Position numbers and translations under genes: made by a program
Shown here: positions 1 through 64,000 of the stretch, piece by piece
Layout: the number at the start of each line of letters is the position of its first letter
Position numbering within the stretch: the stretch's first letter is position 1
The notes under the pieces: generated by a model
The model's database searches: none
Seen by the model: the letters and a program-made list of their open reading frames with translations, nothing else
What the model was told of the DNA's origin: nothing
Origin: Candidatus Heimdallarchaeum endolithica
GTDB taxonomy: Archaea > Asgardarchaeota > Heimdallarchaeia > Heimdallarchaeales > Heimdallarchaeaceae
Reading direction: 5' to 3'
NCBI GenBank assembly: GCA_021513715.1
Contig: CP084167.1
Location: forward strand, 1,920,001-1,984,000
DNA: 64,000 bases

Positions 1-128
1 GAGAAAATGCATTCACAAAAACAGACGAAAAGTTGTTTTTTATCATAGCAGAACTAATAAGCTTCGCAAAAACAATAATGGATTTAAAAGAAAAAATTAA
101 AAAGAATGGAAATGAAGAAAAAGTTTAA
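1..128 (+). CDS. 3' end of a gene entering from the left (..ENAFTKTDEKLFFIIAELISFAKTIMDLKEKIKKNGNEEKV*), product unknown
   Basis: Open frame from nt 3 to TAA 126-128; not in ORF track because it lacks a start. Confidence 0.5.
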   Translation, partial: ENAFTKTDEKLFFIIAELISFAKTIMDLKEKIKKNGNEEKV

Positions 129-212
129 AAAGAAAGCAAATAAGGAAAAAGTGAATAGGCCGAGAAAAACGAAAAAACAAATTTGTTAGCTAGACGGCCT
201 AAAGAGCAATAG

Positions 213-326
213 GGGCTAGTGGCGCAGATGGTTAGCGCGTACGGCTGATAAAAAATAAACCAGAATTGGTTTAAACGCCGTTTAGAAACCGTAAGGTCGC
301 CAGTTCAAATCTGGTCTAGCCCACCA
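213..326 (+). tRNA. tRNA-Ile(GAT) with 37-nt intron (251-287) at 37/38; CCA encoded
   Basis: Acceptor GGGCTAG/CTAGCCC, D stem GCGC/GCGC, anticodon stem TACGG/CCGTA with CT-GAT-A, T loop TTCAAAT, BHB helix CTGA/TTAG with 3-nt bulges, ACCA end. Confidence 0.95.
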
Positions 327-431
327 ATATTTAACTATAAAAAATAATTTCTAACAACTTTTTTTAGCAAACTTATTGATAGAATGAGCTATTTTTTTGG
401 TTTCGTTCCTTCATTTATTCAATTCATTTGA

Positions 432-812
432 CTATTCATTTTCATTTGAATAAGGAGGGTTGAGATGTAATATTCCCTCGAGGTTGATCACGCTAACTAT
501 CACTCTTGCGCTTATAGAATCGGTTAGTCTGTAACTTTCATCATCGAAGAAAAACTTCCTTATTTGATTTTTAATTATTGTTCCAATATTTTTTAGTCCG
601 AACAAGCTTAGACGCAGTTTTTCTCCTCCTAGTTCTAGTATCCCTTCCCACGCTCTAATCATGTAATAATGCATCATTGTTTTCATTAATTCTACTTTAC
701 TCATTGTAGCTATTTTGTCTATCTCTATTTGTGCTCTTACGTCATCATATAGTATTCTAAATACTTCTTCTTCTGTTGTTAATTCTTTTGTTCTTGGGCT
801 TGGTATCGTTTT
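432..812 (-). pseudogene. Hypothetical ORF (track 432..704) whose frame stays open to 812; possibly 5'-disrupted by a (TTTTA)4 tract
   Basis: 36 extra sense codons (KTIPSPRTKELTTEEEVFRILYDDVRAQIEIDKIAT) upstream of the ATG; in-frame TAA at 813-815 lies inside the repeat. Confidence 0.35.
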
Positions 813-834
813 TTATTTTATTTTATTTTATTTA
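811..834 (+). repeat. (TTTTA)4 microsatellite
   Basis: ttttattttattttattttattta read directly. Confidence 0.8.
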
Positions 835-975
835 GAATATTGTTTTGCTTTTTTCTTTTCCTGTTCTTCTTTTTTCTATTTTTTTCATTTGTTTAAATAG
901 TCAAAACTTTTGATTATTTTATAATTACTAGTAATTAGTTAACTTCTTAATATAACGGTAATAATGTGAATGTAA

Positions 976-3423
976 ATGAGTGCTGATAAGTTTATTAATC
1001 ATCCTCTTCTTAAGCCTAACAAAGTTGAGCGCAGGCTTTATCAAGAGACTATTTTTGCTTCTTGTTCTCGTGAGAATTCTTTAGTTATTCTTCCTACTGG
1101 TTTAGGTAAGACTATTATTTTCATTTTGCTTGTTGCTCATCGTCTTCAATTATTTCCTGATGGTAAGGTTATTCTTTGTGCTCCCACTAAACCTCTTTTG
1201 GACCAGCATGAGCGCACTCTTAAGGATCTTATGAATATTCCTGCTGATTCTATTATTCAACTATCTGGTCAAATTGGTCCTGACAAACGTTCTTCTCTCT
1301 GGGATTCTGGTAAGATTTTTGTTTGTACTCCTCAAACTCTTCAGAACGATATTATTCAGAAGCGTGTTTCTTTATCTGAAGTTGTTTTTCTTGGTATTGA
1401 CGAGGCTCATAAAGCTGTTGGTGACCACAGTTATGTTTTTGTTGTTGACCAGTACATGAAACTTTCTTGTAATCCCTTGGTTTTGGGTATTACTGCTAGC
1501 CCTGGAGCTGACCTTGACAAGATTCAACAGATTAAGGACAATCTTCAGGTTTCCAACATTGAGATTCGTGATGATTCTTCTCGTGATGTTAAACCTTACA
1601 TTCATTCTATTGACGAAGTTTGGGAAAGAGTTCAATTACCTTCTGAATTTGCTTTTATTTTGAAAACTTTGAATGGTATGTTTAAATCCATTTTAATTGA
1701 GTTAAAAGAGCTTGGTATTATTACTTCTTCTAATCCTTCTGATTTTCCTCGTCGAAAATTGTTAGGCTTAAAGGAGATCATCAATCAGAAGTATAGCACT
1801 CAGGTTGACAGTTCTTCTCGTTCTGAATACTTTAAGGCTATGGGGCTAGCTGGTAATTCTATCCGTTTATCTCACGCTATAGAATTAATTGAGACTCAAG
1901 GTGTTCCTTCTTTATCTAAGTATTTTGAGTCTCAGATTAATGATCTTCGTATGGGTAAAGGTAGTCAAACTCTTCGTAATTTAATTTTTTCTGATGAGAT
2001 TCAACGAGTTTTAGAATCTTTACATAAGCTTGAAGAAGATAATATTATTCATCCTAAGCTTTCAAAGTTAAAGGATTTAGTTGAATCTGAGGTTCGTTCT
2101 AATCCTGATAATAGGATTCTTATTTTTGCTCATTATCGCATTACTGCTAAGGTTATTGCCAAAGAATTAGAAAAGATTGATGGAGTTAGAGTTCATTGGT
2201 TTGTTGGTCAATCTTCTGTCCGTGACAAGGGTCTATCTCAGAAGGAACAGATTGAGATTATGCAAGCTTTTCGTCGTGGAGAGTATAATGTTCTTGTTTC
2301 TACTAGTGTTGCCGAGGAGGGTCTTGACATTGGCGAATGTGAGCTCGTTATCTTTTATGACTCTGTGCCTAGTGCTATTAGATTGATACAAAGAAAGGGA
2401 CGAACTGGTAGAAGGAAAAAAGGAAAAGTTATTCTGCTTATTGCTGAAGGAACAAGGGATGAGGGTTATTTTTGGGCTTCAAAACGTCAGCTTAAAAAGA
2501 TGAAGGGTATTGTTAGTGAATTACAGAACAACAAACAATCTGAAAAACAAAAAGATTTAACTGAATTTTTTGATGATTCAGTTAGCACTACTGAACCTAC
2601 TTCCTCTTCAGAGTCAAAAACCCATAAGGGTTTGAGTAAAGAAGTTAAAAGTTCTAAACCTGAATCTGTGGTAGATATTCCTAAAGGTGAGCAAGTTTCA
2701 ATTATCATCGATTCTCGAGAAAAGAATTCAACTATTGTTAAACATTTAATTAATAAAGGTGTTAATATTTCCTTCTCCAAACTTGATTTTGGGGATTATG
2801 TTTGTTCTGACCGAGTAATAATTGAAAGGAAGGAAAAATCTGATTTTATTAATTCTATTATGGACAAGAGATTATTCAGTCAAGTTAAACAACTTGTTGA
2901 GGTTTGTTCTAACCCTATTATTATTCTAGAAGGAGATTTTAGCATTTTTAAGACTTCTCTTCATCCTCATGCCACCGCAGGAGCTATAGCCTCAATTATC
3001 ACTGATTTCAAGGTTCCCATCATTTATTCTACTAACCAAGAAGAGACAGCAGAGATTCTTCATGCTATTGCTAAGAGAGAACAAATAGAAATGAAAAGGT
3101 CAATTTCGATTAGCATGAAGAAAGGTATTGGTTTGAAACATCAATTAGAACAAACTTTAACCACATTTCCTAACATCGACTATAAAATAGCAAAAAGGAT
3201 CTTAAAGAAGTTTGGAAGTTTGAAACAAGTTGTTAATGCTAAAAGAGAAGAATTTATTGAGGTTCAAGGTATTGGAGAAAAGATTACCGATGAGTTAATT
3301 GAATATATTTATAGCGATTATAATGAAATAGAAACGGGAGAGGACATTGGAGAAACTATTGAAAACATTGAGTGGTTGAAAAAAGAACTTGAGAAGAAAA
3401 AAAAGAATAAAGATGGCAAATAG
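976..3423 (+). CDS. hef: Hef/FANCM-like DEAH helicase fused to ERCC4(XPF) nuclease and HhH domains
   Basis: PTGLGKT, DEAH, TAS, QRKGRTGR helicase motifs; DSRE, GDY, ERKxxxD nuclease motifs; C-terminal GIG HhH. Confidence 0.95.
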   Translation: MSADKFINHPLLKPNKVERRLYQETIFASCSRENSLVILPTGLGKTIIFILLVAHRLQLFPDGKVILCAPTKPLLDQHERTLKDLMNIPADSIIQLSGQIGPDKRSSLWDSGKIFVCTPQTLQNDIIQKRVSLSEVVFLGIDEAHKAVGDHSYVFVVDQYMKLSCNPLVLGITASPGADLDKIQQIKDNLQVSNIEIRDDSSRDVKPYIHSIDEVWERVQLPSEFAFILKTLNGMFKSILIELKELGIITSSNPSDFPRRKLLGLKEIINQKYSTQVDSSSRSEYFKAMGLAGNSIRLSHAIELIETQGVPSLSKYFESQINDLRMGKGSQTLRNLIFSDEIQRVLESLHKLEEDNIIHPKLSKLKDLVESEVRSNPDNRILIFAHYRITAKVIAKELEKIDGVRVHWFVGQSSVRDKGLSQKEQIEIMQAFRRGEYNVLVSTSVAEEGLDIGECELVIFYDSVPSAIRLIQRKGRTGRRKKGKVILLIAEGTRDEGYFWASKRQLKKMKGIVSELQNNKQSEKQKDLTEFFDDSVSTTEPTSSSESKTHKGLSKEVKSSKPESVVDIPKGEQVSIIIDSREKNSTIVKHLINKGVNISFSKLDFGDYVCSDRVIIERKEKSDFINSIMDKRLFSQVKQLVEVCSNPIIILEGDFSIFKTSLHPHATAGAIASIITDFKVPIIYSTNQEETAEILHAIAKREQIEMKRSISISMKKGIGLKHQLEQTLTTFPNIDYKIAKRILKKFGSLKQVVNAKREEFIEVQGIGEKITDELIEYIYSDYNEIETGEDIGETIENIEWLKKELEKKKKNKDGK

Positions 3424-3447
3424 TTTATTTTAGCTTTCAACACATTA

Positions 3448-4131
3448 TCATTCTACAATTGTCCCTACTTGCTCATTATTTAGTACTTTGAGGATATTTT
3501 CAGGGTTTCTTCCATTCACAAATGCTATTTTTTTCTTTGAACGTTTTAATATTTCGCAGCCTACTTTGTCAAAAAGGGCATAGTTTCCTGGTTCTTCTTC
3601 CTGCTTTATAATTATTGAATAGAATTCATCCATTGTGAGTTTATCAAATGCTTTCGCGTCTGAATATTTATCTGGATCTTTGTCATATACTTTTTCCACA
3701 TCACTTAAATTTATTACAATATCTGCTTCCCACAGTTCTGCTAATAAAGCTGATACCGCATTTGTTGATTGTCCAGGTTGTAAACCCCCCGAAACAACTA
3801 TTTTATTTGTCGACAACGCCTTTAATGCCTCATCAAATGATCTTGGGACTGCTCCATATGCATGATTTTTTAGTGCCGATATAAATAGCAGTGCATGCAT
3901 TCGCGAAGCTTCTACTCCCAGTAAATCTTGATAGGTGAAATTTCCTCCTATTATTCTGCTTACTTTAATTATTTTTCTTGCTAGTTTACCTCCTCCAACA
4001 ACTATCAATATTTGATAAGCTTTATCTATTAATCTGTTAATAACTTCAAGATAATTCTCTATCAGTTCAGTATTCAATTCACCATCGGGATTATAAAGTA
4101 AAGACCCACCTATTTTCAAAACTACTTTCAT
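3448..4131 (-). CDS. pyrH: UMP kinase
   Basis: KIGGS, VVGGGKLAR, GGLQPGQSTNAV, VYDKDP motifs. Confidence 0.93.
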   Translation of the reverse strand: MKVVLKIGGSLLYNPDGELNTELIENYLEVINRLIDKAYQILIVVGGGKLARKIIKVSRIIGGNFTYQDLLGVEASRMHALLFISALKNHAYGAVPRSFDEALKALSTNKIVVSGGLQPGQSTNAVSALLAELWEADIVINLSDVEKVYDKDPDKYSDAKAFDKLTMDEFYSIIIKQEEEPGNYALFDKVGCEILKRSKKKIAFVNGRNPENILKVLNNEQVGTIVE

Positions 4132-4249
4132 TTTTTCTTCAATTTAGCTAATATGGCTCTCTAAATAAGTTTTTGCTAATGAAACTATAAAGAATAACAA
4201 AAAGTAAATCTTATATTAAGTTATCATTCAATCGCTTGAGGAAAGAAAT

Positions 4250-5563
4250 ATGGATTTTAAAGATCGTACACAAATAGCAAATATTTTTACTAGTGATCCT
4301 GGGACTGTAACTATCGCAGGTTGGGTTCAACAAGTTAGAAATTTAGGGGGATTAAAATTTATTCAATTACAAGATCGCTCTGGTCTTGTTCAGATCGTTC
4401 TCCCAAAAAAGAAAGTTTCACCAGAAATTTTTACTATAGACTACCAAGAAGGAGATATCCTTTTAGTTCAAGGTAAAGTTGTCTCAAACAATTCTGCTCC
4501 CAAAGGAAAAGAAATCCTTCCCTCAACCATTAACGTTGTAAACAAACGACAACAAGAGTATCCTATTGCTATTGACGACAAAATCAATACCAATATTGAT
4601 AAAAGATTAGATTATAGGTATTTAGACTTAAGAAATAGAAGCGTATCTCAAATATTTGAAGTTGAGAGTGCTGTAGCTTATGCATTCCAAGAATTTTTTT
4701 ATAAAAAAAATTTCCTTCAGTTTTTCTCAAGTAAAATCGTAGGTTCTGCAACAGAAAGTGGAGCTAACGTATTTGAGATAGGCTATTTTGGAAGAAAAGC
4801 TTATCTAGCTCAATCACCACAATTTTATAAACAGATGATGCTTATTTCTGGCTTTGAGAAGGTTTTCGAAATCGGCCCCGTTTTCCGTGCAGAAAAACAT
4901 CATACCTCTCGTCACTTGTGTGAATATACTTCAATTGACTTTGAAATTGCATATATTAATGATCAAAGAGATGTAATGAAAGTTTTACAGGAAGCCATTA
5001 TGTATACTTTAGATAAAGTTAGAAAAGAAAAAGCTGATTCTTTAGAAGAATTGGGTGTTGTTATAGATATGCAACCAAAGCAGTGGCCAATACTTTCTCA
5101 CCAAGAAATTCATGAAATATTAGAAAATGAAGGAAAAGAACTAGGAGAATATGAAGATTTGGACGCCGAAGCAGAAAAGATTCTAGGAGAATATGTAAAA
5201 GAGAAATATAAGTCAGATTTTGTTTTTGCTGATGAGTATCCATGGGAAGTTAGGCCCTTCTACACAATGAAGAAAGAAGATAATAATAATCTAACAAAAT
5301 CATTTGATTTACTCTATAAAGGTCAGGAACTAACTACTGGAGGACAAAGAGAGCATAGAGCAGACATTTTAGAAAAACAAGCAGAAGAAAAAGGATTCAA
5401 GAAAGAAGAGGTTGCAAGTTATATACAATTCTTCAGAAATGGAGCACCACCGCATGGAGGATCAGGAACAGGAATTGAGCGCTTTGTTCAAAAATTACTT
5501 AATTTACCAAATATCCGAGAAGCAAGATTACTTCCCAGAGATCCAACAAGGGTTCATCCTTAA
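4250..5563 (+). CDS. aspS: Archaeal-type aspartyl-tRNA synthetase, probably non-discriminating
   Basis: OB fold, LAQSPQFYKQ, FRAE..TSRHL, GGQRE, PPHGG.G.G.ER; Pro in anticodon-binding loop (SAPKG). Confidence 0.93.
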   Translation: MDFKDRTQIANIFTSDPGTVTIAGWVQQVRNLGGLKFIQLQDRSGLVQIVLPKKKVSPEIFTIDYQEGDILLVQGKVVSNNSAPKGKEILPSTINVVNKRQQEYPIAIDDKINTNIDKRLDYRYLDLRNRSVSQIFEVESAVAYAFQEFFYKKNFLQFFSSKIVGSATESGANVFEIGYFGRKAYLAQSPQFYKQMMLISGFEKVFEIGPVFRAEKHHTSRHLCEYTSIDFEIAYINDQRDVMKVLQEAIMYTLDKVRKEKADSLEELGVVIDMQPKQWPILSHQEIHEILENEGKELGEYEDLDAEAEKILGEYVKEKYKSDFVFADEYPWEVRPFYTMKKEDNNNLTKSFDLLYKGQELTTGGQREHRADILEKQAEEKGFKKEEVASYIQFFRNGAPPHGGSGTGIERFVQKLLNLPNIREARLLPRDPTRVHP

Positions 5564-5587
5564 TTTTCTTGTATTTTAATAACAAAA

Positions 5588-6958
5588 TTATTGGAAACTT
5601 TCTATTGTTTCCTTTATAGTTTTTTTACCTTCTTTCAACAGTTTTTCGGCTTCATCCATTGTATTCGCTTCAACAAAGATTCTAAAGATAGGTTCTGTTC
5701 CAGAAGGGCGGATCAACACCCATCCATTATCATAAATTGCCTTTAGTCCATCAATGGTGATTAATTCTGTGTAACCTTTAACCCTTGAACTAATAGCATC
5801 TAACACTTTACTTTTTAGATTATTGGGGCATTGTACTTTATCCTTTAATTGAGCATATTGAGGAAGTTCATTCATTAATTCGCTAAATGTAGAAGAAGAA
5901 GTTGATAAAATATTTGCCATTAGAGCACCTGCCATTGCTCCATCTCTTACTGGAACGTGAGGAGAATAAAAAAGTCCACCATTTTCTTCTCCACCTAGGA
6001 TTGCATTAAGCTTTTGCATCGTTCTTGAAACATAAATACAACCCACTTTTGTCCATTCAACTTTCCCTCCTATTTCTTCTGCAATATCTGTTACCACAGA
6101 AGATGAACTAACAGGGGTCACGAAAAGTTTGTTTTGTTCATCTTGCAAAATCATTTTTTCAAAAATTGCTATAGATCTATCGCCCCAATAAACAACACCT
6201 CGTTCATCACCAAATATTGCGCGATCAGCATCTCCATCATGAGCAATAGAGAAATCAGCATTAACACTTTTTGCGGTTCTTGCCATTTCAGTAAGCAAAT
6301 GAGGTAAAGGTTCAGAACCTCTTCCGGGAAAATATCCATCAAGAGTAGTGTTTATTGAAAAAACTTTCACCCCTAATTTTTTAAATAAATAGGGCGTTAT
6401 CAAACTTCCTACACCATTTCCACCGTCTACAACAACTTTCATCTTTTTCTTTGATATTTTATCAATATCAACAAAACTAATTATTTGATCTATATATTCG
6501 TCTATCATATTAATTTTAGTAACATTACCCAACTTTGTCCAGTCACTAAAATAAAAATCGCCCTCTTCCAGTTCTTTTTCTACTTTTATTTGATCTTCAA
6601 CACTTATTTCAATTCCATCATCAGAAATAACTTTTAACCCATTAAATTGGGGAGGATTGTGACTTGCAGTAATCATTATACCAAGTCTAGCTTTTAATTT
6701 TCTTACAGCAAACTGTGTTAATGGAGTAGGGACTAACCCAATATCAATTACATCAATTCCACTAGACAATAGAGTTGAAATAACTGCATATTTGATAAAT
6801 GGGCTACTAGTTCTTGCATCAGAACCTACAACTACAACCCCCTTATTCTCAATAAAAGACGAGATTGCAGAAGTAAGTTTATTTACAAAAAAATTTGTGA
6901 TGAGTTCACCTACTACCCCTCGAACTCCATTGGTACCAAAATATTTACGCTCCGTCAT
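5588..6958 (-). CDS. glmM: Phosphoglucosamine mutase / PMM-PGM family
   Basis: FGTNGVRG, TASHNP, DGDADR, GEENGG, IRPSGTEP. Confidence 0.88.
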   Translation of the reverse strand: MTERKYFGTNGVRGVVGELITNFFVNKLTSAISSFIENKGVVVVGSDARTSSPFIKYAVISTLLSSGIDVIDIGLVPTPLTQFAVRKLKARLGIMITASHNPPQFNGLKVISDDGIEISVEDQIKVEKELEEGDFYFSDWTKLGNVTKINMIDEYIDQIISFVDIDKISKKKMKVVVDGGNGVGSLITPYLFKKLGVKVFSINTTLDGYFPGRGSEPLPHLLTEMARTAKSVNADFSIAHDGDADRAIFGDERGVVYWGDRSIAIFEKMILQDEQNKLFVTPVSSSSVVTDIAEEIGGKVEWTKVGCIYVSRTMQKLNAILGGEENGGLFYSPHVPVRDGAMAGALMANILSTSSSTFSELMNELPQYAQLKDKVQCPNNLKSKVLDAISSRVKGYTELITIDGLKAIYDNGWVLIRPSGTEPIFRIFVEANTMDEAEKLLKEGKKTIKETIESFQ

Positions 6959-7084
6959 TTCTAATCTTAAGACTAATTGCCTTTTATGTGTTTTTCTATA
7001 ATTAAATCAATTTAAAACTTCAAAACAAATATTTTTTTAATAGAATAGATTTTACCATATAACAAGAGAAGAAGAAACATTTAA

Positions 7085-7161
7085 GGCTGGATGGCCTAGT
7101 TTGGTAAGGCTCCAGGTTCGGGACTTGGAAATCGAGTGTTCAAATCACTCTCCAGCCACCA
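7085..7161 (+). tRNA. tRNA-Pro(CGG), CCA encoded
   Basis: Acceptor GGCTGGA/TCCAGCC, D stem GCCT/AGGC, anticodon stem CCAGG/CTTGG with loop TTCGGGA, T arm GAGTG-TTCAAAT-CACTC. Confidence 0.95.
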
Positions 7162-7347
7162 CCTAAATTTGATTAAAGATTAAAATCATATTTCTTTTTT
7201 GTTTTCACTGAAACTGAAAGCTGAAATTAATATGTGAAAATATGTTTACATAAGGAAGATTAAATAATGATGAGTGACATTATTATTAGAGAATAAAAAA
7301 ACAGTCGTCTTAGCACAACTAAGAAAATGTTTAGGGGATTCTATTAA

Positions 7348-7935
7348 ATGAGTGAAAGTAGTGATGACTTTGAGCAAGAGAAACAAGCTTCTAATATTAA
7401 CATTACAGAACGTCAACGCCAAACTTTGATTGAAGTCGTTGAAGATATTTGTGGAGATGAGGTTAAACAGGTTACACTTGTTTTGCTTAATAGTGATGAG
7501 GAAATTACTGATGAAGAAATTTCAGAGAAATTAGATATGCGTCTAAATCTTGTTCGCAAATCCTTGTACAAACTGTATGATCTTCAGCTAGCTAGTTTTA
7601 GGAGGATTAGAGATAAAAATACTGGCTGGTTTGTTTATTTCTGGACTCTTCATCCTGAAAGAATCGATATTTTTGTTCAGAAAAAACAGCAAGAAGTTTT
7701 GGAAAAACTCCAATCTCGCTTAGAATATGAAGAATCTAATATGTTTTTTAAATGTAACACTGCAGAATGTCCTCGTTTCACTTTCCAAGAAGCAATGGAT
7801 GCTAATTTCATTTGCCCTAAATGTGGGGGAAGGTTAGAAGCATTCGATAACGATCAAATTAAAAAAGTGCTGAAAAACAAAATCGATGAACTAAAAAGAA
7901 TTCAAAAAAAGACTGAAAAAATAGTTGGTTCATAA
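7348..7935 (+). CDS. tfe: Transcription factor E alpha
   Basis: ITDEEIS..VRKSLYKLY..RIRDKNTGWFVYFW winged helix plus Zn ribbon (C..C, CPKCG). Confidence 0.93.
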   Translation: MSESSDDFEQEKQASNINITERQRQTLIEVVEDICGDEVKQVTLVLLNSDEEITDEEISEKLDMRLNLVRKSLYKLYDLQLASFRRIRDKNTGWFVYFWTLHPERIDIFVQKKQQEVLEKLQSRLEYEESNMFFKCNTAECPRFTFQEAMDANFICPKCGGRLEAFDNDQIKKVLKNKIDELKRIQKKTEKIVGS

Positions 7936-7972
7936 GTTATTATTATTGATTCTTTTTTATTAAGCAGTCCTA

Positions 7973-8638
7973 TTAGTTACTAATTTTGTGTTTTTTTGCT
8001 TCAAGAATATCTTTAACTCTTTTTAATCTTGAAAATGTTTCTCTTTCTTGTTCCTCTAGAGAGCTTGCAATAAATACTGCAATTGCTTTTAATTTTGGAA
8101 TTAATATGTAATTTAGAGCATTTACTCTTCTTTTTGTTTTATTAATTTCTGAAGCTATTTTTTCTAATAATGTCATTTTTTCTGCGATAACCATTAATGT
8201 TTTCAAAGACTTTCTAAAATATGTTATTGCGAGATCCAATTGCGCACTTGAATTGGCTAATCCGTAGAAAACCTTCTCTTCTTCTGTTTCTTTGACTTCA
8301 GTTACAATAAACCTTGGTGCTTTTACTCCCATTATACTTGTTGTTAGAGTCTGAAGTTGCAGAATTTCAGGTGCATATTGTGCAAAATCTCTAATTTTAT
8401 CTGGTCCGATCATCATTTCAGCTTTGGCTAAGGCTTTATATGCTTGAAGGAGCTCTTCTTCAATTTGCTTTTTTGCAGCTCTAACTTCATCTTTAATTGC
8501 ATAGAGCTCTAAGACTAAAGCATCCATTTTCTCTTTTAGTAAATCATGACCTTTTTGTGCAAGTTTAATTTTTGCTCTGATATTTAGCAGTTCCATACGT
8601 GTTGTTTTCACAGTACCAAATTCAATATTGGCGCTCAT
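7973..8638 (-). CDS. atpD: A/V-type ATP synthase subunit D
   Basis: TRMELL, KGHDLLKEKMDAL, KTKRRVNALNYILIP, EEQERETFSRLK. Confidence 0.93.
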   Translation of the reverse strand: MSANIEFGTVKTTRMELLNIRAKIKLAQKGHDLLKEKMDALVLELYAIKDEVRAAKKQIEEELLQAYKALAKAEMMIGPDKIRDFAQYAPEILQLQTLTTSIMGVKAPRFIVTEVKETEEEKVFYGLANSSAQLDLAITYFRKSLKTLMVIAEKMTLLEKIASEINKTKRRVNALNYILIPKLKAIAVFIASSLEEQERETFSRLKRVKDILEAKKHKISN

Positions 8639-8915
8639 CTTGAACGTATAAATTTATATTCATTAAAACTTTGTGTTAAATCTCATCACCTATTGTTTTG
8701 AAAAATTGTTAAAATATAATATAATATAGCCTATTAGTACAGAAAATAACAGAAACTAACTAAATTATTTTTCATAACTTGTCCATTTTCAGGTTAACTT
8801 ATAGAATAAATAATCATGTTCTGTATTTGACAAAAAATTATTTTCAACAAAAACGAAAGGTATTTTATTTATCCTTTTTTTATAGGGAATAAGGAAAAAA
8901 TTTGAGGATATAACA

Positions 8916-9518
8916 ATGCTAGAAATATTTGACCGAGAAAAAAACAAAGAGACATTGGTTTTCCCAGGAACAAGGCTTGGTGTAATTGAAGAATTCTATG
9001 CTGGCCCTGGAACTTATATTGATGATGGTTACATTTATGCAGCTATCCCTGGAAAAGTTGTAATTGACAAATTAAATTATGAAGTATCAATAATGCAATC
9101 GAAAAATAAAAAACTAGTTCAACCTGTTGTTGGGTCTATTTGTTTGGGTACTGTTGTTAGTGTATCGAAGCAAATGATCAATATAGCAATCTATTATGTA
9201 AATAATGTTGAGGTTTACCCCACCTATTCTTGTTTATTACATGTTTCTCAAGCCTCAAGAGCTTATCTTGAAACAGCAGATGAAGCTGTTGCTTTAGGAG
9301 ATGTTGTAAGGGTTAAAATAATTGATGCCAAAACAATTCCTATTCAATGCACAATGGCCGATAGTCACTTAGGAGTAGTAATCAGTTACTGTTCTCGTTG
9401 CGGAAATAGATTGGAAAAAATAGGTAGAAATAAATTAAGATGCAATGAATGTGGAAATATTGAGAATAGAAAAACTGCAATCGATTATGGTCACAGTGCT
9501 TTGCAATTTAAACTATAG
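8916..9518 (+). CDS. csl4: Exosome RNA-binding subunit Csl4
   Basis: VFPG.RLGVIEEF..GPGTY, S1 domain, LGVV..CSRCG..CNECGNIENRK Zn ribbon. Confidence 0.92.
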   Translation: MLEIFDREKNKETLVFPGTRLGVIEEFYAGPGTYIDDGYIYAAIPGKVVIDKLNYEVSIMQSKNKKLVQPVVGSICLGTVVSVSKQMINIAIYYVNNVEVYPTYSCLLHVSQASRAYLETADEAVALGDVVRVKIIDAKTIPIQCTMADSHLGVVISYCSRCGNRLEKIGRNKLRCNECGNIENRKTAIDYGHSALQFKL

Positions 9519-9532
9519 GTTCATAGTTCAAG

Positions 9533-10264
9533 GTGGTTTTATTGGCAAAAACTACAATGAAAGAGCTTTCTATTAGCTTTACAGAGAAAGACAAGCTAAC
9601 ACAATTTATAGACTTACTTTCTGATGCACCTAGTGGAGTTGATCTTGTTCTTCAATACAAATTGGGTAGCATAAAAATCCGTTTGTTTGGTGAAAAAGAC
9701 GATGTCTCTGAATCTATTTCTAAGATAAAATTATTTAGCAAAATGTATCTTGAGTCAATAAGAAAAAACGAGAAAGGTTTCTACGTTCATCATCTTCCTC
9801 TCATTCAACGTACTACCAAGAAAATAATAGCCTTAGATACACTATCAACCATTCTAAACTATGCAGGATATGAAACACAATTAGTAGAAAAAAAACTCAT
9901 ATCTACAGCAAAAATGGAAGATGTTCTTGAAGTTCTTAACAAATCTTTTGATATTTTACCTGAATTAGAAAAAATTAAAGGTAAACCATTAAGAAAAGTG
10001 CTATTAACTGTCAGTTTTATCACTAACCGAAGTGTTGATTTTATCATCGACTATAGCTTAAAAAAAGGATTCTTCAGGGAATACAAGGATAAAATTTTAG
10101 TTACACAAGATATCGAACGTTGTATTTCTGGGTTAATCCAACACATCCCTCGTGATAAAACTGAAAAGAGCCCTAACATTCTTGTTAAAGCAAAAGATAA
10201 TGAGTGGACAACAATAGGCGATCGTCTAGGAACTATTTCTTTTGACACAGATAATAACGATTAA
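9533..10264 (+). CDS. Conserved archaeal hypothetical protein (DUF2067-like)
   Basis: Position between csl4 and rpoL; IKIRLFG..D motif; family call from context. Confidence 0.5.
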   Translation: MVLLAKTTMKELSISFTEKDKLTQFIDLLSDAPSGVDLVLQYKLGSIKIRLFGEKDDVSESISKIKLFSKMYLESIRKNEKGFYVHHLPLIQRTTKKIIALDTLSTILNYAGYETQLVEKKLISTAKMEDVLEVLNKSFDILPELEKIKGKPLRKVLLTVSFITNRSVDFIIDYSLKKGFFREYKDKILVTQDIERCISGLIQHIPRDKTEKSPNILVKAKDNEWTTIGDRLGTISFDTDNND

Positions 10265-10342
10265 AATTCTTATCTTTCAAATAATAAATTGAGTTCAAAA
10301 ACAAACAGTTTAAAAAAAAAGTGTTAATATGGATTTGAGGTT

Positions 10343-10633
10343 GTGTTAATGGAAATAAAAATTCTAAAAAAAGAAGATGGATATGTAAAACTAAACATCA
10401 GAGGAACTGACCCTCACACCCTATTTAATTTACTCAGAGTTCAATTATTAAGTGATCCTGAAGTAGACTTTGCAGGTTATTGGAGAAACGAATCGTTTTA
10501 TGAAAGCATCATTTTCCAAGTAAGATTAAAAGATGAATCAAAAGACCCAATTGAAGTAATCAAACTAGCATTAGAAAACATACGAAAACAAACAGAGGAA
10601 TTTATTAAGGTAAGCAAGGAAAAACTTAGTTAG
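10343..10633 (+). CDS. rpoL: RNA polymerase subunit L (Rpo11)
   Basis: HTLFNLLR..L..DPEVDFAGY motif, size, csl4 context. Confidence 0.88.
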   Translation: MLMEIKILKKEDGYVKLNIRGTDPHTLFNLLRVQLLSDPEVDFAGYWRNESFYESIIFQVRLKDESKDPIEVIKLALENIRKQTEEFIKVSKEKLS

Positions 10634-10639
10634 TTTTGG

Positions 10640-11056
10640 GTGTTTTTTTTGGACAATTCTTTTTTAAATAAAAAAAAATTAAATGAGATTATAAATAACA
10701 AACAACTAGCTAAATTTGGCGATTCTGTTGTTAATTTTGTTTACTCTTACGCTTTGTTTAAAGCTTATAATATACTAGTTGGGATTAAAGTTTCAGATTA
10801 TTGCCTTTCTGAAGCATGCAAAGGATCACCTCTTAGAGACTACGTGGGAACTAGAAAAAAGAAGGGAGAACTAGGTGATGCTGTAGAAGCATTTATTGGA
10901 TATATTGTTATTCAGAATGAATCAAAGCTCCTGGAGATTGTTTCAAACATGGTTCAGTTCTTTAAACTAACAAAAATCGCTCTTAAACAACCGGAAGAAG
11001 CAATATGTATAAAAGCTTTCTCTTTTTTAATCGATAAACTTTTCAATGAACTGTAA
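10640..11056 (+). CDS. Archaeal mini-ribonuclease III-like protein
   Basis: LAKFGDSVVNFVYS and LGDAVEAFIG RNase III signatures; follows rpoL. Confidence 0.75.
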   Translation: MFFLDNSFLNKKKLNEIINNKQLAKFGDSVVNFVYSYALFKAYNILVGIKVSDYCLSEACKGSPLRDYVGTRKKKGELGDAVEAFIGYIVIQNESKLLEIVSNMVQFFKLTKIALKQPEEAICIKAFSFLIDKLFNEL

Positions 11057-11090
11057 TTGGATTTCGAAATAAATAAACTTAAACAATTTT

Positions 11091-11675
11091 TCATTCGATA
11101 ATATAATCTTTGAATGTTTGCCCTATCAAATCTGCTATTCTTAGAGATTCAGGTAAAAAACTAGTAAATGTAGCTTTTTCTATAATCTCCTTTACTTCAT
11201 AAATCTTGTTAATACCTGTAAACTGAACAATTGCTTCAAATTCTCTATTAATTTTATTTTTAAACTTTATTCTCTTCATTGGGGGATTCGAAAGGAGTAT
11301 ACCATACCGCTTTTCTCCATCTTCTAAATGCATTAATGCTTTTCTAATTTTTTCTTCATCAGGTTTTTTACTCAAGATTGTAATAACAGGGATATTTAAT
11401 TGTTCATATAAAGCATTCATATCTATTACATTAAAAGCGGCTATAGTCGAACTAGCTAGAAAAATCGCTTTTAACTGTGTAGCAAATTTACTTGTTTCTA
11501 TCATCCAGATTATTTTTTCTGTTGCATCTAATCCATCTATTTCAATTTCACCCCGTAAGATCCCTTCTACAAAACTATAACCACGAGTTACCACTCCAAA
11601 AATAAAAGTTTTTTTTGACTTATTACGATAGAATGCAGCGTCATCAATGCCAATTGTACGAATCTTTTTTTTCAC
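11091..11675 (-). CDS. DUF99/UPF0215 endonuclease V-like protein
   Basis: IGIDDA, DGLDAT, AAFNVID, PESLRIA motifs. Confidence 0.85.
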   Translation of the reverse strand: MKKKIRTIGIDDAAFYRNKSKKTFIFGVVTRGYSFVEGILRGEIEIDGLDATEKIIWMIETSKFATQLKAIFLASSTIAAFNVIDMNALYEQLNIPVITILSKKPDEEKIRKALMHLEDGEKRYGILLSNPPMKRIKFKNKINREFEAIVQFTGINKIYEVKEIIEKATFTSFLPESLRIADLIGQTFKDYIIE

Positions 11676-11726
11676 TTTTTAATTTCTAAAAAAAATATAT
11701 AAATACTTATTGTAAAAAAATAAAAA

Positions 11727-12269
11727 TCAAATAAGTTTCTTTCTGACAATTGGAATAATAAATAATGAGAACAGTGAAGTAAATAGATACACTGGTGTTT
11801 TTTCTGTTGTAGGTTCACTAATATCTATTTTAATATAATATGTGTCATCTGTTGGTTGAACAATATTATCTAGACCCAAAAAGTCGACAGAGTTGGGTAA
11901 TAGAATGTTTGTCCCATTAGTATAATAAACAATAAAATGGTATCCAATTGTTGAACCACTTCCTTGTGTTATGTAATAATTTCCTGAAAATACATTTCCA
12001 TTTTGTTCCATCAGAATCGGTTTTGTATCACAAATGAAATCGGGACTAAGTTGACAGAAAAAGAGCCGTATATAGGAGATATTTTCAGAGTCATAAACTT
12101 CTATTGTAATGCTGATATTTGTTTCTGGAGTAACATATGAAGGCGTTTGGTTTATTGATTTTATGTTATAATTTTGCCCATAAACATACATTTTTGTTTC
12201 TAATACTACAGAAAAGAAAAAAAGTATGGTAATTATACCTACTAATTTTATGGATGAGAGTTTTTTCAT
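11727..12269 (-). CDS. Secreted/surface protein with beta-rich domain and C-terminal membrane anchor
   Basis: N-terminal signal-like segment; C-terminal EPTTEKTP + hydrophobic helix + RKK; two Cys (CQLSPDFIC). Confidence 0.65.
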   Translation of the reverse strand: MKKLSSIKLVGIITILFFFSVVLETKMYVYGQNYNIKSINQTPSYVTPETNISITIEVYDSENISYIRLFFCQLSPDFICDTKPILMEQNGNVFSGNYYITQGSGSTIGYHFIVYYTNGTNILLPNSVDFLGLDNIVQPTDDTYYIKIDISEPTTEKTPVYLFTSLFSLFIIPIVRKKLI

Positions 12270-12270
12270 T

Positions 12271-13587
12271 TCAACTTAAAAGAAAAAATTCCAATAATAA
12301 ATATATCCCTACTAATATTATTATGACACTAGCTACTTTCTTTATAATATCAGTTGCATTTTTTATCTTCTTAAGTAAAGCATCCCGAGAAAGGCTGATA
12401 AGAAGTGTAGCAAAAGCCATGAGGAAGATAATTGTTAATGAAAAAGCTATGTATCCAAAAATTATTTTTATAACAGATAAAGAAGAGATTTGAAGAGCAA
12501 ATGCAAAGAAAATAGGTGCGTTACAGCCAAGTGAAGCTAGTCCGTACCCAATACCATAGAGAAAAGTTTGATTTATTTTTTTGATGAATTCTCTTTTTTT
12601 CTTATTTTCATTAAGCTTCCTTTGCTTTTTGTTAATCCATTGTTGAATAGAGTTAAATTGCAAGGAAAAGTTTGTAAACATTGAGATACCGAATAAAATC
12701 AAGAGCCCTCCAATTATAGGAACAAGGTAAGGAACATATTTTTTTATGCTTCCTCCAACAACTGTTATTAATACACCTAACAGCCCATAACTGATTAATA
12801 TTCCCACTCCTCCGATACTTCCAATCAACAGATACATGGGTGAACTTCCTTTGTGTTCTTCTTTTGTAACACCAGCTGAAGTTTCACTATCTTGTTCTTC
12901 AGTTGACTCTTCGTCTTGTTCTTTCTTCTGTTTTTGATCTTGTCCTATAATATGAGCTAAGTAACTAGGAAGAAGAGGAAAAGCACAAGGAGAGAAAAAA
13001 GAAGCTATACCGGTTAATACTGCGAAACCTATTGTAAATTCACTTCTTGTGGTTATCTCTGTTCCACCTAACTCACCATTTATTGTTTGTTGCAATACAG
13101 TTCTTAATGTATCTTCATCTACAAATCCTGTATCATGGAATGTAATCATACCTTCTTTATTAATAATAACAAAAGTAGGTAAAGAGATTACATTATAATC
13201 ATCGACCATACTATCTGAAGCAAAAGCAACATACCAAGAAATGTTATACTCTTGTTTATAATTTTCTAATTCTTCTTTTGTAGTAAATGAATCAATTTCT
13301 AGAGTTATTATTGTTACATTTTCTTTTATTGATGAATCACCCCAAATATTATTTAATACCGGATTCATTTCTTTACACACTGTACAAGTAACACTCATGA
13401 AATCAAGAAGAAGAACTTTATCACTTTGGGATTCAAAAGATAGGATTTCACCTTCTAGTGTTTCTACTTGGAAAGCTGCAGCTTTTTTGCTTCCTGATCC
13501 AGAATAACGAGTGAAAAAGTAAACCCCTAGCAATGTACTTAATATTACAAATGTAGCTGCTAAAATAATTGCATCTCGTTTCTTCAT
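12271..13587 (-). CDS. TlpA-like thioredoxin fused to CcdA/DsbD-type membrane domain
   Basis: DFMSVTCTVC redoxin motif; SFFSPCAFPLLPSY and ASLGCNAPIF CcdA Cys motifs; multiple TM helices. Confidence 0.85.
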   Translation of the reverse strand: MKKRDAIILAATFVILSTLLGVYFFTRYSGSGSKKAAAFQVETLEGEILSFESQSDKVLLLDFMSVTCTVCKEMNPVLNNIWGDSSIKENVTIITLEIDSFTTKEELENYKQEYNISWYVAFASDSMVDDYNVISLPTFVIINKEGMITFHDTGFVDEDTLRTVLQQTINGELGGTEITTRSEFTIGFAVLTGIASFFSPCAFPLLPSYLAHIIGQDQKQKKEQDEESTEEQDSETSAGVTKEEHKGSSPMYLLIGSIGGVGILISYGLLGVLITVVGGSIKKYVPYLVPIIGGLLILFGISMFTNFSLQFNSIQQWINKKQRKLNENKKKREFIKKINQTFLYGIGYGLASLGCNAPIFFAFALQISSLSVIKIIFGYIAFSLTIIFLMAFATLLISLSRDALLKKIKNATDIIKKVASVIIILVGIYLLLEFFLLS

Positions 13588-13699
13588 ACTGGAAGAAAAA
13601 TTGAGACAGTTATATAATTTTTGAGAAATATTTTCAAGTAAAAAAGGACTTATTAAACATCTAAAGAGGATTTTAAAGAAAGCTACTCAAAAATAAAAA

Positions 13700-14038
13700 T
13701 CATTCAATATCTATACCTAGAGCCATTCGTATCAACTCTTGAACTCGATCCTCTTCTTCCTCATATTTTGCCTTTTTTCCAGGAACTTCTACTATTACTG
13801 GATAAGTTTGTTGCCTAATCTTAGCAATGATAGTAGTATTCGCTTTGGCAACATCCTCTGTCACTATCAATATTGCAAGGTCTGGTTGTTCAGCTAACTT
13901 CTTCAAAATACGCCCAGCATTTTCAGGTTCCACAGTATATGCCTCTGCTATTCCTGCAAGTTTAAAACCAAGCGAAGTTTCTTCATCACCAACAGAAACA
14001 ATCTTCTTTCTTTCCACATTACTACTCATCAAAATCAC
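13700..14038 (-). CDS. atpF: A/V-type ATP synthase subunit F
   Basis: VGDEET.LGFKLAGI, PVIVEVP, ELIRMALGIDI. Confidence 0.92.
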   Translation of the reverse strand: MILMSSNVERKKIVSVGDEETSLGFKLAGIAEAYTVEPENAGRILKKLAEQPDLAILIVTEDVAKANTTIIAKIRQQTYPVIVEVPGKKAKYEEEEDRVQELIRMALGIDIE

Positions 14039-14042
14039 TTAT

Positions 14043-14360
14043 TTAACCAAAGATCTGCGTTACGATAAGTTCAATAGCTTCTTTTTCTACTTTTTTTGCT
14101 TTTTCCTTTAATTTCATTTGCTTCTTTTCAAACTGATTTAATAATTCATTGTAGTTTTGTTCTGCTTTAGCCTTAACAGCTTCAGTAATCTTTGAAGCTT
14201 CTTCTTTAACTTTTATTTCTGCTTCGCGTATCTTTAAAATAGCTTTTTTTTCTGCTTCATTAATCGATGATTTTTTTTCTTGCTCTGCTTGCTTCAATTT
14301 TTGTTGATAACTTTTCTCTGCGTCCTTTATTTTACGTAATAATTCAATTGACATGATCAT
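14043..14360 (-). CDS. A/V-type ATP synthase peripheral stalk subunit H/G
   Basis: ELLRKIKDAE..AE.EA coiled coil of about 105 aa ending AIELIV; directly upstream of atpF. Confidence 0.7.
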   Translation of the reverse strand: MIMSIELLRKIKDAEKSYQQKLKQAEQEKKSSINEAEKKAILKIREAEIKVKEEASKITEAVKAKAEQNYNELLNQFEKKQMKLKEKAKKVEKEAIELIVTQIFG

Positions 14361-14550
14361 CGTCCGAATTTTTCTTATTCTTAAAATCTTAAAAATTATC
14401 TACTTAAAATATTTTGTTGTAGCTAACAGTTAACAAATTGTCGACAACTACTACTCAAAAAGAAGACTTAAAAATCACTGAAAGAAAACAATTCGTCAAG
14501 AAAAATGGAAGAAATTCTTTCGACGATGATAGTAAATAGAAGGTGAAAGT

Positions 14551-14856
14551 ATGCGTAAATCACATGGATATAGGCATGGGACACGAAAATTATTTAGTAA
14601 AAAAACAAGAGATAAAGGAATTCGCCCTCCAGATTACATATTAACTCCGTATGAGGAAGGAGATATAGTAGATATTATTATTGATCCAAGCGCACATAAA
14701 GGAATGCCTCACAGGAGATATCATGGAAAAACAGGAGTAATAAAAAAGAAACAAGGCGAATCTTTCATTGTAGAAATAAAACAAGGAAAAGCTATAAAAA
14801 ATATAATTGCAAGAAGAGAACATATTCGAAAGTCACGCTCTCAAATTAAGGTTTAA
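14551..14856 (+). CDS. rpl21e: Ribosomal protein eL21
   Basis: SHGYRHGTR, HKGMPHRRYHGKTG, EHI; GGTGA SD upstream. Confidence 0.96.
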   Translation: MRKSHGYRHGTRKLFSKKTRDKGIRPPDYILTPYEEGDIVDIIIDPSAHKGMPHRRYHGKTGVIKKKQGESFIVEIKQGKAIKNIIARREHIRKSRSQIKV

Positions 14857-14867
14857 AAGGGATTAGG

Positions 14868-15218
14868 ATGCCAAAGAATGTTTTAAATAAAAAGCCGTTA
14901 ACAATTACTGAAGCAATGGAGATACTTCAGAAAAGAAGTGAAGAAGACGAATTGTCATACTGGCAACGTGTCGCTTACGAGCATGCGATGCAACACGCAA
15001 GAGTAGATCCCAGTGATTCACGTAAAATTGTTGAAACTCTCATAAACGAATTTGAGATAACAGAATTAGCGGCTTTTTCTATTGCAAATGTACTCCCCAC
15101 AAGACCTGAAGAGTTAAAAGACTTACTCCAAAAAGAACCAAAGATTCTTACAGATTCAGAAATAAAAGCTATCTTTGATTTTCTTCGACCTTATGTTCAA
15201 AAATACCTTGGAGAGTAG
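14868..15218 (+). CDS. rpoF: RNA polymerase subunit F (Rpo4)
   Basis: ELSYWQR, IANVLP...EELK; conserved position after rpl21e. Confidence 0.9.
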   Translation: MPKNVLNKKPLTITEAMEILQKRSEEDELSYWQRVAYEHAMQHARVDPSDSRKIVETLINEFEITELAAFSIANVLPTRPEELKDLLQKEPKILTDSEIKAIFDFLRPYVQKYLGE

Positions 15219-15300
15219 ATGCAATAACCAGAATATAAATCTAAATTTAAAAGCCTTTTTTTAATAATATATGCAAAACTTTTTTTTATAGTATTACTTA

Positions 15301-16023
15301 TTGAAGGTGAGACATATGCAATATAATCCAGAACCAAATAAAGAAAAAAGTCAAAACCAAAGAGATACCCCTTTAGATTTTGAATTTGGAAAAATAAAAC
15401 ATGTCCGTCCTCCAAAAAAATTTGAAAGTAAAATATTAGTATTAGATTATCTACCTGAGGGAAAAGGTTTTAGTCAAGCCCCACGAAAAGAACCAATAAT
15501 TCTTGGGATTGGAACAAAGTGGTTCTCTTTGCTAGAAGTCTCGCTTCGTAAGAGAGGAAACTATACAAAATTTGCTGAATTAAAATTACCTCGCCCAGAT
15601 GAAGAGAACGGAGATACTCCACTAAAACGAGTTATAAGACAAATATCAACAGATGAACTAACCAATACGGCTTATGAAGCTCTAGATGAAGCTATTTGTC
15701 TAATAATCGGAAAAAATGAAAAAAGGTTTGTTACCTTCTTTAATAAAGCTCAACCCATTACTAATAAATTACACGCTTTAAAATTGATACCAGGTATTGG
15801 AAAACAGCTTATGTGGGAGATACTAGAGGAAAGAAAAAAACTTCCATTTGTTTCCTTTAAAGACATTGAAGATAGGGTAAAAGTTACAGACATTGCAAAA
15901 ATGATACAAAAAAGGATAAGACAAGAATTAGAAGGAGAGGAAAAGCATTTACTTTTTACTACAAAACTAGAACTTGACAAAAAAAGTGAATATAGGAAGA
16001 GATCTCGAGAACAAAAATATTAA
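15301..16023 (+). CDS. DUF655 family RNA-binding protein
   Basis: VLDYLP.G, FFNKAQPIT..LHALKLIPGIGK, PFVSFKDIEDRV; rpoF-DUF655-ksgA synteny. Confidence 0.88.
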   Translation: MKVRHMQYNPEPNKEKSQNQRDTPLDFEFGKIKHVRPPKKFESKILVLDYLPEGKGFSQAPRKEPIILGIGTKWFSLLEVSLRKRGNYTKFAELKLPRPDEENGDTPLKRVIRQISTDELTNTAYEALDEAICLIIGKNEKRFVTFFNKAQPITNKLHALKLIPGIGKQLMWEILEERKKLPFVSFKDIEDRVKVTDIAKMIQKRIRQELEGEEKHLLFTTKLELDKKSEYRKRSREQKY

Positions 16024-16079
16024 GAACATCTTATTTCTCCTTACAAAACTTTTATTTTACCAAAATTTAAGAAGATATT

Positions 16080-16958
16080 ATGACCATTTCTCAATCTTTG
16101 TGTTGGAAATCATCAAAAGAATTACGATACCATGTAGTTAGTAGTTTAAAGTATTTGGGCGTTAATCCAACAAAGATCAGAAGTCAAAATTTTTTGATTG
16201 ACTCAAATATTATAAAATATCAAATTGAGAAAGCAGGAATTAACCAAGAAGATATTGTTTTAGAGATTGGGGGGGGATTAGCTTCTTTAACAAAGTGTTT
16301 AGCAGAAAAAGCAAAAAAAGTTTATTGCATTGAGTTAGATAAAATATTTTCAAAATTTCTTCGAGATTATTTTTCTACATACAATAATGTTGAAATTATC
16401 AGTGGAGATGCCCTTAAAATAAAGTGGCCTTCTTTCTCTAAGAGTGTTTCAAATCTTCCATACCAGATATCATCACCAATAACTTTCAAACTTTTAGAAC
16501 AGTCCTTTCAAGTTGCAGTTTTAATGTATCAAAAAGAATTTGCTGAAAGACTATTTGCAGAACCTGGAAGCAAAAATTATTCACGACTTTCAGTTATGGT
16601 TAAACTAAAGGGCAAAGTGAAGTATCTGAAAACAATAAATGAACACTCTTTCTACCCTCAGCCAAAAGTAAAAGGCGCTCTAGTTGAGATTAAACCTTTA
16701 AATAGAGAGTTAAATTTGGACATTATTCAATTTGGGGAGTTTGTCACCAGTTTATTCACTTTAAAAGGGAAAACTGTAAGAAGCGCTCTAAAAATTAACT
16801 TTAAAAACACTTTTTCTAATTTATCTGAGAAAGAAAAAGAGAAATTAGAAAAATTGCCATTCATACATAGGAGAATATTTAGCCTTACTCAAAATGAATT
16901 GATTGAGTTATATAATGAGATTCTTAGAGCAGGATGGTATTCAAGTGAGAGACGTTAA
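16080..16958 (+). CDS. rsmA: 16S rRNA m6,2A dimethyltransferase
   Basis: QNFLID, VLEIGGG, SNLPYQISS, QKEFAERL..PG..NYSRLSV, FYPQPKV. Confidence 0.93.
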   Translation: MTISQSLCWKSSKELRYHVVSSLKYLGVNPTKIRSQNFLIDSNIIKYQIEKAGINQEDIVLEIGGGLASLTKCLAEKAKKVYCIELDKIFSKFLRDYFSTYNNVEIISGDALKIKWPSFSKSVSNLPYQISSPITFKLLEQSFQVAVLMYQKEFAERLFAEPGSKNYSRLSVMVKLKGKVKYLKTINEHSFYPQPKVKGALVEIKPLNRELNLDIIQFGEFVTSLFTLKGKTVRSALKINFKNTFSNLSEKEKEKLEKLPFIHRRIFSLTQNELIELYNEILRAGWYSSERR

Positions 16959-17571
16959 TCAATATTATTTAGATAAATACAACATTCATTTAAGAATCAA
17001 TGATGACGTTTACGAGCCTGCTGAAGACTCCTTTCTAATGATAGATAATGTGGATATTCCAAAAAATGCTAAAATAATACTAGAAATAGGTTGTGGAAGC
17101 GGAATAATTAGTCTTGCTCTTAGTAAAAAATATCTTAATAAGCGTTTCATTGTTTCTGATATCTCTTTTATATCTACACAGTATACAAACTACAATGTAA
17201 AATTAAACAAATTACAAAATAATATAGATGTAATATGCTCTGATTCGATAAACGCATTAATTAATTTTTCTCCAGACATAATTCTTTGGAATCCCCCATA
17301 TCTACCTGAAGAAGAGAGTTCTTTTTTTACTCCCACTGAAAGGATGATGCTTTTTGGTGGAAAAAAAGGGTATGAAGCAGTTTATAAGTTAATAAATAAA
17401 TTTAATAAAAGAAAGATGAAAACAACATTTTATACTATTTTTTCTTCATTAGCTTGGGACCCAGAAGAAAGAAAGAGGGATGATAGTTCAAGGATCAAAT
17501 TTGAAATTGTTAAAGAACAAAAACTTCCCTTTGAAAAATTATTTTTAGTAAAAATTCTTATAGGAGACTAG
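16903..17571 (+). CDS. HemK2/Mtq2 protein-glutamine methyltransferase (true start probably somewhat downstream)
   Basis: VYEPAEDSFL, LEIGCGSG, NPPYLP, GGKKG. Confidence 0.88.
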   Translation: MSYIMRFLEQDGIQVRDVNQYYLDKYNIHLRINDDVYEPAEDSFLMIDNVDIPKNAKIILEIGCGSGIISLALSKKYLNKRFIVSDISFISTQYTNYNVKLNKLQNNIDVICSDSINALINFSPDIILWNPPYLPEEESSFFTPTERMMLFGGKKGYEAVYKLINKFNKRKMKTTFYTIFSSLAWDPEERKRDDSSRIKFEIVKEQKLPFEKLFLVKILIGD

Positions 17572-17572
17572 T

Positions 17573-18316
17573 TTGACAATGCTAGAAAAAACGTTATTAA
17601 ACTACTCTGTAGTATTAGTACAACCTAAAATAAAAGGAAATATTGGTGCAATTGCTAGACTCTGTAACAACTACAATGCAAAAAACCTCATTTTAATTGA
17701 TCCTCAAGTAGATCATCTATCGTCAGAGTCAAGAGCAAGAGCAATGCATTCACTCAAATATTTGGAAAACGCAGAGATCTATCCTACTCTCTCGGATATT
17801 AGAGGAAGATTTACTACACTTATAGCAACCACAGCAAAAGCAGGTGAACAGTATAAAATTTCAAGACAACCTCTATTGCCCTGGGATTTTACTGAACTAA
17901 AAATACCTTCAAACGCAAAAATTGGAGTAGTTTTTGGCAGAGAAGACATTGGACTACTAAATGAAGAAATCGATATGTGCGACATTCTAGTCAATGTTCC
18001 TTTACCTGGAGAACACAAGGTACTGAATCTATCACATGCTGTAGCCATTTTATTACATGAATTGTGGAAAGCATCAACAGCTATTGAAACAATTAAGAAA
18101 CAAGAACGAATGTCAACATACAACGAAAGGAAGATCCTCTTTGATGAAGTGGAAAAAATTTTAGTTAAAATAGAATATTTTGATCACAAAAGGACAATAG
18201 CGAATAAGTTAATTCAAAAGATAATAAATAGAAGTTTCCCAAATCATCACGAGATTCATTCATTAATAGGATTTTTCAAGGCAATAAGAAGAAAATTAGA
18301 AAAAAAATGTAGATGA
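17573..18316 (+). CDS. TrmJ-family SPOUT tRNA 2'-O-methyltransferase
   Basis: GNIGAIAR, VFGREDIGL.NEEI, LNLSHAVAI. Confidence 0.88.
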   Translation: MTMLEKTLLNYSVVLVQPKIKGNIGAIARLCNNYNAKNLILIDPQVDHLSSESRARAMHSLKYLENAEIYPTLSDIRGRFTTLIATTAKAGEQYKISRQPLLPWDFTELKIPSNAKIGVVFGREDIGLLNEEIDMCDILVNVPLPGEHKVLNLSHAVAILLHELWKASTAIETIKKQERMSTYNERKILFDEVEKILVKIEYFDHKRTIANKLIQKIINRSFPNHHEIHSLIGFFKAIRRKLEKKCR

Positions 18317-18933
18317 GAATAATGAAACAAAAGGACTTAGAGATCTTTTTATCGAGGTTAAAAACATTTCAAAAACCAAAAGTTTCCTTAGAACAATACC
18401 AAATCCCACCAAGACTAGCTGCCATGATTGTTTACAGAGCATATTTGCTGGGAGAAATAGAAAAAAAAAGTGTTTTAGATCTTTGTTGTGGTACTGGCTC
18501 TTTTTCTATAGCTGCAAAATTACTAGGTGCGAGAGAAGTATTTGGAGTTGACATAGACTGGTCTGCCATAAAAATAGCTAATGAAAATTCATCTAAATTT
18601 AACATCTATGTTGAATGGATATTAAGTGACGTATTAAAAACAAATTTTAAAGTAGACACAGCTTTTATGAATAGTCCCTTTGGTATCCAAGGAAAAACCA
18701 GAGATAAATTTTTTCTTGAAATTGCATTAAGAAGTGCAAAAACTTTATACTCCATACATCTTTATAATGAAGAGAACATTAAATTTTTAAAAAGGATAGT
18801 TGAAAAACATAACAAACAAATATCAGAAATCTTCAAAGCAGAATTTGAGATACCAAAAATATTTAAGTTTCATAAAAAAAGATACCACATTATTAATGTA
18901 GCAATTATAAAAACAGAGAATAAGAAAAATTAA
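18313..18933 (+). CDS. METTL5/COG2263-family RNA methyltransferase
   Basis: PKVSLEQY, LDLCCGTG, MNSPFG, YSIH, FHKK. Confidence 0.85.
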   Translation: MRIMKQKDLEIFLSRLKTFQKPKVSLEQYQIPPRLAAMIVYRAYLLGEIEKKSVLDLCCGTGSFSIAAKLLGAREVFGVDIDWSAIKIANENSSKFNIYVEWILSDVLKTNFKVDTAFMNSPFGIQGKTRDKFFLEIALRSAKTLYSIHLYNEENIKFLKRIVEKHNKQISEIFKAEFEIPKIFKFHKKRYHIINVAIIKTENKKN

Positions 18934-18934
18934 G

Positions 18935-19114
18935 CTATTTTGATTTATTTAACTGATTTTTTAGCAAGTTTCTACGATATTTGCTATATTTTTGCTCTTT
19001 TTCGATAGAGAACCTAGCTGGATGAGGAGTATAAGTTTTACCTCCACAATGGGGACACAAATCAGGTTTAAGAGTATATTCACCACAATTTGCGCATTTA
19101 TAAAGAGTCTTCAT
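18935..19114 (-). CDS. nop10: H/ACA RNP protein Nop10 (start moved to ATG at 19114)
   Basis: C..CGEYTL..CPHCGG.T..PHPARFS..KYSKYRR; follows aIF2alpha. Confidence 0.92.
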   Translation of the reverse strand: MKTLYKCANCGEYTLKPDLCPHCGGKTYTPHPARFSIEKEQKYSKYRRNLLKNQLNKSK

Positions 19115-19115
19115 T

Positions 19116-19922
19116 TTAATCACTAGAAACATCAGAAATAGTAAAACTAGCTTCATGACCCTCTAAAGACTGTTCAATTTTTTCAACAACTTTAGATAGT
19201 AATTCCTCACCGACTTTTACATCTCTAGCTTTTATTACAAGCCGATAATGAGGAGCTCCAACAGTAAAGATGTCTAAGCTTAGTTCTGCTTTTTCCATAT
19301 CTTTGAACTCTTCTCGTGCTTTTAATGCATTAAGTAACGCACCTTTTATAACTTCAATACCATTACTTTCCCAGCATAAAAGTTCAATATCCTTCTGAAT
19401 TGTTTTAATTGGTATAGTAAGATTCTTGTGAGCAATTTCTGTTAATATCGTTGCCCAATCCTCGGATACACCAGCATCAGTAAAAGCTTGCTCATTTTTG
19501 AAAAGTGCTTCCTCAAATGCTTGGTAAAAAGTTTCATAATAATTTGAGCATGGATCTTCTACGTCATTCCTTGCAGTTTCCAAATCTACCTTTCTCTTCT
19601 TTGCAGCAATTTCTAGAAAAGCAAGAGCAGTCTTATAATGTTTCCAATCTTCGATTTTAGAGCGACGAAGGCTTTCAGAAACTCGTTTTAAGCTAACATC
19701 AATTTGAGTACCAGTTACTCGTTGAACTCGACCTACAACTTTTTTTCCTTCTCTAACCACATTACGTATATTCCTAACCCAAGTTGAAGACAATTCACTT
19801 ATATGGCAATAAGCAATGAGATCTTCATATTCATCAAGTTTTATGTAACACCCATGACTTTCAATTTTTGTAATAGTACCTAAGACTAGATCTCCAGGTT
19901 CAGGTAAATTTCTTCTACTCAT
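19116..19922 (-). CDS. eif2a: Translation initiation factor 2 alpha subunit
   Basis: LPEPGDLV, HISELS..WVRNIR, IDVSLKRV S1 domain; VGAPHYR. Confidence 0.93.
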   Translation of the reverse strand: MSRRNLPEPGDLVLGTITKIESHGCYIKLDEYEDLIAYCHISELSSTWVRNIRNVVREGKKVVGRVQRVTGTQIDVSLKRVSESLRRSKIEDWKHYKTALAFLEIAAKKRKVDLETARNDVEDPCSNYYETFYQAFEEALFKNEQAFTDAGVSEDWATILTEIAHKNLTIPIKTIQKDIELLCWESNGIEVIKGALLNALKAREEFKDMEKAELSLDIFTVGAPHYRLVIKARDVKVGEELLSKVVEKIEQSLEGHEASFTISDVSSD

Positions 19923-20412
19923 TATAAACCAATGTTAATTCAAATTAGGCATATAAAAACTTAAGGTTTGGATTCCTATAATTGTGGGTGCTACATACAA
20001 ATTTCAACACAATGAAAACAGATTTGGAGATAAAAAAGTTTAGTTAATTTTCTTTTATTTTCAACTCTCATTTTTTATCCCATATAGAAAAAATTACTTT
20101 GTTATGTTTCTGTGTAGAAAAATAAGGGCTTTCTACTGACTAACTAATTGTTACACATTTACAAGTAAATTATTAAGTAAAATTAATTTATAAAAAGAGA
20201 ATAAAAAACAGAACTACATTAAATTCATTATCTTCAACACATATGATTTTCATTTAAGAAAACTTGTAGAAATTCACAAAGTATTGTAATTATAGCCTTA
20301 TAAAAAAAGTCAAAAAAATAATCAAAAAACGAATAGAAACATTACTAAAGAAACAAATTTAACCAATTTTTATTTGGAAAATATTAATAAAGGCTTGAAA
20401 TCTACGGCGAAT

Positions 20413-29977: not shown

Positions 29978-30532
29978 TTAACTTTTTTGTTTTTTTTTCC
30001 AAGTATTTATCCTATTTTTTTGACGTTCAAAACCTTTCACAACATAAGAGTCGTGACCAAATTTTTTTACAAACATCTTTTTAGCTTCTTCAAAACTGAT
30101 TTCATTTTCTCCTTTTGAACAGTTGTCTGCAAACGAAACGATTTCTTCCTCAATAGTTTTAGGAACGTAATCATCTTCAGGAAGACCTAACTTTTTTGCT
30201 TCTTTTTTTGGAATACCTGTACCAATGTGTTTTTTTACAATATCAAGAACTTTTTCACTAATATTTTCTTTTTCTAAAATCTTTACTCCTTCAATTGCAT
30301 GAAAGATACTATGAGTTACAGATCTACCTATATCATGAAGCATTGCACCAGCAACTACAAGCTCCAAATTAACACCTTTTAAAGGTGAGGCTATTCGTTT
30401 CGCTATTTTTGTTACTACTTCACAGTGTCGAACTACATTTGGAGGAGTTTTATATTTTCTCAACAACATATAACATTCTTCTTCTGAAGGAATGTGTTTG
30501 TTTCGTTTTTGCATAAAAACTAAAAAAATCAA
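29978..30532 (-). CDS. HDIG/HD-domain phosphohydrolase
   Basis: VVRHC, AMLHDIGRS.TH..HA, HIGTG, FADN. Confidence 0.88.
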   Translation of the reverse strand: MIFLVFMQKRNKHIPSEEECYMLLRKYKTPPNVVRHCEVVTKIAKRIASPLKGVNLELVVAGAMLHDIGRSVTHSIFHAIEGVKILEKENISEKVLDIVKKHIGTGIPKKEAKKLGLPEDDYVPKTIEEEIVSFADNCSKGENEISFEEAKKMFVKKFGHDSYVVKGFERQKNRINTWKKKQKS

Positions 30533-30614
30533 TCTTTTTTAAACCATTCCGAGACAATTTTTTTTGCTTTTAACAAATGAAAAGAGATATAACATGTGAG
30601 TTTAGATTATTTTT

Positions 30615-31091
30615 ATGAAACGAGAACGACCTTCCTTATTTGAACTTAGACAACTAAAATGTATCGCTGATGTACAGTTTGGTATAGGCTCAGGTGATGT
30701 TTTATTTTCTAATGATATCTTAGTTGAAAGGTCAAAAAGTACCAAAAGAATAAGATATGTATATTTAAACCAATATAGAATTTGCTCTTATCGAGTAACA
30801 GATGGATTTTTAGTTTTATCTTTAATGGGAGGGGAACTACTTCACAGCGCCAACTGTGGAAATAAAGTTGTTTGTCATCCAGATGCCGAACCTTTTATTC
30901 GGAAGAGCAAATCTTTATTTTCACAACATGTTCTTGAGAGCAATAAAGATATTCTAGTAAAAGACGAGGTAATTATCACTAGCAAAACAAATGAATTTCT
31001 GGGCGTAGGAACAGCGAAACTATCTTCACAGTATATGCAACACCTCAAAAGAGGAGTTGCAGTTAATACAAGAAAAGGTAAAAAAAATTAA
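30615..31091 (+). CDS. Stand-alone PUA-domain protein (archaeosine TGT C-terminal-like)
   Basis: IADVQFG, SKSTKRIRYV, DG.LVLS..G, KSLFSQHV, GVAV. Confidence 0.82.
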   Translation: MKRERPSLFELRQLKCIADVQFGIGSGDVLFSNDILVERSKSTKRIRYVYLNQYRICSYRVTDGFLVLSLMGGELLHSANCGNKVVCHPDAEPFIRKSKSLFSQHVLESNKDILVKDEVIITSKTNEFLGVGTAKLSSQYMQHLKRGVAVNTRKGKKN

Positions 31092-31094
31092 TTC

Positions 31095-31463
31095 CTATTT
31101 GGATTTAAGTCTAACAATTGCACCTGCTAAATCGCCATTCTCTTCTTCTAAGGCTTTTTGTGCTTCAGACTTTGAAGCACCAGTTTGTGTCATTATTAGT
31201 TTTATGTCTTCTTCAGAAACTTTTTTCTCGGGCAATTTTTGAGAATCTGCAGTAATTGGTCTTTCAATACCTTGCCCAATAACTTGATACATCTCTTCTC
31301 CGAAAGTTATCTTTGACACAGTGGGGTTAGGAATTGCAATCTCTTTGTTCTTAAAACGGATTATCACTTCTTCAACACCGTTAAGTTCTACTGTTTTCAT
31401 CTTCCCTTGTAACTTTTTTAGTTCTCTTGGACTTAAAGGCCTTTTTCCCATCAATTCAATCAC
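31095..31463 (-). CDS. nac: Nascent polypeptide-associated complex protein
   Basis: VEEVIIR..I.NP.V..YQVIG; UBA-like SEEDIKLI..QTG..EA.KALEE.NGDLA.AI. Confidence 0.92.
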   Translation of the reverse strand: MIELMGKRPLSPRELKKLQGKMKTVELNGVEEVIIRFKNKEIAIPNPTVSKITFGEEMYQVIGQGIERPITADSQKLPEKKVSEEDIKLIMTQTGASKSEAQKALEEENGDLAGAIVRLKSK

Positions 31464-31471
31464 ATACTATT

Positions 31472-31771
31472 TTATTTATTTTCGTTTTCTTTCGTCTCAT
31501 CTTTTGAGATTTCATTTTCTTCGTCATCAAGATCTTCAAAGTCTATTTCTTCAGGAGTTGGAGTTATAATTAAAGTCCAACCTATCCAAGCAAGTAACAA
31601 CATTATGATTAGTATTGCAAAACTTATTATCCCTGCAGTTACATAATATCCAACAATCTGATATGTGTCGAAGTCTATTGCAGGAAGCACTATTGTTAAA
31701 ACAATGGTTGCACCTATCACTGCAATTGAAAAGAAAATTAAGAATAATCCAATTATTTTATCTTTGTTCAT
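31472..31771 (-). CDS. Small two-TM membrane protein with acidic tail (DPM2-like by eye)
   Basis: Two hydrophobic helices, WIGWTL..TP.P motif, GGAGG SD upstream. Confidence 0.7.
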   Translation of the reverse strand: MNKDKIIGLFLIFFSIAVIGATIVLTIVLPAIDFDTYQIVGYYVTAGIISFAILIIMLLLAWIGWTLIITPTPEEIDFEDLDDEENEISKDETKENENK

Positions 31772-31852
31772 TTAATATCCTCCGTTTCTTCTAAAAAATA
31801 TAGTTTCAATTAATATTTAGATTTTTCTGATAAGGCCCATTTTCTATTTACT

Positions 31853-32809
31853 TTACTTTAAACATTTTTGCTCATTCAACCACTCGACATATAATTTTAT
31901 TCCTTCCTTTATTGTTACTTTATTTGACCAACCCAGAGATCTAATTTTATTAGTATCCATTGAAGTAAAAACAACATCTCCTTTCCATCCTCTTTCGCCC
32001 CCAGTATATTTATAATTAACATTCGTAAGACCAAGAGCTTTGGTGAGTTCATCAGCGATTTCAGTTACAGAAATTGTTTCTGAGGAAGAAACATTAAAAA
32101 CATCAAAATTGTTTTTGTTGTTATAATTTAACAATAGATTAAATGCCTCAATAGTATCAGAGATATATAAGTATGTTTTTGTTTGTTTTCCATTACCTAA
32201 AATAATGAGCTCTTTTGGATTTTGCTTTAACTTATTATAAAAATCATACATTACACCATGAGTAGAACGAGGTCCAAAAATATTTCCTAATCTTATTGAA
32301 GTTATTTGCATTGAATACAGAGAAGAATAACTACTACAGTACATCTCTATTGCTGCTTTTGCAGCACCATAGTTTGAAATGGGTTTTAGTGGTTGATTTT
32401 CAGCATTTGATTTTTGCGTTTCTCCATAAATTGTTCCTCCAGAACTCGCAAAAATCATCCTTGGGATATCCTTTTTTCTCATCAATTCTAAGATATTAAA
32501 TGAGCCATCAACATTGATTTCAAAATCCAGTCTTGGATTATTCACACTAACTTTCACATCTGGTTGCGCTGCCAAATGAATAATACAACTGTATTCTCTA
32601 TCAAGCTGTAGTAGTTTTTCAAAATCTCGAATATCAAATTGGTAAAAATCTACCTTTTTGTTGTCTAGGTACCCCTGGATATATTGTAAATTTGTTCCTG
32701 CAGAAAGATCATCAATAATGGTAACAAAATGACCATCTTTAACAAACTGATCAACAATATGGGAACCTATGAAACCGCATCCTCCAGTTACTAATATGTT
32801 TTTTTCCAT
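31853..32809 (-). CDS. NAD-dependent epimerase/dehydratase (GalE-like)
   Basis: GGCGFIGSH, HLAAQ, SS, YGAAK, RLGNIFGPR, GERGWKGDV. Confidence 0.9.
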   Translation of the reverse strand: MEKNILVTGGCGFIGSHIVDQFVKDGHFVTIIDDLSAGTNLQYIQGYLDNKKVDFYQFDIRDFEKLLQLDREYSCIIHLAAQPDVKVSVNNPRLDFEINVDGSFNILELMRKKDIPRMIFASSGGTIYGETQKSNAENQPLKPISNYGAAKAAIEMYCSSYSSLYSMQITSIRLGNIFGPRSTHGVMYDFYNKLKQNPKELIILGNGKQTKTYLYISDTIEAFNLLLNYNNKNNFDVFNVSSSETISVTEIADELTKALGLTNVNYKYTGGERGWKGDVVFTSMDTNKIRSLGWSNKVTIKEGIKLYVEWLNEQKCLK

Positions 32810-32824
32810 TTAATTCAACCTATT

Positions 32825-34090
32825 TTATCCTATTGTTCTCAGAAAATCCTCTAATGCACCTAGAAAAACTTCAATCTCATCAAATGTGTTATAAATATAG
32901 AGTGAAGCACGAACTGATCCTTCACCTTTACCAGGATTCATTCCAATACTGTACGCAAATGGATGAACACAATGATTACCTGCCCTCATCATAATTCTAT
33001 GCTGGGGGAGCATATCATTCATATACATTGAAACATCATTATGGGAAACAACATCAGATTTTGGTCTAAAAGACACTAAAGCAGCTCTATTTTTCAGTTC
33101 TGTAGAACCAATTATTTCTATCCCTTCCAAATCTAACATCCCCCTAAGTAATTTTCTTAGAAGAGATTGCTCTCTGTTATGGACCTCTTCCATTCCAATA
33201 TTCATCAAATAATCTACTGCTGCACCAACCCCCATCATCCCTGCATAATTTTGCAACCCGGCTTCAAATTTATGAGGTGGTGGGAGATATTTTGGTATTA
33301 TCTTACCATCTTTATAAACTACATCTTCAATTACATCTCCTCCAACAAAGAACATATCCATCTCTTCTAGGAGATCATATTTACCATAAAGAACGCCCAT
33401 TCCTGAAGGCCCACATGCTTTATGCATACTCAATACAGCTATATCAACATCTAATTTTTTCACATCCAATGGAGCATGGGGAGCATATTGAGCCTCATCA
33501 GAAATCACTAATGCATTGTGTTCATGAGCTATTTCTATTATTTCTTTTAATGGAGCAATCGTTCCAGTGACGTTCGATGCATGAACAAGAGAAACAATTC
33601 TTGTATTATCATCAATTTTTTTTTCAAAATCACTTAAGTCAAATCGACCATCTTTGGAAGCATTTACTATCCTAAATTCACTACCTACTTTTTTTGCTCG
33701 TTCATAAAAAGGAAGCATACCAGAATGGTGTTCAAGGGAAGTCGTGACAATATTTTGATTTTTAGTAATAGATATACTGTTAGCTGCAATGTTTAACCCC
33801 TCTGTTGCATTTCTTGTCCAGATTATTTCTCTCGAATCTTTAGCATTTATAAATTTAGCAACTTTATCTCTAGCTTCTTCAGCCAACAGGCTTGTTTCTG
33901 TGCCTAAAGAATGAGTAGAGCGTCCAGCCCCACCACATGCACCCAAATATCTATAATAATATTCAATTGTTTCCCATACTTGTTTTGGTTTTAATGACAT
34001 ACATGCTGAATCAAAATAAATCAAAATTTTTCCTTCGTAAAGCTGATCTAGAACAGGAAAATCTTTTCTAATTCTATGCCAAACAACCAT
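32825..34090 (-). CDS. SufS-type cysteine desulfurase
   Basis: YFDSA, EHHS, SNVTG, SMHKACGP (PLP Lys), FEAG, RAGNHC catalytic Cys. Confidence 0.9.
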   Translation of the reverse strand: MVVWHRIRKDFPVLDQLYEGKILIYFDSACMSLKPKQVWETIEYYYRYLGACGGAGRSTHSLGTETSLLAEEARDKVAKFINAKDSREIIWTRNATEGLNIAANSISITKNQNIVTTSLEHHSGMLPFYERAKKVGSEFRIVNASKDGRFDLSDFEKKIDDNTRIVSLVHASNVTGTIAPLKEIIEIAHEHNALVISDEAQYAPHAPLDVKKLDVDIAVLSMHKACGPSGMGVLYGKYDLLEEMDMFFVGGDVIEDVVYKDGKIIPKYLPPPHKFEAGLQNYAGMMGVGAAVDYLMNIGMEEVHNREQSLLRKLLRGMLDLEGIEIIGSTELKNRAALVSFRPKSDVVSHNDVSMYMNDMLPQHRIMMRAGNHCVHPFAYSIGMNPGKGEGSVRASLYIYNTFDEIEVFLGALEDFLRTIG

Positions 34091-34092
34091 TC

Positions 34093-34341
34093 TTATCCCT
34101 CAGTTTCTGGATCATGTACTAGCTCCCAAAGGAATCCAGAACTAGTCCACTTTCTCTCAACAATTCCTTCTTCAACAAGTTTTTTTCCTGCTAAAATAAC
34201 GTCTCCACCACTAGCGCACCCAGAACACAGTTCAGGAAACAAATCACGTAAAGCTAGTATATCTTTTGTTGATGCAGGATTCTTTTTCCTTAAAATTGCT
34301 AAGACACAGTCTATATTTTTCTCCTCAAAACCACTTGACAT
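34093..34341 (-). CDS. Small Cys-containing winged-helix-like protein
   Basis: CSGC motif; KKLVEEGIVERKW..GFLWEL wing; 2 bp upstream of the desulfurase. Confidence 0.65.
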   Translation of the reverse strand: MSSGFEEKNIDCVLAILRKKNPASTKDILALRDLFPELCSGCASGGDVILAGKKLVEEGIVERKWTSSGFLWELVHDPETEG

Positions 34342-34505
34342 TTAACTCAATTCATTGTTTTTAAACCCGCTTTTAAAAATTATGGAAATAATTACTGTTT
34401 TTTTCTTCCATTACAAAACGTGATTTATACAATTTGCGTTTTTTTAAGCAATGAAAAATCTTTTCAAGTATAAGTTTTTGTGTTATCTGGAAAGAAAATT
34501 CTCAA

Positions 34506-35042
34506 ATGGTGAAATTATTGGTCAATTTACATCGTTGTGAAATGTGTGGGCGTGAAGTCCCGCGTCTAACTGAAATTGAAATAGAGGGAGCCCGATTATT
34601 AGTTTGTTCCAATTGCTCAAGACATGGAAAGAAAGTTGTAAAAAAAACTGTTTCTCAAACAAAGAAAAGATTTGTTCGAGGTCCATCGCAAACAAAGAAA
34701 ACTAGTACAACTAGAGAAAAGCCAAAAATGACTATTCAAAGACGGAGTGAAGAAACAATTGTTTTGGCTGAAGATTATGATAAAAGGCTTAGGTTAGCTA
34801 GACAAAAAATGAATCTAACTCAAAAAGATGTTGCAAATAAAACCAAGATATCTGCTAGTAACATACAAAGTTTTGAATTAAAGAAACTTCGACCTACAGA
34901 TGAACAAATAAAAATACTTGAAAAATTCTTTGGCATTACTCTCACAGAGAAAATAATCAACTATGGAAGTGGAGAACAAAAGACTTCAAGAAACTACCAG
35001 ACTCTAGGCGATATAGTTGTAATAAAGAAAAAAACAGATTAA
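34506..35042 (+). CDS. Archaeal multiprotein bridging factor 1
   Basis: CEMCG..IEGARL.VC.NC Zn ribbon, HTH (ARQKMNLTQKDVA), TLGDIV tail. Confidence 0.92.
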   Translation: MVKLLVNLHRCEMCGREVPRLTEIEIEGARLLVCSNCSRHGKKVVKKTVSQTKKRFVRGPSQTKKTSTTREKPKMTIQRRSEETIVLAEDYDKRLRLARQKMNLTQKDVANKTKISASNIQSFELKKLRPTDEQIKILEKFFGITLTEKIINYGSGEQKTSRNYQTLGDIVVIKKKTD

Positions 35043-35055
35043 AGGAAGAGTTAAT

Positions 35056-35268
35056 TTAAAAGGCTTTAACATTCATTTTACTTTGAAGATCTCGAATTAA
35101 AGATTCAGCTTCCTTAATTGGAAGTTTAAAAGTATATAATTTCTTTTTTGTTCTAAACTTTAATTTTATTTTGTCTTTAGACCTTTTTGTTCTTAACTCT
35201 CCATTTTGCTCGATGGTTAATTGAATAACTTTTTCTAATTGTTCCTTAGTAGTGAGTTCCATTGGCAT
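35056..35268 (-). CDS. rpl38e: Ribosomal protein eL38 (start refined to ATG 35268, MPMEL..., 70 aa)
   Basis: MP start, KIKLKFRTKKKLYT matches eL38 K.K.R..RYLYT pattern, EAE.L...L. Confidence 0.8.
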   Translation of the reverse strand: MPMELTTKEQLEKVIQLTIEQNGELRTKRSKDKIKLKFRTKKKLYTFKLPIKEAESLIRDLQSKMNVKAF

Positions 35269-35371
35269 TTTCTTCATAGTGCTGCTATCACTTTTCATTA
35301 AAAATGTTTCTTTTGAAGAAAAAATGTTTTTGTCTATAACTTTCTGAACAAGAATCATCTTTTCTTGTTTT

Positions 35372-36637
35372 CTAATACCCATATATTTTATATCGAAGTA
35401 TTGCAGCTATACCTCCAAAAGCTTTGTAGAGCACCATACCATCCTCATGCTTTGTACTAATAATTTCGATATTAGCTCCTGTTTCTTCAGCTTTTTGCTT
35501 TAATTCACTTACAAGATCCTTTTCATTTATTATTTCTAAACTTGTATCTCCACATTTTGGGCATTTTTTACTTGATAGATTATTAATGTAATCTTCATAA
35601 TTGGAAACAATTACTGTATCATTTATTTCATTCCCGCAAGAATTACATTTCAGTTCAAACGTTATCCTATCTACCTCTTCAGAGATAAGTACAATATCAA
35701 CAGCTGCTTTCTCTAAAGCTTCTCTAACTTGCTTTTCTCCATATGTAATTAAACCAGTATCTTTACCAAGATGTGTAAGAAACTGCTGCATTAATTTTCT
35801 TTCTTTTACTAATTCAAAGTCTTGAAGCAAATCTTGAGCTTGTTCTATTAATTCTTTAATCCCAGCCTTTCCTGTATAGCCTACATCAAAAGTACCAAGT
35901 ATTTTCTCTTTAATTCGATAATCTATAGCTTTACTTTCCAAATACTTCGAATTTGATATTGCAGGGCCACCTACAATTATAGCTTCAACTGGGAAAGATT
36001 CTAAATATATTTCATTCATCATTTGAGCCATTTTATTGTACCAGGCATTTGCTGCTTCTTCTACTAAACGTTGAAAACGTCTTTGTGATTGTCCACCCAT
36101 TTTATGCTTTTTTGGAACGTGAGATTCTTCATCTCTAATTATTTTCAGATCATTTCCTCTCAATACAGCAAAAGTAGCTCCTCCTCGAGATATAATAACC
36201 AAACCATAACTTGTTTTTGGTTCCAACATCTCCCTTAACGGTTCTGTGTGGAATTTGTTATCACACATGTACAATTTGATTCCAACAGGTTCTGGTGGAA
36301 CAATTGAATGAAACTCCATTTTATTTAATCCTGTCATCCCACAAAAAATTACCAAACCGTTTTCTGTATTACGCATATTTTTAATCCTAGCCATAATCGA
36401 AGTTAATGCAGCTTGTACTGCCTTTCCAGTATTTTTATCTTTAATATTTGATGCGGTTCCATGTTCATCTAATAATTGGCTACGTATATCAGACAACCTA
36501 GTACCAGGAGGTATATACAATGAAATTAAAGATGTTGACATATTAAATGATTTTTTTTGTTCTAGTCGTTTTATAGATTGTCTAAGTTCATACAATTCTA
36601 CACTGGTACGTTTTTTATTTTCTTTAGTATCAGTCAA
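35372..36637 (-). CDS. prf1: Peptide chain release factor aRF1
   Basis: ISLYIPP, ASNIKD, YMCDNKF, KH.MGGQSQRRF, CNSC/CPKC minidomain, FGGIAAILRY. Confidence 0.96.
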   Translation of the reverse strand: MTDTKENKKRTSVELYELRQSIKRLEQKKSFNMSTSLISLYIPPGTRLSDIRSQLLDEHGTASNIKDKNTGKAVQAALTSIMARIKNMRNTENGLVIFCGMTGLNKMEFHSIVPPEPVGIKLYMCDNKFHTEPLREMLEPKTSYGLVIISRGGATFAVLRGNDLKIIRDEESHVPKKHKMGGQSQRRFQRLVEEAANAWYNKMAQMMNEIYLESFPVEAIIVGGPAISNSKYLESKAIDYRIKEKILGTFDVGYTGKAGIKELIEQAQDLLQDFELVKERKLMQQFLTHLGKDTGLITYGEKQVREALEKAAVDIVLISEEVDRITFELKCNSCGNEINDTVIVSNYEDYINNLSSKKCPKCGDTSLEIINEKDLVSELKQKAEETGANIEIISTKHEDGMVLYKAFGGIAAILRYKIYGY

Positions 36638-36739
36638 TAGTTTTCTCCTCGTATATTCATAACTATGTTTTTGACAACGACTCTAAAACCCTTTTTTTGT
36701 TTTGTTATTTAATATTTTTTTTTCAAACAGATTATATAC

Positions 36740-37749
36740 TGTATACTCAACTCACATTGGTAACAAATAAATAGAAGTGGGTTACGTGGGTAAGTGATAT
36801 ATTATGAACAAAAACGAACGTAACCTGGAGAAACTAAGAAAGATTGTGGTTAAAAAAGCTTTGGAAGGAGAGAAGATAAAAGAAGTAGCTCACAAGTATA
36901 TGGTGAGTAGGAAGTTTGTGTATAAGTGGTTGAAGAGGTTCAGAGAGAACCCTGAAGGAGTATGGTGGAAAGATAGATCTTCCAGACCAAAAACTATACA
37001 CAGGAAAGTAGATGAGGAGTTAAAAGAGAGGATAAGGGAGTTAAGAATAAAACAAGGAATGAATGTGGAGAAGATAGCTTATTTGTTGAAGAGAGAAGGA
37101 AAAGCACTCTCTCAGACGACAGTGACGAAAGTAATAAAAGAGTTAGGTCTTCCTTTATGGGTTAATAGAAAAAAGAGGAAAAGACCTCGATACAAGAGTT
37201 TTGAACGTCAAAAACCTAACGAACTCTGGCAAATAGATGTGAAAGGACCATTCTGGGTAGAAGAACAGGGACAACATCTCCACCTCATAACCTTGATAGA
37301 CGACCACTCACGATTCTGTCTGGGAGCTGAATTCCACCCTTTTGCACCAAAAAAAGAGCAGATAATAAGTTTGCTAGAGGAAGCAATAAAAGAGTACGGT
37401 TACCCCGAGTCTATACTTACTGACAATGGAGCACTCTTCTCTTCCGTTAGAGGAGGAACAAGTACCTTCTCCCGTTGGTGTCAAACAGAAGGAATAAAGC
37501 ACATCAGAGCTAGAGTTTTTCACCCCGAAACATGTGGAAAAGTAGAAAGACTACATGGGACAATCATCCGTGAGATGGAAAGATTAGGTCTAAAATACTG
37601 CAACGCAGATCTCTCCTACTACCGCTCTTACTACAATTTTAGTCGTCCTCACCAATCTCTTAACTTCCTCACCCCAGGAGAAAGATTTATGAATCACCCC
37701 TATGTTTCTCTAGTACCCAAAAGTGTAACCCAAGTCTATTGAGTAAACA
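36740..37749 (+). mobile_element. IS481-family insertion sequence, copy 1 (1010 bp), intact
   Basis: Ends TGTATACTCAA / TTGAGTAAACA (10/11 inverted); 16-bp direct repeat CAAACAGATTATATAC at 36724-36739 and 37750-37765. Confidence 0.93.
36804..37742 (+). CDS. IS481-family DDE transposase
   Basis: N-terminal HTH, PNELWQID, IDDHSR, LTDNG, GKVERLH, YN..RPHQSL..TP. Confidence 0.93.
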   Translation: MNKNERNLEKLRKIVVKKALEGEKIKEVAHKYMVSRKFVYKWLKRFRENPEGVWWKDRSSRPKTIHRKVDEELKERIRELRIKQGMNVEKIAYLLKREGKALSQTTVTKVIKELGLPLWVNRKKRKRPRYKSFERQKPNELWQIDVKGPFWVEEQGQHLHLITLIDDHSRFCLGAEFHPFAPKKEQIISLLEEAIKEYGYPESILTDNGALFSSVRGGTSTFSRWCQTEGIKHIRARVFHPETCGKVERLHGTIIREMERLGLKYCNADLSYYRSYYNFSRPHQSLNFLTPGERFMNHPYVSLVPKSVTQVY

Positions 37750-37838
37750 CAAACAGATTATATACAAAAATGTTTTACAAAAACAAGAGAGAAATAATAA
37801 AAAGATTGAACGATATAAAAATTAAAAAAATTTCTTAT

Positions 37839-38033
37839 TTAAGGTTTATATTTTCTCATTTTCTCCATTCCTTTCAAAACCTTAACAACTTTGTAAATTT
37901 GCTCAATTTCTCTTACACTTGAACGGGGTTTAGATGTAAGAATATTTTCATAATTCCAGATTTTCCTTTCTGGATTATCTTTTAGATTAACAACGGGGAT
38001 TGTAGAAACATCTTTTCTAATTTCTTTGGACAT
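37839..38033 (-). CDS. Small hypothetical protein (64 aa)
   Basis: ATG-initiated ORF occupying otherwise intergenic space; no recognised motif. Confidence 0.45.
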   Translation of the reverse strand: MSKEIRKDVSTIPVVNLKDNPERKIWNYENILTSKPRSSVREIEQIYKVVKVLKGMEKMRKYKP

Positions 38034-38314
38034 AATATCATATTAAACTCGTGGTTATGTTTATTTCATACTACGTAATACTAAGGAAATATTCAAAACA
38101 AAACAAGAGATAACCCTAGTACAACCATTAGGAGAAATATCAGAAAAAATGAACTCAAATCGAACCACCAATTATTGGATTTATTGTCGAGAGAATAGCT
38201 GAGATAATAAGAAATTATAAATACCAGATACTCCATTATTATTTAGAACTATTTCTCTTTCAGAGAAAGAAATAAATATTATTGAAAATAAAAAAAAACG
38301 AGGATATTGGTATC

Positions 38315-39178
38315 ATGTCAATCTTAGATTGGATAGACAAACTTCCACCACTAATTGAAGATAATGGACTGAAATTATTAATTTATCTCATTATTATTTT
38401 TGCAATAATTACAGCAGTAATAGTTCACTTTTCAACAAAGGGAGAATATCGTTCATCAGGAGGACTAACATTAAAGGAACTTGATTTTGATATTAGTCGG
38501 CCCATTTCAGATATAGCACCAGAAGAAAGAATTGAAATATTAAAAATTGAAAAGGAAAAATTTATAGCTGCTCGCAAAGCGCTAACTGACTCCTACAAAC
38601 GCAAGAAATTAAGTGACACTATTTTTGAAAGACTATCAGTAAGGTATGCTTCAGATCTCAAGAAAATAGAAGATGAAATTGAGAGAACAGAAAAAGAAGC
38701 AGAAGTTAGTCAGTTAGAAGAAGAATTAAAGAAAATGCAAGGAGACTATCTAGCAAAAATTGCTGGAGAAACAAAGGTTGAAACAACACCTTCTACTGCG
38801 CCAACAACTCCACCACCGTCAGCACCAACTGCACCAACACCAACCCCTGTAGCTCCATCCAAAACAGTAACTCCACCAACACCAACAACACCAACTGCAC
38901 CAACACCAACCCCTGTAACTCCACCCAAAACAGTAACTCCACCAACACCAATAACACCAACTGCACCAACACCAAGCACATCGGCTCCAATACCAGCACC
39001 GATAAAACCACCGGCCTCTGTAGCACAAACAACCCCTCAAGCACCAGTAGACACTAGTTCAGGAACAGATGATCAAGGGGATTTATTTGCAAAAAGCACA
39101 TCTATTGCCGCTTTAAGAAAAGAGATGTTGAAAGAGTTAGATCGCCTAAAAGCATTTATGTCTGAACAAAATAAATGA
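38315..39178 (+). CDS. Membrane-anchored coiled-coil protein with Pro/Thr tandem repeats and C-terminal amphipathic helix (probable start ATG 38315)
   Basis: [19 protein letters not shown]; heptad-rich middle; PT-rich linker; [19 protein letters not shown] tail. Confidence 0.8.
38825..38975 (+). repeat. 66-bp coding tandem repeat x2.3 ([19 protein letters not shown])
   Basis: ccaactgcaccaacaccaa recurs at 38825, 38891 and 38957. Confidence 0.92.
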
Positions 39179-39251
39179 GATAAAAGTATACAACCATGTG
39201 TGTTTATTTTTTTTAATTAGCACACTTCTTTTTTGTTTTCGGTGATAAATT

Positions 39252-39974
39252 TTGCAATCTAAAAAGGAAATTGAAAAATATATGGCGTCTAAATATGTAG
39301 TAGACAATTTAATTTTCGACGATTTAATTGTTGGAGTTGGAACTGGCACTACAATAAACATTTTTATTGAATTGTTATCAGAAAAAGCAAACACAGATGA
39401 TTTAAACATTATTTGTATTCCTTCTTCTATAGAAACGAAATTACAATTAATCCAAAAAGGGCTTGTTGTCAGCGATATTATTGAAAATTCTGAAATTGAC
39501 ATTTATATTGATGGAGCTGATATCGTCACAGAAGATTATAATCTTATCAAAGGGGGCGGGGGAGCTATGACCATGGAAAAAATTTTAGCTTCATCTTCTC
39601 AAGAATTCGTTGTAATAGTAGATAGTGGCAAATATCCAAAAAAGCTTTTGTCATATCCTGTTCCAGTAGAGATTATACCTCTTGCAGTAAACACAGTGAT
39701 AAAACCACTATTTGACTTAGGAGGAGAACTTAAACTAAGATATGGAACTGGAAAGATCGGGCCTATTGTTTCTGATAATGGCAATGTTTTGGGAGATGTA
39801 ACTTTTAAAAAAGAATATGACCCAAAAATCATGGAAAAAGCAATTAATAATATCCCAGGAATAATTGAAAACGGTCTTTTTCCAGAAAAAGCGGATAAGA
39901 TTGTCATAGGAATAGATGATAGTGTCAAATATATCGAAATAAGAAGAAATAAAAAAAATGATTATCCTACCTAA
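39252..39974 (+). CDS. rpiA: Ribose-5-phosphate isomerase A
   Basis: GVGTGTT, DGAD, LIKGGGGA...EK, PVPVEI, SDNGN, IPGIIENGLF. Confidence 0.93.
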   Translation: MQSKKEIEKYMASKYVVDNLIFDDLIVGVGTGTTINIFIELLSEKANTDDLNIICIPSSIETKLQLIQKGLVVSDIIENSEIDIYIDGADIVTEDYNLIKGGGGAMTMEKILASSSQEFVVIVDSGKYPKKLLSYPVPVEIIPLAVNTVIKPLFDLGGELKLRYGTGKIGPIVSDNGNVLGDVTFKKEYDPKIMEKAINNIPGIIENGLFPEKADKIVIGIDDSVKYIEIRRNKKNDYPT

Positions 39975-41841
39975 CCAGAGCTGAAATAACAGCTCCCCGC
40001 TCATAAGCTTCTTTAAATAATGACCCAAGTTCTGAATTAATATTAAGTTTGATTTCAGCTGTTTTACCTACAGTTAAAGTTACAATGACCTCACCATTAA
40101 TCATGATATCAACATCTTTACCAACACATAAATCTGGAAAAACTAAAAAAATAGTGTTTTTACTTTGATATACATTAATTACATACTCTGCTTCTTCATC
40201 AAAACTATTATTTTGGTCAATATCATTCAATTCAGACATTTCTGAATAAGAGCGCACGTCAACGTTCAAATTTAGTGCAGATTCTATTTTTTCTATTGTT
40301 TTTCCTGACTTTCCAATTATTTTTGCTCTATCTGAATTGCGCACAAAGAGCGTGATAGAATTGGAATCAGTTATTTTAAATTCAAAATCATGGACACCAC
40401 TGTACTGTTTAAGTATTCTTTTTATTTTTTTTCTGCTAATAGCAACATGTTCATTCATTGAATGTGTTTGTTGCACTGGTGTTACTACAATTTGTTCTCC
40501 AAAAGTGTATAGTTCGTACTCTAGTTTATGAGAATGAAAATCTTTTACCTCAACAACAGGTCTACTCAAATCTCTCTCTTTTAATCCTGATGGAAGTTTT
40601 ACTTTTATTGAAAGTGTATATACCTTCCTTATTTCTCCATCTTCAATAAAAATTAGTGTGTCAATAATACTTGGAATCACTCCCAAATCAACTCGTTTAA
40701 TAAATCGTTTTACTCCATCAATTGCAGTAGTGCCATGAATAACGCCAATAAGTCCAATACCAGCCAACCTTAGGTCTGCATATGTCTCAAAATCAAGATT
40801 TTTCCTTAATTCATCATAGACAGTATGATCAGGTCTCATAAGTAAAATAAGGTCCGCTGTAGAAGAAATATCCCCCCTAAACCCACTTAGCTGAGTGATA
40901 CGATCATCGACTTGCAAATCCCTAGGATTTTCAAATGTTTTTACAATTCTACCTTTATCAGCGTAAAATTCAGCTAATGCTGTTGCGAAAGTGCTTTTTC
41001 CAGCTCCAGGAGCTCCAACAATTAAGATCCCTTCACTTTTTGTTTCAATTCTTTGTAACAATTTTCTATCAAGGTTATAATCCTCAATTTTTCTTTTTAA
41101 AATTGGTCTAACAGCAGTTATTTCCATAGCGTCACTAAATGGTGGACGAGTAATAATGATTCTCATGTTTTTTAGCTGCACAACTGTAAAACCTTGCATA
41201 TCACTTTCAATAAACGACTCTGGATCTCTGGTAGCTCTCTCAACTATCTCTTTAGCTAGTTCCTCAATTTCTTCTTTTTCAAGAACAGAGCCCCCAGTAG
41301 GTTGAAGATGAAAATTTCCAGGGGTACCTACTTTTGCAAGAGGTAAATTTCTTTCTCTTAAATGAACTGACATGGTTTGTTCAGTAAAATAATCATCAAT
41401 TCGTTTTCTTGGTTTTTCAGTTGTTTCTTTTAAAAAAACTACAGCCAATCCTTCAATCTCAGCAATATGAGCTTGAACTTTATCTGCAGTAACTAGAATA
41501 GCTGAATGTTCATATGCTAATTCCCGAATTTGGGCATCTAGTTCTCCAGAAGAGGCAAATTTGATTTGATTTGGTGTTGGTCGTGCGCCATCAATTATTA
41601 TTTCTATCATTCTTTCAGAAGCAAAATCCTTTAAGGCAACCAATTCTTCTAAAGCAGCTACACCAGTAGTTCTAGCTTGATTAGCTTGATGTTCTATTTC
41701 AGCAAGAACTACACGTGACAAAACAATTCTATTTATTGTTTGTTTTTTCTTTTTTAAATATTTTAAGAACTCTCCATTAACAATAACACTTGTATCAGGA
41801 ACAAATGAAACATTATTTTCTACATCAGACTGGTGATTCAT
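39967..41841 (-). CDS. PIN-domain ATPase with KH domain (PINA-like branch-migration ATPase)
   Basis: VPDTS PIN start, GAPGAGKSTF, ENPRDLQ, DLRLAGIG..GVIH, IIGKSG KH motif. Confidence 0.92.
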   Translation of the reverse strand: MNHQSDVENNVSFVPDTSVIVNGEFLKYLKKKKQTINRIVLSRVVLAEIEHQANQARTTGVAALEELVALKDFASERMIEIIIDGARPTPNQIKFASSGELDAQIRELAYEHSAILVTADKVQAHIAEIEGLAVVFLKETTEKPRKRIDDYFTEQTMSVHLRERNLPLAKVGTPGNFHLQPTGGSVLEKEEIEELAKEIVERATRDPESFIESDMQGFTVVQLKNMRIIITRPPFSDAMEITAVRPILKRKIEDYNLDRKLLQRIETKSEGILIVGAPGAGKSTFATALAEFYADKGRIVKTFENPRDLQVDDRITQLSGFRGDISSTADLILLMRPDHTVYDELRKNLDFETYADLRLAGIGLIGVIHGTTAIDGVKRFIKRVDLGVIPSIIDTLIFIEDGEIRKVYTLSIKVKLPSGLKERDLSRPVVEVKDFHSHKLEYELYTFGEQIVVTPVQQTHSMNEHVAISRKKIKRILKQYSGVHDFEFKITDSNSITLFVRNSDRAKIIGKSGKTIEKIESALNLNVDVRSYSEMSELNDIDQNNSFDEEAEYVINVYQSKNTIFLVFPDLCVGKDVDIMINGEVIVTLTVGKTAEIKLNINSELGSLFKEAYERGAVISALVR

Positions 41842-42404
41842 TTTTTAACATCCTCCTTTTCTTTCTTGATAATTGGAAACTCTAACGATTTTACAGAATA
41901 ATAGTTTACATCACCCAAACTATCAATTACTGCAAAAATTAAACTTAATCCCATATCATCTGCCCTTGATACTATTTTTTCAATTTGATCTATGTTAAAC
42001 ATTACTCCTTCAACAAAAGGGACAATTAAAGCATATTTAGTTTCCTTTTCTTTATTAGAAGAAGCTCCCCTTTCATACAAGGTAAAGAAGTTATGTGTCT
42101 TTTCATATTTTTTCACAACATATCCGCGTCCTCTTAAATCCTTGAACAACAGATAATAAACCAAAAACCCAGGAAATACTTTTGAGAAATAAGAAATTAA
42201 TTCTGGCAAAGATAATTCCTTGTCTAATTCATTAACAACAATTATCCGTTTTCTCTCCATCAACAAAACAGCTTCATAAGGTTCTAGGATAAGGTGGCCA
42301 TCGTCTGATAATTCACCATACCAACCTGTGCTGTAAAGATCGTTAGCTATTTTTGTATCATAAATCACTACTTGATTTCCAACTACTTTGGCATTGAAAG
42401 ACAT
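41838..42404 (-). CDS. tRNA-splicing endonuclease subunit, apparently non-catalytic (structural)
   Basis: L.PYEA, FKDLRGRGYVV, AVIDSLGDVNYY fold motifs; GxKY/FG loop, catalytic His and SVRK absent. Confidence 0.8.
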   Translation of the reverse strand: MSFNAKVVGNQVVIYDTKIANDLYSTGWYGELSDDGHLILEPYEAVLLMERKRIIVVNELDKELSLPELISYFSKVFPGFLVYYLLFKDLRGRGYVVKKYEKTHNFFTLYERGASSNKEKETKYALIVPFVEGVMFNIDQIEKIVSRADDMGLSLIFAVIDSLGDVNYYSVKSLEFPIIKKEKEDVKK

Positions 42405-42487
42405 TTTTATGTCAACAACGTAATGAAATAATTATTAAGTATTTATACATTCGACTAAATGAAGAAGCAAGGAAATTGTGAAGTTTA

Positions 42488-43324
42488 ATGAATATTAAGT
42501 TGAAACTCCAAGAAGAACTAAAGGAACTTATCCCTCCTAACTTAATTAACTTGATTCCTTCAAGTTATTCAGTAATAGGTAATATTGCAATTGTTCGATT
42601 CAACAGTAAAATACCAACAAAATATAAAAAAATAATCGCTACAAAGCTTTGTGAATTAGAAAACAGAGTAAGTACAGTTATTGAACAAAAAGATACAATC
42701 TCTATTTTTCGTAAACCAATTGTCAAACATCTTGCAGGCAAAAAAAATATGGTAACAGTTCATAAAGAATTTAATACTTTATTTGAAATTGATGTTTCAA
42801 GAATAACTTTTTCACCAGGAAATAAGCATGAAAGAAAACGGTTGATTAATATTGTTGAAGATGGAGAAACTATAGTTGATATGTTTGCGTGTATTGGAAA
42901 CTTATCGTTACCTACTGCTAAAAATCATGAAGGTATAAAGGTATTTGCTATTGAAAAGAACCAATACACCTATAATTATTTGAAAAGAAGTATTGAACTT
43001 AACAATTTAGCTGATCGATATTTTCCAATTCTTGGGGATAATAGAAAAAAAACCCCAAAAAACACAGCAAACAGAGTATTGATGGGATTTTTTGATATTG
43101 ATAAAGTACAATTAAAAAAAGCCATTGATGCGATTAAGGAAAGAGGATGGATACACCTTCATGATTTAATAAAACGTTCAGAGGACAGAGAAAATAAAAT
43201 TAGAACTCTCGAAGAAATAAGAAAGGAAGAAGAGTTTACAATAGAAGAAGTAAATACAAGAACAGTAAAAAAATTTTCACCAAGTAAAATACATTTATGT
43301 CACGATATTTTGATTAAAAAATAG
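42488..43324 (+). CDS. Trm5/Tyw2(Taw2)-family SAM-dependent tRNA G37 modification enzyme
   Basis: IGNIA, VHKE, FSPGN..ER.R, DMFACIG, EKN, RVLMG. Confidence 0.85.
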   Translation: MNIKLKLQEELKELIPPNLINLIPSSYSVIGNIAIVRFNSKIPTKYKKIIATKLCELENRVSTVIEQKDTISIFRKPIVKHLAGKKNMVTVHKEFNTLFEIDVSRITFSPGNKHERKRLINIVEDGETIVDMFACIGNLSLPTAKNHEGIKVFAIEKNQYTYNYLKRSIELNNLADRYFPILGDNRKKTPKNTANRVLMGFFDIDKVQLKKAIDAIKERGWIHLHDLIKRSEDRENKIRTLEEIRKEEEFTIEEVNTRTVKKFSPSKIHLCHDILIKK

Positions 43325-43367
43325 GTAACATTTGATATGTAATAATACAGAAAAAGAACAAAATAAA

Positions 43368-44597
43368 CTATATTACATTTTCTTGAACATGTGTTCCAGG
43401 AGGAATTATACTACCAGCTGCTATTTTCCTACCAGGAAAGATCATTGAACTCACTCCAACTATACTATTATCACCAATTATTGCTCCAAGTTTAGTAAAA
43501 CCGGTATCAACCATATGCCCATTAACTTCCATCTTGATGGATTTAATGGGTGTTTCAGTATTTATGGTCATCACATTAGTTGAAAGGATAGTATTTTCGC
43601 CTACAACACTATCACCAACATAACATAACCTGTAGATTTTTGTACCAGAAAATAGTACTGAATTTTTAATTTCGCTCCCAAAGCCTATTAAAGAATTTGA
43701 ATCTATTGATGTATGATCTCTCAATAACACATTGTTACCGATGTATGTATTAGGTCCAATATACAATGGACCAATTAGAACAGTACCAGAGCTTATTATT
43801 GTATTTTCGTCTATGATAACCACATTTTTTAGCACAACATTAGATTCAATTGTAACATTACTTGCGATTCTTGATTCTGTAAGTTTAGATAAAAGCAAAC
43901 GATTTGCTTCAATAATGTTCCATGGCTTTCCAATATCAATCCACTCTTTTTCCCATATTGCAGCAATTACTTTGTCACCTTTCTTTATTCTTGCATTAAT
44001 TGATTTAGGGATGTTAGGCTGAGTTTCCAATTCATCAAATATAGTAGTCTTTAGAACAAAACACCCTGCATCTATATAGTTACTTTTTGTATCGGTTTCA
44101 GTAGCTAAACCTACAGATTTCACATATCCCTTATAATCTATTTCTACAACTCCGAAATTTCCAGTATCACCTTTCAATGTCAATGCCATTGCCATGTCTG
44201 CTTGAGTGTTTTCATATGCGTTTAGTGTTCTTTGAATTAAACCTTTCTCAGCTATTATATCACTAAACAAGAGAAGAAACTCATTATCATTAGCTAAGTA
44301 TTTTTTTGCTGCAAGAAAAGCTGATTTAATATCATTTTCTTTACTCTGTTTAGCATATGAAATTGACAATCCAAATTCTGAACCTTTTTTGAAATAATCC
44401 TTTATTTGCTCTCCTTTATAGCCTGTAACAATTAATATTTTTGTTACTCCTAGTGTCTTTAGCTCTTCAATTATATACTGTAAAATTGGTTTTCCTAGTA
44501 GTTTAATCATAGGTTTTGGTTTAGTTTGGGTTAGTGGAAATAGTTCTCTACCCTCTCCACCAGCAAGAATAACTGCTTTTAATTCTTTTTTTACCAT
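43368..44597 (-). CDS. Sugar-1-phosphate nucleotidyltransferase/acetyltransferase (archaeal GlmU-like; start refined to 44597)
   Basis: AVILAGGEG..L.PLT..PKP, WIDIG.PW, hexapeptide repeats, KLGAIIGD. Confidence 0.88.
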   Translation of the reverse strand: MVKKELKAVILAGGEGRELFPLTQTKPKPMIKLLGKPILQYIIEELKTLGVTKILIVTGYKGEQIKDYFKKGSEFGLSISYAKQSKENDIKSAFLAAKKYLANDNEFLLLFSDIIAEKGLIQRTLNAYENTQADMAMALTLKGDTGNFGVVEIDYKGYVKSVGLATETDTKSNYIDAGCFVLKTTIFDELETQPNIPKSINARIKKGDKVIAAIWEKEWIDIGKPWNIIEANRLLLSKLTESRIASNVTIESNVVLKNVVIIDENTIISSGTVLIGPLYIGPNTYIGNNVLLRDHTSIDSNSLIGFGSEIKNSVLFSGTKIYRLCYVGDSVVGENTILSTNVMTINTETPIKSIKMEVNGHMVDTGFTKLGAIIGDNSIVGVSSMIFPGRKIAAGSIIPPGTHVQENVI

Positions 44598-44766
44598 ATT
44601 AGTTACTCCCTTATTTTTTATAATCACTACCTTTCTTTTATTTTTCTGTTGCTTAGATATCTTTTTACTGAATTTATCTCAAAAAAAGTTATATTTTTCT
44701 TCTTAAAAAGATTATGGAGCGAATGCAACTTTTATCTTTTTATATTAAGTTATAGGATATTTAACA

Positions 44767-46263
44767 ATGACAAGTATCTCGTGGAGTGGAAAAATATATA
44801 AAGGAGGAGCAAACTCCGGGTGGATTACCATTCCTTTAAATTTAAGAAAATATGTGAAATTGGAGCATTGGTATAATGTTCAGATAAATACAAAAAATAA
44901 AATAACTTTGAACACCACCCTATGCTTAAAAAAACTCAAATCTTCGTGGGGTTTTTACATTAAAAAGAGAATATGCGAGATAAATCAATTAATAGGTCAA
45001 AATGTTACAGTCATTATTTCTCCTTCTGAATTTTTTCAGAGGAAAATCTCGGCTTATAAAAGCATTCGTTTACCAAAAAGTATAGTTAAAATAAAAGGAA
45101 TAAAGAAATTTGACATATATGAAGTTGAAGTAGAAGTTTACTCAAGGACATATAGAGAGATAGTCTTAATATCAGTAATAGACCGTTCTACACGTACAAG
45201 TGCAGATGAGTATTATTTTACGCTGCGTTTGACAGATGTACACAAAGCAAAGGAGGCAAAAGTAAGACTATTAAGAAAAATTGAAAAAATAGATGCTTAT
45301 GAGAAAAAGAATTCAAAAAAGGAAATTTATCTTCCCAATCTCTTTCCTGAAGCAATAATAGGAAAAATAGATGATAGACAGATGATAATCTTTGATGGAA
45401 ATCATACTCCGGTAATAACTCCGATAATAATAAATATTGAAGAGTTCATCCATTATTTCGGTTGTTACCACGCAGACGGAACAAAATCAAGTTTTGGATG
45501 GAGTATAAATGCATCAACACCAGAACAAGCACATTACTATATCCTAACTTATAAAAAAATTGTACTCAATCCAAAGCTAAGTTTCGAGCTATCATACAGT
45601 AAAAAACCCTCAAACGTAGAAAATTACCTTATTACTACAGATATATTGATTAAATACTGGAAAAAGAATGCTTCAATTCAATTAAAAACTGACAAAATTA
45701 GGATTAAAGAAGCAAGATCAGAAAAAATAAAGAAATGGAATCCGTATGGAAGCATAAGGATACGTGATTTCCGGTCAATCGTTCTCAAGTTACATTTACG
45801 TATACATAACAAGATTCTAGATCATCTTAAAAATGAAATGAAGTTACAACAATTATGGCTATTTCTATTTGGAGTGCTAGAAGGAGATGGATATGTAGCA
45901 GGAGGAAAAAATCGTTTTGGGATTGGTTTTGCAACAAATATAGATGATAATATAATCAGTGAATTTCTCAATAAACTAAAAATAAAGTACACTATTGATG
46001 ATTCAAGGATTAAAAAAGGACTAGGAAAAGGTTTACAAATCAGGATTTGCTTAAATCAAGTGCTAAAAAATTTACCAGCAATATCTGAAAATATTTTCAA
46101 ATACTACCCAAAGCGAAGAATGATGTTTATCAAACGATTGATAAATAAGCCCAGTGTTAAAAAATTATTAGAATCAAATATCCATTTAGAAAATAAAGAT
46201 ACCAAAAAGGAATCGATTGAATGTCTACTTAAACTTAAAAAAGAATTAGAAAAAATTAAATAA
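44767..46263 (+). CDS. Free-standing double-motif LAGLIDADG protein with tandem AbrB/SpoVT-like N-terminal repeats
   Basis: FIHYFGCYHADG (about 45445-45480) and FLFGVLEGDG (about 45862-45891); N-terminal GWITIPLNLRK and SIRLPKSIVKIKGIKKFDIYEV AbrB-like units; no intein termini. Confidence 0.75.
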   Translation: MTSISWSGKIYKGGANSGWITIPLNLRKYVKLEHWYNVQINTKNKITLNTTLCLKKLKSSWGFYIKKRICEINQLIGQNVTVIISPSEFFQRKISAYKSIRLPKSIVKIKGIKKFDIYEVEVEVYSRTYREIVLISVIDRSTRTSADEYYFTLRLTDVHKAKEAKVRLLRKIEKIDAYEKKNSKKEIYLPNLFPEAIIGKIDDRQMIIFDGNHTPVITPIIINIEEFIHYFGCYHADGTKSSFGWSINASTPEQAHYYILTYKKIVLNPKLSFELSYSKKPSNVENYLITTDILIKYWKKNASIQLKTDKIRIKEARSEKIKKWNPYGSIRIRDFRSIVLKLHLRIHNKILDHLKNEMKLQQLWLFLFGVLEGDGYVAGGKNRFGIGFATNIDDNIISEFLNKLKIKYTIDDSRIKKGLGKGLQIRICLNQVLKNLPAISENIFKYYPKRRMMFIKRLINKPSVKKLLESNIHLENKDTKKESIECLLKLKKELEKIK

Positions 46264-46269
46264 ATAAAC

Positions 46270-48096
46270 TTACAGTACTGTTACACTTTTAGCGAGGTTT
46301 CTTGGTTTGTCAGGCGAGTATCCTCTCTTTACTGCAGTATAATAAGCTAGCAATTGTAGGGGAACAACATATGGAATTGTTGAGAATATTTCAGAGTACC
46401 CTTGAGGAATTTTAAAACTCCAAGTTACAAGGTTTTTTATTTCATCATCATTTTCTTCAATAACACCGATAGTAGATGCGCCTCTAGCATTCATTTCCAT
46501 AATATTAGATTGAATCAGCCTATAGGTGTGATCCTTTGGTGCAATAAATACAACAGGAAAATCTTTTTCTACCAAGGCGATTGGACCATGTTTTGATTCT
46601 CCAGCTGGATATGATTCACAGTGAATGTAAGATATCTCTTTCATTTTCAAAGCTCCTTCATTTGCTGTTTGCACATTTATTCCACGCGCTAAATAAAAAC
46701 CACTTTTCTTTTTCGAAAACCAGTTAGCAACTGTTCTAGCTTGAACTTCATTGTTTGTAATAGTTGTTTTAACTATTTTTGGGAGCTGATTGAATTTTTT
46801 TCTGTGAGATTCATACTCTGTTTTATTAAAAGAACCACTTAAAAGCCCTAGTTCTAATCCTACATCCCAGTTAGCTATTGTTTGTGCAAGATATGTTTTT
46901 GTTGCTGCGACTCCAATCTCAGGCCCTGCGTGGAGATATATAACCTCATCTGAATATCTAGTAATTGTACTACCTACCACATTTACTATAGAGAGAATCG
47001 ATGCACCTTGTTCTTTAGCTTTTTTAATACCTAAAATTGTATCCATTGTTTCTCCAGATTGACTCACAGGAACTACAACTGTATTCTCATCAATTAAATT
47101 TAAAATTGATTCAAATTCAGAAGCAATTATTGACTGACTTAGTTTTTTATTAAATTTTCTTACTAAATACTCTCCAGTTAATGTTGAATAATATGCTGTT
47201 CCTGCAGCAACAAAAAAAATTCTTTCTGCTACATAAATTTTTTCAGCTACCTTTTTTACAGATTTTTGTTTCATTCGGACATAGTTATACAAAGAATTAG
47301 GTTGTTCATGGATTTCTTTTAACATAAAATGCGGATAACCTGCTTTTTGAGCCATTTCTGCTTTCCAAGAAACAGTATAGGGAGCACGTGTTATCTGTTC
47401 CATAGATATCAGATTAAAAATGTTATACCCATCACTTCTTATCTCTACAAACTCATTGTCGTGTAAGAGTACAACTTGTTGAGTTTGATCAAGAAATGCA
47501 GGAATGTCGCTAGCAACGAAGATTCTATTTGAATTCAAGCCTATTACTAATGGGCTGTCCTTTTTGGCACAATAAATTCTTTGAGGAGCATTCGTACTTA
47601 TTACACAAATTGCATATGTCCCTACTAGCTGTTTTATAGCCTTAATTACAGCTTCACGGAAACTCAAGTGCTCATTAACAAAAAAATCTTCAATCAAGTG
47701 ACTGATTACTTCTGTATCAGTCTCAGAACTGAATGTATGCCCCTTTTCTTTTAAATTACGTCTTAATTCCTGAAAATTTTCAATAATCCCATTATGAACA
47801 ACGGCTATTTTTCCATCGCAACTAACATGAGGATGAGCATTTATTTTTGAAGGTGGACCATGTGTAGCCCAACGTGTGTGTCCGATTGCAATCTTGCCAG
47901 ATATAGGGGCGATATCAATTTTTTCTATTACTTCATTTATTTTTCCTTTATCTTTTTGAATAATAAGTTTGTCATCTTCTATAATTGCAACCCCTAAACT
48001 ATCATATCCCCTATACTCCAATTTTTGAAGAGCATGGATAATTTCTTCACCGATTTTTGTCTCATTTTTTTGAATTATTCCTACAATTCCACACAT
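46270..48096 (-). CDS. glmS: Glutamine-fructose-6-phosphate transaminase
   Basis: MCGIVG, LEYRGYDS, GHTRWATHG, SQSGET, VAATK, KPRNLAKSVTV. Confidence 0.97.
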   Translation of the reverse strand: MCGIVGIIQKNETKIGEEIIHALQKLEYRGYDSLGVAIIEDDKLIIQKDKGKINEVIEKIDIAPISGKIAIGHTRWATHGPPSKINAHPHVSCDGKIAVVHNGIIENFQELRRNLKEKGHTFSSETDTEVISHLIEDFFVNEHLSFREAVIKAIKQLVGTYAICVISTNAPQRIYCAKKDSPLVIGLNSNRIFVASDIPAFLDQTQQVVLLHDNEFVEIRSDGYNIFNLISMEQITRAPYTVSWKAEMAQKAGYPHFMLKEIHEQPNSLYNYVRMKQKSVKKVAEKIYVAERIFFVAAGTAYYSTLTGEYLVRKFNKKLSQSIIASEFESILNLIDENTVVVPVSQSGETMDTILGIKKAKEQGASILSIVNVVGSTITRYSDEVIYLHAGPEIGVAATKTYLAQTIANWDVGLELGLLSGSFNKTEYESHRKKFNQLPKIVKTTITNNEVQARTVANWFSKKKSGFYLARGINVQTANEGALKMKEISYIHCESYPAGESKHGPIALVEKDFPVVFIAPKDHTYRLIQSNIMEMNARGASTIGVIEENDDEIKNLVTWSFKIPQGYSEIFSTIPYVVPLQLLAYYTAVKRGYSPDKPRNLAKSVTVL

Positions 48097-48185
48097 TTTT
48101 TTCCCTATTAAAGCAACATTAACTGTTTTTTACTCAAGAACAGTCAATTAATGTTATTCATAAAGGTTTCGCTATACAAATTAAG

Positions 48186-49204
48186 TGTATACTCCACTCA
48201 CATTGGTAACAAATAAATAGAAGTGGGTTACGTGGGTAAGTGATTAAATATGAATAAGACCGAACGTAACCTGGAGAAACTAAGAAAAATTGTAGTTAAA
48301 AAAGCTTTGGAAGGAGAGAAGATAAAAGAGATAGCTCACAAGTATATGGTGAGTAGGAAGTTTGTGTATAAGTGGTTGAAGAGGTTCAGAGAGAACCCTG
48401 AAGGAGAATGGTTGGTGGAAAGATAGATCCTCCAGACCAAAAACTATACACAGGAAAGTGGATGAGGAGTTAAAAGAGAGGATAAGGGAGTTAAGAATAA
48501 AACAAGGAATGAATGTGGAGAAGATAGCTTATTTGTTGAAGAGAGAAGGAAAAGCACTCTCTCAGACGACAGTGACGAAAGTAATAAAAGAGTTAGGTCT
48601 TCCTTTATGGGTCAATAGAAAAAAGAGGAAGAGACCTCGATACAAGAGTTTTGAACGTCAAAAACCTAACGAACTCTGGCAAATAGATGTGAAAGGACCA
48701 TTCTGGGTAGAAGAACAGGGACAACATCTCCATCTCATAACCTTGATAGACGACCACTCACGATTCTGTCTGGGAGCTAAATTCCACCCTTTTGCACCAA
48801 AAAAAGAGCAGATAATAAATCTACTAGAGGAAGCAATAAAAGAGTACGGTTACCCCGAGTCTATCCTCACGGACAATGGAGCACTCTTCTCTTCCGTTAG
48901 AGGAGGAACAAGTACCTTCTCCCGTTGGTGTCAAACAGAAGGAATAAAACACATCAGAGCTAGAGTTTTTCACCCCGAAACATGTGGAAAAGTAGAAAGA
49001 CTACATGGGACCCAACAATCATCCGTGAGATGGAAAGATTAGGTCTAAAATACTGCAACGTAGATCTCTCCTACTACCGCTCTTACTACAATTTTAGTCG
49101 TCCTCACCAATCTCTTAACTTCCTCACCCCAGGAGAAAGATTTATGAATCACCCCTATGTTTCTCTAGTACCCAAAAGTGTAACCCAAGTCTATTGAGTA
49201 AACA
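48186..49204 (+). mobile_element. IS481-family insertion sequence, copy 2 (1019 bp), transposase frameshifted
   Basis: Near-identical to 36740-37749; same termini; 14-bp direct repeat CTATACAAATTAAG at 48172-48185 and 49205-49218. Confidence 0.93.
48250..49197 (+). pseudogene. IS481 transposase pseudogene (two small insertions)
   Basis: +4 bp (TGGT duplication, about 48409-48416) gives TAG at 48424-48426; +5 bp CCCAA at about 49011-49015. Confidence 0.88.
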
Positions 49205-49213
49205 CTATACAAA

Positions 49214-50338
49214 TTAAGTATCCAATAATTTTTTGAAATTTTTTAATAAACCATGTTTCTTTGCTAAAGTCTTTTTTAGCAAATCGATTCCTGTAATAAC
49301 TGTGGGGTCAATTTCATTTAGAAATGCTAAATATAAGCTAATATAATCAATAACATAAGTTAAAGTTAGTTGATGAGCAATTTTTGATTTCCCAAGCGCA
49401 TAAAGTTCAACAATTTTTTCTGTTTTTTTAGACATTATTCTTTTAGTAACTTCCACCCTTGTCTTTATCTCAGGTTGCTCATTTGGTAATCTTAATAGAA
49501 CCACAGAAATGTGGTTCATCACTTTCAAACTATCCCAAATAACAATACCATTATGGTTACTTTCGGGTAGGTTCTCATAACATGAAAGAAGTTTACTATT
49601 CTCGTTCAGTTGGCATTTAGCTCTATAGGAAACAGAAGAACAGTAAGAATTACTAATGAAAATGGGGGTTGAATTATAAAGAAATAAAGAAAATTTCTTA
49701 GCTTGATTTTGACTACTAGATACTTCAGGAGATAATTGTTCAGATAGATCTTTTAACAAAACTACTGATTCATCTAAAGCTTCATCAATATTTTTTATTG
49801 AAAAAACTTTTTCTAACACTTTTAATAATGAAACATAAATTAGAGGAAATGCAGTTCTTGGAGGTTGCCCTTTCCTTAATATCACACAAGGGATTCCAAT
49901 TTTCGATGAATATTCGCCTAAGATCCCACCAGAGGATATTGTAACAATCATTGACTTTTTTTCCAAAGCTTGATAGAAACAAGAAATTGTTTCTTCTGTG
50001 TTTCCAGAGTAACTAATACATATGACAAGTGTTTTTTCATCAACAAACTTAGGAAGTGAGTAATTTTTGTTTACGATGATAGGGATGTTGATTTCGTCCA
50101 TAAATAAATCAGAGATATAATCTGCTACAATAGCAGAACCACCCATTCCACAAATCAGGATTTTTTCTGGTTTTTTATAATAAACAACTTGATTTTTCCA
50201 TGAATATTTTTCAGGAATAGAGAAATCTTGTATTTTCTTTCTTAATTCTGTTATTGTAGAAGCCCAAGTGGATATCAACATTAGTTGATCAGATTTATCT
50301 AATTTTCTTAGTACGTTTATATCATCTAAGTCAATCAT
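49214..50338 (-). CDS. Bifunctional phosphoglucose/phosphomannose isomerase (SIS)
   Basis: CGMGGS, SYSGNTEET, PPRTA, R.KCQLNENSK, PESNHN, C-terminal I..LK. Confidence 0.92.
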   Translation of the reverse strand: MIDLDDINVLRKLDKSDQLMLISTWASTITELRKKIQDFSIPEKYSWKNQVVYYKKPEKILICGMGGSAIVADYISDLFMDEINIPIIVNKNYSLPKFVDEKTLVICISYSGNTEETISCFYQALEKKSMIVTISSGGILGEYSSKIGIPCVILRKGQPPRTAFPLIYVSLLKVLEKVFSIKNIDEALDESVVLLKDLSEQLSPEVSSSQNQAKKFSLFLYNSTPIFISNSYCSSVSYRAKCQLNENSKLLSCYENLPESNHNGIVIWDSLKVMNHISVVLLRLPNEQPEIKTRVEVTKRIMSKKTEKIVELYALGKSKIAHQLTLTYVIDYISLYLAFLNEIDPTVITGIDLLKKTLAKKHGLLKNFKKLLDT

Positions 50339-50456
50339 TAAAATAGATAGGATATTGATTATTTTAAATACCTTTCTTTATCATTTCACATAAAGATAAA
50401 TCCGCAACTTCACTTCAAACAACAGTTTTTTAAATAAATTTTGTTTATGCTCAAAT

Positions 50457-50642
50457 ATGTCTAAAGTTCCATATCCTAAAACAAAATACTACAAAGTTAA
50501 GTGTGCATCATGTAATAATGAACAAATTGTGTTTGATTCTGTAAAATCGACTGTAAAGTGTAATGTTTGTGACGAGATTCTTGCTGAACCAAAAGGTGGT
50601 AAAGCACAAATTCTTGGTGAGATTATAGAACAATATTCTTAG
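50457..50642 (+). CDS. rps27e: Ribosomal protein eS27
   Basis: VKCASCNNEQIVF..VKCNVC..LAEPKGGKA. Confidence 0.96.
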   Translation: MSKVPYPKTKYYKVKCASCNNEQIVFDSVKSTVKCNVCDEILAEPKGGKAQILGEIIEQYS

Positions 50643-50738
50643 ACTAAGAACCTCAAACCAGAACTTTCATTTTTATCTATGTAAATGAAACTAGTCTATT
50701 TTATCAAGAAAAGAAGGATTATTTAATTCTGAACAACA

Positions 50739-51356
50739 CTAAATTTCTACTTTTTCAGCGATATCATGAGCTATAAAACCATTAGCATTTTCTTTTGGTA
50801 ACTTACAGATATCCTCTTTTTTAAATGGACCATAAATTGATCCATCAACACCCACAATTTCATTTTTTACTTCTTTCGAAAATCTTACAACAATATACTC
50901 AATATTTGTTTCTTCTCTTGCGTTTACTTCTTTAACAACTTCGTCTTCAGGTTCATAAAAAGTGAATTCTTGAAAAATCAGTGCTTCACTAGGTCGCTCT
51001 AAACTTCTAACAAAGAATTTGTGCAGTTTCTGAAAGTTGGAATAAAAAGCATATTCTTCTTGGGCCAAGTTTACTTCAATCTTTTTGCCCTCAATAACTG
51101 CATTGACAATTTTTTTCGTCCTTATTTCAATAAGATCTCTTAAAACATAATTCAATCGATTAAATCGGGTATTTAATATTTTTTTTATGACTGGGTCAGA
51201 TTCTTTTTCAATAATTTCTGAAAATTTATTCTTTAAAATTTTGATATCAGAGAAGAAACTAGGCTTAATAGGAGTAATTTTCTTACTACTTTCTCTCTCC
51301 GTATGCCATACAGAATATAAATCGTCAATATATTGAAATTTAATTCTTGAAGACAT
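50739..51356 (-). CDS. GINS complex subunit (Gins51/Gins15 type)
   Basis: Helical A domain (IR.KKI, LAQEE); B domain VRF..IVGVDG..YGPFKKED..LP..NA; downstream of PCNA. Confidence 0.88.
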   Translation of the reverse strand: MSSRIKFQYIDDLYSVWHTERESSKKITPIKPSFFSDIKILKNKFSEIIEKESDPVIKKILNTRFNRLNYVLRDLIEIRTKKIVNAVIEGKKIEVNLAQEEYAFYSNFQKLHKFFVRSLERPSEALIFQEFTFYEPEDEVVKEVNAREETNIEYIVVRFSKEVKNEIVGVDGSIYGPFKKEDICKLPKENANGFIAHDIAEKVEI

Positions 51357-51399
51357 TTTTAATTTCCAATTAGTTATATTTTCCCTCCCTCAATTATAA

Positions 51400-52215
51400 T
51401 TAGTAATCTTCGTCATCATATTCATAATCGTCTTCTTTTGCCACACTTTCAATTCTAGGGGCAAGCATATAATGCAAATAGCCTTTGTTTTCTAAATTGT
51501 ATTCCAAAATGATAGGCTTATTCGTTGCAAAACCAATAGTTAGTGTTTCAGAGGATCTAATACCCTTCATGAAATTATTTAAAAATTCAAGAGAGTAGGA
51601 AGATTCAGACTCTTCGATAATTTCAAAAGACTCTGCTTCTATTTCTTCACTTTCTGGCCCAACTACTGTTTCCATCTCATTAGAAAAACTTGTACAACTA
51701 AAGATTACTTTATCAGGAAGGGCATGTATTTTAAAATGATCACTTATCATCATCGAATCTTTCAACACTTGTTGAAAGAATGAAGCATCAATATTAAATT
51801 GCGCTGTTCTTAATATGTTCACTCTGTCAGGGGGTGGATTATCATCTTTAATATCAATCATTTTCAATGTAAAACTTCTTTCTCTGTTTTTTGCTTTAAA
51901 CACGATACGCAAGCGCTGTTCTTTTTCATCAAAATTCAAATTTAAAACTTCGTCCTTTTTTGCTGTTTTTATCATATTATTTAATGTCTCTAAGTTTAAA
52001 CCTAAAGAAAAAGTCTTGTCAACTTTAAATTCCTGGAAAGCTTCTTTTTTTAAAACAAAATCAAACATTGATATTCGTGTTGGATCAAAAGTTTTAATTT
52101 GAATATTATCGGTGTTGATGCTTAAAAAACATTCAGAAACAATTGAACTAATAATTGAAATATTACTAGCTAAAATTTTTGAATTTTCGTTATCAAGTTG
52201 TAATTCGAAACTCAT
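51400..52215 (-). CDS. pcn: PCNA sliding clamp
   Basis: DPTRISM, GLNL, YSLEFL, PI...Y, YMLAPRIE; acidic tail. Confidence 0.92.
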   Translation of the reverse strand: MSFELQLDNENSKILASNISIISSIVSECFLSINTDNIQIKTFDPTRISMFDFVLKKEAFQEFKVDKTFSLGLNLETLNNMIKTAKKDEVLNLNFDEKEQRLRIVFKAKNRERSFTLKMIDIKDDNPPPDRVNILRTAQFNIDASFFQQVLKDSMMISDHFKIHALPDKVIFSCTSFSNEMETVVGPESEEIEAESFEIIEESESSYSLEFLNNFMKGIRSSETLTIGFATNKPIILEYNLENKGYLHYMLAPRIESVAKEDDYEYDDEDY

Positions 52216-52303
52216 TGTATTTCCCTTAATTCAATTTATTACTATCTTCAGTCTATATGTAAAAAAACATTTAGCTATTTAAGGGAATCGTCGGTAGTTT
52301 ATT

Positions 52304-53065
52304 GGTAGTGTCTAGTTTTTATACCACCTCCTAGGCAAAAAGGAACTAAGGGGAGGATGTCCCAAGCTCTGATGAGGACGAACGAAATTATAATAGAGTA
52401 TAAAGAGTGTAAGGAAACCAGAAAGATGGGTAGAGCCATAGACGGCACGGATAGAACATGTGCATTGGAGAATAGAATGAAACCAACGATAGCTCTTAAG
52501 TGTGGCATTAAAACGTTCAATATAGGAGCGTAAACCACCATTGATAAAAGAGATTTTGATACCGAGACGAAGTAATACAGGATACCATACCCCTGCATCT
52601 GTAACGACAATACGAGGCTTAGAACCCCAACATTTGAACCAATAACGGAAAGTTAGTAAACATTCAAAATTACTCCGTCCTTTAGTAATACTAAAACCCA
52701 GTAAAGTCTTATTGTAAGGATCTAACGCGAACCACATATACATTGAGCCTTGAGAGGTCTTAATCTCTGTTTCATCAACTACTATAATCTCTGGTATTCC
52801 CCCTCTCTCTGCTACAACTCTATGTAAACTTTCCCTAAAGAGCCTGAACTTCTTTACCCAATACCATAGTGCCTGGTGTGTTAAACCATTCTTCCATCCT
52901 ACTGTCCTCAACCCATTCTTTGAACCAATATATTCATAAATAGCTCTTATGATTATCTTTTTGGGGACTCTGCTCCCTTTAAAAAGGGAGTATATTCTTA
53001 GTTTGTTCATATTTTCACATTAGAATCTCCAATAATATTTTTGTCGGGAGAAACTAGACACCACC
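52304..53065 (-). mobile_element. IS6-family insertion sequence (762 bp)
   Basis: Inverted repeats GGTAGTGTCTAGTTT / AAACTAGACACCACC (14/15); 10-bp direct repeat GTAGTTTATT at 52294-52303 and 53066-53075. Confidence 0.9.
52312..53010 (-). CDS. IS6/IS240-type DDE transposase
   Basis: WYWV, VDET.IK, W.A.D, VTD, IERF..LK, YYNFVRPHQSL; stop codon inside the terminal repeat. Confidence 0.88.
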   Translation of the reverse strand: MNKLRIYSLFKGSRVPKKIIIRAIYEYIGSKNGLRTVGWKNGLTHQALWYWVKKFRLFRESLHRVVAERGGIPEIIVVDETEIKTSQGSMYMWFALDPYNKTLLGFSITKGRSNFECLLTFRYWFKCWGSKPRIVVTDAGVWYPVLLRLGIKISFINGGLRSYIERFNATLKSYRWFHSILQCTCSIRAVYGSTHLSGFLTLFILYYNFVRPHQSLGHPPLSSFLPRRWYKN

Positions 53066-53181
53066 GTAGTTTATTTAACAAAGAAGGTTAAAAATCAGAT
53101 ATTTATGCTCAATGTCTCTTTTTTTCTTTGGGTTTCTTATCTATTAAAAGAGTAAAGGAATTACCAAAAAAAGTGATAACA

Positions 53182-53247
53182 ATGTTTGACCCAGTAGAAG
53201 ACATGCCAGAAGATGCAGATTGCATCCCTCCTTTATACTTTCCTTAA
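53182..53247 (+). CDS. Candidate 21-aa micropeptide MFDPVEDMPEDADCIPPLYFP
   Basis: GTGA SD-like motif just before the ATG; richer in GC than flanks; T-tract follows the stop. Confidence 0.4.
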   Translation: MFDPVEDMPEDADCIPPLYFP

Positions 53248-53258
53248 GTAGAAAGGAA

Positions 53259-53281
53259 TTCTTTCTTTTTTTTTTATTTTC
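53259..53281 (+). terminator. Probable oligo-T terminator after the micropeptide ORF
   Basis: Long T tract starting about 12 nt after the TAA. Confidence 0.45.
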
Positions 53282-53319
53282 ATTAAAAGGTTGGTAAAAT
53301 AGAAGAAAAAAGAGTTAAT

Positions 53320-54774
53320 TTAGATGTCAGTCCGATTATAGTCAATAGTAGTATCCCGAAATCTAGGATGAAACTTTTTAATTACTTCAACTGGAATTCG
53401 TTTAAGTACACGTTCTGGGTCATCAAAAATAGATAATAACTCCCAACCTATATCTAAGCTTTCAAAAATTGTTCTATCTTCATGATAGTCTTGATTAATA
53501 AATTTCTCTTCAAATAGATCTGCAAATTGTAAAGTTTTTCGATCTAAATCTGAGAGACTTTCTGAACCAACAACTGCAACAAGGTCTCTTAAATCTCTAC
53601 CGTCTGCATATAAAGCATATAATTGGTCAGCCACATATTTATGATCACTACGAGTAGAATTAATACCAATACATTCCTTCATAAGACGACTTAGACTGGG
53701 TAAAGGATTAATAGGAGGATATAAACCTTTGCGGTTCAAACCTACATCAATGTAAATTTGTCCTTCAGTAATATAACCTGTTAAATCAGGAACAGGGTGA
53801 GTAATATCAAAATTAGGCATTGTTAAAATAGGTATTTGTGTAATAGACCCTTTTTTTCCACGTATTTTTCCTGCTCTTTCATATATTGTAGCAAAATCGC
53901 TGTATAAATATCCTGGATAACCTCTTCTTCCAGGAACTTCATTTCTTGCTGCACCAATCTCTCTCAGTGCTTCAGCATATGTTGTCATATCTGTTAAGAT
54001 TACTAAAACTTGATATCCTTTCTCAAAAGCCAAATATTCTGCTGCAGTTAACGCAATTCTAGGAGTTAGCAACCTTTCTACTGCTGGATCATCTGCTAGG
54101 TTTAAGAACAATACAGTTCTTTCTAATGCACCAGTTGATTCAAAATCATCTCTAAAAAACCTTGCTTCATCAGCTGTCAATCCCATAGCACAAAAAACAA
54201 CAGCAAAATCTTCTTCTTCACCTAACACTTTAGCTTGTCTTGCAATTTGAGCAGCGATTCTATTATGAGGTAAACCACTTCCTGAAAAGAGAGGTAATTT
54301 TTGTCCTCTCACCAATGTCAATAATGTATCAATAGTAGAGATTCCTGTTTGAATAAATTCTTTTGGATATTCTCTAGCAGACGGATTAATGGGTGCACCA
54401 TTTATATCCAGTATTTTTTCCATAGCAACTGGTCCTCCACCATCAATTGTTATTCCTCTTCCACTAAAAACTCTTCCCAAGATTTCGTGGCTTACTCCAA
54501 ACTCCATCGTTCGACCTAAAAATCGTACTCTAGTTTTATCAGTCTCCAAACCCCGGGTTCCTTCAAAAACTTGAACTACAGCAAGATTTTGAGAAACTTC
54601 AAGAACTTGTCCATTTCTTTTTTCCCCATCAACTGTTTCAATCTCAACGATTTCACCGTAGGAAACTCCACCTTTATTTCTTAAGTCAACAAACAGTAGA
54701 GGACCACTAACTTGTTGTACAGTTTGAAATTCTCTATAATTTAATTGTAATTTTTCATCCATTTTCTTCACCAA
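53320..54774 (-). CDS. atpB: A/V-type ATP synthase subunit B
   Basis: [56 protein letters not shown]. Confidence 0.96.
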
Positions 54775-54776
54775 AT

Positions 54777-57700
54777 TTAACTCAAATCTTCTACACCTAC
54801 ATCTGTATGGCTGATACCATCAATTTCAGCGATAAGAGCATTAATTTCTTCTTCTACATCTTCTTGTACGATATACTTCATTCTTGCGATTTTAACCACA
54901 ATATCGTGTTCGAATATATTCTTCACTTCTGCACCCCTTTGATACAAATCATTTGCTTTATGATAGAAACTCAATATTGCCTTTAACATAAGATATTGTT
55001 TTTGCATACTACAGAACGAATCTACCTCGTGAAAAGCATTCTGTTGTAGAAAAGATTCTTTAATCATTCTAGCAATTTCTAAAACAATTTTCTCTTTAGG
55101 AGGTAGTGCATCAGGGCCAACAAGAGAAACAATTTCAGAAAGTTCTTTATCTTTTTGTAATAAAGCCATAGCTTCTGCGCGCAATTCTGGGAATTCTGGA
55201 TCAATATTAGTTGAATACCAGTCCTGTAATGCATTCCAATACAAAGTATAACTTAAAAGATAGTCGATTGCAGGAAAATGCCTTCTTGCTGCAAGATCCT
55301 TACTTAATGCCCAAAATACTTTTACAATTCTCAAAGTATTTTGAGTAACTGGCTCACTAAAATCGCCTCCAGGAGGACTTACAGCCCCAACAACTGTGAT
55401 ACTAGCAGTTCTTGGTTCTGAGCCCAAAGTTAATACCCTACCAGCTCTTTCATAATATTGAGCAACTTTTGAAGCCAGATAAGCAGGAAAACCTTCTTCA
55501 CCAGGCATTTCTTCTAGTCTTCCAGATATTTCTCTTAATGCCTCAGCCCATCGGGAAGTTGAATCAGCCATCATTGCTACATCATAACCCATATCTCTAA
55601 AGAATTCAGCCATTGTTATTCCAGTGTAAACACTTGCTTCTCTTGCAGCTACAGGCATGTTGGAAGTGTTAGCTATTAATGTAGTTCTATCCATTAGGGG
55701 GCCACCAGTATACGGATCAACAAGTTTAGGGAACTCTCTTAAGACATCAGTCATCTCATTTCCTCTTTCACCACAACCCACATAAACAACGATCTTAGCA
55801 TCCGACCATTTAGCTAGTTGATGCTGTGATACAGTATTATGTAGGGTAAATGGTAATTTTCCTCCAACAAAGTTATGATATTCGTCTACTGTTAAATCAT
55901 AGACATCGGTTTCCTGTTCGATTATTGAAATTTCTTTTATTCTATCGAAAAATACATGTTCTACTAATTCATGAAGATAGGCTCGATTACTAAAATCATC
56001 CAAAGTGTTAGTATCAAAGTTAGAATTTGTTACATTTACCATCTGTTCTATTACGACAGAAATATTATTTGACTGAACAACTTTTCTTGCTAATTGTGTA
56101 ATATTATTAGTTTCTTGATACTGGTATAGTTGGTACATTTTTTCATGTTTAGTAGTATTATAATGAGAGAACTTTTCTATCAACTTCAGTAATTCTTTCT
56201 CTTTTATTTCTAAAACAAAGTTGTTTTGATCTTTTAGATTATAAACAATACCTAATCGTGTTAGGAGATAGGAAAATTCTGATAATTGGAATTTGTTTTT
56301 ATGGTAGATTTGAAGAGTAGTATCATTGAACGATGCATTTATTGCAAAGTAACCATTTAGATAATGAACCAACAGCTCATCGGATGATTGCATCAAGAGT
56401 TTTGGAACACAAACATCAGAATCTGTCAAACTGCTTTTAAGTCCAAGATATTGAAGGAATTTAACAACTACAGAACTTGAAAAATGTACAAAATTTTCCC
56501 CTATTGTGCTATCATAATCATAGGCACAAAATAGTCCAAATATTTGCTCTGTAAGATCATTAAAACGATTCAACAAAGATTCTGAATTTGTGCTAAAGAA
56601 AATAGTTTCATCTCTAATAGTACCATTAGCTGTAAAGAGTCCTAACCATTCAGCAAGTTCACTAGTCATATAAGCAGGTAAATTCACAACTGAAGAATTA
56701 GTTTCTTCACGTAATACAGAAACATTGATCTCTGGTTCTCCAGCTAATTTAGTTAGTTTACGCAAAAATGCTAAGGTAGGCTCTTTTTCTTTGTTTAGAT
56801 ATTTCGTTAAAATGTTGAATGAAAGATTAGTTTTTTGAGCAATTTCTTCCAAGGACATTACTTCACTTAGCTTATTGATAATTTCTTCCATCCTCATTAA
56901 AGCTTGTGCGTCAGCAACTCTAAGTGATAGATCGATATCATAGACACTAATAGGGTTTTGTTGTCCTTTAATTTGAAGATGGCGAGGAACAATAAGCAAA
57001 TCACCAGGTTGTAAATACTGTGATTCTACCTCTTCTATTTTACGTCCATTGAACCTAAAAAGTTTATGAACAGGTGTAACTGTAACTTCTCTTCCACTAT
57101 TTGTTTTTACACTTATCAGCCTTGAAGTTTTTCCACGATAAATGTAACTTGCTTTTTGCTCAACATATGATTCTCCATTAAAACTTAGTATAGAAAGATC
57201 ACCAGTAATTTTTATCAGAGTTTCATTTTCATCATCTAATTCAATCAATCCATCGTTTTGAATAAAACTTTTATAAAGATCCTTTATTTCTACCAAACTT
57301 CCATCGCTTAGGAATACTGGAGTGGAACCAATAACGCATTTCCCAGTACCAAAACCCCCAGGAATTGCTCCAGTTCCTCCTTTTGCAATAGGGGCAAAAG
57401 TATCAAATATTCTTTGCCCAGTTATAAGAGGAACATTACTTGGTAAACGTTTATATATTGGCCTAGGAGTTCGGACAGGCCATTTATGGAAAAATTGTAA
57501 ATTTATTTTTTCTCCACTAGCTGTTAACACTGTTGCTGCAGTTTCATCTATGGTATAATCTCCTGCAGGAGCAATGTATTCTAGCGTTCCCTTTATGTAA
57601 GGAGGTACTAACAGCTTAAAATCAACTGTTGGCGTTTCAGGAATAGTTCCTAATATATCTCCGCCTACCACCTTATCTCCTTTCTTAAGTATTGGACGAA

Positions 57701-58064
57701 AATCCCACAACTTTTTATGATCTAATCCAGGAACATCAATTCCTCGAGATATATTATCCCCTGTCAATTTTTGTATTTCTGGAAGAGGACGTTGAATCCC
57801 ATCATATATTTGACGAAGTAAACCAGGTCCTAGCTCAACTGAAAGAGGACTGTTTGTGGGATACACAGGTTCTCCTGGTGTTAAACCGTCAGTGCTTTCA
57901 TAAACTTGAATTGTAGCTACGTTACCCTCTAGCCTAATTATTTCTCCAACTAGTCGTTCATCCCCTACTCTTGCTACATCATAAAGTTTAGTTCCAAGCA
58001 TGTTAGATGCTTGAACTACAGGACCTGAAATTTTATTTATTACTCCAACTTTGGCATCATTCAT
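54777..58064 (-). CDS. atpA: A/V-type ATP synthase subunit A containing an intein (594 aa after splicing)
   Basis: [14 protein letters not shown]|T P-loop, [40 protein letters not shown]. Confidence 0.96.
55836..57338 (-). mobile_element. 501-aa intein in the AtpA P-loop with HTH and degenerate LAGLIDADG domain
   Basis: GTGK|CVIG N-junction, TPVHKL block B, VYDLTV..HNFV block F, LHN|T C-junction. Confidence 0.95.
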
Positions 58065-58163
58065 TCTCTATCTTTCTCGCTTCTGATAAACCACTGTAAA
58101 AAAAGAATTTTTTAAGTTTATCTAAGAGAACAAGAAATCATCATCCAATGTTTTTTTAAATTT

Positions 58164-58715
58164 CTATATTGTTCTGACAGAGCCACCTAATTTAGTAATA
58201 ATAAAATCTGTAATCTCTTCAATGGTCTTTTCATCATCACAATATATTGCATGCTCTTTAAGTTCTGGGAGCCATTTTTTATAGATATAAAATTTCTTGG
58301 AAGAAGATTGAGTTGAAGAATATTCCTTACATTTCTCTATGAGTGCTTTATTTTGGGAATAGGTGACACTAGCTAAAATACAGTATCTATAGGAGTGAGT
58401 AGGACCATTATCAGAATACGATACTTTAAACCCATTTTCATTCAATAAATCTTTTTTATCTTTTATACTCAAAATAGAAGATTTTTCTTTTAAACATAAC
58501 TTTTTTTCTAATTTGAGTAGTTCAATATAATCAGATTCAGTAACAGGCAATTTAAGAAATTTATATCTATATTCAAAGTAATCTATTCTTCCCTCTATAA
58601 AACTAAAAAGAGAATCAGATAATTCATTTTTATAATAACTTAACTCATTTCTCAATTCTGATAAAATAGATGGTATATCAGAATATTTCTTACAAAAATC
58701 ATTCATATCAATCAT
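58164..58715 (-). CDS. Hypothetical protein (183 aa), very AT-rich
   Basis: Uninterrupted ORF; no recognised motif. Confidence 0.6.
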   Translation of the reverse strand: MIDMNDFCKKYSDIPSILSELRNELSYYKNELSDSLFSFIEGRIDYFEYRYKFLKLPVTESDYIELLKLEKKLCLKEKSSILSIKDKKDLLNENGFKVSYSDNGPTHSYRYCILASVTYSQNKALIEKCKEYSSTQSSSKKFYIYKKWLPELKEHAIYCDDEKTIEEITDFIITKLGGSVRTI

Positions 58716-58787
58716 TTATTAATCATAAATTATAATGAAAAAATAGTATAAAAAACTAAAAAAAGATATAAAATTTATAAAATACAA

Positions 58788-59969
58788 TTAAAGTTTAACA
58801 ACCCACGGTTCAGTTTGTCTATTTGTTAAAAAAACACAACCGTTCTCAGTTACCTTAATCATTTCTTCAATTGAACAGTAACCATATTTTTCCAGATAAA
58901 CATGTAATTCTAGTGTAAATATATTATTTTTCTCAATTTTTAGTTCTGGTGATCGCCCATATTTCTCCCACTTTGGTCCAATTAAACAACCTCCGTCATG
59001 AACATTAATACCTACTTGATGACCTAATGCATGCATAAATTCAGGATATCCTGAAGAAACAACATACTCTCTTGCTATATTGTCAATCTCATATCCTTTC
59101 ATTCCAGGTCTAATTTTATCAGCAGCTTCAGTAATAGCATTCTTACAAGTATCAAATGCCTTTTTAACTTCAAGTGGAACAGAAGTTTCCTTTTCACCAA
59201 GAACATATGTTAATCTTTGAATATCAGAGGCATAACCATCATATATCACTCCATAATCAACATTAACCAAATAACCGTGTTTCACTGTAATTATTGAGGA
59301 AGGGCTCCCATGCCCGATAGTTGTTTCTGGACCAACATTAATTAAAGGAGGGTATGCATATTCAACTCCAAATTTTTCATTATTTGCTTTTAAAATATTT
59401 GCAAGGTCAGTTTCAGTCATTCCAAGTTGAATATTATTTTTTAATAATTCATGACCTACCTCACTTATCTCTACAGCTTTCTTAATTCTGTCTACTTCTT
59501 CTGGAATTTTTCTTCCTCTTAAAGCTGTTAAGATTTTTTCAGATGATATTAATCTGTCCTTATATGGTGTTCCTTCGAGAATTTTTCTCAATTTTAAGTA
59601 GAGACCATATGTTAGTCCATCAGCAGCAACATTATCTTCAGAATAGTTAACTGCAATTGTTTCAGGTTTATTACGTTCTAAAATATTTAGTAACTCATCT
59701 TTGATTCCTAAATCATAAGATACAATTTCATCATATATCTGTTGTTTTTTGATATCAGGTGCATCATATCGACCTACAATTACTATTTTTTTACCTTCTT
59801 TGGTTAAAATGAAGCAAGTTTGCCAAGTTAACCAAGTATTTTCAGTTAAAAAGAAAAGACTTGGATCTCGAATCTCTGATGTTTTCCTAACGTAAGTCAA
59901 CCACATATCAATATTTAATTCTTGAAGAATTGCTATTGCTTGTTTCACTTTTTCTTTTATTAAACTCAT
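58788..59969 (-). CDS. Xaa-Pro peptidase (M24 family)
   Basis: VDYG..YDGYASDIQR, HALGHQVG..VHD, FTLE, SIEE metal ligands. Confidence 0.92.
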   Translation of the reverse strand: MSLIKEKVKQAIAILQELNIDMWLTYVRKTSEIRDPSLFFLTENTWLTWQTCFILTKEGKKIVIVGRYDAPDIKKQQIYDEIVSYDLGIKDELLNILERNKPETIAVNYSEDNVAADGLTYGLYLKLRKILEGTPYKDRLISSEKILTALRGRKIPEEVDRIKKAVEISEVGHELLKNNIQLGMTETDLANILKANNEKFGVEYAYPPLINVGPETTIGHGSPSSIITVKHGYLVNVDYGVIYDGYASDIQRLTYVLGEKETSVPLEVKKAFDTCKNAITEAADKIRPGMKGYEIDNIAREYVVSSGYPEFMHALGHQVGINVHDGGCLIGPKWEKYGRSPELKIEKNNIFTLELHVYLEKYGYCSIEEMIKVTENGCVFLTNRQTEPWVVKL

Positions 59970-60055
59970 AAAATGCTATTGTTACTTTGGAATTTAAGAT
60001 TTATTGAAAAATCAATTCAAAAAGTCACAAAGTTTTTTTTTCTAACTTAAGATAA

Positions 60056-60865
60056 GTGTATATGGACATTTTGCAGTTCTTAGTAGTTGTTCTTTCTTTG
60101 ATACTAATAATTAGTAGTCTTTTTCTGTTACTAATCAAAAATGAAGAAAAAAAAAGCAAATACTTTTGGATTGTTTTTATAGGGGGTATGGGGTGGTTAA
60201 TTGCTTTTCTTTTGCGTATTATCCCTCTAAATCTTGCAAAAGCACTCACACTAGTTTCTTTAGGAATAGATTTATCCGACACACAAGCAGTACAAGCCGC
60301 TTCACATAATAATGTTCTTGTTCTTATATGGGGGCCCATTTTTGCTGGTTTATTCGAAGAATTCTGCAGGTATTTTCTTATTTCAAAAATAAGAGATGTA
60401 AAATCTAATTATCCAAAAGGCCCAATAATATTAGGGTTAGGATGGACTTTAGGAGAGATAATTTACATTCATACAGCATACTTAATTTCGATGAACACAT
60501 TAAATATACCTTGGGAAACATCTGCATGGTCACTTGTATTAGCAAGTTTGTTTGAACGCTTTACAGTTTCTGTTTTTCATGTTTTGATGAGTTTAATCAT
60601 TTTTCAGTCAATTCTTGAAAAACGTTTGAAGAAAAGATACGGATTGTGGATAGCTATAACTCTACACATACTATTTGATGGACTAATTATTGTGTGGATA
60701 ATATTCTTTCCTTTAGAGAATCTCATTAATATTTGGACTTTAGAAATGGCTTTTGCACTTCAAACTCTAATTACTCTGATATTCGTTTCAAAGTATTGGG
60801 ATAGAAAAATAAGAGAAAAACTAGGTTCATTATCAAACGAAGAAGCAATTAATTTAGTAACTTAA
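60056..60865 (+). CDS. YhfC-family glutamic-type intramembrane metalloprotease
   Basis: AGLFEE..RY, GLGW..GE, ER....FH, LH..FD; many TM helices. Confidence 0.8.
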   Translation: MYMDILQFLVVVLSLILIISSLFLLLIKNEEKKSKYFWIVFIGGMGWLIAFLLRIIPLNLAKALTLVSLGIDLSDTQAVQAASHNNVLVLIWGPIFAGLFEEFCRYFLISKIRDVKSNYPKGPIILGLGWTLGEIIYIHTAYLISMNTLNIPWETSAWSLVLASLFERFTVSVFHVLMSLIIFQSILEKRLKKRYGLWIAITLHILFDGLIIVWIIFFPLENLINIWTLEMAFALQTLITLIFVSKYWDRKIREKLGSLSNEEAINLVT

Positions 60866-60911
60866 AAAGCAAAATACAAAAATTTTTGAATTTTTTCTTC
60901 TTTTTTAGAAT

Positions 60912-61421
60912 ATGAAACACGAACTAGAAAAAATAAGCCCATATTTATTTCCAAATCCCGCACTATTAATATCTTGTAAGAGTAGTAACAAAGAATCTAT
61001 AATCACACTTTCTTGGGTAGGGACAAGTTGTTCTGAACCACCAATGGTCTCTATCGGGATTCGTCCTACCAGATATTCGTACAATATTATAAAAGAATCA
61101 GGTGAATTTGTAATTAATGTACCAACTTCAGAAATGATAGAAAAAGTGAAATTTTGTGGAACAAAATCAGGAAAAGATGTTGATAAGTGGATGAAATGTA
61201 ATTTTACAAAAGAGAAACCTAGTAAAGTGAACACACCTTTAATTAAAGAATGTCCTGTAAATATTGAATGTACAGTAAAGAAAATTATTGAGTTAGGAAG
61301 TCATCATCTTTTTATTGCAGAGATTGTTGCAGTTCATATGGATGAAAATTGGAGAAAGAGTAAATATGAAGGAATGGTTACTTATTCTTTAGGTCAGTAT
61401 GGTAAAACAGTTCCACTGTAA
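60912..61421 (+). CDS. Flavin reductase family protein
   Basis: P.P..L.SC, PPMVSIGIRP.RYS, EFVINVP, CGTKSG..VDK, ECPVNIEC, LGSHHLFIAEI. Confidence 0.9.
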   Translation: MKHELEKISPYLFPNPALLISCKSSNKESIITLSWVGTSCSEPPMVSIGIRPTRYSYNIIKESGEFVINVPTSEMIEKVKFCGTKSGKDVDKWMKCNFTKEKPSKVNTPLIKECPVNIECTVKKIIELGSHHLFIAEIVAVHMDENWRKSKYEGMVTYSLGQYGKTVPL

Positions 61422-61479
61422 CCAAAAAATGCACAAAATTTTTTACGATATGAAACTATTTTATATCATAGTGATTAAA

Positions 61480-61731
61480 ATGAACAAAGAAAAATATACA
61501 ACAGATATTTTGGACATAATGGCCACTCAAAAACGTGGTTTTAGTGTAGCTGATATAATGTTACAATTAAATACGCTTTATGCTCCCAGAGGAGAAAAAC
61601 CAGATCAAAAAGTAGTAGAAGAGGTACTCAATGAGCTAACAGAAAAAGGATATCTAAAAAGATTCACAGTCGGAATTATTCCACAGTGGAAAATTACAGA
61701 AGAAGGAGAAGATTATTTTTATAGTCTATAA
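61480..61731 (+). CDS. Small winged-helix protein (start refined to ATG 61480)
   Basis: VEEVLNELTEKGYL..WKITEEG wHTH signature; GTGA SD-like motif upstream. Confidence 0.7.
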   Translation: MNKEKYTTDILDIMATQKRGFSVADIMLQLNTLYAPRGEKPDQKVVEEVLNELTEKGYLKRFTVGIIPQWKITEEGEDYFYSL

Positions 61732-62511
61732 ATGTGTGATGCAAGAATGAGCTTTAAAAAAAACATTGGTTTACCAATGGAAAGTTTTGAGGAAGAGCTT
61801 TATTTTAATAGAGAACTAATTCATACAAAAGGATTAAGAGAGTTTTCTTTATCGGAAGTTGTATTTAGAGGAAAAAATAAAGAAGATGAAAAAGAAAAAA
61901 TAATTGTTTTCAAAAAATATCAAGATATTTTCCTTACTGAACATAAGCCACATTTTGATGATGTTCGATTTGATATTTTTGTTATGTTACCTGGTTTTCA
62001 TTCAGGTGAGTTTAACCATATTCCAGGCTATTATAGGAATTATGCAGACAATGGATTTCATTTTCCTGAGCTGTTTCAAGTTGTCGAAGGTTATGCAGAA
62101 TTTCTTCTTCAACAACCAGCTGAAAAACACGAAAAAGTAAAAGATTGTATTTTATACAGATGTCAAATTGGAGAAATAGTTACAATACCTCCGGCACATG
62201 GAGTAACAATAATCAACCCAACTGATAAAAAAACAGTTGTAATTCGACTTAGAGCTAGAGATGCAGAGTCTATCCATGAGCATTACAATATGACGAGAGG
62301 AGCATGTTATTACAGAGAACAAAATGACAAATGGATTTTTAATTCCAACTATGAAGAAATAGCAACAATGAAACTACTACCTACACAAAAAAAATGGAAA
62401 GTTTTTCAAAAAGAGATCCCAATTTACCAATCGTTTATCAACAACACATGGTCTCAAAAATTTCTACTGGAACCAAACCCTGTTGATTTCACAATAGATA
62501 CACTCATATAA
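61732..62511 (+). CDS. Cupin-type glucose-6-phosphate isomerase-like protein lacking canonical His ligands
   Basis: RFDI.V..PG...GEF, FPELFQVVEG.A.FLLQ, IPP...TIIN, GACYY, N.NY; GHxH replaced by GYYR. Confidence 0.75.
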   Translation: MCDARMSFKKNIGLPMESFEEELYFNRELIHTKGLREFSLSEVVFRGKNKEDEKEKIIVFKKYQDIFLTEHKPHFDDVRFDIFVMLPGFHSGEFNHIPGYYRNYADNGFHFPELFQVVEGYAEFLLQQPAEKHEKVKDCILYRCQIGEIVTIPPAHGVTIINPTDKKTVVIRLRARDAESIHEHYNMTRGACYYREQNDKWIFNSNYEEIATMKLLPTQKKWKVFQKEIPIYQSFINNTWSQKFLLEPNPVDFTIDTLI

Positions 62512-62594
62512 AATAATTTTTTCTTTTTTCATCAACAGTTGAGAGCAAAATTAGACCATAAAAACTATACAATAAAATTGACAAATGTCAAATG

Positions 62595-62996
62595 TCATTT
62601 AAGTTTATTGAGAGTTTCCAACAAACTTTTTATTGCGTTATTAATAGAAATTATTTCATCTATGTTTTCAGAAATTTCTAGCTGCTTATTTAATTGACTT
62701 AATTTTTTCATGATTACACTTTGTGTTTCAAGTAGAGTTTCATGGGTAATATTACTACCATGCTGCGATATCTGGTACTGAGATTTGACTTGATTCGAGG
62801 ACATTTGCTTCCTTTGCTGTAATTTTGATTTTTCATCAACCAACACATATTCTTGTTTACATTTAACACAAATTATTTTACCACCATACTCATATAAGGG
62901 GGAATAGCATTTAGGACAAGCCTTGTTTAACATTTTTCCACCCTTTAATAATATATCTGCCCCTGCTTTTGAATAGTCATCAGAACTGTTGTTCAT
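62595..62996 (-). CDS. UPF0148 / SSSCA1(ZNRD2)-family Zn-ribbon protein
   Basis: LLKGGKML..ACPKC.SPLY...G...CVKC plus helical C-terminus. Confidence 0.88.
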   Translation of the reverse strand: MNNSSDDYSKAGADILLKGGKMLNKACPKCYSPLYEYGGKIICVKCKQEYVLVDEKSKLQQRKQMSSNQVKSQYQISQHGSNITHETLLETQSVIMKKLSQLNKQLEISENIDEIISINNAIKSLLETLNKLK

Positions 62997-63092
62997 TAGT
63001 TTCTTGTTTTTTTTTTCATTATATAATATTTATTATAGAAAATAAAATTAGAATAAAATAATCTTCAATATACTAGTCTTCAATATACAATT

Positions 63093-64000
63093 TTATTTAA
63101 TCAGTTTTTCAAGCTTTTCAACTATGCTAGAGATCCATTCGAATTGTTCCTTTGTTGGAGCTTCGAAATAAATTCTAATTTTTGGTTCTGTCCCAGATTT
63201 TCTAATTAATATCCACGTCCCATCTTCAAAATCGAACCTTAAACCGTCAAAATCTAATACGTTCTTTTTATAGGGAGCACAGATTGTGGTTAAGTGATTC
63301 TTTAGTGAATTGAAAATAAGATTTGCATTTTCTTCTGAAACAAGGTAAGATCTTCTTTCTGAAAAAAAACTTGGAATTGATTTAATTTTAGTATAAAGAG
63401 AACAGTTTTTTTCCACCAATTCCTTCAAAATTACAACTGCACCAAATAATCCATCAATCCACAGCCCCCAATCTAAAGGAAATATTGGTTTCCATGGTTC
63501 AGCAGCAAAAATGACTCGTTCTCCATTATTAATTAACTCTAAAGACTTTGTATGAAGATCACCTAAAGGAGCTCGAATAACTTTAACAGAAGAGCTATCT
63601 AGTGAGTTATCTATACATGTTGACGAATCTATACTAAGGACAACAATACCACTTTTATTTGTGGTGAGAGATAACTGAGCTAACAAAGCATTTATTCTTG
63701 ATAGTTCCACAAAATTACCTTGTTCGTCAATAAATGAGACTCTATCCCCATCTCCATCATGAGCAATACCAATAGCACCTTTTTCTTTACATAAATTAAT
63801 AAGAACTGACAGATTTTCTTCACTTGGTTCAGCTAAACGACCAGGAAAACAACCATCAATATTAGAGTTGAGTGTAATTACATTAAATCCAAGTGTAGAA
63901 AAAATTCTTGGAGATAAAAGGCTCATCGGTCCATTTGCACAATCTACAATTAAAGTTCTATTATCAGCTTTAAAGTTTATTTTTTGAACAATAGCATTAA
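63093..64000 (-). CDS. Second phosphohexomutase paralogue, 5' end beyond window
   Basis: Frame open from the window edge (..LIVDCANGPMS); FPGR..EP, HDGDGDR, IRKSGTEP. Confidence 0.88.
   Translation of the reverse strand, partial: NAIVQKINFKADNRTLIVDCANGPMSLLSPRIFSTLGFNVITLNSNIDGCFPGRLAEPSEENLSVLINLCKEKGAIGIAHDGDGDRVSFIDEQGNFVELSRINALLAQLSLTTNKSGIVVLSIDSSTCIDNSLDSSSVKVIRAPLGDLHTKSLELINNGERVIFAAEPWKPIFPLDWGLWIDGLFGAVVILKELVEKNCSLYTKIKSIPSFFSERRSYLVSEENANLIFNSLKNHLTTICAPYKKNVLDFDGLRFDFEDGTWILIRKSGTEPKIRIYFEAPTKEQFEWISSIVEKLEKLIK

Follow-up and report, generated by a model that had tools for sequence, protein, structure and literature searches.

Free-standing homing endonucleases are textbook elements of phages and organelles. 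To our knowledge they are barely documented in archaeal chromosomes, and we know of none at glmS, the classic attachment site of Tn7. The TnsD protein of Tn7 recognises the 3' coding end of glmS (attTn7), and islands next to this gene are common in bacteria. Among the proteins with a LAGLIDADG fold, I-DmoI, I-Tsp061I, PI-PfuI and the Tli VMA intein are embedded in rRNA introns or inteins. WhiA and HO combine the LAGLIDADG scaffold with an extra DNA-binding domain; WhiA, like the maturases, is without the catalytic acidic residues, and it is universally inherited in its clade. Known members of the AbrB/SpoVT/MazE barrel group are small stand-alone regulators or antitoxin domains. Phage free-standing homing endonucleases such as T4 SegF/SegB and MobE, which are GIY-YIG or HNH enzymes encoded in phage genomes, are cited as cases of 'intronless homing' (Belle et al. 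2002, cited in PMC5867893; PMC2790892). A free-standing LAGLIDADG_2 gene of the Haloferax glycosylation islands has been proposed to drive gene conversion (PMC5867893).

The window analysed here, a stretch of 64,000 nucleotides from the genome of Candidatus Heimdallarchaeum endolithica, contains an open reading frame, hereafter called HEG, between a GlmU-like gene and glmS:

43368..44627, minus strand, GlmU-like sugar-1-phosphate nucleotidyltransferase/acetyltransferase (NTP_transferase + Hexapep)
44628..44766, no strand, intergenic region from which the GlmU-like gene and HEG diverge, read from the sequence
44598..46276, no strand, segment without counterpart in the same-genus genome G026 (1,679 bp in the window, 161 bp in G026)
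44767..46263, plus strand, free-standing HEG (P0001, 498 aa), the sole gene of the segment missing from the same-genus genome
46270..48096, minus strand, glmS (608 aa; GATase_6/7 + SIS), the 3' end of which is the constant landmark of the element

The sequence-only reading had described a basic protein of 498 amino acids, antisense between the GlmU-like gene and glmS with 6 bp from stop to stop, and the ORF, the pI and the coordinates all agree with this description. The protein has a pI of 9.84, with 93 K+R against 49 D+E, and contains the four peptides quoted earlier (FGCYHADG at residue 231, FGVLEGDG at 368, GKIYKGG...LRK at 8 and RKISAYK...EVEV at 92). The stop codons of HEG (46261-46263) and glmS (46270-46272) face each other, the two genes being convergent, and HEG occurs once in the closed 3.33-Mb genome. 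The ORF begins with an ATG, has its own stop codon, is intergenic and is without intein termini, and it therefore belongs to the free-standing class; it is carried neither by a self-splicing intron nor by an in-frame intein with Hint termini. The putative HEG promoter has a TATA-like, AT-rich box (TTTATATT) some 26 bp 5' of the start codon, and the true start of the GlmU-like gene is probably the ATG at 44597. A sigma-70 promoter and terminator scan of the locus used models that are uninformative in an archaeon. No transposase or integrase was found within the inserted segment, and the repeat search for terminal inverted or direct repeats and a target duplication returned only AT-rich chance matches, in line with the earlier observation that intein termini and terminal repeats were missing. 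Searches with the HEG protein matched no PADLOC defence model and no NCBIfam entry and gave nothing meaningful in PHROGs, and no HEG relatives were found in viral contigs.

The protein is predicted to consist of an N-terminal module of 178 amino acids and a C-terminal nuclease domain, with the following parts:

44767..45030, plus strand, N1 (aa 1-88), complete single-chain swapped-hairpin (AbrB-like) beta-barrel of two related half-units, predicted from the model and hhalign
45031..45300, plus strand, N2 (aa 89-178), first half with the canonical AbrB signature (..RxxIP..IK..D), second half of divergent beta structure
45301..46260, plus strand, aa 179-498, predicted LAGLIDADG endonuclease domain (two lobes in one chain) and the helical extension at its C-terminus
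45451..45486, plus strand, LAGLIDADG motif 1 (HYFGCYHADGTK, aa 229-240) with catalytic Asp237, from alignments
45862..45891, plus strand, LAGLIDADG motif 2 (FLFGVLEGDG, aa 366-375) with catalytic Asp374, from alignments
46096..46119, plus strand, invariant motif specific to the family, F.YYPKRR (aa 444-451), where the C-terminal helical extension begins

The AlphaFold model of the nuclease domain (pLDDT 94, pTM 0.92) has two lobes with the predicted order alpha-beta-beta-alpha-beta-beta-alpha and two packed helices, and the best 50 Foldseek matches were all LAGLIDADG enzymes, so that the fold proposed for the C-terminus from the letters alone is borne out by the model. VIA Z scores were 14.4 to PI-PfuI, 12.8 to I-DmoI and 12.1 to WhiA, and the structural neighbours also included the bI3 maturase. 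Each motif has an acidic residue at its end, as had been noted for the two LAGLIDADG helices, and both residues, D237 and D374, are invariant across 87 homologues with identity down to 23 %. In both the 25- and the 87-sequence alignment, Y230, G232, D237 and G238 of motif 1 and G369, E372, G373, D374 and G375 of motif 2 are invariant; T239 is invariant in the former and at least 90 % conserved in the latter. The two-lobed fold (Z 12.4-14.4) and both acidic residues are thus shared with I-DmoI, I-Tsp061I, PI-PfuI and the Tli VMA intein, but unlike these HEG has its own start and stop, the N-terminal module and the C-terminal helical extension with the invariant YYPKRR, and it scores under the Pfam thresholds. 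PF14528 (LAGLIDADG_3) gave 17 bits, below the cut-off of 22.5, and reached E ≤ 0.01 for just four of the 25 family members; the family is barely detected by Pfam.

The N-terminal model (pLDDT 93) gave nothing at E ≤ 1e-3 in Foldseek, and its fold was recognised only through an exhaustive VIA search, in which N1 (residues 1-87) matched PhS018 (2glw), a single-chain tandem barrel, and 2d9r with a Z of 10.6, the following matches scoring 7.4 or less. The superposition of N1 on 2d9r/2glw had an rmsd of 2.2-2.4 over 81-85 residues, and in this model N1 is a swapped-hairpin barrel. The family profile matched 2glw (E 1e-7) and AbrB/SpoVT regulators (E 5e-4 to 4e-3) in the PDB, and PF04014 matched four of the 25 family members, with a best E of 1.8e-6. 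The AbrB-type N-terminus suggested by the sequence-only reading thus agrees with model, structural match and profile. In hhalign profile-profile comparisons, the half-units N1a and N1b (probability 95.5 %, E 1.5e-8) and N1b and N2a (probability 95 %, E 3.5e-8) were related, and similarity of N2b (132-178) to the other half-units was undetectable; three clear AbrB-type half-units and one divergent segment fit the 'up to four' hairpin units that had been counted. N2a has the AbrB loop signature, and the profile matches speak for the pattern of the putative DNA-binding loop (G-R-x-x-I-P ... K-x-G-D) in the family. N1 and N2 are each basic, with a pI of about 9.9. Unlike the known members of the barrel group, these barrels are joined to a nuclease; a fusion of this kind was not found in the literature searched, nor was any publication on this architecture or on a homing endonuclease targeting glmS.

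An empty glmS-glmU junction, which had been named as something to look for in relatives, was found both in G026, a closed genome of the same genus with a collinear locus, and in HEG-free genomes of the order. The difference between the window and G026 is the HEG ORF alone. On one side, homology is regained no more than 6 bp from the glmS stop; on the glmU side it is regained some 34 bp 5' of the HEG start, and there the boundary is blurred by AT-rich divergence. In HEG-free relatives glmU is the next gene after glmS; the spacer is usually about 40-70 bp long and measures 154 bp in G026. Among HEG-free genomes the final codons of glmS vary at wobble positions, and no conserved nucleotide target could be read at the empty sites. 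HEG resembles phage SegF/SegB and MobE in being a single nuclease gene between conserved genes, with neither intron nor intein, the presence of which varies among close relatives, and its spread would be expected to proceed in the same way, the empty allele being cut and the markers on either side co-converted. It differs from them in being a LAGLIDADG enzyme with AbrB-like barrels, in residing in archaeal chromosomes and in occupying one site across phyla.

HEG abuts the glmS stop in the window and in 50 of 51 further loci from Heimdallarchaeota and DPANN-type records (mostly MAGs), at a distance of 6-130 bp; the flank of the remaining locus is 218 bp or less. All 13 Heimdall loci with a flank are convergent, stop-to-stop with glmS, and in all DPANN-type loci with a flank HEG shares the strand of glmS and follows it at 44-130 bp, within a co-directional glmS-glmM-glmU cluster of very small genomes. 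Orientation thus flips between the clades and the position relative to the glmS stop is constant. The neighbour on the far side varies (glmU, glmM, HAD, GNAT or a large unknown protein), and glmS was the only constant partner in the survey of neighbourhoods that the sequence-only reading had proposed. Its suggestion that the gene invades the amino-sugar operon is to be narrowed: what appears to be invaded, in 50 of the 51 further loci and in both orientations, is the glmS 3' end in particular and not the operon in general. The 3' end (about 46270-46332 in the window) is presumed to be the recognition region. As with Tn7, the landmark is the conserved end of glmS and insertion just past the stop leaves an essential gene intact. 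The likeness is confined to site choice: HEG has no TnsABCD, transposon ends or 5-bp target duplication, its hosts are archaea, and the presumed mode of spread is nuclease-triggered gene conversion instead of transposition. The Haloferax gene is likewise free-standing, on an archaeal chromosome and near sugar-metabolism genes, but it belongs to another Pfam family, is without an AbrB module, and has been shown neither to use a fixed, conserved target nor to occur across phyla (PMC5867893).

On a GlmS tree of 25 genomes, presence of HEG changed seven times, at least six of these changes being forced by supported branches, and its scatter was no better than that of shuffled labels. G026 and roughly half of the family have an intact glmS-glmU pair and no HEG. 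Some copies have decayed: that of G107 has three in-frame stops, and those of G003 and G157 are about 375 aa long, without the second LAGLIDADG half. In AU tests on groups picked after the trees had been seen, with trees from 'quick' searches, the HEG data rejected GlmS clades (p 7e-6 and 3e-5) and the GlmS data rejected HEG clades (p 4e-6 and 9e-45). The dN/dS of HEG was 0.21 with a dS equal to that of glmS, and the gene appears to be kept functional by purifying selection. In pairs with a carrier, the last 21-60 nt of glmS were far more diverged than the remainder, for example with an identity of 0.63 at the 3' end versus 0.91 overall; among the 14 pairs compared, this divergence was absent from three of the four carrier-free pairs and present in one. 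This mosaic is suggestive support for the homing reading. Fixed site, empty alleles, decay and horizontal history together make up the genetic signature of homing.

HEG is probably not a regulator but a selfish element made up of a single gene, which encodes a LAGLIDADG homing endonuclease, is free-standing and homes to the DNA just 3' of the glmS stop. This reading is favoured because of the empty site in a congener, the scattered presence, the decayed copies and the conflict between the gene trees. The chances are about even for the wider proposal that HEG is the archaeal protein-only counterpart of the Tn7 strategy, an undescribed free-standing LAGLIDADG family that carries a tandem AbrB module and recognises glmS by its conserved 3' end. 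On this proposal the family would have moved repeatedly inside the two groups, Heimdall-group Asgard archaea and DPANN, and passed from one to the other at least once. Cleavage, the exact target, repair-mediated copying and the role of the barrels are what we infer. The two-lobed domain would cut the 'empty' junction at the 3' end of glmS in a HEG-less genome, and recombinational repair from an occupied copy would bring in HEG and, along with it, a small part of the donor's glmS 3' end. Insertion would destroy the target site, and carriers would therefore be immune. The AbrB-like barrels would be an added DNA-binding module, most likely lengthening or anchoring recognition on the conserved glmS end, and they may also bind the element's own promoter. 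The essential, highly conserved gene upstream would make the landing site harmless and universally available, by the same logic as attTn7.

Strict linkage to one gene and purifying selection would also be expected of a dedicated regulator. The linkage to glmS is invariable in two distant archaeal groups, dN/dS is about 0.2, transcription factors and antitoxins are where AbrB-type units are typically found, HEG is co-directional and tightly spaced within the glm clusters of small DPANN genomes, and the structural neighbours include WhiA and the bI3 maturase. A domesticated LAGLIDADG/AbrB host regulator of glmS or the amino-sugar genes, acting on DNA through the barrels or on the 3' end of the glmS mRNA like the LAGLIDADG maturases, could account for these features. 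This explanation, the second of the two offered by the sequence-only reading, is nevertheless disfavoured and seems unlikely, the first, a free-standing homing endonuclease, being the one favoured by the comparative data. A regulator would not be expected to be absent from a congener and half of the family with its neighbours intact, to persist as pseudogenised and truncated copies, to have a history in conflict with that of glmS, or to change orientation between clades at a fixed position next to the glmS stop. Both catalytic Asp residues, lost in WhiA and the maturases, are invariant in HEG; the scaffold and extra DNA-binding domain are shared with WhiA and HO, but the catalytic acid loss and universal vertical inheritance of WhiA contrast with the invariant residues, the seven changes among 25 genomes and the decay seen here.

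The findings that speak for a nuclease active at one fixed site would serve equally for an enzyme kept mainly for the benefit of its carrier, excluding or degrading incoming empty-allele DNA (marker exclusion, cf. phage seg/mob) or guarding the glmS attachment site against integrating elements. Attachment sites of Tn7-like elements are found at glmS 3' ends, and these genomes contain numerous mobile elements (PMC8813620). Such a role is improbable in view of the decayed copies, which argue against a strong benefit, the lack of a PADLOC match and of viral copies in the searches above, and the HEG-free relatives examined, in which no element was integrated at glmS. Still less credible, and indeed very improbable, is that HEG is carried by, or left over from, some larger integrative element (a transposon or island) that has its attachment site at glmS. 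Islands close to glmS in bacteria, and a large unknown protein that precedes HEG or is fused to it in one genus, would fit this origin, but the indel relative to G026 is a single ORF with no transposase, integrase, terminal repeats or target duplication, and glmS is the sole constant partner in 50 of the 51 further loci.

Homing requires DNA transfer between cells. If HEG is a homing endonuclease gene, DNA exchange and homologous repair would operate in Heimdall-group Asgard and DPANN archaea, in which direct genetics is not yet possible, and gene conversion would be at work as a means of gene flow in these uncultured lineages, with the presence/absence polymorphism of HEG as a ready marker of gene flow in their populations. 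Two unrelated kinds of mobile DNA would then have converged on the same safe harbour, and AbrB-type barrels would be recruitable by LAGLIDADG nucleases as extra DNA readers. The enzyme is a candidate nuclease for long sites, its recognition module being separable, and if the reading is true it would also be a natural scaffold for 'safe-harbour' nucleases in which the extra reader domain is a module of its own. Heimdall-group Asgard archaea have been reported to be phylogenetically closest to eukaryotes (PMC8813620).

The genome G111 holds two glmS loci, one occupied by HEG and one empty; the two glmS copies are only 76 % identical, and the pair was therefore rejected as a within-population polymorphism. 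Long HEG forms of 1,417-1,598 aa carry a 945-aa N-terminal extension, which had no match in Pfam, Atlas or the AbrB profile. This extension corresponds to a protein in its own right, which is confined to Heimdall and in some cases fused in frame to HEG.

The ORF at 44767-46263 of the window is intact and corresponds to 498 predicted amino acids, giving a strongly basic product (computed pI 9.84) in which all the peptides quoted in the sequence-only reading were found. As that reading had placed it, this candidate homing endonuclease gene (HEG) lies antisense between a GlmU-like gene and glmS, and the coordinates agree, with 6 bases between the stop codons of HEG and the convergent glmS:

43368-44627, minus strand, GlmU-like gene (NTP_transferase and hexapeptide domains), with its true start probably at 44597 rather than 44627
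44767-46263, plus strand, HEG
46270-48096, minus strand, glmS

The closed genome of 3,326,783 bp contains one copy of HEG, the GC content of which does not differ from that of its surroundings. Upstream of the glmS start, a segment of about 1 kb (48185-49205) is missing in G026, a closed genome of the same genus without HEG, and in contig L110 of a 98 % identical strain; since it also contains an ORF with an rve integrase core (48458-49042, E 4e-18), it is regarded as a recent IS insertion.

Residues 177-498 were modelled with a pLDDT of 94 and a pTM of 0.92, and the best 50 Foldseek matches to this region were LAGLIDADG enzymes or maturases without exception. The model gave VIA Z scores of 14.4 with PI-PfuI, 13.9 with the Tli VMA intein, 12.8 with I-DmoI, 12.4 with I-Tsp061I and 12.1 with WhiA. 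The acidic residues closing the two LAGLIDADG motifs, D237 and D374, are invariant in 87 sequences with identities down to 23 %, as is the family-specific motif YYPKRR, so that the double LAGLIDADG domain with retained acidic residues, proposed earlier, is borne out by the modelled fold and the alignment. The family is hardly visible to curated domain libraries: PF14528 scored 17 bits on the window protein against a cut-off of 22.5, NCBIfam models found nothing in it, and only four of 25 family members matched either MazE_antitoxin or LAGLIDADG_3.

The N-terminal region (residues 1-180, model pLDDT 93) was compared using 87 full-length homologues, aligned separately for the N- and C-terminal parts. 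Residues 1-87 superposed on PhS018 (2glw) and PG0164 (2d9r), both single-chain swapped-hairpin barrels, with a VIA Z score of 10.6 (rmsd 2.2-2.4 over 81-85 residues), the following rows having Z scores of 7.4 or less. The family profile matched 2glw (E 1e-7) and AbrB/SpoVT regulators (E 5e-4 to 4e-3) through the segment corresponding to residues of about 92-130 in the window protein. In profile-profile comparison of the half-units of residues 1-88 (N1a, N1b) and 89-178 (N2a, N2b), N1a matched N1b (E 1.5e-8) and N1b matched N2a (E 3.5e-8), whereas residues 132-178 (N2b) had no match. On the basis of the superposition, the profile and the half-unit comparison, the N-terminus is predicted to consist of one full AbrB-like barrel and a second domain, in which a canonical AbrB half-unit is followed by a divergent half. 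The swapped-hairpin barrel expected at the N-terminus is thus found in the model, and three of the up to four units suggested earlier are related to each other, the fourth being unmatched.

When 1.84 billion representatives were scanned exhaustively with HMMER, only 114 clusters of the family were found. Homologues in named genome records fall into two groups, one from Heimdallarchaeota (38-50 % identity to the window protein) and one with 24-33 % identity from DPANN archaea (Woese-, Nano-, Micr- and Aenigmatarchaeota) and from records titled CPR bacteria or Methanosarcinales, the GlmS of which clusters with DPANN GlmS. Seven loci are in records titled CPR/Patescibacteria, 'bacterium' or Peregrinibacteria (L073, L079, L086, L091, L093, L102 and L103); in the four that were taken into the GlmS tree (L079, L086, L102 and L103) both GlmS and the endonuclease cluster with DPANN archaea, which suggests wrongly labelled bins or a true transfer between domains. 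HEG was carried by 15 of the 201 genomes sampled from the phylum of the window and by 11 of the 21 from its family.

Wherever the flank was long enough, HEG adjoined the 3' end of glmS: this applied to 50 of 51 loci, and the contig of the other one has no more than about 218 bp upstream. In all Heimdall loci the two genes converge, stop-to-stop, and in all DPANN-type loci HEG lies 44-130 bp downstream of glmS on the same strand. The other neighbour is variable: glmU, glmM, a HAD hydrolase, an acetyltransferase or a large unknown protein. In L061 and L064 (genomes G151 and G154) the spacer between glmU and the HEG start is about 770 bp, compared with 120-140 bp in the window and L072, and may contain remnants of an N-terminal extension or of another gene.

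The empty glmS-glmU junction sought in relatives was present in G026 (3.08 Mb), which is collinear with the window on both flanks at 87-91 % nucleotide identity, but in which 161 bp correspond to 1,679 bp of the window. On the glmU side, recognisable spacer motifs shared with G026 begin again about 34 bp before the HEG start, and on the other side homology returns within 6 bp of the glmS stop, so the difference corresponds to one ORF and its short leader. Where genomes of the order lack HEG, glmU directly follows glmS; HEG therefore interrupts a pair that resembles an operon, and runs in the opposite direction to it. The inserted segment has neither terminal repeats nor a target duplication, and no transposase or integrase comes with it; no conserved nucleotide target was readable in the empty sites. 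In the G111 MAG an occupied glmS locus occurs together with an empty one (contigs C113 and C115; L022, L036), but the two glmS copies are only 76 % identical; this rules out one polymorphic population and leaves two organisms in the bin, or paralogues.

On a GlmS tree built for 25 genomes from the order, HEG presence required seven changes, at least six of them forced by supported branches (mean of eight with shuffled carrier labels), and five close pairs differed in HEG status. For one set of 34 contigs, the tree of HEG and that of the GlmS beside it conflicted at strongly supported nodes in both clades. In AU tests, with groups picked after the trees were seen, 'quick' tree searches and mostly MAG data, two clades of the GlmS tree were rejected by the HEG alignment, at p values of 7e-6 and 3e-5, and two of the HEG tree by the GlmS alignment, at 4e-6 and 9e-45; the likelihood differences were large (68-223 log units). 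Some copies are decaying: that of G107 keeps both LAGLIDADG motifs but has three in-frame stops, and those of G003 and G157 are truncated, with about 375 aa left and the second LAGLIDADG lobe lost. HEG had a dN/dS of 0.21 in comparisons with two relatives, one 80 % and one 98 % identical, and its dS matched that of glmS next to it (0.52 vs 0.48), the dN/dS of glmS being 0.05-0.12; by these rates the function of HEG appears to be maintained. In pairs including a carrier, glmS had diverged far more in its last 21-60 nt than elsewhere (identity 0.63 vs 0.91 and 0.67 vs 0.89; in a further example 0.80 for the last 30 nt vs 0.97 for positions -300 to -60), whereas three of four carrier-free pairs had the opposite pattern. 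The tail in one carrier is a visible mosaic of two lineages. The divergence and the mosaic are at most suggestive of co-conversion with HEG.

The gene is probably a free-standing LAGLIDADG homing endonuclease gene with its home at the glmS 3' junction, because its history is unlike that of glmS and yet it always lies at the same few bases beside glmS, as site-specific homing produces; the occurrence in either orientation, presence or absence between close relatives, decay and the intact nuclease active site argue for the same. A domesticated glm regulator or RNA-binding factor would account for the strict linkage to glmS and for selection, but is unlikely, as it leaves the scatter, decay, tree conflict and invariant catalytic residues unexplained, and a host regulator is not expected to combine a separate history with a fixed site, both orientations, and gain and loss. 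Less supported are a nuclease retained for exclusion or site-guarding, which seems improbable, and cargo of a larger element, which is very improbable.

As a homing endonuclease, the predicted nuclease would reach the glmS 3' junction by cleavage and repair-mediated copying, and its AbrB-like barrels would serve DNA binding as an accessory module, much as PI-SceI and I-TevI have additional regions for DNA recognition. The choice of site resembles that of Tn7, whose TnsD recognises the conserved 3' end of the glmS coding sequence at attTn7, although the machinery is unrelated.

Full-text literature searches found no paper combining LAGLIDADG with AbrB, or homing endonuclease with glmS and free-standing. 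The paper describing two circular Ca. Heimdallarchaeum genomes (3.32 and 3.08 Mbp, 88 % ANI) mentions neither LAGLIDADG nor glmS (Wu et al. 2022, PMC8813620), and Asgard and DPANN papers mentioning LAGLIDADG deal, by their titles and abstracts, with introns, inteins or rRNA insertions. Among archaea, the nearest precedent is in the glycosylation islands of Haloferax, where a free-standing LAGLIDADG_2 gene has been noted (PMC5867893). Free-standing homing is known in principle; what is new is the architecture, together with the host range and the target.

In one Heimdall genus the endonuclease forms the C-terminal third of an ORF of 1,417-1,598 aa:

L021 3995-8374 (genome G045), long fused ORF; also proteins P0097, P0175, P0177 and P0179

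The N-terminal 910-970 aa are rich in leucine, phenylalanine and isoleucine and had no match in Pfam or Atlas. This part also occurs as a separate gene directly upstream of the endonuclease (L113, 888 aa followed by 568 aa), and has paralogues at other places (P0181). Some forms also have a third copy of the N1 barrel.

DPANN-type contigs carrying the family have more free-standing LAGLIDADG_2/3 genes among housekeeping genes:

L028, 2212-3189 and 1-279
L030, 7846-8610
one DPANN-type locus, 15052-15903

One such gene is flanked by the glmS start and by a gene with the GlmU hexapeptide domain, and their occurrence suggests that intergenic LAGLIDADG genes are common in small DPANN-type genomes.
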